Shown: positions 1-32,000 of the stretch, piece by piece
Layout of the letters: the number at the start of each line of letters is the position of its first letter
Numbering within the stretch: position 1 is the first letter of the stretch
Origin: Candidatus Saccharimonadota bacterium
GTDB lineage: Archaea > Micrarchaeota > Micrarchaeia > Micrarchaeales > Micrarchaeaceae
Length of the DNA stretch: 32,000 bases
Assembly (NCBI RefSeq): GCF_002214165.1
Contig: NZ_CP019964.1
Coordinates: 660,001 to 692,000, forward strand
Direction of reading: 5' to 3'
Translations under genes and position numbers: made by a program
Notes under the pieces: model-generated
Told to the model about the DNA's origin: nothing
Seen by the model: only the letters and a program-made list of their open reading frames with translations
Database searches by the model: none

Positions 1-2
1 TT

Positions 3-1115
3 AAGATCTTTGTTTATGAAACAAGCCCATCAATAACTATATTTGACTGGTCCGGCGAATACTCAGATATAACAAATTATACTGTTGGAATAAGGCATGA
101 TCTTAAAAGCCTTGGAATTAACCTTCTTGATCTTTATGGGACCGATCTATTCAAGCCCCTGGTCATTAATGCATTGGAGAACTTTTGCGGGCTTTCAAGC
201 AATGACTGCAACGAGATTTATGATAAAATATCAAATGGATTGGGCAAAGGTAAACGGGATTTCAATGAAGGCATTTCAGGATTTTTTAGAAGAATCCGTA
301 AACCAGGAGTTGGGAAGAAGGTTTTGGCCCTGGATCACTATAAACTATTTAACCAACACCCTGGCATTGACTTGAACGGTATTTTGGATAAATTCCTGTG
401 CTTTGACTTATCGAGCTTGGATGAATTTGGGAAATCCAATTTTTCAAAGCTGCTTCTGCTCCTTTTAAAGCTTGAGATTTATAGGAAAGGGATAAGCACT
501 GGAAAGACTAATTATTTGGTATTTGATGAAGCATGGAAGTATATTAAGGATGATTCAATATTGAATGGCCTTTTCAGGGAAGGGCGAAAGTATGGAGTAA
601 GCCTGCTCATAGCTACCCAAATGGCTTCTGATGTATCGAATGAACTCCTATCAAATGCTGCTTCTGTCTTCATATTCAGGCTGCATAAGGAGGACTATAA
701 AGTTCTGGGCAATTACGGAATTGATTCAAATAGGTTTAGCGGGATAACAGAGAATTTGGGAAGGGGGAGCTGCTTAGTCAGCCAGATATTGAAGGGAGGG
801 ACTTTTTCACAGGCTGTTATAAGTGATGTGAAACATTTCAATCTTTCTGATTACTTGTTGGTTTCAGGTGATAATATGAATTATATATCCAGAATCAGAT
901 TCAAAAATGCAGTCGAAAAGTACTGCACGAATTCAGGGAGCATCCTACGTTTTATGGAGGAGAATAGTAAATTGGATTTATCTAAATTAATAGAGAAGCT
1001 GATTTCTGATGGCAATGACCGGGTTGTGATTGTCACATTGCTGCGCTCTGTCGGTATTGACGATTTTGTTATAGCCTCGGGGTTCGACAATCTAAGATCC
1101 GTCTATTTTGAGTGA
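3..1115 (+). CDS. HerA/VirB4-superfamily (DUF87-type) P-loop ATPase, C-terminal part; 5' end lies upstream of the window
   Basis: Frame 3 is open from nt 3 (KIFVYETSPSITIFDWSGEYSDI...) and runs into the tracked 174..1115 ORF, whose 'M' is an internal TTG. FDWSGEY resembles the HerA-type D-x-x-GEY motif. Walker B LVFDEAW (nt 516-536) followed by GRKYGVSLLIATQ matches the VirB4/TrbE/HerA arrangement. Walker A must lie upstream of the window. Confidence 0.7.
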   Translation, partial: KIFVYETSPSITIFDWSGEYSDITNYTVGIRHDLKSLGINLLDLYGTDLFKPLVINALENFCGLSSNDCNEIYDKISNGLGKGKRDFNEGISGFFRRIRKPGVGKKVLALDHYKLFNQHPGIDLNGILDKFLCFDLSSLDEFGKSNFSKLLLLLLKLEIYRKGISTGKTNYLVFDEAWKYIKDDSILNGLFREGRKYGVSLLIATQMASDVSNELLSNAASVFIFRLHKEDYKVLGNYGIDSNRFSGITENLGRGSCLVSQILKGGTFSQAVISDVKHFNLSDYLLVSGDNMNYISRIRFKNAVEKYCTNSGSILRFMEENSKLDLSKLIEKLISDGNDRVVIVTLLRSVGIDDFVIASGFDNLRSVYFE

Positions 1116-1750
1116 TTTATATGCAATTTTCTTCATCGTTTATGGCAAAAGGTAAGCTGCTTACGGACTTTCATTCTTTATCCGAAGATATAAGCTACCT
1201 GCATCTATTCAAGATAAATAGTTATGGCACTTCACTTGACTATTCCATAGATATGAAAGGAGAGAAACTATCTCTTGTATTCTCTACGAACATGATATCG
1301 TATAGCTTTTATTACGACACTCTTTCAGATAACTATTACTTACTAAACTTTTCAAGGTTCATAAGGCTAATAAATTACTTGAAGAGGCATTACAGGATAG
1401 ACTTTGAATCTGTCTATCCATACCTCTCAAATTCTATTAGCATAAAGCTTGACGAGGCAAAATTGGGCTATTTCAAGAGCGAACAAAAGGTAAAAGGCAA
1501 CATTCTGGAATATTTGGATAACCTGTCTGAATCAAACTTTAACCTTAGCGAGAAATTGATACAAATCAACAGATACAATAAGGATATTTTAAGCGAGCTT
1601 TCGATTTATAAAAAATTTTCTCAAACTGTTGCCTCCAATCTCAGAAAGGCCAATTTTGAGAATGATAGCTTGGAGGAGGCGGCCAGCAGGTCATTTGGAA
1701 TTGATATTAAATTGGCCCATGCAGTATTGAAATCGCTTGGTTACCTGTGA
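1112..1750 (+). CDS. hypothetical protein (soluble, no recognised domain)
   Basis: 212-aa ORF. GTG start overlaps the upstream TGA (GTGA); an alternative ATG is at 1121. Co-directional and coupled with flanking genes. No motif recognised. Confidence 0.55.
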   Translation: MIYMQFSSSFMAKGKLLTDFHSLSEDISYLHLFKINSYGTSLDYSIDMKGEKLSLVFSTNMISYSFYYDTLSDNYYLLNFSRFIRLINYLKRHYRIDFESVYPYLSNSISIKLDEAKLGYFKSEQKVKGNILEYLDNLSESNFNLSEKLIQINRYNKDILSELSIYKKFSQTVASNLRKANFENDSLEEAASRSFGIDIKLAHAVLKSLGYL

Positions 1751-2430
1751 TATATATGGACACCCGCCTGTTGCTTATAATATTTTTCTTGCTTCTTGCC
1801 ACCTTAGTGCTTACAATGCATTATCTGACATATCTTCATATAAGCTATCTTATAGCAGGGCTTTTGGTGCTTGTCGGATCAGTGATACTTTCCAACCTTG
1901 GGAATGATGTGAATAGCTACAAGTATGATATATTTTATAGGGATAAGAGGACATTTAGGTTAACGGATCAATTTTTGGAGCGTGTTGGCATTTATAGGGA
2001 CCAAAGGCCTATGAGATTACAGGATATAAGCGATATTTTGGAAAGGAACGCTGAATTGCCATTGGAGGATGGGTTTTCTAGGAAATTTGAATTAAAAAGT
2101 ATGTTTTTTAGGAGAGGGTTTTTGATCTATGGAGACTTAGTTTTTGGCAATTATGGCCAAGTCAGGAAAAAGCTAATTGCAAAAATGGTATACGATAGGT
2201 CCATTTATGAACACTTTCTATCTTTCTCTGATATGGATAGAACGGTTGCATTGAATAAGGTATTTGACAATCTTGAGCTTGATAAAACCGCCGCAACCGA
2301 TTCGAAATTTATATTTGTGCTTAATCCAGATGAACTGGAAAAGTTCAATTGCCTACTAAACCTCCCATATGCAAACAATTCCCTTTTGGCTTTAAGGATG
2401 GCATTTGGGGATGTTGAGGTGATAAGTTGA
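1747..2430 (+). CDS. hypothetical membrane-anchored protein (two N-terminal hydrophobic helices plus ~170-aa soluble domain)
   Basis: 227-aa ORF. GTGA overlap with the upstream gene; an alternative ATG is at 1756. N-terminus LLLIIFFLLLATLVLT...YLIAGLLVLVGSVILSNL is hydrophobic. Confidence 0.55.
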   Translation: MIYMDTRLLLIIFFLLLATLVLTMHYLTYLHISYLIAGLLVLVGSVILSNLGNDVNSYKYDIFYRDKRTFRLTDQFLERVGIYRDQRPMRLQDISDILERNAELPLEDGFSRKFELKSMFFRRGFLIYGDLVFGNYGQVRKKLIAKMVYDRSIYEHFLSFSDMDRTVALNKVFDNLELDKTAATDSKFIFVLNPDELEKFNCLLNLPYANNSLLALRMAFGDVEVIS

Positions 2431-2621
2431 TTATTTTGGATCTTTTCATTAAGGCTGCATATGCGATATCGTTTGAATTGATAAGTGCTTCCTCCGTTCT
2501 TTTATTCGTTAGTTTTAATGGCAGCAGAAAGCGCGAGCTTAGGCTTGGAATTGACATAGCTTATGGCAGCATGCTGCTTTTGACAATTGCGTTGTTTGTT
2601 GGGATGATACCGTGGCACTGA
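2427..2621 (+). CDS. small membrane protein (about 2 TM)
   Basis: 64-aa ORF with a TTGA start/stop overlap with the upstream gene. Two hydrophobic stretches separated by GSRKRELR. Confidence 0.45.
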   Translation: MIILDLFIKAAYAISFELISASSVLLFVSFNGSRKRELRLGIDIAYGSMLLLTIALFVGMIPWH

Positions 2622-2905
2622 ATATAACTAATGGGATATATCACCATAAAAAGGAAAAGAATCTTGTGGATTCCCTATTATTGGCCGTTTCCTTGGTCCT
2701 TCTCCTATTGCCTATTCCGGTAATCGCCTCAATCCTGCTTAGGCTAAATTTAACGCTGCTTGCCCTTATTTGGCTAATCGCAATCTATGTGGTGTCCTAT
2801 GGTTACGTGAGAGTTGAAAGGTTGTATATACAAAGGAAATATTGGATAGCGGTAGTTGCAATGCAGTCTTTGGCTGCAATTATATTGGTGATGGCAATAT
2901 GGTGA
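2612..2905 (+). CDS. small membrane protein (about 3 TM), in a VirB3-like position directly upstream of an ATPase gene
   Basis: 97-aa ORF. GTG start overlaps the previous stop by 10 nt. Its own TGA (2903-2905) overlaps the ATG (2899) of the next gene. Three hydrophobic segments. Confidence 0.5.
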   Translation: MALNITNGIYHHKKEKNLVDSLLLAVSLVLLLLPIPVIASILLRLNLTLLALIWLIAIYVVSYGYVRVERLYIQRKYWIAVVAMQSLAAIILVMAIW

Positions 2906-5199
2906 ATGCCAGATTTAGTGTTGACTCTGTCCCGGATAATGGCATTGACGCGAGCCTTTTCTTTGATGCAGTTAAAGGAATTCCCTTCGCGATGGTGTTT
3001 GATTTTAATGAGACCAAAACCTATATTGAACTGTTGTCTGATGAACCTGATTTATATGTAAAAGGAATATGCTACAGGATACCGGGGCTGGAATTGTCAA
3101 AAGCGGCCACTGGCCCTTCAAAAGGAAATTTCCGGATTGGTTCATTCTTGAAGGTAAATCTCGATTCGAGAGAGGTCTTAAAAACCAGCCACGGCATATT
3201 TGAGGACTGTTTTAATCTTGGTATAGAGAAAGGGACTTTTGGTATATTGTTTTTGCCGGCTAAAGACCAAGAAATAGAGTACAGTAGCAAGGAGATTGAG
3301 AATTCCCTTACTTCCATAGAAACAAAAGAGACCAGTTCAATCAATTCAAGAATAGCAGGTTATAACTCTTCTTATTCTACGCAACATGACGTATTTTACA
3401 ATTCAGATGATAAAATAGTATTGGGTTATATATTAAATTCCATAAATAAAGCATTACTTAAAGGAAGTGCTGTCTATAAGACCTTATTCTTTACCGATGT
3501 GGAAAACCCTTACATCAATAATTATCTGCACAGCAAATTTTTAATTTTGGAGAGCGGCCTTGTATACAATTATGGCATATCGGATATTGCTGAATACCTA
3601 TCAAAGTCTAAGCAAATCATCTTAGGCAGCAATGAACTGGGATATCTGCTGGATTTTGAAGGCATCCATAGGGTAAACCATATTATTGAAACGGGAAACT
3701 TTCCATCTAAAGGGGACATCGGAATAGGGACAATCATGAAACATGCGGTGTTGGATTCTAATAGGGGCCTGTATTTAGATAGGTCCATTTTGAATCTTGG
3801 CGTATTGATTTCTGGCCTTCCTGGAACTGGCAAAACTCATGAGTCTATGGCTATTGTCGAGCAGGTCATCAAGTTAGGTATTCCAACAGTGGTAATCTCT
3901 TCTACCAAAGAATGGGATAATTTCGCTTACGACAACAATTTATACTGCGTGAGACTGCTAAATGATAAATCACCAATTAATTTCTTCAGCTGTCCTGACA
4001 AATCAAATAGGGACAAGTTTTGGAGGGATCTTGCAATGCTTTTGGCTTCGGCTTCTGACGCGGGACCATATAGGAGGCCTTTGGAAAAATGCCTGATTGA
4101 TGCTTTTAGGAGGATATATAAATCAACTGGGAGCCCTAGCCCTGCCGATGTTATAGAAGAGACAATAAAATCAATAATAGATATGCATGGGAAGAGGACA
4201 AATACCGGAGTCAAATACACAAAGCATGGTGAAAATATAAAAGCGGCGCTTGAGAACCTTATAGATTTGCTAAGCAACGCGGAATATTCATCCGAATTTG
4301 GAATCAAGTTTGAAGATATGCTTGGCAAAGGGGCAGTTTTCGACGCATCAGAAGCTGGATCCAATATGAAGAAGCTTGTTTATTCATTGATACTGAACCA
4401 ATTCTACTCTATAATCTCGTCTACGGATGAATCTGGGGACAATAGCTTAAGGATGCTCCTTGTAGTAGAGGAAGCAGAATTAGTTTTCAAGGACGATGAT
4501 TCTCCGGCTGTGGAAGACATGAGGACAAGAATACAGGATTTCAGGAAAAAGGGCATAGGATTAATATTCATAACACATGGCGCTTTGGAGATAGATTCGG
4601 ATTTAAGGAGGCTGCTACAGATAAAGCTTTATTTTAGGCAATCTTCAGATATGGCCATTTATGCGGTCAAGGACCTCCTTTCGGATATTGATAATGATAG
4701 GCTTGTATCGAAGATAAAGCATATGCCTTCAGGAGTGTTTGGGCTAAGCTCAATTTCAAAAGACGGATATCATAGATATCCCATGGACTTGTTGTTCCTC
4801 AAATCCCTGTTTTACAATTATGCAGGAAAGCGGGACAGGGATCTTATAAAGGGTTACTTAAAATCAAATAGTATACCAATTCCAGAGGAGATATACGAAA
4901 ATCTAGTATTTAGCGGTTATCCGGAATTAAATACAGCTGATTCCCAATCGGAAAAGAATTACAAGATTCTGCAGCGTATAAGCAAGCTTGTTCTGAAATA
5001 CATGGGCAACAAAGTTTATGAGGTGCCGTTTGACAAACTTGAATATGGATTTAATCTAATCAAGGACAGGGTATACGATTTAGAGTTGTCAACTGAAAAC
5101 GATGTTTGCCTGCTGCATCTTGCAATAAAGCCGTCGGGAATTGGGATGAAGATTGGATTTACTTTAAGGCATGGTAAATTGGGGATAGTTGAGAATTGA
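2899..5199 (+). CDS. HerA/VirB4/FtsK-superfamily P-loop ATPase with large N- and C-terminal extensions
   Basis: Walker A GLPGTGKT (nt 3814-3837). Walker B LLVVEEAELVF, then FRKKGIGLIFITHG (the HerA-like GRK-x-G...Q/H arrangement). Start set at ATG 2899 (ATGGTGA overlap with the upstream stop) rather than the tracked TTG at 2842. Confidence 0.75.
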   Translation: MVNARFSVDSVPDNGIDASLFFDAVKGIPFAMVFDFNETKTYIELLSDEPDLYVKGICYRIPGLELSKAATGPSKGNFRIGSFLKVNLDSREVLKTSHGIFEDCFNLGIEKGTFGILFLPAKDQEIEYSSKEIENSLTSIETKETSSINSRIAGYNSSYSTQHDVFYNSDDKIVLGYILNSINKALLKGSAVYKTLFFTDVENPYINNYLHSKFLILESGLVYNYGISDIAEYLSKSKQIILGSNELGYLLDFEGIHRVNHIIETGNFPSKGDIGIGTIMKHAVLDSNRGLYLDRSILNLGVLISGLPGTGKTHESMAIVEQVIKLGIPTVVISSTKEWDNFAYDNNLYCVRLLNDKSPINFFSCPDKSNRDKFWRDLAMLLASASDAGPYRRPLEKCLIDAFRRIYKSTGSPSPADVIEETIKSIIDMHGKRTNTGVKYTKHGENIKAALENLIDLLSNAEYSSEFGIKFEDMLGKGAVFDASEAGSNMKKLVYSLILNQFYSIISSTDESGDNSLRMLLVVEEAELVFKDDDSPAVEDMRTRIQDFRKKGIGLIFITHGALEIDSDLRRLLQIKLYFRQSSDMAIYAVKDLLSDIDNDRLVSKIKHMPSGVFGLSSISKDGYHRYPMDLLFLKSLFYNYAGKRDRDLIKGYLKSNSIPIPEEIYENLVFSGYPELNTADSQSEKNYKILQRISKLVLKYMGNKVYEVPFDKLEYGFNLIKDRVYDLELSTENDVCLLHLAIKPSGIGMKIGFTLRHGKLGIVEN

Positions 5200-5215
5200 A
5201 TAAGTGCCTGTGTAC

Positions 5216-6457
5216 TTATAAGCGCCTTTGCTTAAGCAGATCTGTTAGTATCTTGCTATTTTTTACCCATTCCGAGACATTGATGTCCAATTTTTCATTT
5301 ATATAACGGAACATTTCAGAATAGCTGTCAAGTTCTACAGGTTTTGTCTCAAGAGTCTGCTTTACATGCTCGCGGACATTCCACACGCCTACGGGCAGAG
5401 TATACCCCTCGTGTACTTCACGCAATATCAATACAGACGCTTGCTTCTTCATAGTCTTTAGTTTTTCCCCAACCTCCAGCCTCGCAGCATAATAGCAGCC
5501 TCCAATTTCCGCGTATTTCTTCCTTCCCCTATAACCCTCATATGATGAATATATGGAGATTTCGTTAGAATTCACATTCCAAGTTGTTTTTGGATAAAAC
5601 GCTTCGATCGATTCATATTCCCAATTGCTCGGCATGAATACTATCAGCCACCTGTTGTCCAAAGCAACGTTGTAGAATAACTTTATGTTATCTATCTTTT
5701 CATTGCCCTTCACTTCTTCACGCAATGATTTTGATATTAAGTCGTCAACCATTGTTATGCTCCAGCGGGTCGGGACGAATTTCCTGTTTGACTTCAAGCC
5801 AAATAATCCTGCCGAAACCCCTTTTTGAATTCTATAAACGTCTACCTTGTTTTTATAAAGCTCTTTAACTGCTGTTCCCGCATTGGCGTCATAATCGGAG
5901 TATAATCTCTCTATATCCCTATTTGACCTTGAATTAGACACCATCATGTCCTTTATCTTTACGGTAGGTCCAAAAGGGCTTAGATCCGCATCAAGCTTTG
6001 GCCTTACCAATGGCTTGCCTATGAAGTTTATATCAGAATCAGCAGGCTTGTCTGATAATGCAAGATCCCTAACCTCCTCCTCAACCCTGCCATTCTCGAC
6101 ATCATGTATATTGCTGATATGCATTCCCCTTACAAGCTGCAATCTCATCTGTATTATTTTCTCTATTGGCAGGCCTTTCCATAAAGATGGGTTCGCCAAC
6201 ATCGAAGAGTCTTTCATGAATGGCGAGATCATTGGTCCTATAAACACCTTAGGGTAGCCAAATCTGCCTATAAATATTTCTGTTGGGGAAGATCCACTGA
6301 CATAATCCTTGTCAAGTATACTGCTATACTGGTTCCTATAGTAACTTGAAATTATAGACGGGTTCTTCATATTCCTATATACTTCCATTGACCTCCTTAC
6401 CTTTACCACAGGATTGTTAAAAGAAAGCGAATTTATCAATTTGTTGAGGTCCTCCAT
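5216..6457 (-). CDS. archaeal Nre-family protein (DUF650/DUF651, COG1602; putative DNA-repair associated)
   Basis: 413 aa. N-terminal SPTEIFIGRFGYPKVFIGPM matches my recollection of the conserved Nre N-domain motif, and size and architecture fit. Called from memory of the family, not from a search. Confidence 0.5.
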   Translation of the reverse strand: MEDLNKLINSLSFNNPVVKVRRSMEVYRNMKNPSIISSYYRNQYSSILDKDYVSGSSPTEIFIGRFGYPKVFIGPMISPFMKDSSMLANPSLWKGLPIEKIIQMRLQLVRGMHISNIHDVENGRVEEEVRDLALSDKPADSDINFIGKPLVRPKLDADLSPFGPTVKIKDMMVSNSRSNRDIERLYSDYDANAGTAVKELYKNKVDVYRIQKGVSAGLFGLKSNRKFVPTRWSITMVDDLISKSLREEVKGNEKIDNIKLFYNVALDNRWLIVFMPSNWEYESIEAFYPKTTWNVNSNEISIYSSYEGYRGRKKYAEIGGCYYAARLEVGEKLKTMKKQASVLILREVHEGYTLPVGVWNVREHVKQTLETKPVELDSYSEMFRYINEKLDINVSEWVKNSKILTDLLKQRRL

Positions 6458-6521
6458 TTTATCATTTGGCCAAATTTACTTATGATTTTTAAACTTATTT
6501 ACCTTAATCATAATAGGTAAT

Positions 6522-7619
6522 ATGCAAACAAATATTTTAATTGATAGGCTTAATAAGATTTTTAGATCGACGGATCTTGATGCAATACTTCTGTTTAACG
6601 TAAATTCACCATTCATAGATAGCAATTTCTACTACTTGACAGACTTTAATAGTGGGATATTTGAAAGATCGTTTGCAATCGCATTCAAAGATCATGTAAT
6701 AGTAGGCACTTCGGATTTGGAATATGAAAATGCTTGCATAGGATCAAACGACCATATCAGCGTATACCGTATAAATACCACCAGCGAGGTAGATAACTTC
6801 CTTAGCAGAAATTTGAAAGATCTTAAGGTGGGGTATAATGAGAATTTCCTTCCATATATTTATTACCAGAAATTTAAGAAGTACGCAAAATTCAATAAAC
6901 TGTTCAATGCATCAAAATATTTATACGAGGCAAGGAATATCAAGGATAAATATGAAATAGAAAAGATAAAAAAAGCGGTTGATATAAGCAAGAAGAGCTT
7001 GGATGAGATACAGTATTACTTTAAGAAAGGGGTTACTGAAAAGGAATTGGCGGCCCAATTCAATTACCTGCAACTTAAAAATGGTGCGGACAAGAATTCT
7101 TTTGGGACCATAGTTGCATTTGACAAGAACACCGCTCTCCCCCACCATTCACCGGATAATACAAAATTAAAGGATAATGCTGTTGTTCTCTTGGATGTTG
7201 GATCGAAGTGGAAGAATTACTGTTCCGATCTGACCCGGACCTTCTTCTTTAAGCCTCAAAAGAGGTCCTTGAAGTACAAAAAGATGGCGGACATATATGA
7301 TACAGTGGAAAAAGCGCAGGTGCTTGGATTGGGCTTGATTAAGGATGGGGTTGATGGCAAGAATGTATTTGAAGAGGTAACCAAATTCATAAATACTGCC
7401 AATGGTGGCATTTATAAGGGCAAATTCATACATTCCCTTGGACATATGATAGGCATAGATGTACATGATGCAGGAGCTGCGGCACTATCCTATAGGAGTG
7501 TAAAGCTTCAAAATGGGATGGTACTCAGTGATGAACCTGGAATTTATATTTATGGTTTTGGAGGGGTAAGGATAGAAGATGATGTATTAATAGATGGCGG
7601 TAGGGGAGTATTCCTCTGA
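6522..7619 (+). CDS. M24-family Xaa-Pro peptidase (PepQ/aminopeptidase P-like)
   Basis: Metal-ligand context typical of M24B: VLLDVGSKWKNYCSDLTRTF, HSLGHMIGIDVHD, LSDEPGIYI, GGVRIEDDVLI. Confidence 0.85.
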   Translation: MQTNILIDRLNKIFRSTDLDAILLFNVNSPFIDSNFYYLTDFNSGIFERSFAIAFKDHVIVGTSDLEYENACIGSNDHISVYRINTTSEVDNFLSRNLKDLKVGYNENFLPYIYYQKFKKYAKFNKLFNASKYLYEARNIKDKYEIEKIKKAVDISKKSLDEIQYYFKKGVTEKELAAQFNYLQLKNGADKNSFGTIVAFDKNTALPHHSPDNTKLKDNAVVLLDVGSKWKNYCSDLTRTFFFKPQKRSLKYKKMADIYDTVEKAQVLGLGLIKDGVDGKNVFEEVTKFINTANGGIYKGKFIHSLGHMIGIDVHDAGAAALSYRSVKLQNGMVLSDEPGIYIYGFGGVRIEDDVLIDGGRGVFL

Positions 7620-7645
7620 ATCTGCATTCTCTTGGATGATGATCT

Positions 7646-8617
7646 ATGATATTAGGAATTGAGAGCAGCGCACATACATTGGGGGTTGGAATAGTAGACA
7701 ATGGAAAGATATTGGCCAATTCAAAAAAGATGTACGATATAAAGAATTCCGGGATGATCCCTGCAAAGGTCGCTGATTTCCATGCAGAAAATGTTTACGA
7801 AGTCATAGAGTCGGCACTTGAATCTGCCGGCATAAATATCAATCAACTGGATGGGATAGGTTATACAAAAGGCCCTGGGATAGGGCCGTGCCTGCATGTA
7901 GGGCAACTGGCAGCTTTGTATCTTGCGTACAAGCTAAAGCTACCTATTTACCCAGTAAACCATGCAATTGGCCACATTGAGGTAACCAAGCACTTGGCTG
8001 GGTTCAAGGATCCACTGGCACTATATGTAAGCGGAGGCAATTCTCAGGTGCTTGGAATAGTGGGCAAACCTAGAAAACATTACCATGTATATGGAGAAAC
8101 TCTTGATATAGGGGTTGGAAATATGCTTGACAACTTTGCAAGGGCGGCTAAGCTGGTTCCTGCCTGGGGTTCTACAGTTGCAAAGGCAGCAGAGAATGGA
8201 AAGTATATAAAAATGCCTTATAATGTAAAGGGTATGGATTTTACATTCACAGGGCTTCTTACAAATGCCGTAAAATTGCTAAGCTCGAACAGGGTTTCTG
8301 ACATCGCATTTTCACTTCAAGAAACCGCTTTCTCAATGCTTACAGAGGCAACAGAGAGGGCGCTTATGCTTACGGGTAAAAAAGAGCTTGTGCTTTCCGG
8401 TGGTGTTGCGCAGAGCCAAAGGTTGAGGGGCATGCTTGGTGAGATGGCTGAATCCCACGGTGTAAAGTTTTATGATGCTGACAACCAGTTCAATGCGGAC
8501 AATGGCGCCATGATAGCTTTGGTGGCAGAGGAGATGCATAATTCCGGAGCAAAATTTGAAAATAGCCAGCTTGGGATAAACCAGAAATATAGGATAGACA
8601 AGGTTGATATTTTATGA
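7646..8617 (+). CDS. kae1: tRNA N6-adenosine threonylcarbamoyltransferase Kae1 (KEOPS subunit)
   Basis: MILGIESSAHTLGVGIV, NHAIGHIE, YVSGGNSQV, GETLDIGVGN, SGGVA..RLR: the classical Kae1/OSGEP motifs. Confidence 0.9.
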   Translation: MILGIESSAHTLGVGIVDNGKILANSKKMYDIKNSGMIPAKVADFHAENVYEVIESALESAGININQLDGIGYTKGPGIGPCLHVGQLAALYLAYKLKLPIYPVNHAIGHIEVTKHLAGFKDPLALYVSGGNSQVLGIVGKPRKHYHVYGETLDIGVGNMLDNFARAAKLVPAWGSTVAKAAENGKYIKMPYNVKGMDFTFTGLLTNAVKLLSSNRVSDIAFSLQETAFSMLTEATERALMLTGKKELVLSGGVAQSQRLRGMLGEMAESHGVKFYDADNQFNADNGAMIALVAEEMHNSGAKFENSQLGINQKYRIDKVDIL

Positions 8618-9222
8618 TAAAATTGCTTAAGTTGTCTGAGGGGAGCGAAGCTGATATATATATCCAGAAGATCCTTGGGGTAGAAATGATAATTAAGTAC
8701 AGGAGAAAGAAACCATACCTGATAACTGATATAGATGAGGATCTTAGGAAACACAGGACCAAGAAAGAGGCAAAGATGATGAGTCTGGCTCACTCGAATG
8801 GAGTGAACTGCCCTATACCTATGGTGATATCAAATTATTCCATTTACATGAATTACATCAAAGGCAGCAGTTTGAACAAGGTTTTAGACAAAATTAAGGA
8901 CAGTGAATTTTTTGAGGTTGGCAAGCTTTTATTCCTGCTCCATAAAGCTGGGATAGTACACAATGATTTTACCCCCGCAAACGTTATACTTGAAGGCGAA
9001 CAGTTCTGGCTGATAGATTTTGGGCTCGCTGAACTGTCCTCGAATGCGGAGGAAAGGGCGATAGACCTGCTGCTTATGAAGAGATCAGTAAATAAGAAGC
9101 AGTACTTGTACTTTGCAAAAGGCTATTCAGAATCAAACCCTTTTTCAGAAGAGGTAAATAATAGGTTAGCGCTCATGGAGAGAAGAGGAAGGTACCAGGA
9201 CAGAAGTTTGAACATGAAGTAA
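8614..9222 (+). CDS. bud32: KEOPS kinase/ATPase Bud32
   Basis: ATGA start/stop overlap with kae1. GSEADIY glycine-loop analogue, catalytic HNDFTPANVIL, and LIDFGLAE (DFG). About 200 aa, as for archaeal Bud32. Confidence 0.85.
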   Translation: MIKLLKLSEGSEADIYIQKILGVEMIIKYRRKKPYLITDIDEDLRKHRTKKEAKMMSLAHSNGVNCPIPMVISNYSIYMNYIKGSSLNKVLDKIKDSEFFEVGKLLFLLHKAGIVHNDFTPANVILEGEQFWLIDFGLAELSSNAEERAIDLLLMKRSVNKKQYLYFAKGYSESNPFSEEVNNRLALMERRGRYQDRSLNMK

Positions 9223-9244
9223 TTTGAACCGCAACGGTTTCTAT

Positions 9245-10462
9245 TCAGAATTTTCCGACATTGGCAAATGTGCTTTCGATGCTTTCATCTGTGTTTGAAT
9301 GGTAGTTTGCTGCGCTCTTTCCGGTAGGTTCCCTGACCATTATTGAATATGCCACCAGCATAAGGCTGAAAAATGAAAATATTGCTATTAATATTTCATA
9401 GAGCTGCAGGTATGTTGCAGACAGGTAAACGAATAACGCTATAACTAATATATTGGCGAATATGCCAAATTTTGGGCCTGTTTTAGGATCTATGAATGAA
9501 AATAACCCTCCAAAAAATTGCAGCAGTACAAAAATTAGGCTTACTGAAAGCAGCAGGTACGAGAAATTGGCTGACAGCTTTAACGCACTAATTCCATATG
9601 TCTTTATGAATTCCAGCAAGTATGATACTTGGCTGGATGCCAAAATAGCTATTATTATTATAGGCAGTATCATAAGTACTGACCCGAGCATTAGGTATTC
9701 ACTGGAGTTGCTGTCAAAAATCTTGCTGCCTGCCTGCCCATAGCCTGTTGAAACTTTATCTATATCTTCTAAGCAGTAATAATTCCCGTTATGGCTGACT
9801 AGGTCTTCATAACAGAATGGCCTATGGCAGTAATTGCATATTGCATAAGCTGGCCTCCAAGGGTGCCATACGCACATTAGATTTGCAGCCATTCTTCTGC
9901 TCTCCAACTGTGCCTTCGTTTCTTTGTGCTTCTCGTTTGCCATATAAGACTGGTCCATCATCACGCTTCCGAGCGCTTGGTTGAACTGCTGGTCAGACAT
10001 CTGTGAAGCTACAAAAGCAGGAGCTTGTGGTGCATTTGGCTGCTGGTATGTAGGGTAATTCCCTGCTTGGGGTTGATTCTGGTAACTTTCGTATGATTGC
10101 GTATTTGGGCGTGTTTGTGTTTCTGGCTGCACTGCCCCATAGGTGCTTCCATAGGCCTTAGGCTGCTCGAATTTGGGCTGGCTCCCCGGCCTACTTTCAG
10201 GTTTAGATACAGGATTGATTTCCGGTCTTTGAACAGGTTTATTTGTCGGTATTTTATTGTTATCGTTTGTTACAGGATTTGAGGACGCAGATTTGTTTTG
10301 AACGGTGGATTTGCTGAAATTTATATTTGGGTTTGTGCCTGCATTAATGTTAGAATTAGGATTGCCTTGGCTTTGGGGTTGCGGCGAAGCGTTAACTGAA
10401 CCGGACTCTCTCTTTTTTCGAACCTTGAAAATAAGGAGATCGTCCTGATTCAGGTCAGCCAT
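9245..10462 (-). CDS. membrane protein with Q/N/P-rich low-complexity N-terminal region, B-box-like Cys/His zinc-finger cluster and about 4 C-terminal TM helices
   Basis: CVWHPWRPAYAICNYCHRPFCYEDLVSH...YYC gives a C-x2-H-x8-C-x2-C-x4-C pattern. There are ~170 aa of N/Q/P/S-rich sequence, followed by hydrophobic helices. ATG at 10462 is preceded by GAGGT overlapping the eS26 stop; the tracked TTG at 10468 is an alternative start. Confidence 0.6.
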   Translation of the reverse strand: MADLNQDDLLIFKVRKKRESGSVNASPQPQSQGNPNSNINAGTNPNINFSKSTVQNKSASSNPVTNDNNKIPTNKPVQRPEINPVSKPESRPGSQPKFEQPKAYGSTYGAVQPETQTRPNTQSYESYQNQPQAGNYPTYQQPNAPQAPAFVASQMSDQQFNQALGSVMMDQSYMANEKHKETKAQLESRRMAANLMCVWHPWRPAYAICNYCHRPFCYEDLVSHNGNYYCLEDIDKVSTGYGQAGSKIFDSNSSEYLMLGSVLMILPIIIIAILASSQVSYLLEFIKTYGISALKLSANFSYLLLSVSLIFVLLQFFGGLFSFIDPKTGPKFGIFANILVIALFVYLSATYLQLYEILIAIFSFFSLMLVAYSIMVREPTGKSAANYHSNTDESIESTFANVGKF

Positions 10463-10473
10463 TGCCAATTACC

Positions 10474-10716
10474 TCATTCCAATCTTCGATTTGCTCTTGA
10501 CATTGCCTGTCTTTTTTTCATTTCGAAGATTCCCCTATGCTTAGCGCAGCTTATACAGTAGAATACTTTGTTCCTTTCTGTGAACCTTATGTCTTTATTG
10601 GTCTTCATATCTGTACTAAATACTGTAAATTTCTCTACGTCTACAGCTTTGCTTCTAGGTACCTTTCTGCCACACGACTCGCATGTTACTAATGTTTCCC
10701 TTCCTCTTCTTGCCAA
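10474..10716 (-). CDS. rps26e: ribosomal protein eS26
   Basis: 80 aa. VTCESCGRKVPRSKAV...YCISCAKHRGI reproduces the eS26 pattern (C-x2-C-x-R-x-VP-x2-KA ... YC-x-SCA-x-H). TTG start is preceded by AGGTG 7 nt upstream. Confidence 0.75.
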   Translation of the reverse strand: MARRGRETLVTCESCGRKVPRSKAVDVEKFTVFSTDMKTNKDIRFTERNKVFYCISCAKHRGIFEMKKRQAMSRANRRLE

Positions 10717-11025
10717 CTTAACACCTTTATTTATTTTGTAAGTTTAAAGTTTTTAAATGGTTGTTTTATTTGATTAATACCTGTTTACCAGAGAATGATC
10801 TTTAAAATATAGCAATCCATAATTGCAGCTCCTTTGTAAATAGAATAGCAACCATTACAATATATAGGTATGCAATAAGATATATATAGGTTTGTATAAG
10901 CTATCTCGGTTGTATCGCTTATATTTAAGTGGATATTTTCTGGGAAGTATTCGCTTGATTCCAGATATCTAAAAACATCAGGTTCATAATTTTTATCAAT
11001 CATAATTATTTATACAGGTGTTATA

Positions 11026-11364
11026 TTGAAATTAGGTTGCAACGATGAAATAAAAAATCTGCTTCCGTCCATAAAGGGGGCTATATGTGAAGATCTTATA
11101 TACAAGATGAATTATAGCCAGGAGAAAGCTGCTGCTTTGCTTGGAATAACGCAGCCGATGGTCAGCAAGTACATCCATCGTAGGTATTCTGCTAATTTAA
11201 AAATCACAATATCAAGGATAAAGAACAATAAAATGTATATCAGAGCAATAGATGGATTTATCAAAGGGGGCGGAAATGCAGACGTGGATTCCTTAATAAA
11301 TGCCCTATTATTTGATAAAGAATTTGTAGATGAATTGAGGACCTCGGAATCATCTCTTAAATAG
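11026..11364 (+). CDS. small HTH transcriptional regulator (XRE/COG2522-like)
   Basis: YSQEKAAALLGITQPMVSKYI is a clear helix-turn-helix. 112 aa. TTG start. Confidence 0.6.
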   Translation: MKLGCNDEIKNLLPSIKGAICEDLIYKMNYSQEKAAALLGITQPMVSKYIHRRYSANLKITISRIKNNKMYIRAIDGFIKGGGNADVDSLINALLFDKEFVDELRTSESSLK

Positions 11365-11931
11365 AACTATTTCGTTGCCCGCACTCTCTATCTGAATCCT
11401 TGCCACATCCTGCTTCTTCCTAAATCCTGGCAATATTACTTCCGGAAACCGTATTGTCCTTGTTTTATCATAGATTTCCTCCATGTAATGAAAGAGCTGC
11501 TCAGACCTTTTTACATTTCTTGACATTAAAAGGCTGATGATTTCCCTTTTTAATTCTCCAACTACATCCAGCATTCCTAATATATAGGACTCTGTTGGTA
11601 TCTTAATCTCATCCAAGACTACAAAACGGTCATTTATCAGCAGGTTGTAAAATATCTGCGCTTCGGCATATTCTTGGTAAGCCTGCAGCGTGTAATACCT
11701 GAATCCCGAATCTTTGCCCAATAAACTCTTTACACTTTTAGAGAGCAGATTGATTTTGTCTTTTGATTCCTTTTTATTGCCATTATGAAGTAGTGTTATC
11801 GCTATGCCAGAACCTCTTATTATGTCCCTTGATTCCAAGGAGATTTCGTCATATAGCTTTTCCTTGTCCTCCAGCTGCCTTTCGTATTTTTCTATCTCTT
11901 TATCTATTGGACTTCCCTCTTTATTTGCCAT
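11350..11931 (-). CDS. translin-family protein (COG2178)
   Basis: YQEYAEAQIF and YILGMLDVVGELKREI correspond to the conserved translin/TRAX helices. 193 aa. Overlaps the ogg stop by 11 nt. Confidence 0.65.
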   Translation of the reverse strand: MANKEGSPIDKEIEKYERQLEDKEKLYDEISLESRDIIRGSGIAITLLHNGNKKESKDKINLLSKSVKSLLGKDSGFRYYTLQAYQEYAEAQIFYNLLINDRFVVLDEIKIPTESYILGMLDVVGELKREIISLLMSRNVKRSEQLFHYMEEIYDKTRTIRFPEVILPGFRKKQDVARIQIESAGNEIVLFKR

Positions 11932-12835
11932 CTTTATTGCCTCTCCCCAAATTTTTCATTCCGTAAAAAAACAGGTATTGCTGCGCGAATCCTCTGTATT
12001 CCCCCCATTTTTCTTCTGAGAATTTGTAAAGGTCTTTTATTTTCTGGGGCTTGGAATTGAAATATAATCTTTCTAGGGTCCTCTTCATCCATACGTCTAT
12101 AGGAAATGCGTTGAAATTGCCATATCCCATCAGGATTATACAATCTGCCACCTTTGGACCTACTCCCTCTATATCCATAAGAGTGCCCTTAAGCTCATCA
12201 TAATTTTTAGGGTTAAGCTTGCTGAGATCGATATTTTCGGAGCACACCCTGGCTGCATCCATTATGTACTTTGCCCTGAACCCCATCCCGCTTCTGAGCA
12301 AATCTTCTTTGCTGACTCTGCTAAGCTTTTCTGGATTTGGAAATGACTTGAATTTTATTCCTGTACTCTCGTCAATATGCTCTTCTCCAAACATATTTAC
12401 AAGATTTTTGATTATTAACCTTATGCGCTTTACATTGTTGAACTGCGAGGTTATGAAGCAGACGGTTGTTTCCCAAGGGTCATTCAAAGTTACTCTCATC
12501 CCTTTGTAAGCGGAGATTGCACGCTCCATATTTTCATCGGTTGATATCTTTTTATAAAGCATTGATACGTCATCATCAAGCCTGAATTTCGTGTAGACCT
12601 TGCCAAGTTTCCATGAATTAGGGTTGTCAATCATTATCTTTGTATTATTTCCTTTTAGCTCCTTGAACCTTAATTTTATAAGAGAATCCCCTTCGACGTA
12701 ATTCAGCTTGCTCTCGTTTGCATAGTAATCTCCATAAAAAGTCAAGGGCTGTGCGCTTTCGAAAGTGTACTTTATGTTGAATAATCTTGCGTATATCGGC
12801 TTTTCATTGACAGTTAATTCGCTTTCGTTTTTCAT
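11921..12835 (-). CDS. ogg: 8-oxoguanine DNA glycosylase/AP lyase, OGG1-type (HhH-GPD)
   Basis: HhH-GPD motif LMDIEGVGPKVADCIILMGYGNFNAFPIDVWMKR, with the catalytic Lys in GVGPKVADC and Asp in PIDVW. About 300 aa, including an Ogg N-terminal domain. Confidence 0.8.
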   Translation of the reverse strand: MKNESELTVNEKPIYARLFNIKYTFESAQPLTFYGDYYANESKLNYVEGDSLIKLRFKELKGNNTKIMIDNPNSWKLGKVYTKFRLDDDVSMLYKKISTDENMERAISAYKGMRVTLNDPWETTVCFITSQFNNVKRIRLIIKNLVNMFGEEHIDESTGIKFKSFPNPEKLSRVSKEDLLRSGMGFRAKYIMDAARVCSENIDLSKLNPKNYDELKGTLMDIEGVGPKVADCIILMGYGNFNAFPIDVWMKRTLERLYFNSKPQKIKDLYKFSEEKWGEYRGFAQQYLFFYGMKNLGRGNKDGK

Positions 12836-12836
12836 T

Positions 12837-14336
12837 TCAATTGCCTATGTCATTTAGCTTTACGCGTACCTGGGAGGCATCTGATATATCCCTTATTGTT
12901 ACAGTGCCATCCTCAAGCGTATTATAGTCTATTGTTACGCATTTGCCTATTCCTATCTCATCCGCTTTTGCATACCTCTTTCCTATGCTACCGGTTTCTT
13001 TATAGAATACATTATAGCCCTTTTCCTGCAGTATTCTCTGCGCTTCTATCGATTTTTGGATTAATGAGTCATCCTTTTGCAATGGATATACAGCATATTG
13101 GAAGGGTTGGATGGATTTGTTTAGCATTAAGACCTCCCATCCCCTCTTTTCGTCCTTATACAGATTGTTTGAAAGCACTGCCCAGAAAAGTCTATCCAAT
13201 CCAAAACTGACTTCTATTACATGAGGAAGCACACTCTTTCCACCATCTAAAACTGCCATATCCGTATTTGACATTCTGCTGTGATTGGAAAGGTCAAAAT
13301 CCGACCTGTAAGCATTTCCCGCGACCTCCTCGTATTTGCCATTTATCTTTATTTCCAAATCAATATTGCCTTTTGAATAGTGGGGCAACTCATCCGCCAT
13401 TAATATTCTGAATCTCGTCAAATCCTCGTTTATGCCAAAAAGGTCCAGTATCAGGGATTCTTTATAAATCATATAACTGAATATTTTATTTGGGATAAGC
13501 TTTAGCTCCAAAGCTTCTGACAGCGATACCTTCTTCGCCTCCTCTCCTTTCTCTTGGTCCTCTCTTGTCAGAAGGTAAATTTTTTTGTTCAAAAATTCAT
13601 CATTTACCTTTTGGTTTTCTATTAATGGCAGCTCATCTGCTTTTTCTGGATTGAAAAAGTATTCGAGTTCCATCTGTGAGAACTCCCTCATCCTTATCAG
13701 GATTTGCCTAGGCGAAATTTCATTCCTGAAGACCTTGCCTTCCTGCGCTATCCCTATAGGCAGCTTGAAATTATAGCTTTTATAAAGTTCTTTGAAGTCT
13801 ACGAATATACCCTGCGCAGTCTCTGGCCTTAGATAACCGATTGTGCCCCCTGTTGGCCCTATCTCTGTTTTCATCATAAGATTAAACGCTGTAATCTTTG
13901 AAAATTCACCTTTGCACTTCGGGCATGATATATTGTATTTTGATACCAACTCCTGCAGCTCGTCAGATGTCATGTGGCCTACTTTCTTGGCAAGGTCGTA
14001 ATTTTTCTGCTTCTCAAAAAACTCCTCCAAAAGCTTGTCGGCTCTGTATGTTGAACCGCACTTTGTGCATTTTAGTATAGGGTCGGTAAATGTATTTATA
14101 TGTCCGCTTGCCTGATATACCTTGTCAGATCCTACTATTGTAGATTCTATCTCCAAGCTCCCCAAGCCTTTTACAAATGTTTTTCTCCAGATAGATTTCA
14201 GGTTTGACTTTATGCTTAGACCTATAGGCCCATAATCGTAGAATCCTGCCAGTTCACCATATATCTTAAATGAAGGTATTATTATCCCCCGCCTGGAACA
14301 GAGATTCATCAATTGATCTACATTTTCTTTCTCCAT
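12837..14336 (-). CDS. glyS: glycyl-tRNA synthetase (archaeal/eukaryotic alpha2 type)
   Basis: N-terminus LCSRRGIIIPSFKIYGELAGFYDYGPIG. Class II motifs FRNEISPR and GLDR. C-terminal anticodon-binding domain. Confidence 0.9.
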   Translation of the reverse strand: MEKENVDQLMNLCSRRGIIIPSFKIYGELAGFYDYGPIGLSIKSNLKSIWRKTFVKGLGSLEIESTIVGSDKVYQASGHINTFTDPILKCTKCGSTYRADKLLEEFFEKQKNYDLAKKVGHMTSDELQELVSKYNISCPKCKGEFSKITAFNLMMKTEIGPTGGTIGYLRPETAQGIFVDFKELYKSYNFKLPIGIAQEGKVFRNEISPRQILIRMREFSQMELEYFFNPEKADELPLIENQKVNDEFLNKKIYLLTREDQEKGEEAKKVSLSEALELKLIPNKIFSYMIYKESLILDLFGINEDLTRFRILMADELPHYSKGNIDLEIKINGKYEEVAGNAYRSDFDLSNHSRMSNTDMAVLDGGKSVLPHVIEVSFGLDRLFWAVLSNNLYKDEKRGWEVLMLNKSIQPFQYAVYPLQKDDSLIQKSIEAQRILQEKGYNVFYKETGSIGKRYAKADEIGIGKCVTIDYNTLEDGTVTIRDISDASQVRVKLNDIGN

Positions 14337-14397
14337 AATACAACCTTATTAAATAATGCTATTAAAAGCTTATAGAAATATCTTTATTTAACATTTG

Positions 14398-14405
14398 TTT
14401 AAATA
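14398..14405 (+). promoter_or_regulatory. TATA box (TTTAAATA) upstream of nop5
   Basis: Exact TTTAAATA octamer 15 nt before TTG 14420 and 51 nt before ATG 14456. Confidence 0.4.
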
Positions 14406-14419
14406 TATATGGTGTTTTA

Positions 14420-15427
14420 TTGGCTGATGATAATTTTGATGAGATTAGAAAAAATATGCTTTCAGAGGTTAAAAATGAGATAAAAAGCGGATACTCCAGC
14501 GAAGAGTACACTTTGATACAGGCTGTGAACGCCTATGATGAGGTACTTCGCTCCTATAACCTGTTTTCTGAGAGGCTTACTGAATGGTACCTTCTCTATT
14601 ACCCAAACATAAGGGTGCAGAGCCCGAACTTGCTTGCGGATCTTATAAAAGTAATAGACAACAAAGACGAATTGACTTTGGAAAATATAAATTCAGTTGT
14701 AAATGACGTCAATAAATCGAAAACCATTTACGAAAAAGCAACTGCAGAGAATATAGGAAAGGAGATATCTCCGGAAGAGGCCTATATAGTGGAAAGATAT
14801 GCGGAGCTTATAAAGAAATCGAATGAGACTTTGGAAGAGCTCCAGAAATATATAGATACCACCGCAAACAAGCTAATGCCCAATACAGTTTACTTGACCA
14901 ATAGTTTGACTGCCTCCGAATTGCTAAACAAGGCAGGTTCTATGGAGAAACTTTCAATAATGCCGTCCAGCACGATACAATTATTGGGTGCGGAAAATGC
15001 GTTGTTCAAGCACATAAAATTTGGAAGCAAGCCGCCGAAGTATGGCTTGCTGTTCAAGCTTCCTGAGATAAATACTGCAAGGAGGGATACTAAAGGAAGG
15101 ATAGCTAGGGTTTATGCAAACAAGATAAGCATAGCGCTCAAGGCTGATTATTACACAAAGAATTTCATAGCGAAAGAGCTCAAGGAGAGCTTGGATAGCA
15201 GCATAAGCAGAATATCAAAATCTCCAGTAAAAGCAAAAAGCAGCACTCAAACAAATAGGAGTTATAGTTCAAAAAGGCATAATCAAGGGGATGGAGAAAG
15301 GCACAGGAACGATTTCCACAGGGATAACAATAGAGATTCATCCAGAAACAATAATAGGTTTAGGAGAAAAGACAGGAAGAACCATTTCACAGGAAAAGCT
15401 GATAAGAAGCCAAATTTCCACAAATAA
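14420..15427 (+). CDS. nop5: Nop5 (Nop56/58) C/D-box sRNP core protein homolog lacking the N-terminal domain; basic R/N/D-rich C-terminal tail
   Basis: LIQAVNAYDEVLRSYNLFSERLTEWYLLYYPNI is the start of the coiled-coil domain. LLGAENALFKHIKFGSKPPKYGLLF belongs to the Nop domain. Start is uncertain: TTG 14420 or ATG 14456. Confidence 0.8.
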   Translation: MADDNFDEIRKNMLSEVKNEIKSGYSSEEYTLIQAVNAYDEVLRSYNLFSERLTEWYLLYYPNIRVQSPNLLADLIKVIDNKDELTLENINSVVNDVNKSKTIYEKATAENIGKEISPEEAYIVERYAELIKKSNETLEELQKYIDTTANKLMPNTVYLTNSLTASELLNKAGSMEKLSIMPSSTIQLLGAENALFKHIKFGSKPPKYGLLFKLPEINTARRDTKGRIARVYANKISIALKADYYTKNFIAKELKESLDSSISRISKSPVKAKSSTQTNRSYSSKRHNQGDGERHRNDFHRDNNRDSSRNNNRFRRKDRKNHFTGKADKKPNFHK

Positions 15428-15491
15428 CCTTTTATAGAGGTTATTTGCTAGTTCTCACATATTAGTATAAGTCCCGATTTTTTAAGAAAGG

Positions 15492-15499
15492 TTTAAATA
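15492..15499 (+). promoter_or_regulatory. TATA box (TTTAAATA) with purine-rich BRE-like GAAAGG upstream
   Basis: Exact TTTAAATA octamer. Predicted transcription start near 15522, where the 11-bp repeats begin. Confidence 0.45.
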
Positions 15500-15521
15500 T
15501 CTATAACACAACTAATTAATG

Positions 15522-15553
15522 TCATGATTGTATCATGATTGTTATGTGATTGG
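15522..15553 (+). repeat. three tandem 11-bp-phased repeats (TCATGATTGT, TCATGATTGT, degenerate TGTGATTGG)
   Basis: TCATGATTGT at 15522-15531 and 15533-15542, and TGTGATTGG at 15545-15553. They lie between the TATA box and the ATG of the wHTH gene. Confidence 0.6.
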
Positions 15554-15578
15554 TTTGGGAAAGATTCATGGTGGAATA

Positions 15579-16127
15579 ATGCATTCAAAAAAGGAGCTTG
15601 AAAAAGAGATAGCAAACATAAAGAACCAGCTCAAAATGATAAATGCTACCAACTTGAATGATTACAAGCCAAGCCAAGAATCAGATGAAGATTTTGTTTC
15701 TTTGTTCAAATACATGTTAGAAGAGAACAAGAAAACAACTTTGGTATTGGATAGCATACTTAAAAGGATAGAAAAGCTGGAATCGGATGTCAGCGAAGTA
15801 TATGACGACGATGAAGAGGAGGAAGAGGAAAGCAGCAAGGTTGAAAAGACTGAAAGCTTTGTTGATCAGCCTAAAAAGGAGATACTCCTTGCCAGCACTG
15901 ACGTGAAAATAGTGCAGATACTTCAGCTATCCGAAAACAGCATGGCATCCGCTGAAGAAGTAAGCAGAAAGATGAATTACAAAGGGAAGAATGCAGCTTC
16001 CGCAAGGCTTAATAGGCTTTATAAGATGGGCTTGATTGACAGATATCAGCTCGGACATAAAGTCTATTATAAATATGATCCAGGCAAGACGACCAGTACC
16101 CTGATCATTTCACCCCCACAGTATTGA
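15579..16127 (+). CDS. winged-HTH (MarR/ArsR-like) DNA-binding protein with N-terminal coiled coil and acidic D/E run
   Basis: C-terminal VKIVQILQLSENSMASAEEVSRKMNYKGKNAASARLNRLYKMGLIDR looks like a wHTH. Acidic run DDDEEEEEES. ATG at 15579 is preceded by GGTGG; the tracked TTG at 15528 would sit at the predicted transcription start. Confidence 0.6.
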   Translation: MHSKKELEKEIANIKNQLKMINATNLNDYKPSQESDEDFVSLFKYMLEENKKTTLVLDSILKRIEKLESDVSEVYDDDEEEEEESSKVEKTESFVDQPKKEILLASTDVKIVQILQLSENSMASAEEVSRKMNYKGKNAASARLNRLYKMGLIDRYQLGHKVYYKYDPGKTTSTLIISPPQY

Positions 16128-16150
16128 GGGGCTTATGGCCCCTCCTTTTT
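16126..16150 (+). terminator. GC-rich hairpin plus T5 tract directly after the stop codon
   Basis: GAGGGGC (16126-16132) pairs with GCCCCTC (16138-16144) over a 5-nt loop, followed by C-TTTTT (16146-16150). Lies between convergent genes. Confidence 0.4.
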
Positions 16151-16192
16151 CTAATTCACTTATTAGGATTAGCTGAAAGCATAATTGGGAAA

Positions 16193-17230
16193 TCAATCCT
16201 TTATAGATGCAATATCGCCGAATGCCTGTAGCTGCTGCCCAACCTCATCCAATGAGTTTATTATATCTATTTTAACTCCGTAGCTCTCCGCTTTTGCCAA
16301 CAGTTTTTTTATATCGTTGTCATCAAGCTTGCTGTCGTTTACAATTATTTCTCCAGCCTCGTAGTTGTCTAACGCTTCCTCAACGTTCTTCGTGCCATAT
16401 TTTGAATACCCAAGGGACAGGCCTTTCAGGAATTTCTCCATAAGCTCGAATTCGCTCTTTATGAGCTCGTTCTCCATAAGCTTCTTTACGCTGTCGCTCT
16501 TTATGAGCTCGTATACCCCCGATTTCTCCGTATTGCTCGTGTCCATTATCAATATGTTCTTGTTGAGCTTGCTTGAAGTCGGCACATTGTCTATATAGGA
16601 TTTGATGTCATTCTTCGTGAACCCAGGCCCTGCAAGTATCACTGTGCTCACATCCATGTTGTTTATTACTTCGATTACCTTGTTGAAGAATTTCGTCTGC
16701 AGTTCTGCGTATTCCTTCTGGCTCATGTTCTTGCTCAGGTTGTTGTATACCTCGCTGCCGAACTCTATCCCGTAGCCAAGTATCTTTGCATAAAATGCCT
16801 TCTCGTCATCAACAAGAACTATCCCCAATTTTGGCCTGCGCGACTCCTTTGCCTCCTTGTAAAGGAGATCCAATATATAATCCTCCCACTTAGCTTTTGT
16901 TATCTCCACTTTGTCCCCTGAAGCTATATTGAGGGTGTGGTGGCTGTTAAGCGACACATATTCGAGAGGCTTGCCATAGGTTATCCTGCCTAATACCCTT
17001 AACCTTGAAGCGCTCCTGTCAAGCTCTACCTTTTCAACTTTCACCTCAATTACGACATCTTTCAGTTCCCCTACATCTGTCTCGCTTGCCTTGTATTTCC
17101 TCACGGTTTTGGTCTTTACCAAGTCACCTGGAAATATTATCCTTTCAAGAGCCCACAGGTCCTCAAGAGTCTCGACTAAAACGGAAACCTTTGATTCATC
17201 CTTATAATATTTGAGTATCTGCAATGACAT
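16193..17230 (-). CDS. pelA: Pelota (Dom34) mRNA surveillance/ribosome rescue factor
   Basis: N-terminus VSVLVETLEDLWALERIIFPGDLV, central GPGFTKND and an eRF1-like C-terminal domain. 345 aa. Confidence 0.85.
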   Translation of the reverse strand: MSLQILKYYKDESKVSVLVETLEDLWALERIIFPGDLVKTKTVRKYKASETDVGELKDVVIEVKVEKVELDRSASRLRVLGRITYGKPLEYVSLNSHHTLNIASGDKVEITKAKWEDYILDLLYKEAKESRRPKLGIVLVDDEKAFYAKILGYGIEFGSEVYNNLSKNMSQKEYAELQTKFFNKVIEVINNMDVSTVILAGPGFTKNDIKSYIDNVPTSSKLNKNILIMDTSNTEKSGVYELIKSDSVKKLMENELIKSEFELMEKFLKGLSLGYSKYGTKNVEEALDNYEAGEIIVNDSKLDDNDIKKLLAKAESYGVKIDIINSLDEVGQQLQAFGDIASIKD

Positions 17231-17262
17231 CGCTTTTTAAACTTTGACAGTATAATTTTATT

Positions 17263-17883
17263 GTGTTACTAATTTATTACTTGTTAATATCGCTTGGCTC
17301 ACTGTCTAAGGCATTGCCTGCCATAATAGAATCTTACGGCTATGCATCGGTAGTCTTGCTTATGGCGCTTGAAAGCGCATCGCTTCCATTGCCAAGCGAA
17401 GTTATACTGCCCACTGTTGGTTTCCTTGTCAGCAAGGGATTGATGGATTTCTACATTGCCCTTATAGCTGCGTTGATAGGCAACTTCATAGGGATAATGG
17501 TCGACTATTATATAGGGTATTACCTAGGCAAGGATTTCATATACAAGAACCTTAGGCTGTTCCATGTCAAAAAAGAGACATTGGACAACTTTGATTCATG
17601 GTTTGACAAGAATGGAGAGATAGCGGTATTCTTCTCAAGGATGATACCTGTGATAAGAGGTCTCATAAGCTTCCCTGCCGGTTTTGCAAACATGAACAAA
17701 AAGAAGTTCATCACTTATTCAATGGTCGGAAGCCTGATATACGATGCCTTGCTTATTTTATTTGGAATGTATGCATTGTCAGTAGGCAACATAGTTGAAT
17801 TGATGGCGGCGATCAGCATATTTGCAGTTATATTGATAGCAGTTTACAAAGCATTCATGCATTACCTAGCGAAATCAAAATAG
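17263..17883 (+). CDS. dedA: DedA-family membrane protein
   Basis: YGYASVVLLMALESASLPLPSEVILP and FFSRMIPVIRGLISFPAGF are DedA/SNARE-associated signatures. GTG start. Confidence 0.8.
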   Translation: MLLIYYLLISLGSLSKALPAIIESYGYASVVLLMALESASLPLPSEVILPTVGFLVSKGLMDFYIALIAALIGNFIGIMVDYYIGYYLGKDFIYKNLRLFHVKKETLDNFDSWFDKNGEIAVFFSRMIPVIRGLISFPAGFANMNKKKFITYSMVGSLIYDALLILFGMYALSVGNIVELMAAISIFAVILIAVYKAFMHYLAKSK

Positions 17884-17904
17884 AAACTGCAATTAAAATA
17901 CAAA

Positions 17905-17979
17905 TGCTCCCACCGAGATTTGAACTCGAGTTTCAGCCTTGAGAGGGCTGTGTCCTTGACCGGGCTAGACGATAGGAGC
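17905..17979 (-). tRNA. tRNA-Glu (anticodon CTC), 75 nt, no intron, CCA not encoded
   Basis: Hand-folded sequence GCTCCTA-TC-GTCT-AGCCCGGTCAA-GGAC-A-CAGCC-CTCTCAA-GGCTG-AAAC-TCGAG-TTCAAAT-CTCGG-TGGGAGC-A. All four stems pair, with G-U wobbles only. Confidence 0.9.
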
Positions 17980-18063
17980 ACATATTGCAGGTTAATTTTG
18001 ATGTTAATATTATTAATAATTTTTGTTGGCCATGCTTTTCCGGTTGCCGCATTGCTTATATTT

Positions 18064-19254
18064 TTAGGTTTCGTTCTTTGACTGCATCTTATTCTCCTTC
18101 AATGCTTTTAGCACTTTTGCTTCCGGCCTTGCAAGAAGGAACAGTATAATTATAATAGGAACAACCAGTAGCATGGTTTCCCTAAATCCTACCGCTGATA
18201 TCAATCCTCCAGCTATTGTCGGAACCACAATATTGATAAGCATTATCACGGCAAAGAAATAGCTGTTCGCCTTGTTCCTGCTGCTCATATCAAAGGACCT
18301 TCCTATCGCAGATATCGACAATGGATAGGTCAGCCCATGAGGCACCCCTAATACTATTATTCCTATTGCATATAGGAACAAGTCTTTGCTCAGGAATACG
18401 GTTAACAAACCTATCGCTGTAAGGAGCATTGAGAGCTTGATATACCTCCATAGATTGGAGGGTACAAAGTATGATAGCGCAAGCCTTGAGATAAACGAAA
18501 TTGTGAACAAGAGGGAGAACATAAGCATTACAGCACTTGATGACAATCCCAAGGATTGCTCCGCAAATATGCCGCTGAAAAACACTATCATCGCAAATGG
18601 GGCATTATACATCAATATAGAGTATATCGCAAGCTTAAATCCGTGATTCTTCCAGACCTTGACACCCTTTCCGGAATCTTCGCTTTTTGCGATGGGGAAT
18701 TTCATGAACGGCGAAAGTATCAAAGCCACCAAGCTTATAGGCGCAAACAGCAAAAATGCATACTTCAATGGGAAATAGTCCAAAACTATCGACTCTATGA
18801 ACGGGCCTGCTATCAGGCTAGCGCTCAATGCTAGAGTGTATATGCCCATCATTCTTTCCCTTATTTTCCGGTCTTCCGAAACTCCTGCCGAAGTTATTAT
18901 ATTCGGCATTATTATTCCTGCTGAGAAGCTCAGTATGAGTATGTATACCCAGATGGATAGGTAATTTGAAAAGAATATGAGCACAAATGAAATAGTTATA
19001 AGGGCATTCGCGACTATGAAAAGATATCTCCTTGTCCTTGAGCAAAGCCTGCTGTTCACGAAAGCTGTGGAAATAAAAGTGACAAGCGATGAGAACCCCG
19101 CCAATATGCCTACGTCTGTTTCCGTAAAATTGAAGTACTGCTTTACGAAAAGAGGTATTGTAGTCATAAATGCATTGTTAGAAGACCTAACTGCAAAAGT
19201 AAATGCTATCAGAATAAGCATTGAGTAAAGCAAGTAGAATTTGTTCTTGTCCAA
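18064..19254 (-). CDS. MFS-type transporter (about 12 TM)
   Basis: 396 aa and hydrophobic throughout. Loop after TM2 NSRLCSRTRRY resembles the MFS motif-A position. Two 6-TM halves separated by a KSEDSGKG loop. Confidence 0.7.
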   Translation of the reverse strand: MDKNKFYLLYSMLILIAFTFAVRSSNNAFMTTIPLFVKQYFNFTETDVGILAGFSSLVTFISTAFVNSRLCSRTRRYLFIVANALITISFVLIFFSNYLSIWVYILILSFSAGIIMPNIITSAGVSEDRKIRERMMGIYTLALSASLIAGPFIESIVLDYFPLKYAFLLFAPISLVALILSPFMKFPIAKSEDSGKGVKVWKNHGFKLAIYSILMYNAPFAMIVFFSGIFAEQSLGLSSSAVMLMFSLLFTISFISRLALSYFVPSNLWRYIKLSMLLTAIGLLTVFLSKDLFLYAIGIIVLGVPHGLTYPLSISAIGRSFDMSSRNKANSYFFAVIMLINIVVPTIAGGLISAVGFRETMLLVVPIIIILFLLARPEAKVLKALKENKMQSKNET

Positions 19255-19262
19255 TTGATCGC

Positions 19263-19742
19263 CTAAGGCCTGTTCGCTTTCTTCCCTTCCATTATCTCGT
19301 TTATCGAGTATTTCTTTATTACTTTAGCTTTAAGCAGATTTATGTCTTTGTAATCCTTTTCCTTTGCTATTCTCTCCGCCTGCTTTAGCTTATTGGCGTA
19401 CTTGTTGTATGCGTTAAGCGCGGATGTGTACGCATCCCTCTCATGCGGGTTCTTTATCTTCATAATCCTTGCTTCCAATTTCTTGTTCTTCATAGACAAA
19501 TCTTCATTTGGCAAAAATAGCGATGCGTTAAAAGAAGCAGTTATCTTGCGTATTATATCACTCTTGCCGTTATGCTTGTCATTCGCTATTACTATTGGTG
19601 TGCCTACCTTCTGTATCTCGCTCACGATCCAATTGGATCCCGCATCTCTCTTATGGGAGCTGAAAATGTATTTCCCACTTAAGCTTAAGCATGCTATCGC
19701 AGATGTCTTTCCTGTATCAACACCCACTATTATATACATCAT
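19263..19742 (-). CDS. short DUF460/COG2433-like protein (RNase H-fold, RuvC/YqgF-like predicted nuclease domain only)
   Basis: MMYIIVGVDTGKTSAIACL..GTPIVIANDK...NPHERDAYTSALNAYNKY matches my recollection of the DUF460 N-terminal domain. Start set at ATG 19742, 1 nt after the upstream stop. The tracked start at 19814 would overlap the upstream gene. Confidence 0.55.
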   Translation of the reverse strand: MMYIIVGVDTGKTSAIACLSLSGKYIFSSHKRDAGSNWIVSEIQKVGTPIVIANDKHNGKSDIIRKITASFNASLFLPNEDLSMKNKKLEARIMKIKNPHERDAYTSALNAYNKYANKLKQAERIAKEKDYKDINLLKAKVIKKYSINEIMEGKKANRP

Positions 19743-19743
19743 A

Positions 19744-21078
19744 TCATTTGCTGGAATTAAGTTGCGATAACGTGTAATTTGCAGCAGAATTGAACTTCTC
19801 GGGTATGGTCTCATATTGGCAGTTAAGTATTATCTCCGGTGTCTGCGTCACATTGTAGTATTTGGCTAGTTCTGCCTGGTAATCCATTGTATCTGTTATG
19901 TTATACATGCATGACTTCATCTGGGTCATGTTCAGGAATGAAAGCTCTGCGTATTTGGTAAGTGTGGAATTGCTCATTGGTGCATAGTTGAAGTTCTTGT
20001 TGATATCGTTTACAAACATTCCGAAATTTGGCTGTGATGATGCACATGCAAGGTACCTCCCAAGCAGTTGGGTCTTATTTACACCATAAGTCGGATACAG
20101 GCTTTGGCTGTACCCTGTGAATATAAAGTAGTATGTCGTATTTATCTTGCCTTTGTAGCTGCTTGTCTCGTTCATGATCTTTGATAATGATGTCAATGCA
20201 TTGTATGCATAAGGATCTGTTATGTAGTATGCAGGTACAGGCTCTGTCGTATTGCATGCAACCTTGTTTGCAAGTTTTATTGCTCCGCTCCCAACGGCGG
20301 TATTGCTTGATATTGGCGATGGTGGTGGTATTAACTGGCTAAATGGCTCAACCAATGTGAGGTTTGAGGAATAAAGCAGTATAGATATGTTCAGGGTTTC
20401 GTTCCTTGCAACTGGATCCTTATAAGGCATTACGACAAGCCATTCCTTTGAATTGTTTAGGTAAGAAACGCTTGAATCGTTTGGCTCTATGTAATATGGT
20501 AATAGCGATAAGGATGAATTAGTCCTTGCATATCCTGCTATTACGGTCTCAGCTGCAGTTAATGCCTGCGATGAATTGTATTTCGGCTGCACGCAGGTGG
20601 AATTTACTATTCCATACTGGCAAACTTTAGCTGTTGTCACTGTTTTTACAACTTTAAACGTGGACATCACAACAAGAAGCGCTATCAGTATAACGACAAG
20701 TATTATCAATGATATATGAAGATAATCCAACCCTCCCATATGAGAGGCTGGCTTGATTATAAGCAGGGGCTCCTTCTTTTTGGTTTCTTCGTTTAAATTC
20801 ATATTTCCTTTGATGTTGACTTCTGGAACCTTTACATTTGATTCCGAAATATTCTTTTTGACGGCTTTGGGCTGCATAGCAACTGCAGGTTTTTCTTCAA
20901 TGCTTTTCTTTATATTTTTGTTGGTTATTTTATTTTTAGCAGAAATGCCCTTTTTTGCAGCCTTGGGCCTGCCTTTACCGCGTGTTTTATTTATTTTTGC
21001 GGAAGCTTTGTTGTTATTTGACAGATGTGTCGATTTGCTTGCTTTTTGTTTTTTAGACTTTTTAACCTTTTTAACCAT
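19744..21078 (-). CDS. bitopic surface protein: ~115-aa Lys-rich N-terminal tail, one TM, and a ~300-aa Cys-containing ectodomain dense in N-x-S/T sequons
   Basis: MVKKVKKSKKQKASK...GRPKAAKK, then TM ISLIILVVILIALLVVM, then about 18 N-x-S/T sequons (NST, NSS, NET, NIS, NLT, NTT, NKT, NMT, NIT, NVT, NYT and others). AGGTGAT Shine-Dalgarno 5 nt upstream of the ATG. Confidence 0.6.
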   Translation of the reverse strand: MVKKVKKSKKQKASKSTHLSNNNKASAKINKTRGKGRPKAAKKGISAKNKITNKNIKKSIEEKPAVAMQPKAVKKNISESNVKVPEVNIKGNMNLNEETKKKEPLLIIKPASHMGGLDYLHISLIILVVILIALLVVMSTFKVVKTVTTAKVCQYGIVNSTCVQPKYNSSQALTAAETVIAGYARTNSSLSLLPYYIEPNDSSVSYLNNSKEWLVVMPYKDPVARNETLNISILLYSSNLTLVEPFSQLIPPPSPISSNTAVGSGAIKLANKVACNTTEPVPAYYITDPYAYNALTSLSKIMNETSSYKGKINTTYYFIFTGYSQSLYPTYGVNKTQLLGRYLACASSQPNFGMFVNDINKNFNYAPMSNSTLTKYAELSFLNMTQMKSCMYNITDTMDYQAELAKYYNVTQTPEIILNCQYETIPEKFNSAANYTLSQLNSSK

Positions 21079-21091
21079 TATATCACCTGTA
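21079..21091 (-). promoter_or_regulatory. Shine-Dalgarno (AGGTGAT) filling the 13-nt gap between the tRNA-Arg 3' end and the downstream ATG
   Basis: The minus strand reads TACAGGTGATATA-ATG immediately after the tRNA discriminator base. Confidence 0.5.
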
Positions 21092-21181
21092 CGGGCCCGA
21101 CGGGATTTTCATATCTCCAATTTGAACCCGTGACCTTCACCTTAGGAGGATGTCGCTCTATCCAAGCTGAGCTACGGGCCC
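21092..21181 (-). tRNA. tRNA-Arg (anticodon CCT) with a 15-nt intron in the T-loop (position 59/60)
   Basis: Hand-folded sequence GGGCCCG-TA-GCTC-AGCTTGGATA-GAGC-G-ACATC-CTCCTAA-GGTGA-AGGTC-ACGGG-TTCAAA[TTGGAGATATGAAAA]T-CCCGT-CGGGCCC-G. Only after removing the bracketed 15 nt is a normal 75-nt cloverleaf obtained. There is one A-A mismatch at 27-43. Confidence 0.8.
21106..21120 (-). other. non-canonical tRNA intron with hBHBh' splicing motif
   Basis: The T-stem ACGGG/CCCGT is the outer helix. The central 4-bp helix is UUCA/UGAA. Two 3-nt AAU bulges lie on opposite strands. The inner part is UG/UA closed by a GAGA loop. Cutting between bulge nt 2 and 3 on both sides yields exactly UUCAAAU. 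Confidence 0.7.
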
Positions 21182-21286
21182 ACAGTTTATTAATACTTAA
21201 ATTGTATAGGCAAATTATTTATTATTTGGCATTTATTGGGATTCTCCATATTCTAAAAACTTGGGGCATTTTCCCAAATTGCAATT

Positions 21287-23182
21287 TTACATGCGGTCTA
21301 TTGGATTAATTCCAAGTATACGCATTGACTTTGAGGACACTTTCTCAAAGGCGCTCACTAGAAGCAGCCTTGCATATCTTAGTTCTTGGTCATCATTCTT
21401 TATAACAGGGCATGCCTCGTAGAATTTGCTGAACGACGTTGAAAGCTTTGAAAGATAGTCTACAATCAGATTCGGCTTCATTTCCCTTGATGCTCTCTCC
21501 AATATGTCTTGGCTTATAGATAACAGCTTGATTATTTCGGATTCGTAATCTGTGGAGAGCTTTGAGAAATCTGCTTCCCTTGGGTTTAACTTGCCTTTGA
21601 AATTTTCCAGTATCCGGACTGCCCTGGCATGGGTATATTCGCAGTATGGGCCGGAATTGCCTTCAAAGTTGAGTGCATTGTCCCATGAAAATATGAGCTC
21701 TTTCTCGTTTGATATCTTAAGGAATTCGTATCTTATTGCGCTAACTGATATATTCCTTGCCACAAAGTCCTTTTCGGAATCTGTAAGGTTGAACCTGCTC
21801 CCTATAAGGCTAATTGCACGCGTATAAGCTTCATTTATCAGATCGTCCGCCGTATACCCTATCCATGTCCCTTTCCTGCCTGCAAGCTTCTGCCCTTCCA
21901 AGTTAACCATTCCATATGCCAAATGGTTAAACCCCTCTGCCAATTTTTCTCCACCTACAAGCCCTATTGAAAGCTTTACCAGGGACTGCTCATAGCTCTG
22001 CCTTGAATCTATTGTGTTTACAGTTATCTTGGCATTTCCAAAAGGTTTGTCCTCACCGCTTATTGATGTTGTGTATAAAGGCTTCCCGTTTGGCTGCTTT
22101 TCCATGAATTCCGAGAACTTGAATACTCCATTTATTATTCCGAGTTTCCACATGTGGAAGGCGATATCCTTTGCAAGGTAGTCCGGCGTGCCGTTGCTGC
22201 GTATAAGCACCTTGACCTGCTCCTTTAGCCCTTTGATCTCTGGAGGCAGATTTTCCATTTTGTTGTAGTTTATTACGATGCATCCCTCGTATTTTTTATC
22301 GTTGGACTTCTCCACTATGCCTTTTTTTAGGAGCAGATCCATTGCTTTCTCCAGCAAATTGTTCCTTACTATATCGCTCTCCCATATCAGATTATCGTGG
22401 TATATGTTGAGCTTGAAAGCGGTTTCATATTCAGCCGTAATATAATTTGATACGGAGTCATGCAGAAGATTTGATTCATACGTCCCGTCAATTTCCATTT
22501 CTTTGGATAAAGACTTTATTTCCTCCTCTATGTTATTGCTTTGCATATAGGTGTTTGTTGCCACATATATTTTTCCTATGTAATGGTCGTATTTCTCTTC
22601 AGGGTCGAGATTTATATTAAGCTTGTCCTTGTTGATCAACCCCCATAGGGCTTCTGCGGACTGCAGGCCTAAATCGTCTATATAATCCTCCCTTTCCACC
22701 TCATAGCCACAGCTTTCCATCATATTTGATATAGTGTCTCCAAGCAACGCACTCCTGACTTGCCCTACGTGCCATGGATGTACAGGATTTACACTAGGCG
22801 ATTCCACTATTACTTTTATCCCTTTCCCTGAATCAGACGCCATAAAGTCTTCGCCTTTTGAATCAACAAGCTCCAAGACCAATTTGGAAAACTTTGCCTT
22901 GTCTAAGTAGAAGTTTATAAATCCGCTTTCCACTTTTGCTTCTTTGAAATAATCTATGTTAGAAAGATAGGGTTTTATAGAAGATACTAAAGAGTCCATG
23001 CTTATTCCATTGACCTTGGATATTTTCATAAGCATGCTTGATGACAGATCTCCGAATTTCTTTGATAGGTCTATAGTTGATTCAATATCTTCTAATGAAT
23101 AATCCAGCTTTATAGAGTTTGAAAACTCCTTTAACCTTGCCGCTATAATACCTTTTACTTGAGAAAATGGTGAATCGGACAT
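21287..23182 (-). CDS. argS: arginyl-tRNA synthetase
   Basis: ESPSVNPVHPWHVGQVRSALLGD is a HIGH-region variant. Also DYIDDLGLQ, a C-terminal DALR anticodon-binding domain, and the characteristic ...DRM end. 631 aa. Confidence 0.9.
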   Translation of the reverse strand: MSDSPFSQVKGIIAARLKEFSNSIKLDYSLEDIESTIDLSKKFGDLSSSMLMKISKVNGISMDSLVSSIKPYLSNIDYFKEAKVESGFINFYLDKAKFSKLVLELVDSKGEDFMASDSGKGIKVIVESPSVNPVHPWHVGQVRSALLGDTISNMMESCGYEVEREDYIDDLGLQSAEALWGLINKDKLNINLDPEEKYDHYIGKIYVATNTYMQSNNIEEEIKSLSKEMEIDGTYESNLLHDSVSNYITAEYETAFKLNIYHDNLIWESDIVRNNLLEKAMDLLLKKGIVEKSNDKKYEGCIVINYNKMENLPPEIKGLKEQVKVLIRSNGTPDYLAKDIAFHMWKLGIINGVFKFSEFMEKQPNGKPLYTTSISGEDKPFGNAKITVNTIDSRQSYEQSLVKLSIGLVGGEKLAEGFNHLAYGMVNLEGQKLAGRKGTWIGYTADDLINEAYTRAISLIGSRFNLTDSEKDFVARNISVSAIRYEFLKISNEKELIFSWDNALNFEGNSGPYCEYTHARAVRILENFKGKLNPREADFSKLSTDYESEIIKLLSISQDILERASREMKPNLIVDYLSKLSTSFSKFYEACPVIKNDDQELRYARLLLVSAFEKVSSKSMRILGINPIDRM

Positions 23183-23354
23183 TGTAAAACCTGATTAAAT
23201 TTTTAAGCCAAAAAGCAATAAAATGCTCTATATTACAATAGTATTTACTAAAAACTAAAAGAATATATGGTTTCCTGAATAAGTTTATATTGTAACGTTA
23301 GTACATTCAAATTGTGGTGATTTTATATCAAAGGTATTCACTTATAATAAAAAA

Positions 23355-24218
23355 TTGGTTGTATATCTGCCTTACGATGTAATATCAGGGCTTGGCATAG
23401 AGGAAGGAGACGACGTAGATTTCTTTAAATACAAAAGCAAGTACTTTATATTCGCAAAGAAAAGCGACATAACAGATCTTCTTGTAAAAACTTATCAGAA
23501 CGACAAACAGAAATTGGGCATAAGCGTGGGAGAATTGGAGGTCTTGAAAAAGCTTGATACTATAAGGTACAATTACAGGGATATGGAAAATATAAAATCT
23601 AAACTTAGCGATAGAGATATAGAGATACTTGAACAGCTGGTGAACAAGAAAATTGTTGTCCCTCTCGCAAACAAGGAGGGGGTTAGGTTATACAGCATAT
23701 CAAACGATATATACAATAAGTATCTTCTGCGCAACAAGAATTTGGCGAATGGAGGTTACCAAGAAAAAAGAGAGCAGGTTAAGGAAGAACCAGCATCATT
23801 GAGTGATGGCAAAACAATTCCTGTAAACACTGGGCGTACTTTTATAAAGCAGGATTCAAAGAATGAGATTATTGATGAGAGCCAGAAATTTATAGATGAA
23901 TTGAGGGCAAAGGGGTACATAGTAGTAGAAACTGAGTCAGAGGCGACCAACATCTCCATAGCCTTGGAAGATAGCATAAGGCAGGGTTTGGTAGTTGGTA
24001 CTAGATCATTCAATAAAAAATTCTATATAGCCCTTAAAAGTTTCATAGTTAACAACTCAACAAAGGTTCTTCCGCTTCTTAAAGATGAGGCGAAATCTAT
24101 TTCAGATATATCGAAGGAAACAGGCATTGATGAAGATGGCATACGGACAATGCTGTATATTTTATCTGAAAACGGAGAGGTCACAGAGCTTAGGAGGGAC
24201 ATATTCAAATTGGCTTAA
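23355..24218 (+). CDS. hypothetical DNA-binding protein (AbrB/SpoVT-like N-terminus, C-terminal wHTH-like segment)
   Basis: VVYLPYDVISGLGIEEGDDVDFF resembles an AbrB/MazE swapped-hairpin strand-loop. C-terminal ISDISKETGIDEDGIRTMLYILSENGEV is wHTH-like. The only start candidate is TTG 23355, so the start is uncertain. Confidence 0.5.
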   Translation: MVVYLPYDVISGLGIEEGDDVDFFKYKSKYFIFAKKSDITDLLVKTYQNDKQKLGISVGELEVLKKLDTIRYNYRDMENIKSKLSDRDIEILEQLVNKKIVVPLANKEGVRLYSISNDIYNKYLLRNKNLANGGYQEKREQVKEEPASLSDGKTIPVNTGRTFIKQDSKNEIIDESQKFIDELRAKGYIVVETESEATNISIALEDSIRQGLVVGTRSFNKKFYIALKSFIVNNSTKVLPLLKDEAKSISDISKETGIDEDGIRTMLYILSENGEVTELRRDIFKLA

Positions 24219-24223
24219 CCTGC

Positions 24224-24382
24224 TTAAGCATATATAACAAAGTGGTTTACGGCCAGTATTATTACAGCTACCACTATTATTGTGACCAACACGAATTTTG
24301 GGTTTATTTTTGGGCCGTTTGTAGGTGCATCATAAAAGCTGAGCACTCCAGCCGAAGATTGAGGTGAAGCTAAACTTGCCAT
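24224..24382 (-). CDS. secG: preprotein translocase subunit Sec61-beta/SecG (archaeal)
   Basis: 52-aa ORF below the ORF-track cutoff, translated by hand: MASLASPQSSAGVLSFYDAPTNGPKINPKFVLVTIIVVAVIILAVNHFVIYA. The pattern S-AG-(L/I)-x-(Y/F)-(Y/F)-D, then K-(I/L)-x-P, then a single C-terminal TM, is the Sec61-beta signature. Confidence 0.7.
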   Translation of the reverse strand: MASLASPQSSAGVLSFYDAPTNGPKINPKFVLVTIIVVAVIILAVNHFVIYA

Positions 24383-24458
24383 TTATTCACTTTATTAAAT
24401 TTTAAAAACTAACAATAGGTATTTGCTAAAAACGTTTATATAACTTATCCTTTTGACT

Positions 24459-26165
24459 TTAAGATATCCCCTTTTTCCTTGCAAATGTGAATCCGTCCAT
24501 GAATAGGTACTTGGAATTTGAGACCAGCATTGTATAAATTGCGTCTTCAGGTGACAGGGCTATTGGCCTCAGGCTCAAGTTCATTCCAGTATTTAGCACA
24601 GATCCATATCCAGAAAGATTCTTTAAGTGCTTGAGCAGATGCTCGAAATTTTGATTTTCGTCTGAGACTGTTTGGGTGTCCACACTGCCGTCAAGCCTCA
24701 TCACTGAATGCATCGCCTGCTTTGCATCCTCGTTTACATAATGCGCTATATTCATAAAATCCCGTCCTTCCCCATTTTTATAATCAATTAGGTAGGGAGC
24801 GTCTTCTGAAAGCAGTGACGCTCCGTAATTATGGAAAAGCCCTTCCCTTTTGATATATTTGTCCATCCTTCCCTTTGATAGGTCATTGTTGGTTGAAGAT
24901 AAAATGCTCCTGTTCCCTAACCCAAATCTTGAGTATTCGGATCTTCCCTGGAACCAAAGTATATAATTTCCCTCTTCTATAAGCTCGGCTGCGTGCTCGG
25001 CCTGGTCCCTTGGATTCTCCCTCTCTGGCTTTAGCCTATTAGACTTTGCCGCATTGCTAATTTCATCTTCACCATATGACTCACCCAAGTAAGGGGTGAA
25101 ATTGTATTGGCAAATTCCGTTCAGCTTGTAATTCAGGTACATGGCAGAACCTAGAGCCAATCCACCCTTGCTCGGATATGGGGATACATGCAGCCTGCCA
25201 ATATTCTCCAAATTTGCAATGCTATAATTCAGCTTTGTGTTGGATGCCATTTCTCCCCCTATTGCAACATCCTTAACGCCATACCTGTCTATTACACTGG
25301 CAGCAAACTTTGAAAATAAGTATTCTATCTCCTGCTGGACCATATAGGAAAATCTTTCCGGTGGGTATTTCCAAGCTATTTCCCTAAGCAACTTATATTC
25401 CTTTATAGGGCCGTACCTGCCATGCATGTATGTGCCGTCCACATCCAAGAGGCCTTTGATTACATTGTCGTTCATACTATATGGATATGAATATACAGAC
25501 ATTTCCATCAAACGCTTTGCGTTTGGATCTCCATGTATCCCAATTATTGAGCTTGCCTGCGAGTAAATCCGACCGACTGAGTCCTTTGACTTGATATTGA
25601 TCTGGCTCTCCAGCTTGCCCTTCTTGAAGGTTGATACCATACCGGACAAGCTACCCCCAGTTAGGTCCATGGTAATTACTAAGGAGTCACTAAATGGTGA
25701 GGTAAATGCTGACAGTGCTGATTCCGCCATCTGGCTGTTTACTTCGTGTAAGTTGAAGTCCTTAAATCCCAGAGCATTTAGGTTTCTGTAAACATTTTTC
25801 TTTCCAAGATATCTGCATAAAGGCGAGACTCCTGCATCCTCCGATATGTATCCTATTTTACGCTTAAAATGTTCAAAATTAGGGCTCCCGTAGTTACCTA
25901 TTTCATAATTATATATTTTCTCGTTTAGCCTCTTTGAGATCCTCCTTGCATTTCCTTTGGTATCCGTGCTGCAAAATGCAATTTCGTTCACATCTGAAGG
26001 CTTTATTTTTGCATACTTCAAGGCTGCTTTGATGGAATTGCTTGGGAAAGTCGGTTCGAGTAGAGTTCCTGTAAATCTCTCTTCATTCGATGCATAGATT
26101 ATTTGCTCATTGTCGATTAGAGCTGATCCAGAGTCTGTCCCATCCCAAATTCCTAATACATACAT
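24459..26165 (-). CDS. carbamoyltransferase, NodU/CmcH family (COG2192)
   Basis: MYVLGIWDGTDSGSALIDNEQIIYASNEERFTG is the typical N-terminal ASKHA/Kae1-like domain start. 568 aa. The C-terminal carbamoyltransferase domain ends in LNTGMNL....P. Confidence 0.85.
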   Translation of the reverse strand: MYVLGIWDGTDSGSALIDNEQIIYASNEERFTGTLLEPTFPSNSIKAALKYAKIKPSDVNEIAFCSTDTKGNARRISKRLNEKIYNYEIGNYGSPNFEHFKRKIGYISEDAGVSPLCRYLGKKNVYRNLNALGFKDFNLHEVNSQMAESALSAFTSPFSDSLVITMDLTGGSLSGMVSTFKKGKLESQINIKSKDSVGRIYSQASSIIGIHGDPNAKRLMEMSVYSYPYSMNDNVIKGLLDVDGTYMHGRYGPIKEYKLLREIAWKYPPERFSYMVQQEIEYLFSKFAASVIDRYGVKDVAIGGEMASNTKLNYSIANLENIGRLHVSPYPSKGGLALGSAMYLNYKLNGICQYNFTPYLGESYGEDEISNAAKSNRLKPERENPRDQAEHAAELIEEGNYILWFQGRSEYSRFGLGNRSILSSTNNDLSKGRMDKYIKREGLFHNYGASLLSEDAPYLIDYKNGEGRDFMNIAHYVNEDAKQAMHSVMRLDGSVDTQTVSDENQNFEHLLKHLKNLSGYGSVLNTGMNLSLRPIALSPEDAIYTMLVSNSKYLFMDGFTFARKKGIS

Positions 26166-26265
26166 TGAACTCCTTATTAAACTTAATACAATATAAAATA
26201 TTATACCAAAAAATAAGCCGCTAAGTAATTGTTTTGTAAGCTCTCAATTTCCATTAAGAAAAATA

Positions 26266-26273
26266 TTTAAATA
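26266..26273 (+). promoter_or_regulatory. TATA box (TTTAAATA) of the membrane-protein operon
   Basis: Exact TTTAAATA octamer 17 nt before ATG 26290 and 38 nt before ATG 26311 (the latter preceded by AGGT). Confidence 0.45.
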
Positions 26274-26289
26274 TACTCTTTTAATTAGT

Positions 26290-26694
26290 ATGTTAAGCAA
26301 AGGTAATAATATGGGACACAATGTAATTTCGTTTGTATCTGCACAGCAGGACAAAATTAGACTTTTGGCGCTTTTGGGGGCAGTAATTTTTGGGTTTGCT
26401 TCAATGACAGCAGGAGCTACCTCATATTCAAATGTAACTAATACTATATGTGGTGTTTACACAGAGATAAAGACAATAGTGTTCATACTTGGTTTGGTGC
26501 TGGTTATATTGGGAGCTATAATGTATGCGGTAGGGCACGTACTGCCAGCCACTTCAAGAGGTTCTATACAGGGTTATGGAACGGGAATGATAATGGCAGG
26601 TATAATAGCTGTAATAATAGCAGTTCTAGCACCATACATATTGAGTACAATAGGTGGCAACGCGTATGCAAATGCAATCGCAAGCTGCAGTTGA
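26290..26694 (+). CDS. small exported membrane protein: signal peptide plus two hydrophobic helices; VirB2/TrbC-pilin-like architecture (tentative)
   Basis: KIRLLALLGAVIFGFASMTAGA is signal-peptide-like. Helix 1 is IKTIVFILGLVLVILGAIMYAVG, the polar loop is HVLPATSRGSIQGYG, and helix 2 is TGMIMAGIIAVIIAVLAPYIL. Alternative start ATG 26311. Confidence 0.5.
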   Translation: MLSKGNNMGHNVISFVSAQQDKIRLLALLGAVIFGFASMTAGATSYSNVTNTICGVYTEIKTIVFILGLVLVILGAIMYAVGHVLPATSRGSIQGYGTGMIMAGIIAVIIAVLAPYILSTIGGNAYANAIASCS

Positions 26695-26769
26695 ACTTGA
26701 TATTGTTTGGATATTGCCTTCATGGCTTGCCCTTAACCTTTTGGGTTAAGGACTAATCAGGGTTGTTTT

Positions 26770-27501
26770 ATGGATTACAGATTTTGGAATTACTCCTTAA
26801 AAGTTTATAGAAGCAATTTCAAGCTGTTCTTATTCTTTTCTATCGCATTTCTCATTGCTTTTTTAATACCATTATTCGCTTCGGTGCCCGCGTACAGCGA
26901 CTTGGGATCAATTTACCTTAGGTCATCAAGCGTTTACTTTGGAAGCAGCATATTGGGTTTTATTGTCATAATAATTTCCACTCTATTCTCCCTCTTGTTT
27001 CTGAGCTTTGCAATAGTATCAATAAATTTGATAGTCAAGCAGCAGAGGACCTCGGTTAAACTTAGCAGCAAGATGTTGAAGGGAATAGAGGTTTACATAT
27101 CAAGGGTGTTTGTTCTGCTTTTGATATTTACATTTGTAATAATGGGAGTAAACCTTTCTATGTATGGATCGGGATTTGATGGTATAGCCACGGCTGTTGC
27201 CATACTCATATTGACACCTTTCTTCATATATACGCCATCCAGCATTGTAATAGAGGACAGGAAAGTTATTAACGCGATACTTTTCGGGTCAAGGTTCCTG
27301 TTCAAGAAATTCGGATACTTCCTTATTTTTCTGGTTTTCGGAATAGTTAGCTTATCTGTTGTAGGGTTTGTCTTTGACCTTATACCAAATCCCGTAATTT
27401 CAGGATACATGCAGTTAATAGTAGACTCTTTATTTGTACTTCCATTTTTAGTATTGCTGCTTTCGGAGATGTATATAAGCAAATTTGCAATGCTAAAATG
27501 A
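26770..27501 (+). CDS. polytopic membrane protein (about 6 TM), unknown family
   Basis: 243 aa with six long hydrophobic segments and short basic loops (KQQRTSVK, EDRKV, LFKKFG). No catalytic motif recognised. Confidence 0.6.
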   Translation: MDYRFWNYSLKVYRSNFKLFLFFSIAFLIAFLIPLFASVPAYSDLGSIYLRSSSVYFGSSILGFIVIIISTLFSLLFLSFAIVSINLIVKQQRTSVKLSSKMLKGIEVYISRVFVLLLIFTFVIMGVNLSMYGSGFDGIATAVAILILTPFFIYTPSSIVIEDRKVINAILFGSRFLFKKFGYFLIFLVFGIVSLSVVGFVFDLIPNPVISGYMQLIVDSLFVLPFLVLLLSEMYISKFAMLK

Positions 27502-27547
27502 TAACCTTTAATATTTTTATATTTTATACTAAATTGCATTTGTTATA

Positions 27548-28906
27548 TTGGAGACTGTGGTGCCTGTGAAAAGACTCTATTTAATTTCACTCGTTTTGGC
27601 ATTTATGCTACTTCTGAGTTATAGCGGCGCTGCGCCTACTTCATCTACTGGGTCTAGGTGCATAGTCACAGGCACATCAATACCCCTGGGCCAGTGCGTT
27701 CTTTCAAGTTTCCCTATCGCACTTCTTGGAATTGGCATCTCACTGCTTATAATAGCAATCGCCTTTATGGTAAATGCCATATTTAACCTGAAAGGGCTGA
27801 AAGCTTGGTATGTTGGTGAGCTTTGGGAAGTCACAAAGAGCATGATTGTCATAATCGTGGTTTTCACAGCAATACTCCTATTAAGCTCTATAGCTATATT
27901 GAGCGTTCCCTCAACCAGCACGTGTGTTAACAGCTACGCACCTACCTCATCCATAAGCAATAATCTTGGAGGTTTGTATGGATTGAGCGATTGCTACTTG
28001 GGCGAGGAGTTCAATGATGTAAATACCTCTTTTTACGGTCTGTTCGGATTGAGCATGGGATTGGGTTCCGTCAAAAGCTTGCAGGTTGTTACCTTTATAC
28101 CAATCCCTCTACCTGTTGTCTTTCAGATGGGCAGCATGGCGAACCTTTATGTCAGCAATATAATAGACCATACCTCATTGGCTTTGTTCTCTTTTATAAA
28201 GGATTTGATGGAATTCCTGGTACTTCCATTATACATCATACTTAGGATAATACAGTACGGTTCAGGGGAGTCCCTTTTCATGTTGGGTTTGGCAATATTC
28301 CTTCCGATAGGCATAATACTCCGGGCATTCCCCACTTTGAGAGGCATTGGTGGGGAATTGATAGGTATTGGCATTGGCATTGGGTTGGTATTGCCTATAT
28401 TGCTTTTGTTTATCAACCAGCCGATAACTTCGTACATAGCACCTATAACCACGTTCCCGTCTATAACTGGGACGCTTAGTTCGGAATTCTCATTATCGAC
28501 CAGCTCAGCAGGCTCTCTGTTGGGTAGTTTGTCAGGGGATATAATAGCTGCGGCAGTAAATGTCTTTGCACTGCAGGAGCTTACTTTAACAGCACCGGTA
28601 ACCGTAAGCCTTGGATTGTCAAGTTCAACGAGTTATATAACTACGTGCTTAAGCGTTAGTGGATGCACTTCTACTTTTGATCCCGCTTACGCTTTTATAT
28701 ATGGTTTTTATATAGGGATAGTAAACTTGGCCACCCCTTCGGTATATCCAATATGGAATTTCTTGATGGATATATCACTTCCTATTTTATTGTTTTACCT
28801 TTTATTAATATTGGATTTGATATTGACTATAATAATATCAGATTCAATAGCAAGATTTTTAGGAGGAAGAGTAAGATTAGGTATAGGAAAATTCAAGATA
28901 GCGTAG
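27548..28906 (+). CDS. large polytopic membrane protein, paralog 1 of a tandem family (signal peptide present)
   Basis: Shares three motif blocks with the next genes (see findings). S/T/Cys-rich predicted exoloops. GGAG at 27550-27553 suggests the true start is GTG 27557/27560 rather than TTG 27548. Confidence 0.7.
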   Translation: METVVPVKRLYLISLVLAFMLLLSYSGAAPTSSTGSRCIVTGTSIPLGQCVLSSFPIALLGIGISLLIIAIAFMVNAIFNLKGLKAWYVGELWEVTKSMIVIIVVFTAILLLSSIAILSVPSTSTCVNSYAPTSSISNNLGGLYGLSDCYLGEEFNDVNTSFYGLFGLSMGLGSVKSLQVVTFIPIPLPVVFQMGSMANLYVSNIIDHTSLALFSFIKDLMEFLVLPLYIILRIIQYGSGESLFMLGLAIFLPIGIILRAFPTLRGIGGELIGIGIGIGLVLPILLLFINQPITSYIAPITTFPSITGTLSSEFSLSTSSAGSLLGSLSGDIIAAAVNVFALQELTLTAPVTVSLGLSSSTSYITTCLSVSGCTSTFDPAYAFIYGFYIGIVNLATPSVYPIWNFLMDISLPILLFYLLLILDLILTIIISDSIARFLGGRVRLGIGKFKIA

Positions 28907-28913
28907 TGTTATT

Positions 28914-30071
28914 ATGAGTGTTGCAGTAAATTCGTGCCAGCTTTTCGGTGGGTCTAGCTATGTAACCGGATGGCTTGGAATGATATACCTTGTAATGGGG
29001 GTATCAATATTCATAATAGTTGTAGTTTACATCGTCAGCAAGCTTCTTACTTCATCACTTAATGCTAAATTGACTGCAGTGGTAAAATCAGAAATAATGC
29101 AGGTATTTTTAGTCGCAATAATAATACTTATATTGATGTCGTTCTTAGAAACATCCTGCAGCCTTACTACAGGAGTAAGCAAAAGCTTGACAGGTATGGA
29201 TTTGACGCCATTCCAATTCTCCAGTTATTATCTGGGAAATTTGGCATTTGGTAGGGGAATAGATATACTTGAACAAGTATATACATATGCTATAACTTAT
29301 GCTATAGATTCCAGGATTTGGGGGATTATAGGCACTCTTACAAGCCTTACTTCGCCTGACATACCTTTAGGTAGCCTAGTCAAAGTCAGCTTTCCTATAG
29401 GCGGGGATTTGGGGGGCATGTATTCCATAATCTCCGATGGGTACATTGCAATCCTTGCTCCTATATTGGTAATCTCAATCGGAATGCTCCAGCTGCAGTG
29501 GCTGGCCCTGCCAGTGATAGAGTATACGGCATTTACAGTTATACTGCCAGTAGCCCTGGTACTCAGGATATTCTCGTTCTCTGGTGGAGGATTGAGGCGT
29601 GCATCTAATGACTTCCTTGCTCTAGCGATAGCGATGTACCTGATATACCCATTGATGATTTCGTTCGATGCATATGCAATTAGCTTTATATTCAGCCCTG
29701 CAAACCCTGTTTACAGCTGTACGAACTGCCTTAACACACCGTTTACTGTCAATACTACCAGCTCTGCCGGATTTTTCTCTAGTATATACAACTCAACTTC
29801 AACCGCGTCTTCAACAGGGTTTTCGGTCACTAGTCCGTCTATAAATACGTTGCTTAGCACGACCATTCTCTCAAGCTATGCTTCCTCCCTTTTCCCTCCT
29901 GAAGCGATAGTTGAATTCAACTCGATAATATCAGAGATGGGCCAGTATATTTTCACTGCCCTGTTCATGTTTGGCATTGACATAGTTGTGACGGTGGCAT
30001 TTGCGATGGGATTGTCAAGAGGATTAAATTCCGGAATAGAGGGCGCTGCGTCGTTCTGGTCAGGAATATGA
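28914..30071 (+). CDS. large polytopic membrane protein, paralog 2
   Basis: Lies 7 nt after paralog 1. Shared motifs KSEIMQV, ILPVALVLRIFSFSGGG and a Gly-rich C-terminal tail. Confidence 0.7.
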   Translation: MSVAVNSCQLFGGSSYVTGWLGMIYLVMGVSIFIIVVVYIVSKLLTSSLNAKLTAVVKSEIMQVFLVAIIILILMSFLETSCSLTTGVSKSLTGMDLTPFQFSSYYLGNLAFGRGIDILEQVYTYAITYAIDSRIWGIIGTLTSLTSPDIPLGSLVKVSFPIGGDLGGMYSIISDGYIAILAPILVISIGMLQLQWLALPVIEYTAFTVILPVALVLRIFSFSGGGLRRASNDFLALAIAMYLIYPLMISFDAYAISFIFSPANPVYSCTNCLNTPFTVNTTSSAGFFSSIYNSTSTASSTGFSVTSPSINTLLSTTILSSYASSLFPPEAIVEFNSIISEMGQYIFTALFMFGIDIVVTVAFAMGLSRGLNSGIEGAASFWSGI

Positions 30072-30081
30072 GGTTTAAAAA

Positions 30082-31506
30082 ATGATAGATACAATGCTTG
30101 CGATAACGTCCTTTTCCAATACAAGGACAAACCTTATACCGCTTATAGCCCTGGCTATAGGCCTGGACGCATCGTTTGTGAGCATTTGGTACATATTGGG
30201 CAGCCTGTTGAACAACAACTCGCTCAAGCAATCCGCAATAAACGAGATTTATCAGCTTTTTGGAAACATAATTATAGTAATATTGATAGTATTCCTTCTG
30301 CTCGCGTTCAGCAGCATATTCTACAACTCGCTGCAGGGAACAAAGATGATGAACAGCACCACTATATACAGCATGTGCCAGAACATCAACAGCTCTTCGA
30401 GCCTTTCAATACTAAATCCCAGCGATTCTGGCAGCGGCAGCTCCCTGCTTTATAGCGGCAAGTCGGGAAGTTTCCCTGGCTTATGCGAGATGGTCAAGAA
30501 CCCGACGACGACAACTGAAAAGATAGACTACCCGGTTGCTACTTCAGCTGTGATACTTGCAAATTTGACAAACCAGACTTTTACAAACCTTAACTATCTG
30601 TTCGGTGTCGAGGCTTACATTGGTTTCTTAAGCAAGCTTACACCCACTGATGCAATATGTACAGGTGAAATAGCTCCCCCTGACATAATACCGATTTCAT
30701 GCGTGGTTCCATTTTCAAGCCTTCCTATACTGCTGTTCATAAGATCCCAATATACCCCCTTGTCAGGTTACAGCGCAATTTATTCAGGGCTGGCAACTTT
30801 AGGGGGCTTGATTACTACTGCCATGGAGTCATTCACCGCCCAACTGCTTATAATAGTCTCATTCATTTACGTATGGCCAATACTTCTTTTCTTAGGGCTC
30901 GCATTGAGGTCTGTATTCTTTACTAGAAGGATAGGGGGATTGTTTATAGCGCTAGCCGTTGCATTCATATTATTTTACCCTTCTGTAATGGCCCTTGAGT
31001 ACCTTAGCCTCAACCGTGTGGTTGCTCCGACTGATGTGCTTACAGTAAACAGTACAGTAGTAGGAAGCAATGTCATAGCGCCCGTATACAATTACACCGA
31101 TACCTCTTCAAACAAGTTGGGTAGCTTAGACTTCTTTGTTGAACCCAGCATAAAGAGCGTTGCGCAGTCAACATCCTGCTGGGCGGGGACAGGTTCGGGA
31201 TTGATATTGACAGAGTCTGGGATGATTCTTGAAACCGACTCTGTTTCAAACCTCGTAGATTTATATAAAGTTTTTGACGGTGGATTCGATGGGGATGTTG
31301 GGGCATACTCGTTAGGGCTCGCGACATGCAATGAACAAGGTGCAATAAGCACCCTTTTTGCTTCATTTGATATATATGGAATTATGGGCATAACTGCATA
31401 CCTGCTACCGATATTTAACATAATAATAGTTATTTCCGGAGTAGTTGGACTATCTGGAATGCTCGGAGGGGATACAAATTTGGCTGGATTGAGTAGATTG
31501 TTATGA
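30082..31506 (+). CDS. large polytopic membrane protein, paralog 3
   Basis: GAGGT lies 8 nt upstream of the ATG. Shared motifs LKQSAINEIYQL, VWPILLFLGLALRSVFFTRRIGG and the C-terminal tail SGMLGGDTNLAGLSRLL. Confidence 0.7.
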   Translation: MIDTMLAITSFSNTRTNLIPLIALAIGLDASFVSIWYILGSLLNNNSLKQSAINEIYQLFGNIIIVILIVFLLLAFSSIFYNSLQGTKMMNSTTIYSMCQNINSSSSLSILNPSDSGSGSSLLYSGKSGSFPGLCEMVKNPTTTTEKIDYPVATSAVILANLTNQTFTNLNYLFGVEAYIGFLSKLTPTDAICTGEIAPPDIIPISCVVPFSSLPILLFIRSQYTPLSGYSAIYSGLATLGGLITTAMESFTAQLLIIVSFIYVWPILLFLGLALRSVFFTRRIGGLFIALAVAFILFYPSVMALEYLSLNRVVAPTDVLTVNSTVVGSNVIAPVYNYTDTSSNKLGSLDFFVEPSIKSVAQSTSCWAGTGSGLILTESGMILETDSVSNLVDLYKVFDGGFDGDVGAYSLGLATCNEQGAISTLFASFDIYGIMGITAYLLPIFNIIIVISGVVGLSGMLGGDTNLAGLSRLL

Positions 31507-32000
31507 CAAGATTAAGATTTGCGGCGGTTGGCATTTCGCTGTTCTTAGTGTTATTCATGGAGCTTGGCACCGGATTTGCACCTGCAGCCACAACCAGTTA
31601 TCTGCCAGCCAACCTATGCGGGAGCATGTACAATGTGGCAGGGAATCCAACAGGGTTTGTAAAATATGAGAGCTTGACTGGCTTGTTGGCGATATCGCTC
31701 ATACTTTTGACCATAATGCTTCTCATCACTGGAGTACTGTGGGCATTTGGCGGTCTGCTGGAAATGCCAAAGCTGAAGGAGTCAGCAAGAAGCGAGATTG
31801 GTGAGGTACTACTCACAGGATTGATAGTTGTTATAATTTTAGGCTCGTTTTCGCTGACCAATTTTTCGGCAGGAGATGCCCTTCCCCTATCGAATGGGCT
31901 TTTCAGCTCGCGCATCTATTATGATGACTGCAATGTGATATTTACTGGGGTACAGAAAGGTATATCTGAAGATATAGGGCTTTTGGCTTATGACGATGTG
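31503..32000 (+). CDS. large membrane protein, paralog 4 (N-terminal part; continues beyond the window)
   Basis: Not in the ORF track because there is no stop before the window end. ATGA overlap with paralog 3. Hand translation: MTRLRFAAVGISLFLVLFMELGTGFAPAATTSYLPANLCGS...LKESARSEIGEVLLTGLIVVIIL, carrying the family N-terminal motif. Confidence 0.6.
   Translation, partial: MTRLRFAAVGISLFLVLFMELGTGFAPAATTSYLPANLCGSMYNVAGNPTGFVKYESLTGLLAISLILLTIMLLITGVLWAFGGLLEMPKLKESARSEIGEVLLTGLIVVIILGSFSLTNFSAGDALPLSNGLFSSRIYYDDCNVIFTGVQKGISEDIGLLAYDDV

Follow-up and report, generated by a model that had tools for sequence, protein, structure and literature searches.

A nine-gene Micrarchaeota operon with a pilin-like protein and two HerA/VirB4-type ATPases probably encodes an apparatus derived from type IV secretion systems

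The analyzed window, a stretch of 32,000 nucleotides, is part of the genome of the DPANN archaeon Candidatus Mancarchaeum acidiphilum Mia14 (Micrarchaeota). Six tightly coupled genes occupy its positions 1–5199: a HerA/VirB4-type ATPase truncated by the window edge, four small proteins, and a 766-aa ATPase, with open reading frames and motifs as the initial annotation had described them. The first 10 kb of the window is present exactly on the metagenome contig L001 (window position = 16458 − L001 position), which adds three further operon genes on the 5′ side, beyond the edge at 1..2 (+ strand). Window 1–5199 thus corresponds to the 3′ two-thirds of a chromosomal operon of nine translationally coupled genes (g1–g9). 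From g1 to g4, all genes overlap or lie a few nucleotides apart in the L001 gene calls. Inside the window, the junctions read GTGA for g4/g5 (1112–1115) and g5/g6 (1747–1750), TTGA for g6/g7 (2427–2430), a 10-nt overlap for g7/g8 (2612–2621), and ATGGTGA for g8/g9 (2899–2905). All five strings proposed as start/stop overlaps are thus found, but at both GTGA junctions an alternative ATG lies 5 nt past the stop (1121 and 1756), and the public gene calls start g5 at ATG 1142 (202 aa) and g6 at ATG 1756 (224 aa), so these two could instead be of the type "stop, 5 nt, ATG"; the coupling is tight under either start choice. The near-identical string noticed at the same two junctions, GTGATWTATATG, occurs exactly twice in the 32 kb, both times there, against an expected count of 0.02, and two occurrences were reached in none of 100 shuffles, for a pattern picked post hoc. 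A simple hydropathy scan predicts no transmembrane (TM) helix in g5 or g9, two each in g6 and g7, and three in g8, in line with the description of the small proteins as mostly membrane proteins; in the whole operon, membrane proteins account for six of the nine products, one of them pilin-like.

The truncated ATPase, g4 (3..1115, + strand, frame 3), has 451 aa in full and starts at L001:16698, 240 nt 5′ of the window, which contains residues 82–451. Its Walker A (GMTGSGKT) lies just 5′ of the window; the window itself includes the DEAW-type Walker B (FDEAW, within LVFDEAW, found with GRKYGVSLLIATQ) as well as the arginine-finger region (REGRKYG). The stretch N-terminal of the P-loop is only ~60 aa long, and a C-terminal extension of ~110 aa follows the core; the earlier comparison with VirB4/TrbE holds for the VirB4/HerA branch, with the correction that the protein is short and lacks an N-terminal domain of VirB4 dimensions. 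All 18 g4 orthologues match the NCBIfam families CedB (the best family in 18/18, down to 3e-23), CedD, HerA_antiphage, and VirB4, always far below the cut-offs. Against the PDB, the g4 profile finds HerA (1.6e-24) and VirB4 (4ag5, 2e-15), and the tail of the protein weakly matches the helix-hairpin-helix repeats of topoisomerase V (E 0.006).

The second ATPase, g9 (2899..5199, + strand), is a soluble protein of 766 aa with the GLPGTGKT and VVEEAELVF (VVEEAE) motifs reported for it, and is composed of an alpha/beta region (1–290), a P-loop core with a helical insertion (290–600), and a beta-rich C-terminal region (~610–766). Its AF2 model (pLDDT 85.7) has as top Foldseek match full-length TrwK/VirB4 of R388 (8rtd, 7o43; E 9e-15 over ~800 aligned columns), followed by HerA 4d2i (1.7e-13) and then by the VirB4 C-terminal domain 4ag5, DndH, and TrwB; the gap between VirB4 and HerA is small, and the EEA Walker B is HerA-like. 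In NCBIfam, CedD is the best family for 22 of 30 members of the g9 family (3e-12), ahead of the VirB4-like CD1110 and Mbov_0397. The 66 g9 relatives include organism-named ones exclusively from MAGs, nearly all labeled Micrarchaeota. The cores of g4 and g9 are mutually homologous (hhalign 97%), and family, PDB profile, and Foldseek matches agree that both are HerA/FtsK-superfamily ATPases of the VirB4/HerA branch, as initially proposed. However, they are not CedB/CedD orthologues, because their scores against these families (61 and 64 bits for g4, 30 bits for g9) are far under the equivalog cut-offs of 700 and 600.

Upstream of the window, g1 (L001:18468–18857, − strand of L001; ~2.0–2.4 kb 5′ of window position 1) encodes a predicted prepilin of 129 aa, with a signal peptide, two hydrophobic helices separated by the basic loop PEKKASFH, and a C-terminal N-x-S/T sequon. 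Among its orthologues, 14 of 18 match the Pfam family T4SS_pilin and 11 of 18 TrbC/VirB2, with a lowest E of 7.6e-5 and no match above threshold; the Mia14 protein itself scores 21.9 bits against T4SS_pilin, whose cut-off is 26.6. The top match of the family profile in 177,635 PDB sequences is TrwL, the VirB2 of R388 (E 0.22); TedC (8DFT) and CedA1 (8DFU) were not retrieved with E up to 10. An exhaustive profile search gave 56 distant relatives, 25 of which match T4SS_pilin (1.9e-6) and 18 TrbC (3.7e-7), and as a control 41 further small TM proteins encoded in these clusters were compared, none of which matches either family. The AF2 model of an orthologue 86% identical to g1 (P0186; pLDDT 81) shows a signal-peptide helix and a helical hairpin whose short loop is basic; with the g1 model, Foldseek retrieves generic helical hairpins alone, and nothing at E <0.4. 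Convergence could make a hydrophobic hairpin look pilin-like. By sequence similarity, g1 resembles the T4SS pilins of the VirB2/TrbC type.

Next in the operon, g2 (L001:17442–18461, − strand of L001; 339 aa, 7–8 TM helices) is the positional counterpart of VirB6/CedA/TedA, and similarity to VirB6/TrbL was not detected. Its family comprises 85 clusters, with a Pfam domain in none and all organism-named members labeled Micrarchaeota or Marsarchaeota; P0211, from Ca. Mancarchaeum acidiphilum, is 100% identical to g2, and on one distant archaeal contig a g2 relative stands beside a pilin gene. The third gene, g3 (L001:16688–17452, − strand of L001; 254 aa), overlaps both g2 and g4 by 11 nt and combines a TM hairpin with a coiled-coil region; no relatives of known function were found. 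The upstream extension proposed in the initial annotation thus uncovered pilin-like, 7–8-TM, and TM/coiled-coil genes rather than an integrase or a tRNA, and the analogy with type IV secretion systems (T4SS) drawn there is strengthened, since the first two genes of the same operon encode a VirB2/TrbC-like pilin and a polytopic membrane protein.

Between the ATPases lie the genes of the four small proteins. The first, g5 (1142..1750, + strand), encodes a soluble protein, 202 aa long (212 aa if started at GTG 1112, 209 aa if at ATG 1121), whose C-terminal half is coiled-coil; orthologues occur in 22–24 loci at 13–29% identity, with no informative family or PDB match. The product of g6 (1756..2430, + strand; 224 aa, or 227 aa from GTG 1747) has an N-terminal two-TM anchor and a soluble domain; positional counterparts of 145–346 aa with one or two TM helices exist in most loci, an HMM built from eight of them matches g6 weakly (15.6 bits), and relatives of known function were not found. 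By ORF and hydropathy, g7 (2427..2621, + strand) is a 64-aa TM hairpin with the basic loop GSRKRELR and no signal peptide, whose positional counterparts in ~20 loci (54–79 aa, two TM) are hardly alignable; it has no Pfam match, VirB3 included. Finally, g8 (2612..2905, + strand; 97 aa, three TM), whose stop overlaps the g9 start, matches neither VirB3 nor any other Pfam family. Nevertheless, a three-TM gene of 80–120 aa lies immediately 5′ of g9 in ~22 loci, even where g1–g5 are not nearby, and no other part of the cluster is as constant between genomes as this pair of a small three-TM gene and a large ATPase. The VirB3–VirB4-like arrangement suggested for it stands as a pairing, although VirB3 homology was not detected, and g8 is a candidate membrane anchor for g9.

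The nine-gene order, or most of it, is found in ~17 other Micrarchaeota genomes at 25–50% identity, a count that includes 16 of the 20 additional loci whose upstream sequence extends for 7 kb or more; the conserved order is g1-g2-g3-g4-g5-(TM protein)-(two-TM, ~64 aa)-(three-TM, ~95 aa)-g9. The 3′ neighbors are also syntenic elsewhere, an Nre-like repair gene in 11 other loci and an M24-peptidase gene in seven. We found no published description of this cluster.

Taken together, these data suggest that the operon probably encodes a minimal apparatus for pilus formation and translocation, of type IV secretion (conjugation) origin and fixed in the chromosome. This reading is supported by the 5′ extension of the operon, the several lines of pilin similarity in g1 (Pfam, PDB, distant relatives, the clean control, and the AF2 hairpin), the confident fold of g9 and its full-length match with TrwK/VirB4, the ranking of CedB and CedD ahead of conjugative VirB4 families, and the recurrence of the gene order. 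Moreover, a pilin, a polytopic protein, and two HerA/VirB4-type ATPases are the published layout of the Ced/Ted core (PMC9905601, PMC11823120, PMC11868833), which the operon shares. Against it count that all family matches are under the curated cut-offs, that no VirB6/TrbL or VirB3 similarity was detected, and that the operon holds no relaxase, TM-bearing VirD4, or DNA-processing gene.

The initial annotation leaned toward the core of a conjugative or integrated plasmid, and a remnant of such an element would agree with the conserved core of archaeal conjugative plasmids, which also consists of two large ATPases plus membrane proteins (PMC12857230), and with the genomic islands called likely conjugative elements in the Mia14 paper (PMC5498576). 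However, setting, composition, synteny, and plasmid search largely refute this explanation, which we consider extremely improbable. No integrase, replication gene, or att-like repeat context is present in the 4.8 kb upstream or 27 kb downstream, as had been noted for integrase and replication genes in the window; the 21-kb L001 locus has no tRNA, and the nearest one in the window lies 12.7 kb 3′ of the operon and is unrelated. The composition is native (GC 0.381 versus 0.394, with a tetranucleotide distance that falls inside the range seen elsewhere in the region), and the same cluster with its downstream housekeeping neighbors is found in Micrarchaeota genomes only ~35% identical. Among 72,556 plasmids, g9 has no relatives and g4 has six weak, partial matches, all on bacterial plasmids. 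Native composition, the lack of an integrase or nearby tRNA, and the syntenic Nre and M24-peptidase genes indicate that the cluster is chromosomal and old. A HerA-based repair (HerA-NurA) or anti-phage defense system (SIR2-HerA, DUF4297-HerA, MADS, Dnd/Dpt-like) with chance membrane partners is very unlikely. The PADLOC HerA models and mad8 do match both ATPases (E 1e-7 to 1e-10), the best PDB sequence matches of g4 are defense and repair HerA proteins, g9 carries the EEA Walker B, and the arCOG tables of the Mia14 paper give three HerA-helicase genes (arCOG00280) for one genome, probably Mia14, without locus tags that could tie them to g4 and g9. Nonetheless, these matches are limited to the shared P-loop core and fall far under the equivalog cut-offs, and neither NurA, Mre11/Rad50, SIR2, nuclease, methyltransferase, or Dnd partners in or beside the operon nor a recognizable provirus or plasmid was found; a set with six membrane proteins in nine, including a pilin-like one, is unlike any described HerA repair or defense system.

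Also, the operon could encode a lineage-specific membrane complex for cell division, membrane remodeling, or cytoplasmic bridges, with FtsK/HerA-type ATPases and a convergent pilin likeness of g1. For five of the nine proteins no relative with a known function could be detected, every family match is sub-threshold, and Foldseek does not distinguish the g1 hairpin from other hairpins; yet three independent sequence-based lines lead to T4SS pilins specifically, with a clean negative control, and over its full length g9 is structurally closest to VirB4 from an assembled T4SS, which makes such a complex quite unlikely. More serious, although on the unlikely side, is that the same T4SS-like apparatus handles cargo other than DNA, being a pilus for adhesion or contact, or else a channel for host-derived proteins, lipids, nucleotides, or other molecules that an episymbiont with minimal metabolism needs, as was proposed for the essential T4SS of Patescibacteria. 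All the structural evidence applies equally to it, and the operon has no relaxase or DNA-processing gene. Moreover, Mia14, which depends on Cuniculiplasma, is without most pathways of biosynthesis (PMC5498576), and Patescibacteria T4SS with VirB2-like pilins, mostly relaxase-free, are essential for epibiotic growth (PMC12102498, PMC12857230). On the other side stand the nearest curated families of both ATPases, which are those of DNA import (CedB, CedD), the weak helix-hairpin-helix-like match in g4, the DNA-repair function of the conserved neighbor Nre, and the extensive gene transfer documented between Mia14 and its host (PMC5498576), none of them decisive.

For the T4SS-derived apparatus, Sec would insert the g1 prepilin and its signal peptide would be removed, after which the two-helix hairpin would be pulled from the membrane and polymerized into a hollow VirB2-type pilus or a short conduit. 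The polytopic g2 would act as platform or pore, in the role of VirB6/CedA/TedA, and the paralogous, hexameric g4 and g9 would dock on the cytoplasmic side, with g3 as the small membrane partner of g4 and g8 as that of g9. One ATPase may drive pilin extraction and assembly and the other may carry a polymer, most likely DNA, through the membrane, a division of labor modeled on proposals for CedB/CedD and VirB4/VirD4; g5, g6, and g7 would be lineage-specific accessory subunits. Import is assumed as the direction of transport, by analogy with Ced. Type IV pili already annotated in Mia14 could explain the pili seen on ARMAN cells (PMC5498576). The operon is a candidate route for the exchange of DNA or other material between ultrasmall symbiotic Micrarchaeota and their hosts.

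We regard the operon as a lineage of its own, whose analogues are the DNA importers Ced and Ted of crenarchaea and the T4SS of Patescibacteria. Like Ted of the Thermoproteales (TedC pilin, TedA, TedB, TedD; PMC9905601, PMC11823120), it is chromosomal and not on a mobile element, its VirB2-like pilin with a predicted cleavable signal peptide adjoins a polytopic VirB6-like gene, and a VirB4-type and a second HerA-like ATPase share one locus without a relaxase. However, no sequence similarity to Ted was detected, no ParA/VirC1 or Rad50 gene is nearby, five lineage-specific genes (g3, g5–g8) are added, all nine genes form a single tightly coupled operon, and the carrier is a DPANN episymbiont instead of a free-living hyperthermophile. 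Ced of Sulfolobales/Desulfurococcales (CedA, CedA1, CedA2, CedB, CedD, CedE; PMC11868833, PMC11823120), also domesticated conjugation machinery, likewise has small two-TM proteins, a polytopic membrane protein, and paired paralogous HerA/VirB4-clade ATPases, which it needs together (PMC11868833, PMC11823120). In contrast with g1, Ced pilins have no signal peptide; CedB/CedD are usually anchored by their own TM segments, whereas g4 and g9 are soluble and preceded by separate small TM genes; and the Ced genes are dispersed and UV-induced. The HerA-NurA repair and HerA defense systems share the hexameric HerA-type P-loop core, the EEA Walker B of g9, and the PDB sequence matches, but in the Micrarchaeota cluster the ATPases have no nuclease or SIR2 partner and stand among membrane proteins and a pilin. 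For the R388 inner-membrane complex (TrwL/VirB2, TrwM/VirB3, TrwK/VirB4, TrwI/VirB6, TrwB/VirD4), g9–TrwK and g1–TrwL are best matches and a small TM gene stands directly 5′ of a large ATPase, as VirB3 before VirB4; the Micrarchaeota cluster lacks VirB1, B5, B7, B8, B9, B10, and B11 homologues, detectable VirB3/VirB6 homology, a relaxase, and oriT, and is not plasmid-borne. Finally, the chromosomal T4SS of Patescibacteria/CPR (PMC12102498; reviewed in PMC12857230) are bacterial, fall within the MPF-FATA VirB4 clade, and have recognizable VirB1, B3, B4, B6, B8, and D4 homologues, whereas here recognizable similarity is limited to the pilin and the ATPase cores; nonetheless, both are phylum-wide clusters of ultrasmall, metabolically reduced episymbionts with a monoderm envelope, with VirB2-like pilin genes, usually no relaxase, and a suspected role in uptake from the host.

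The nine genes of the operon (g1 to g9) lie on one strand, and the first three, located upstream of the window, were read from L001, a 116-kb metagenome contig that was reached via the neighboring Nre-like gene and includes an exact copy of the window's first 10 kb (window position = 16458 minus L001 position). In this contig, the candidate prepilin gene g1 (L001:18468-18857, 129 aa) precedes g2 (L001:17442-18461, 339 aa, 7-8 TM helices) and g3 (L001:16688-17452, 254 aa, with an N-terminal TM hairpin). A divergent MFS transporter gene is placed 151 bp upstream of g1. The first ATPase gene, g4, is a frame-3 ORF of the plus strand that runs off the 5' edge of the window and ends at 1115, carrying the motifs LVFDEAW and GRKYGVSLLIATQ; according to the L001 sequence, its complete product has only 451 aa, with the P-loop at residues 66-73. 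On the same plus strand follow g5 (alternative starts at 1112, 1121, and 1142, end at 1750), g6 (alternative starts at 1747 and 1756, end at 2430), g7 (2427-2621), g8 (2612-2905), and the second ATPase gene, g9 (2899-5199), whose 766-aa product contains GLPGTGKT and VVEEAELVF. A hydropathy scan of g5 to g9 gives 0, 2, 2, 3, and 0 TM helices, respectively. The ORFs, motifs, and junction sequences described in the initial annotation were confirmed by an ORF listing and by direct reading of the window, every junction of the operon being an overlap or a gap of 5-6 nt. At the first two junctions inside the window, an alternative ATG is found 5 nt past the stop codon, with the public gene calls starting at ATG 1142 and ATG 1756, and the 12-mer GTGATWTATATG occurs at these two junctions only (expected count of 0.02). 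Exact look-ups of g5 in its 212-aa and 209-aa versions gave no match, since this gene is called from ATG 1142 in the public data.

A search for relatives of g9 retrieved 66 proteins at E values of 1e-86 or better, the next match being at 2.6e-6. Those with an organism name all come from metagenome-assembled genomes (MAGs), nearly all named as Micrarchaeota lineages, and three are labeled Acidoferrales, Methanothrix, and Marsarchaeota. Within the families of the cluster, P0013, P0029, P0048, P0069, P0140, and other members from public MAGs carry the labels Marsarchaeota, Acidoferrales/Acidoferrum bacterium, or Methanothrix. Such labels are probably binning or taxonomy errors. Moreover, when a single genome was scanned for each GTDB species, 34 loci were obtained, all of them in Micrarchaeota MAGs, plus one spurious cyanobacterial match.

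Orthologues of g1 to g5 were sought in these loci by local phmmer/hmmsearch iterations on six-frame ORFs, and g1, g2, and g3 were found in 18 loci each, g4 in 19 (with strong scores), and g5 in 22-24. Their order, g1-g2-g3-g4-g5, is constant, and they are always on the same strand upstream of g9. Between g5 and g9, most loci have three further genes, encoding a TM-anchored protein of 145-346 aa at the position of g6, a 2-TM protein of ~54-79 aa at that of g7, and a 3-TM protein of 80-120 aa at that of g8, the last one abutting g9; apart from a weak g6 profile match, phmmer cannot align these counterparts to the Mia14 versions. Twenty other loci extend 7 kb or more upstream of g9; the complete colinear cluster is present in 16 of them, and in the remaining four, the small 3-TM partner stays with g9, the other genes being elsewhere. 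Identity to the Mia14 proteins ranges between 41 and 53% for g1, 31 and 46% for g2, 21 and 35% for g3, 25 and 31% for g4, 13 and 29% for g5, and 29 and 45% for g9, for which one close relative reaches 76%. With iteration, the g4 and g9 HMMs drifted toward generic P-loop proteins, so the g4 family counts are taken from first-pass phmmer lists only. One such drifted-HMM match, a 920-aa "g9-like" ORF upstream of g9 in a Micrarchaeota MAG (L007:2160-4922, plus strand), was discarded as unrelated to the cluster, its product joining ~8 TM helices to a pair of AAA+ modules of the classical type (CDC48/FtsH-like). Separately, some loci (L025:16584-19148, L016:10132-12369, and L020:20789-21517, all on the minus strand) have a second and weaker g5-like gene several kb past g9, in the opposite orientation, accompanied in L025 and L016 by a g4-like gene, which suggests a paralogous module.

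The alignment of g1 orthologues shows a variable N-terminus, then a hydrophobic signal-peptide-like segment with small residues at its end, and finally a highly conserved mature part with the consensus ...L.Q.GP.LSA.LFI.AGIFYA.GQ..PPDKKA.FHT.A.N.IIGA.VV..LS..., in which two hydrophobic helices are separated by a short basic loop and N-x-S/T sequons appear at the C-terminus. As judged from its sequence, g1 has the make-up of a VirB2/TrbC-type pilin, in which a signal peptide precedes two hydrophobic helices joined by a basic loop. Against Pfam, PF18895 (T4SS_pilin) matches 14 of 18 orthologues and PF04956 (TrbC/VirB2) 11 of 18, with a best E value of ~1e-4, and the same two families appear in the precomputed Pfam tags of g1 database relatives. 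All matches of Mia14 g1 itself are below threshold, its T4SS_pilin score being 21.9 bits against a gathering score of 26.6. When the g1 profile was compared with 177,635 PDB sequences, the best match was TrwL, the VirB2 pilin of R388 (E of 0.22), with the alignment extending across helix 1, the loop, and helix 2. Moreover, an exhaustive HMM search of 1.84 billion representatives recovered 70 proteins, 56 of them more distant; among these 56, 25 match T4SS_pilin (best 1.9e-6) and 18 match TrbC (best 3.7e-7). As a control, neither family is matched by any of 41 small TM proteins encoded at the positions of g7 and g8. The AF2 model of P0186, a protein 86% identical to Mia14 g1, has a pLDDT of 81 and presents a signal-peptide helix followed by a long helical hairpin. 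A Foldseek search of this model against the PDB gave generic helical hairpins only (e.g., ATP-synthase c subunits and chemoreceptors), being uninformative because the two-helix fold is so simple.

The channel candidate g2, with its 7-8 TM helices, is encoded beside the pilin gene, in a distant archaeon also, and searches of Pfam and the PDB detect no resemblance of its sequence to VirB6/TrbL. Its family comprises 85 clusters, whose members with an organism name are all labeled Micrarchaeota or Marsarchaeota. Distant relatives of g1 are found on other archaeal chromosomes (L041, L043, and L044). At L043:10001-11382, such a relative is followed by an overlapping gene for a 324-aa g2 homologue (E of 9e-30 with the g2 HMM), with no ATPase within 10 kb; the pilin and the polytopic protein therefore form a module of their own, like CedA1-CedA and TedC-TedA. 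At L041:10001-10342 and L044:10001-10375, a lone pilin gene immediately precedes a gene for a class-I aminoacyl-tRNA synthetase, amid conserved ribosomal-protein genes. A CedA-like, pilin-like start of g2 was also considered and abandoned, the hhalign comparison of g1 with g2 not being significant.

Regarding the ATPases, all 18 g4 orthologues match the NCBIfam CedB model (best 3e-23), together with CedD, HerA_antiphage, and several VirB4, TraC, and TrbE models, far under the equivalog cut-offs. In the PDB, the g4 profile retrieves HerA structures (1e-24) and, at 2e-15, 4ag5, the C-terminal domain of VirB4. The protein ends in a conserved extension of ~110 aa (window 780-1112, residues ~340-451) with the consensus LI..L...G..R..I...LR.LG..D..I..A, and a weak match of this tail to the helix-hairpin-helix repeats of topoisomerase V (E of 0.006) suggests that it may bind DNA, which we treat as a lead only. 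For g9, sequence methods match the P-loop core alone (HerA_C, AAA_10, CedD at 1.7e-7, and mad8 at 3.5e-8). Its AF2 model is confident (pLDDT of 85.7, pTM of 0.77) and comprises an alpha/beta N-terminal region, a core that contains a helical insertion, and a C-terminal domain rich in beta structure. By Foldseek, the best PDB matches are TrwK/VirB4 chains, in full length and from the R388 T4SS in its assembled form (8rtd, 7o43, and 7o42; E of 9e-15 to 1e-12 over ~800 aligned columns), followed by Sulfolobus HerA (1.7e-13), the VirB4 C-terminal domain, DndH, and TrwB/VirD4, with TrwB ranking 25th or lower. The gap between VirB4 (9e-15) and HerA (1.7e-13) is small. Within the g9 family, CedD is the commonest NCBIfam match (22 of 30, best 3e-12), ahead of VirB4-like conjugative ATPases, and VirB4 models are matched by g9 in 12 of 30 cases and by g4 in 18 of 18, all far under the cut-offs. 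Also, the g4 and g9 cores are paralogous (hhalign probability of 97%, E of 1e-11). Both proteins are better described as belonging to the HerA/VirB4 branch, leaning to the T4SS side, than as VirB4 family members. A virus-packaging role for g9 was discarded, given that the A32 and STIV B204 packaging ATPases match much more weakly in a viral fold library, where the best matches are large VirB4-like proteins of Bacillus phages. A VirB4 split between g3 and g4 was rejected as well, since hhalign detects no similarity of g3 or g5 to the N-terminal region of g9.

The T4SS-like character that the initial annotation had read from the ATPases and their small membrane partners is supported and extended by the pilin-like g1, the polytopic g2, and the match of g9 to full-length TrwK/VirB4. 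Family and profile searches found no informative relatives for g3, g5, g6, g7, and g8, and Pfam and PDB profile searches gave no usable match for g2, g3, g5, g7, and g8. VirB3 is matched by none of the 41 g7- and g8-like proteins, and the N-terminal TM anchor of VirD4 is missing from both g4 and g9; analogues may fill the VirB3 and VirD4 roles. No relaxase match was obtained among the six window proteins, and g1-g3 have no Pfam family in the public gene calls; the relaxase and oriT of conjugative DNA processing were not found in the operon. A relaxase is missing too from Ced, Ted, and archaeal conjugative plasmids (PMC9905601).

The pair of large ATPases with membrane proteins had also been taken as the possible core of a plasmid or another mobile element, a reading that we reject. 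The GC content of the cluster is 0.381, compared with 0.394 in the surrounding 29 kb, and its tetranucleotide distance from the regional mean (11.3-11.4) is within the range of the other 5-kb windows (9.2-13.6), so its composition is native. Extension upstream of the window added the T4SS-type pilin, the polytopic protein, and the TM-hairpin protein, and L001 contains no integrase, replication gene, or tRNA. The sole tRNA gene of the window (17905-17979, minus strand; Rfam RF00005, 56 bits) is 12.7 kb from the operon and bears no sign of an integration site. In a tblastn search of 72,556 plasmids, g9 had no match and g4 only six, weak and partial, in bacterial plasmids. Moreover, a convergent Nre-like gene (Pfam Nre_N and Nre_C; 5216-6457, minus strand) lies 16 nt past g9, a position kept in 11 other Micrarchaeota loci, with an M24 peptidase beyond it in seven, and this synteny of housekeeping neighbors across the phylum argues against mobility. 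Altogether, the operon shows none of the features expected of an integrated plasmid or conjugative element, whether an integrase, replication or partition genes, att sites at a tRNA or another target, a foreign composition, or a patchy distribution. The conservation of the Nre-like gene could be plain synteny, or repair and DNA import could be functionally connected. An inverted repeat, ATAAGT-N8-ACTTAT (5203-5222), found between the stops of g9 and this gene may be a shared terminator hairpin. The HerA matches of both ATPases would also fit a HerA-NurA repair or a HerA defense system. In this case, no partner gene (NurA, Mre11-Rad50, SIR2, DUF4297, or another effector) is present in L001 or the window, and scores of 17-58 bits with the HerA equivalog models fall far short of the cut-offs (800-970), which places the operon outside these systems.

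Then, we hold with moderate to good confidence that the operon encodes a minimal T4SS/conjugation-type machine, and our confidence in any particular cargo is low. In a mechanism modeled on Ced/Ted and on the R388 structure, one ATPase would assemble the pilus, another would move the substrate, and the substrate would be DNA. A broader and rather doubtful proposal is that Micrarchaeota, and possibly other DPANN archaea with the g1-g2 pair, have a conjugation-derived machinery of their own, ancient and fixed in the chromosome, which would build the pilus-like connections seen between ARMAN cells and their Thermoplasmatales hosts and import host DNA or other macromolecules. If so, it would be a core organ of the episymbiotic lifestyle.

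For secretion, the Mia14 genome paper reports two type IV pilus loci, Sec, and Tat (PMC5498576). Its supplementary arCOG tables, which have no locus tags, list three HerA-helicase genes (arCOG00280) in one genome column, probably that of Mia14, and VirB4 arCOGs in three other genome columns only (PMC5498576); g4 and g9 may belong to the former. A T4SS review from late 2025 covers only plasmid systems for archaea. Our full-text literature search, of incomplete coverage and with most subscription journals outside it, found no link of Micrarchaeota or DPANN to such a cluster, and a prior description is possible. As to how DPANN archaea acquire host material and what underlies the heavy gene flow between Micrarchaeota and Thermoplasmatales, the Mia14 genome paper could name only type IV pili and membrane proteins left unspecified (PMC5498576). 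A conserved operon that unites two DNA-translocase-like ATPases with a channel candidate and a pilin of the T4SS type offers a concrete and testable candidate machine for both. In the two existing Micrarchaeota co-cultures, the filament, its expression, and DNA transfer could be examined.

Finally, Ced and Ted are domesticated archaeal conjugation machineries. Both combine a pilin resembling VirB2 and a polytopic protein resembling VirB6 with two ATPases, one VirB4-like and one further member of the HerA superfamily (CedD/TedD); a relaxase is missing, and no sequence similarity links the components of one system to those of the other (PMC9905601, PMC11823120, PMC11868833). A similar core inventory is present in the Micrarchaeota operon, together with five extra genes that are specific to its lineage. 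Compared with Ced, g4 reaches 61 bits with the CedB model and 64 bits with CedD, and g9 reaches 30 bits with CedD, the equivalog cut-offs being 700 and 600; they are not orthologues of CedB and CedD. Also, the PDB search with the g1 profile lists neither 8DFU nor 8DFT, the CedA1/TedC pilin structures (PMC11823120), at E values up to 10. Because the core inventory is shared, five genes are extra, and the Ced orthology cut-offs are not reached, the operon would represent a separate, third lineage of machines of this kind. Ced and Ted have been described as the only cases of domesticated conjugation machinery, both in Thermoproteota (PMC9905601), and the operon would extend the phenomenon beyond that phylum; under the broader proposal, if true, it would be a third independent domestication. 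A parallel case is found in Patescibacteria, which have a chromosomal T4SS with VirB2-like pilins that is essential for epibiotic growth (PMC12102498, PMC12857230). Under the broader proposal, the operon would be the archaeal counterpart of this essential system, and its parallel with the T4SS of ultrasmall bacteria (PMC12857230) would suggest a convergent use of the same toolkit in both radiations of nano-sized symbionts.

Follow-up and report, generated by a model that had tools for sequence, protein, structure and literature searches.

The window analysed here (32,000 nucleotides) ends within an operon that we regard as probably encoding a chromosomal, vertically inherited and domesticated, relaxase-less pilus or translocation machine, which derives from a T4SS and is built on a novel membrane platform. 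An uncharacterised T4SS-like (Ced/Ted-like) apparatus had been predicted for this locus, and the prediction was supported in part, its core claim standing: orthologs of the first gene match TrbC/VirB2, the operon encodes a VirB4/CedB/HerA-type ATPase, and relaxase, coupling protein and integrase genes are missing from it. The machine, probably one for transfer between cells, is a candidate for how tiny symbiotic Micrarchaeota connect to their hosts.

Operon layout and conservation

The DNA is identical in sequence to that of Candidatus Mancarchaeum acidiphilum Mia14, an ARMAN-type episymbiont with Cuniculiplasma as its host, in agreement with the suspicion that the organism might be an episymbiont. 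Six co-directional genes for membrane or exported products start at 26290/26311 and run past the window end (Table 1). Re-derived coordinates reproduced the ORF gaps from g1 to g6 given in the original prediction (75, 46, 7 and 10 nt, then a 4-nt ATGA overlap), and hydropathy, with several strongly hydrophobic segments in each of the six products, likewise agreed with it. Reading of the same contig downstream of the window (L001, identical to the window over 11,919 shared bases) completed g6 (L001 11422-12534), placed g7 and g8 just beyond the window end and located a P-loop ATPase gene in the same operon. The operon comprises 16 genes over ~17 kb, of which the window holds the first six, the 5' third. 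The order is pilin-like g1, 6-TM g2, paralogs g3-g8, two membrane-anchored paralogs of 277 aa each (g9/g10), a 500-aa P-loop ATPase (g11) and five more genes; a 796-aa surface protein is also encoded, and g16 carries 21 glycosylation sequons. By counting, these genes correspond to Mia14_0728-0743 of Ca. Mancarchaeum acidiphilum, a locus not discussed in the Mia14 paper (PMC5498576). Intergenic gaps of -8 to 112 nt across the whole operon, together with strict synteny in 49 genomes, suggest a single transcript.

Table 1. Sequence features of the 5' part of the operon (window positions)
Feature	Position	Strand	Basis or remark
TATA-like box TTTAAATA (archaeal), candidate operon promoter	26266..26273	+	read from sequence; A-rich stretch precedes
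g1, VirB2/TrbC-family pilin candidate	26311..26694 (longest ORF 26290-26694)	+	ortholog Pfam matches
Perfect 9-bp hairpin, CCUUAACCU/GGGUUAAGG-type stem, 3-nt loop, g1-g2 spacer	26731..26751	+	RNA folding
g2, 243 aa, ~6 TM segments	26770..27501	+	hydropathy, family alignment
g3, paralog 1 of 6, 448 aa	27560..28906 (alternative TTG 27548)	+	alignments, AlphaFold2 model
g4, paralog 2 of 6, 385 aa	28914..30071	+	hhalign probability 85-97.7% vs other subfamilies
g5, paralog 3 of 6, 474 aa	30082..31506	+	largest ectodomain, 7 N-x-S/T sequons
g6, paralog 4 of 6, 370 aa in full	31503..32000 (cut by window end)	+	ATG overlaps g5 stop (ATGA)

The TATA-like box, whose position ahead of the gene block was confirmed, is the sole intergenic TTTAWATA match upstream of the block. 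The longest ORF of g1 encodes 134 aa, but its ATG at 26311 (127 aa) is the more likely start, since it is that of the NCBI model and lies far enough downstream of the box to accommodate a transcription start between them. The GTG of g3 is similarly more likely than the upstream TTG because it is the gene-caller start and is preceded by GGAG; with this start, the g2-g3 gap would be 58 nt. Ribosome-binding sites of the GGAG/GAGGT type, previously ascribed to the internal genes in general, are clear as Shine-Dalgarno-like motifs before g3 (GGAG) and g5 (GAGGT, 7 nt upstream of ATG) and not evident ahead of g2, g4 and g6. The 81-nt g1-g2 spacer region folds with -19.8 kcal/mol (a modest z-score of -1.75), and about half of the orthologous spacers contain stems of at least 7 bp. 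The hairpin could, speculatively, act as an attenuator or an mRNA stabiliser behind the pilin gene.

As to phyletic spread and synteny, 49 GTDB species representatives, nearly all labelled Micrarchaeota, share these 14-16 genes in unchanged order, and the operon is kept in all sampled Micrarchaeota operons, in genomes of ~1 Mb. Upstream it is flanked by genes for ArgRS, Sec61-beta and a carbamoyltransferase, and downstream by TopoVI-B; some genomes also have glycosyltransferase genes close to the operon. Membrane-protein-rich genomic islands of Mia14 have been suggested as 'likely conjugative elements' (PMC5498576), and the operon might be the transfer module of such an integrated element or of a plasmid, moving itself between cells. 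Such elements are typified by VirB2-like and VirB4-like genes, and among the 382 plasmid records matched by the ATPase in tblastn, 200 are predicted to be conjugative. We nevertheless consider this origin very improbable: the ~40 kb read hold no relaxase, coupling protein (T4CP), integrase, partition or replication gene, both flanks carry housekeeping genes, gene order is constant in the 49 species with graded divergence, and GC content is unremarkable and matches the surroundings. Moreover, no operon gene is found among the four-way ortholog clusters with Cuniculiplasma, the list skipping from Mia14_0724 to 0744 (inferred tag numbering).

The pilin candidate and the ATPase

The g1 product has a 100% identical counterpart in Ca. 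Mancarchaeum acidiphilum, annotated as 'multipass membrane protein'. The g1 protein consists of a signal peptide that looks cleavable and two long hydrophobic helices with a short basic loop between them, with one Cys in each external tail; the Cys pair is kept in 19/19 orthologs. The window copy itself scores below every Pfam threshold, and the family assignment rests on the orthologs, 13 of 19 matching PF04956 (TrbC/VirB2; best 9.7e-8) and 8 of 19 PF18895 (T4SS_pilin), with no competing family matched by more than three members. The PF04956 gathering score was passed by one ortholog only, that of locus L004 (47% identical; 29.2 vs 27.9 bits), whose match spans model positions 11-98 of 98. 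Foldseek searches with two models returned neither a pilin nor a VirB6 match. On the profile evidence from its orthologs, the description of the small two-helix protein as VirB2-like is supported.

The ATPase gene, g11, lies ~4.8 kb beyond the window end and encodes intact Walker A (GITGAGKS) and Walker B (FVVLDE) motifs; its orthologs are 63-75% identical. Pfam matches were to the DUF87/HerA central domain (1.5e-17), AAA_10 (5.3e-13) and the TraG P-loop domain (1.7e-9). CedB (7.7e-19) and CedD (5.8e-17) were the best NCBIfam models, along with the Mycoplasma ICE VirB4 (1.1e-16, residues 32-322), CD1110 VirB4-like (1.9e-16) and TraC (1.8e-13) models, all scores being far under the equivalog cut-offs (67.7 vs 700 bits for CedB/CedD). 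The best-coverage plasmid matches (~24% identity over 75% of the query) are annotated as TraC, the F-type VirB4. VirB4/TraC proteins align over ~290-375 residues, the VirB4 C-terminal domain structure 4ag5 over residues 59-326, while the VirB4 N-terminal domain is absent from g11. HerA repair and defence helicases are about equally close and give the best PDB E-values, but they align only near Walker B (~110-160 residues), and the match to VirB4 extends through the entire ATPase domain.

g2 and six paralogs of a new membrane family

The likeness of g2 to CedA/VirB6 was not borne out, as no CedA, VirB6 or TrbL signal was obtained. The protein is well conserved (40-48% identity across genomes). 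Among 30 orthologs, 22 have a match to NCBIfam NF041043, the uncharacterised 'BPSS1780 family membrane protein' (best 5.2e-8); the copy in the window falls below the threshold. It gave no Pfam or PDB match and bears no likeness to g1 or to g3-g8.

At least four tandem polytopic paralogs had been counted; their paralogy proved firm, and the number is six. Pairwise BLASTP among them is weak (E 1e-2 to 2e-4), but comparison of subfamily profiles is robust (hhalign probability 85-99.3%, E down to 5e-20). The family is large (2,819 clusters), and its members bear large, variable, Cys-containing ectodomains. In g3, a signal/anchor is followed by a helical hairpin, a variable ectodomain and a helical core that carries the invariant motif R-x5-R-x2-GG ... 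P; beyond the core come a Ser/Thr-rich loop, a TM segment at the C-terminal end and a basic tail; R255, R261 and P279 are (nearly) invariant across 108 sequences. Its AlphaFold2 model (pLDDT 64.7, pTM 0.64) is all-helical with helices of 33-41 residues and has no Foldseek match in PDB or BFVD.

VirB6 homology of g3-g8 is unproven because Pfam, NCBIfam and PDB profile searches, and Foldseek with an AlphaFold model, returned no match, VirB6, TrbL and CedA included. Nor did the proposed Rickettsiales-style tandem amplification hold; instead, the paralogs are a fixed set of six ancient genes, and all operons examined contain a 1:1 ortholog of each (33-39% identity for g4 in L004 and L006). It is hardly credible that they are ordinary solute transporters, flippases or glycosylation enzymes clustered by chance, even though they are polytopic, a carbamoyltransferase gene adjoins and glycosyltransferases can occur nearby. 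None of the 108 members scanned had a supported match to a transporter, flippase or OST family, the paralog profile matches nothing in PDB, and neither the large, variable ectodomains with their Cys residues nor the constancy of the six-gene set within an operon of pilin and ATPase genes suits a transporter.

Kinship with T4SS as a whole may also be questioned. A HerA/FtsK-type ATPase could power a different, unknown function of the envelope (secretion, membrane remodelling or S-layer/cell-surface assembly, for example), the TrbC match of g1 reflecting convergence of two-helix proteins. The top PDB and Pfam scores of the ATPase are HerA-type, no VirB3, VirB6/TrbL/CedA or VirB8 homolog was detected among g2-g10, the paralog fold is without a known match, and similarity between g1 and the paralogs is marginal. 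We find this doubtful, however: the TrbC/T4SS_pilin matches (1e-7 to 1e-6) cover the whole model in most orthologs and lie beyond usual TM-hairpin noise, the g1 profile scoring only E 0.035-0.38 in hhalign against the hairpin controls g2 and g9/g10. Furthermore, a VirB2-family pilin and a VirB4/CedB-like ATPase in one operon are the signature by which a T4SS is called.

Proposed mechanism and comparison with known systems

For a T4SS-derived machine, we propose that g1 would be made as a preprotein, from which signal peptidase I would remove the signal peptide. The mature two-helix pilin would be embedded in the membrane so that its two tails face outward, where a disulfide would probably join them. 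A hexameric VirB4/CedB-like g11 would dock on a membrane platform of g2, g3-g8 and membrane-anchored g9/g10 and pull the pilin from the membrane into a polymer that forms a hollow pilus or tube of the conjugation type. This structure might contact a partner cell, which could be the wall-less Cuniculiplasma host or else a sibling, and pili-like connections between ARMAN and Thermoplasmatales have been reported (PMC5498576). Macromolecules could travel through it without need for a relaxase or coupling protein; by analogy with the archaeal Ced/Ted importers, DNA is the most likely substrate.

The same machine might instead serve host exploitation rather than Ced-like DNA exchange, as a conduit or effector system attached to a Thermoplasmatales host, with proteins, lipids or nucleic acids taken as nutrients, as proposed for the essential Patescibacteria T4SS. 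Retention of the operon in such small genomes, the very rudimentary metabolism of Mia14 and its dependence on Cuniculiplasma (PMC5498576), fast-evolving surface-exposed parts (paralogs 32-39% vs ATPase 63-75% identity between orthologs), the sequons of g16 and the Patescibacteria parallel all favour it. Yet the operon yielded no recognisable effector, adhesin domain or lytic enzyme, and among named models the ATPase comes closest to those of DNA importers and of conjugation ATPases. The locus evidence does not separate one substrate from another, and we rate host exploitation as a serious though somewhat unlikely alternative.

HerA-NurA resection and HerA defence systems share with the operon an ATPase of the FtsK-HerA superfamily; here, however, it is set among 13 membrane or exported proteins, and NurA, Mre11, Rad50, Sir2 or other partner genes are absent. 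Bacterial conjugative T4SS (VirB/Trb/Tra) resemble it in the pilin family and the extended ATPase alignment, but VirB3, B5, B6, B8, B9, B10, B11, D4 and relaxase were undetected, and the operon lies outside any mobile element. The Rickettsiales rvh T4SS has multiple tandem VirB6-like genes. Tandem large polytopic paralogs in a T4SS-type locus would be the analogous feature here, although the operon set numbers exactly six, ancient and 1:1 orthologous across a phylum-level sample, and its VirB6 homology is not demonstrable.

Patescibacteria (CPR), likewise ultrasmall episymbionts with reduced genomes, possess a widely kept, chromosomal, relaxase-less, MPF-FATA-related T4SS with VirB4 and VirB2-like pilins (recognised, as here, by PF04956 and PF18895), which is essential for epibiotic growth (PMC12102498). 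That system is bacterial and has recognisable VirB3 (PrgI), VirB6 and often T4CP, none found in this archaeal operon, whereas the six-paralog set has not been described for CPR.

Ced (Sulfolobales; CedA1, CedA, CedA2, CedB, CedD) and Ted (Thermoproteales; TedC pilin, TedA, TedB) derive from T4SS, lack a relaxase and are assembled from VirB2-, VirB6- and VirB4-like parts (PMC9905601). They occur in hyperthermophilic Thermoproteota and have ~4 genes, whereas the present operon belongs to DPANN Micrarchaeota and has 16, the extra ones including the six novel paralogs, the two 277-aa paralogs and the 796-aa surface protein; it has no detected CedA/TedA-like protein and no neighbouring HerA/Rad50/ParA genes, and its ATPase stays far under the CedB/CedD cut-offs. 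Nonetheless, all are archaeal, chromosomal and relaxase-less, combining a VirB2-like two-helix pilin, a VirB4/HerA-like ATPase and polytopic membrane proteins (PMC9905601); the signal peptide of g1 looks cleavable, as in TedC, and the closest NCBIfam models of the ATPase are those of the Ced system.

The operon and its genomic setting

The last six genes of the window, g1 to g6, were borne out by the ORF map as co-directional on the plus strand, with the gaps of 75, 46, 7 and 10 nt and the ATGA overlap claimed in the original prediction, and with a TATA box before g1 (Table). All six products, which had been read as integral membrane or exported proteins, contain several strongly hydrophobic segments in hydropathy analysis. 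The GC content of the block (0.36-0.45) did not depart from that of the remainder of the window. The table lists the longest ORF for g1; its true start is probably the ATG at 26311, as in the NCBI model (127 aa), which is preceded by AAGGT and lies far enough from the TATA box for transcription to begin in between. In the case of g3, translation probably begins at the GTG at 27560, the start of the gene caller, which is preceded by GGAG.

The spacer behind the pilin gene g1 contains a perfect 9-bp hairpin, and stems of at least 7 bp were present in about half of the orthologous g1-g2 spacers; the hairpin may act as an attenuator or stabiliser that determines how much pilin is made relative to machinery. 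TATA-like strings occur in the strongly AT-rich g2-g3 spacer (ttaatatttttatattttatactaaatt), where an internal promoter for the paralog block is possible. The sole RNA gene detected across the window was a tRNA-Glu(CTC).

The retrieved source locus, L001, was identical to the window across 11,919 shared bases, and every protein tested was identical to its counterpart in Candidatus Mancarchaeum acidiphilum Mia14, an ARMAN-2-type Micrarchaeon with a very rudimentary metabolism, whose growth requires the presence of wall-less Cuniculiplasma divulgatum (PMC5498576). Downstream reading, which the original prediction had proposed, revealed on the same strand further paralogs (g6-g8 complete) and an ATPase, g11, within a predicted operon of 16 genes with intergenic gaps of -8 to 112 nt. 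It is bordered downstream by a convergent TopoVI-B gene; upstream lie genes for ArgRS, a 287-aa ORF, Sec61-beta and a carbamoyltransferase. The latter, of NodU/CmcH type, is divergent and directly upstream of the Mia14 operon, whereas its homolog in another Micrarchaeon, at the orthologous locus L004, is about 4 kb upstream, and flank synteny is only partly conserved.

As g12 is Mia14_0739 and g14 is Mia14_0741, the block corresponds by counting to Mia14_0728-0743. It should be noted that Sec61-beta is MIA14_0736 in the Mia14 paper (PMC5498576) and Mia14_0726 when counted back from GenBank tags, so that the two numberings appear to be offset from each other. Public annotation of the Mia14 operon products is restricted to 'multipass membrane protein', 'membrane protein', 'AAA ATPase' and 'hypothetical protein'. 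The locus is not described in the Mia14 paper or its supplements, and is absent from the searchable literature, including other Micrarchaeota papers, archaeal 'dark matter' surveys and membrane-protein surveys.

Table. Features of the operon and its surroundings. Positions refer to the window unless a retrieved locus (L number) is named; identities are those of the Mia14 proteins to the orthologs at loci L004 and L006.
Feature	Position	Strand	Length (aa)	Identity to L004/L006	Description
tRNA-Glu(CTC)	17904-17980	-			RNA gene
Carbamoyltransferase	24459-26165	-			NodU/CmcH type
Carbamoyltransferase homolog	L004 2677-4392				
TATA box	26266-26273				TTTAAATA, before g1
g1	26290-26694	+		47% (L004 only)	candidate pilin; longest ORF
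Tandem pilin genes	L006 7583-8038, 8150-8575				before g2
Hairpin	26731-26751				in g1-g2 spacer
g2	26770-27501	+		47-49%	~6-TM protein
g2-g3 spacer	27502-27559				AT-rich
g3	27548-28906	+		32-39% (g3-g7)	paralog
g4	28914-30071	+		32-39% (g3-g7)	paralog
g5	30082-31506	+		32-39% (g3-g7)	paralog
g6	start 31503, open to window end	+	370	32-39% (g3-g7)	paralog, completed past window end
g7	past window end	+	392	32-39% (g3-g7)	paralog
g8	past window end	+	394	46-49%	paralog
g9	past window end	+	273	46-47%	membrane-anchored
g10	past window end	+	277	52-53%	membrane-anchored
g11	L001 16733-18235	+	500	71-73%	ATPase
g12	L001 18228-18557	+	109		
g13	past window end	+	133		CxxC motif, TM segment
g14	past window end	+	243		coiled coil
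g15	past window end	+	47		basic
g16	past window end	+	796		bitopic; 21 N-x-S/T sequons

The candidate pilin and the ATPase

In the g1 family (alignment A3), the signal peptide closes with a small-x-small motif and is followed by two long hydrophobic helices with short external tails; the loop between the helices is conserved as P-G-x-x-K/R-G-x-x-Q-G-Y-G. A3, hydropathy and a single-sequence AlphaFold2 model (helices 3-34, 42-77 and 80-114) agree with the layout of TrbC/VirB2 preproteins, namely signal peptide, two helices and short positive loop. When 19 orthologs were scanned singly, 13 matched PF04956 TrbC/VirB2 (best 9.7e-8) and eight matched PF18895 T4SS_pilin (best 9.3e-7), and no competing Pfam family was matched by more than three of them. 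The L004 ortholog exceeded the Pfam gathering score of 27.9 with 29.2 bits and covered positions 11-98 of the 98-position model; several further orthologs came just short of that cut-off. The window copy itself was sub-threshold in the Pfam scan, scoring below E = 1, and its assignment as a pilin is therefore by orthology (47% identity to the L004 ortholog). On these profile matches we assign the g1 family to the VirB2/TrbC-family pilins, and the VirB2-like small two-helix protein of the original prediction is upheld through its orthologs. Foldseek of the g1 model against PDB returned generic helical bundles only (best E 0.4), short hairpins discriminating little, and the g1 profile had no match among PDB sequences.

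The 134-aa ORF of g1 contains Cys54 (26449-26451) and Cys133 (26686-26688), and in all 19 pilins of the family one Cys immediately precedes helix 1 while a second is among the final 1-10 residues. The pair probably forms a disulfide tying the two external tails. The pilins RP4 TrbC and Ti VirB2 are cyclised head-to-tail; by analogy, the disulfide would be a covalent stand-in for this cyclisation.

The ATPase g11 has intact Walker A (GITGAGKS) and Walker B (FVVLDE) motifs. In Pfam it matched the DUF87/HerA central domain (1.5e-17), AAA_10 (5.3e-13) and the TraG P-loop (1.7e-9). The NCBIfam ranking was CedB (7.7e-19), CedD (5.8e-17), the Mycoplasma ICE VirB4 (VirB4_plasma; 1.1e-16, residues 32-322), CD1110 VirB4-like (1.9e-16), HerA (4.6e-14) and TraC (1.8e-13), all far below equivalog cut-offs and, from CedB to HerA, within five orders of magnitude. 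Against PDB, the best E-values were obtained with HerA-type proteins, over about 110-160 residues only, and the longest coverage with the VirB4 C-terminal domain 4ag5 (residues 59-326). Among the 382 plasmid records found with tblastn, the best-coverage matches were annotated as TraC (F-type VirB4), with ~24% identity over 75% of the query. These matches together place g11 in the VirB4/CedB/HerA part of the FtsK-HerA superfamily, to which CedB is described as belonging (PMC9905601). The VirB4 N-terminal domain CagE_TrbE_VirB, which contacts VirB3 and the membrane, had no Pfam match in the 500-aa g11, and VirB4 models align to it via their C-terminal ATPase halves only. CedB-type archaeal ATPases are likewise short. 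The following gene, g12, looks like a free-standing copy of the ATPase C-terminal domain, judging by its homology to the C-terminal ~80 residues (blastp 2e-9 versus the L006 ATPase).

Two other assignments were considered and rejected. In the case of a HerA-NurA repair module (NurA, Mre11, Rad50), the neighbours of g11 are membrane and small cytoplasmic proteins without such domains. In the case of an archaeal type IV pilus or archaellum, the g1 signal peptide is long, with an A-x-A-type end, and g1 has two TM helices; furthermore, the ATPase is of HerA/VirB4 type and no PilC/FlaJ match was obtained.

Six paralogous membrane proteins and the remaining components

Tandem paralogy, claimed for at least four large polytopic proteins, extends to six in the full operon (g3-g8), and the homology is firm at profile level (hhalign probability 85-99.3% between subfamilies, E down to 5e-20). 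Located directly after g1-g2, these proteins have 6-7 hydrophobic helices, Cys-containing loops of 100-150 residues and a single architecture. An N-terminal signal/anchor segment with a Cys nearby is followed by a helical hairpin, in which the acidic motif E..E opens the second helix after a Lys-containing loop; the ectodomain behind it is variable and contains Cys, the helical core carries the (nearly) invariant motif R-x5-R-x2-GG ... P, and the C-terminal part consists of a Ser/Thr-rich loop, the last TM segment and a basic tail. The AlphaFold2 model of g3, of moderate confidence (pLDDT 64.7, pTM 0.64), is all-helical, with helices of 33-41 residues, and Foldseek against PDB and BFVD gave no match to it, only noise.

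Word-indexed homolog searches were near-blind for these low-complexity membrane proteins (g1 retrieved itself only, the paralog profiles 25-27 matches), hence an exhaustive search was needed to size the paralog family. HMM search of 1.84 billion representative proteins brought up 2,819 clusters when the cut-off was E <= 1e-3 and 1,726 when it was E <= 1e-10; the named matches were few, and all were Micrarchaeota hypotheticals. No match in Pfam, NCBIfam or PDB sequences was found for any of 108 family members, nor anything meaningful when the six window proteins were scanned directly with Pfam and NCBIfam. At the sensitivity of these searches the paralogs do not fall confidently into a characterised family unrelated to secretion or conjugation. 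A cluster of ordinary transporters or glycosylation enzymes was rejected; we give the transporter explanation almost no credence.

The proposed VirB6-like nature of the paralogs stood in part: they are polytopic, with a large extracytoplasmic loop, and are encoded near the pilin gene, but have no TrbL, VirB6 or CedA match at the sensitivity of Pfam, NCBIfam, PDB-profile and Foldseek searches, so that this is a resemblance of layout and not proof of homology. In the CedA/CedA1 and VirB6/VirB2 pairs, an N-terminal segment is reported to be homologous to the cognate pilin (PMC9905601). The g1 family aligned with all paralogs over 69 columns covering the hairpin with marginal significance (hhalign probability 44.5%, E 2.3e-4); with single subfamilies, the best probability was 35.6% (g4) and the others reached at most 9%. 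Control alignments of the g1 profile with g2 and g9/g10 gave E 0.035-0.38, and T4SS_pilin was matched by two of the 108 paralogs at 1.5e-3. A pilin-like origin of the N-terminal hairpin would parallel these pairs, but the signal for it is marginal. By position and architecture, g3-g8 are the best candidates for a membrane platform or channel.

The CedA/VirB6-like reading of g2 found no such signal in Pfam, NCBIfam or PDB and was rejected at that sensitivity. The NCBIfam model NF041043 'BPSS1780 family membrane protein', of uncharacterised function, was matched by 22 of 30 g2 orthologs (best 5.2e-8), and g2 resembles neither g1 nor the paralogs. The proteins g9 and g10 are distant paralogs of one another with hydrophobic N-termini and cytoplasmic domains of ~210 residues; as VirB3 or VirB8 they were rejected, having no matches to anything. 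Since no VirB3, VirB6 or VirB8 analogues were detected, a HerA-type ATPase could instead be driving a system other than a T4SS; the pilin-family matches of g1 speak against this reading, which we consider possible but the less probable. Faint winged-helix-like hints were noted in g14 (PCI, 2e-3) and in the C-terminus (FaeA, 0.03) of g16, a protein with no Pfam domain. The proteins g9-g12, g14 and g15, predicted to be cytoplasmic, contain no Cys, whereas g1, g3-g8 and g16, predicted to be exported or surface-exposed, have 2-6 each (L001 6209-19849, L007 13987-16377), a distribution that would fit extracellular disulfides.

Conservation, possible function and related systems

To survey the distribution of the locus, the g10 alignment was scanned against one genome per GTDB species; this pattern-limited scan returned 49 loci, 45 of them labelled Micrarchaeota, Micrarchaeia or Micrarchaeaceae. 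The survey of synteny, proposed at the outset, was performed by classification of all plus-strand ORFs at the loci: g1 to g14 follow in the same order wherever the contig is long enough, with always exactly six paralogs in constant order at the loci examined, and g15 and g16 come next in every locus reaching that far. Each Mia14 operon gene has a clear 1:1 ortholog at L004 and L006 (Table), and 31 ATPase orthologs share 63-75% identity with Mia14 g11. In the four-way ortholog list of Mia14 with Cuniculiplasma, which is restricted to clusters common to all four genomes, Mia14_0724 (ArgRS) is followed by Mia14_0744 (TopoVI-B) under inferred numbering (PMC5498576), and thus no operon gene is in those common clusters. 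The conserved order, the 1:1 orthologs and this gap argue that the locus belongs to the vertically inherited core and is no mobile island.

Four loci carried odd labels: L033, L053 and L055 'Marsarchaeota', and L038 'Acidoferrum'. Their contigs hold a complete Micrarchaeota-type operon with g10 identity of 49-53%, and are probably mis-binned. At L006, two tandem pilin genes precede g2, whereas most genomes have one.

A self-transmissible ICE or plasmid was rejected: between ArgRS and TopoVI-B we found no gene for a relaxase, a type IV coupling protein or an integrase and no replication module, and synteny is kept across 49 species. A mobile conjugative element is accordingly highly improbable. 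A VirB2-family pilin and a VirB4/CedB-like ATPase encoded in a conserved chromosomal operon, with no relaxase or coupling protein, constitute the signature of a domesticated conjugation-type machine, and the operon probably encodes a T4SS-derived pilus or translocation machine. The original prediction of a Ced/Ted-like apparatus is therefore retained as to pilin and ATPase, but not as to CedA/VirB6, which neither g2 nor the paralogs matched. The putative ancestral substrate of the machine is most likely DNA. A strong alternative, held at a tentative level, is a functional variant in which the same T4SS-derived machine provides a conduit for interaction with the host. New in the T4SS-derived reading is that a DPANN T4SS derivative would have six paralogous putative platform proteins, a fixed set without precedent that belongs to a large unannotated family.

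We also put forward, as a possibility short of an even chance, that the operon encodes an ARMAN/Micrarchaeota intercellular connector: a T4SS-derived tube on a six-paralog platform, used for host exchange and essential for episymbiosis. Its pilus or tube would be built from the disulfide-locked VirB2-type pilin g1, and its base would be a hetero-oligomer of six ancient paralogs, possibly one each matching a hexameric ATPase, drawn from a platform family of thousands of proteins that had gone unrecognised. Macromolecule exchange would thus be set up with the wall-less Thermoplasmatales host. If true, the connector would be the archaeal counterpart of the essential T4SS of Patescibacteria.

These data bear on how DPANN episymbionts are physically joined to their hosts and on what is exchanged. 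Pili-like and tubular DPANN-host links have been imaged, and to our knowledge no genes have been assigned to them. The locus offers a concrete candidate that can be put to the test, a T4SS-derived machine encoded in the chromosome and conserved in Micrarchaeota, with a candidate pilin that could serve for raising antibodies and for cryo-EM of filaments, a motor ATPase suited to biochemical work, and platform-protein candidates that form a large unannotated family.

Ced and Ted are domesticated conjugation-type machines with the same signature as the Micrarchaeota operon (PMC9905601), and DPANN would here join the hyperthermophilic Thermoproteota as carriers of this type of machinery. Ecologically, the nearest counterpart is the chromosomal T4SS of Patescibacteria, which lacks a relaxase, includes pilins of VirB2-like type and is essential to epibiotic growth (PMC12102498). 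The Micrarchaeota operon mirrors this T4SS, independently retained in ultrasmall Patescibacteria, which suggests a convergent reliance on conjugation-type machines for epibiotic life.
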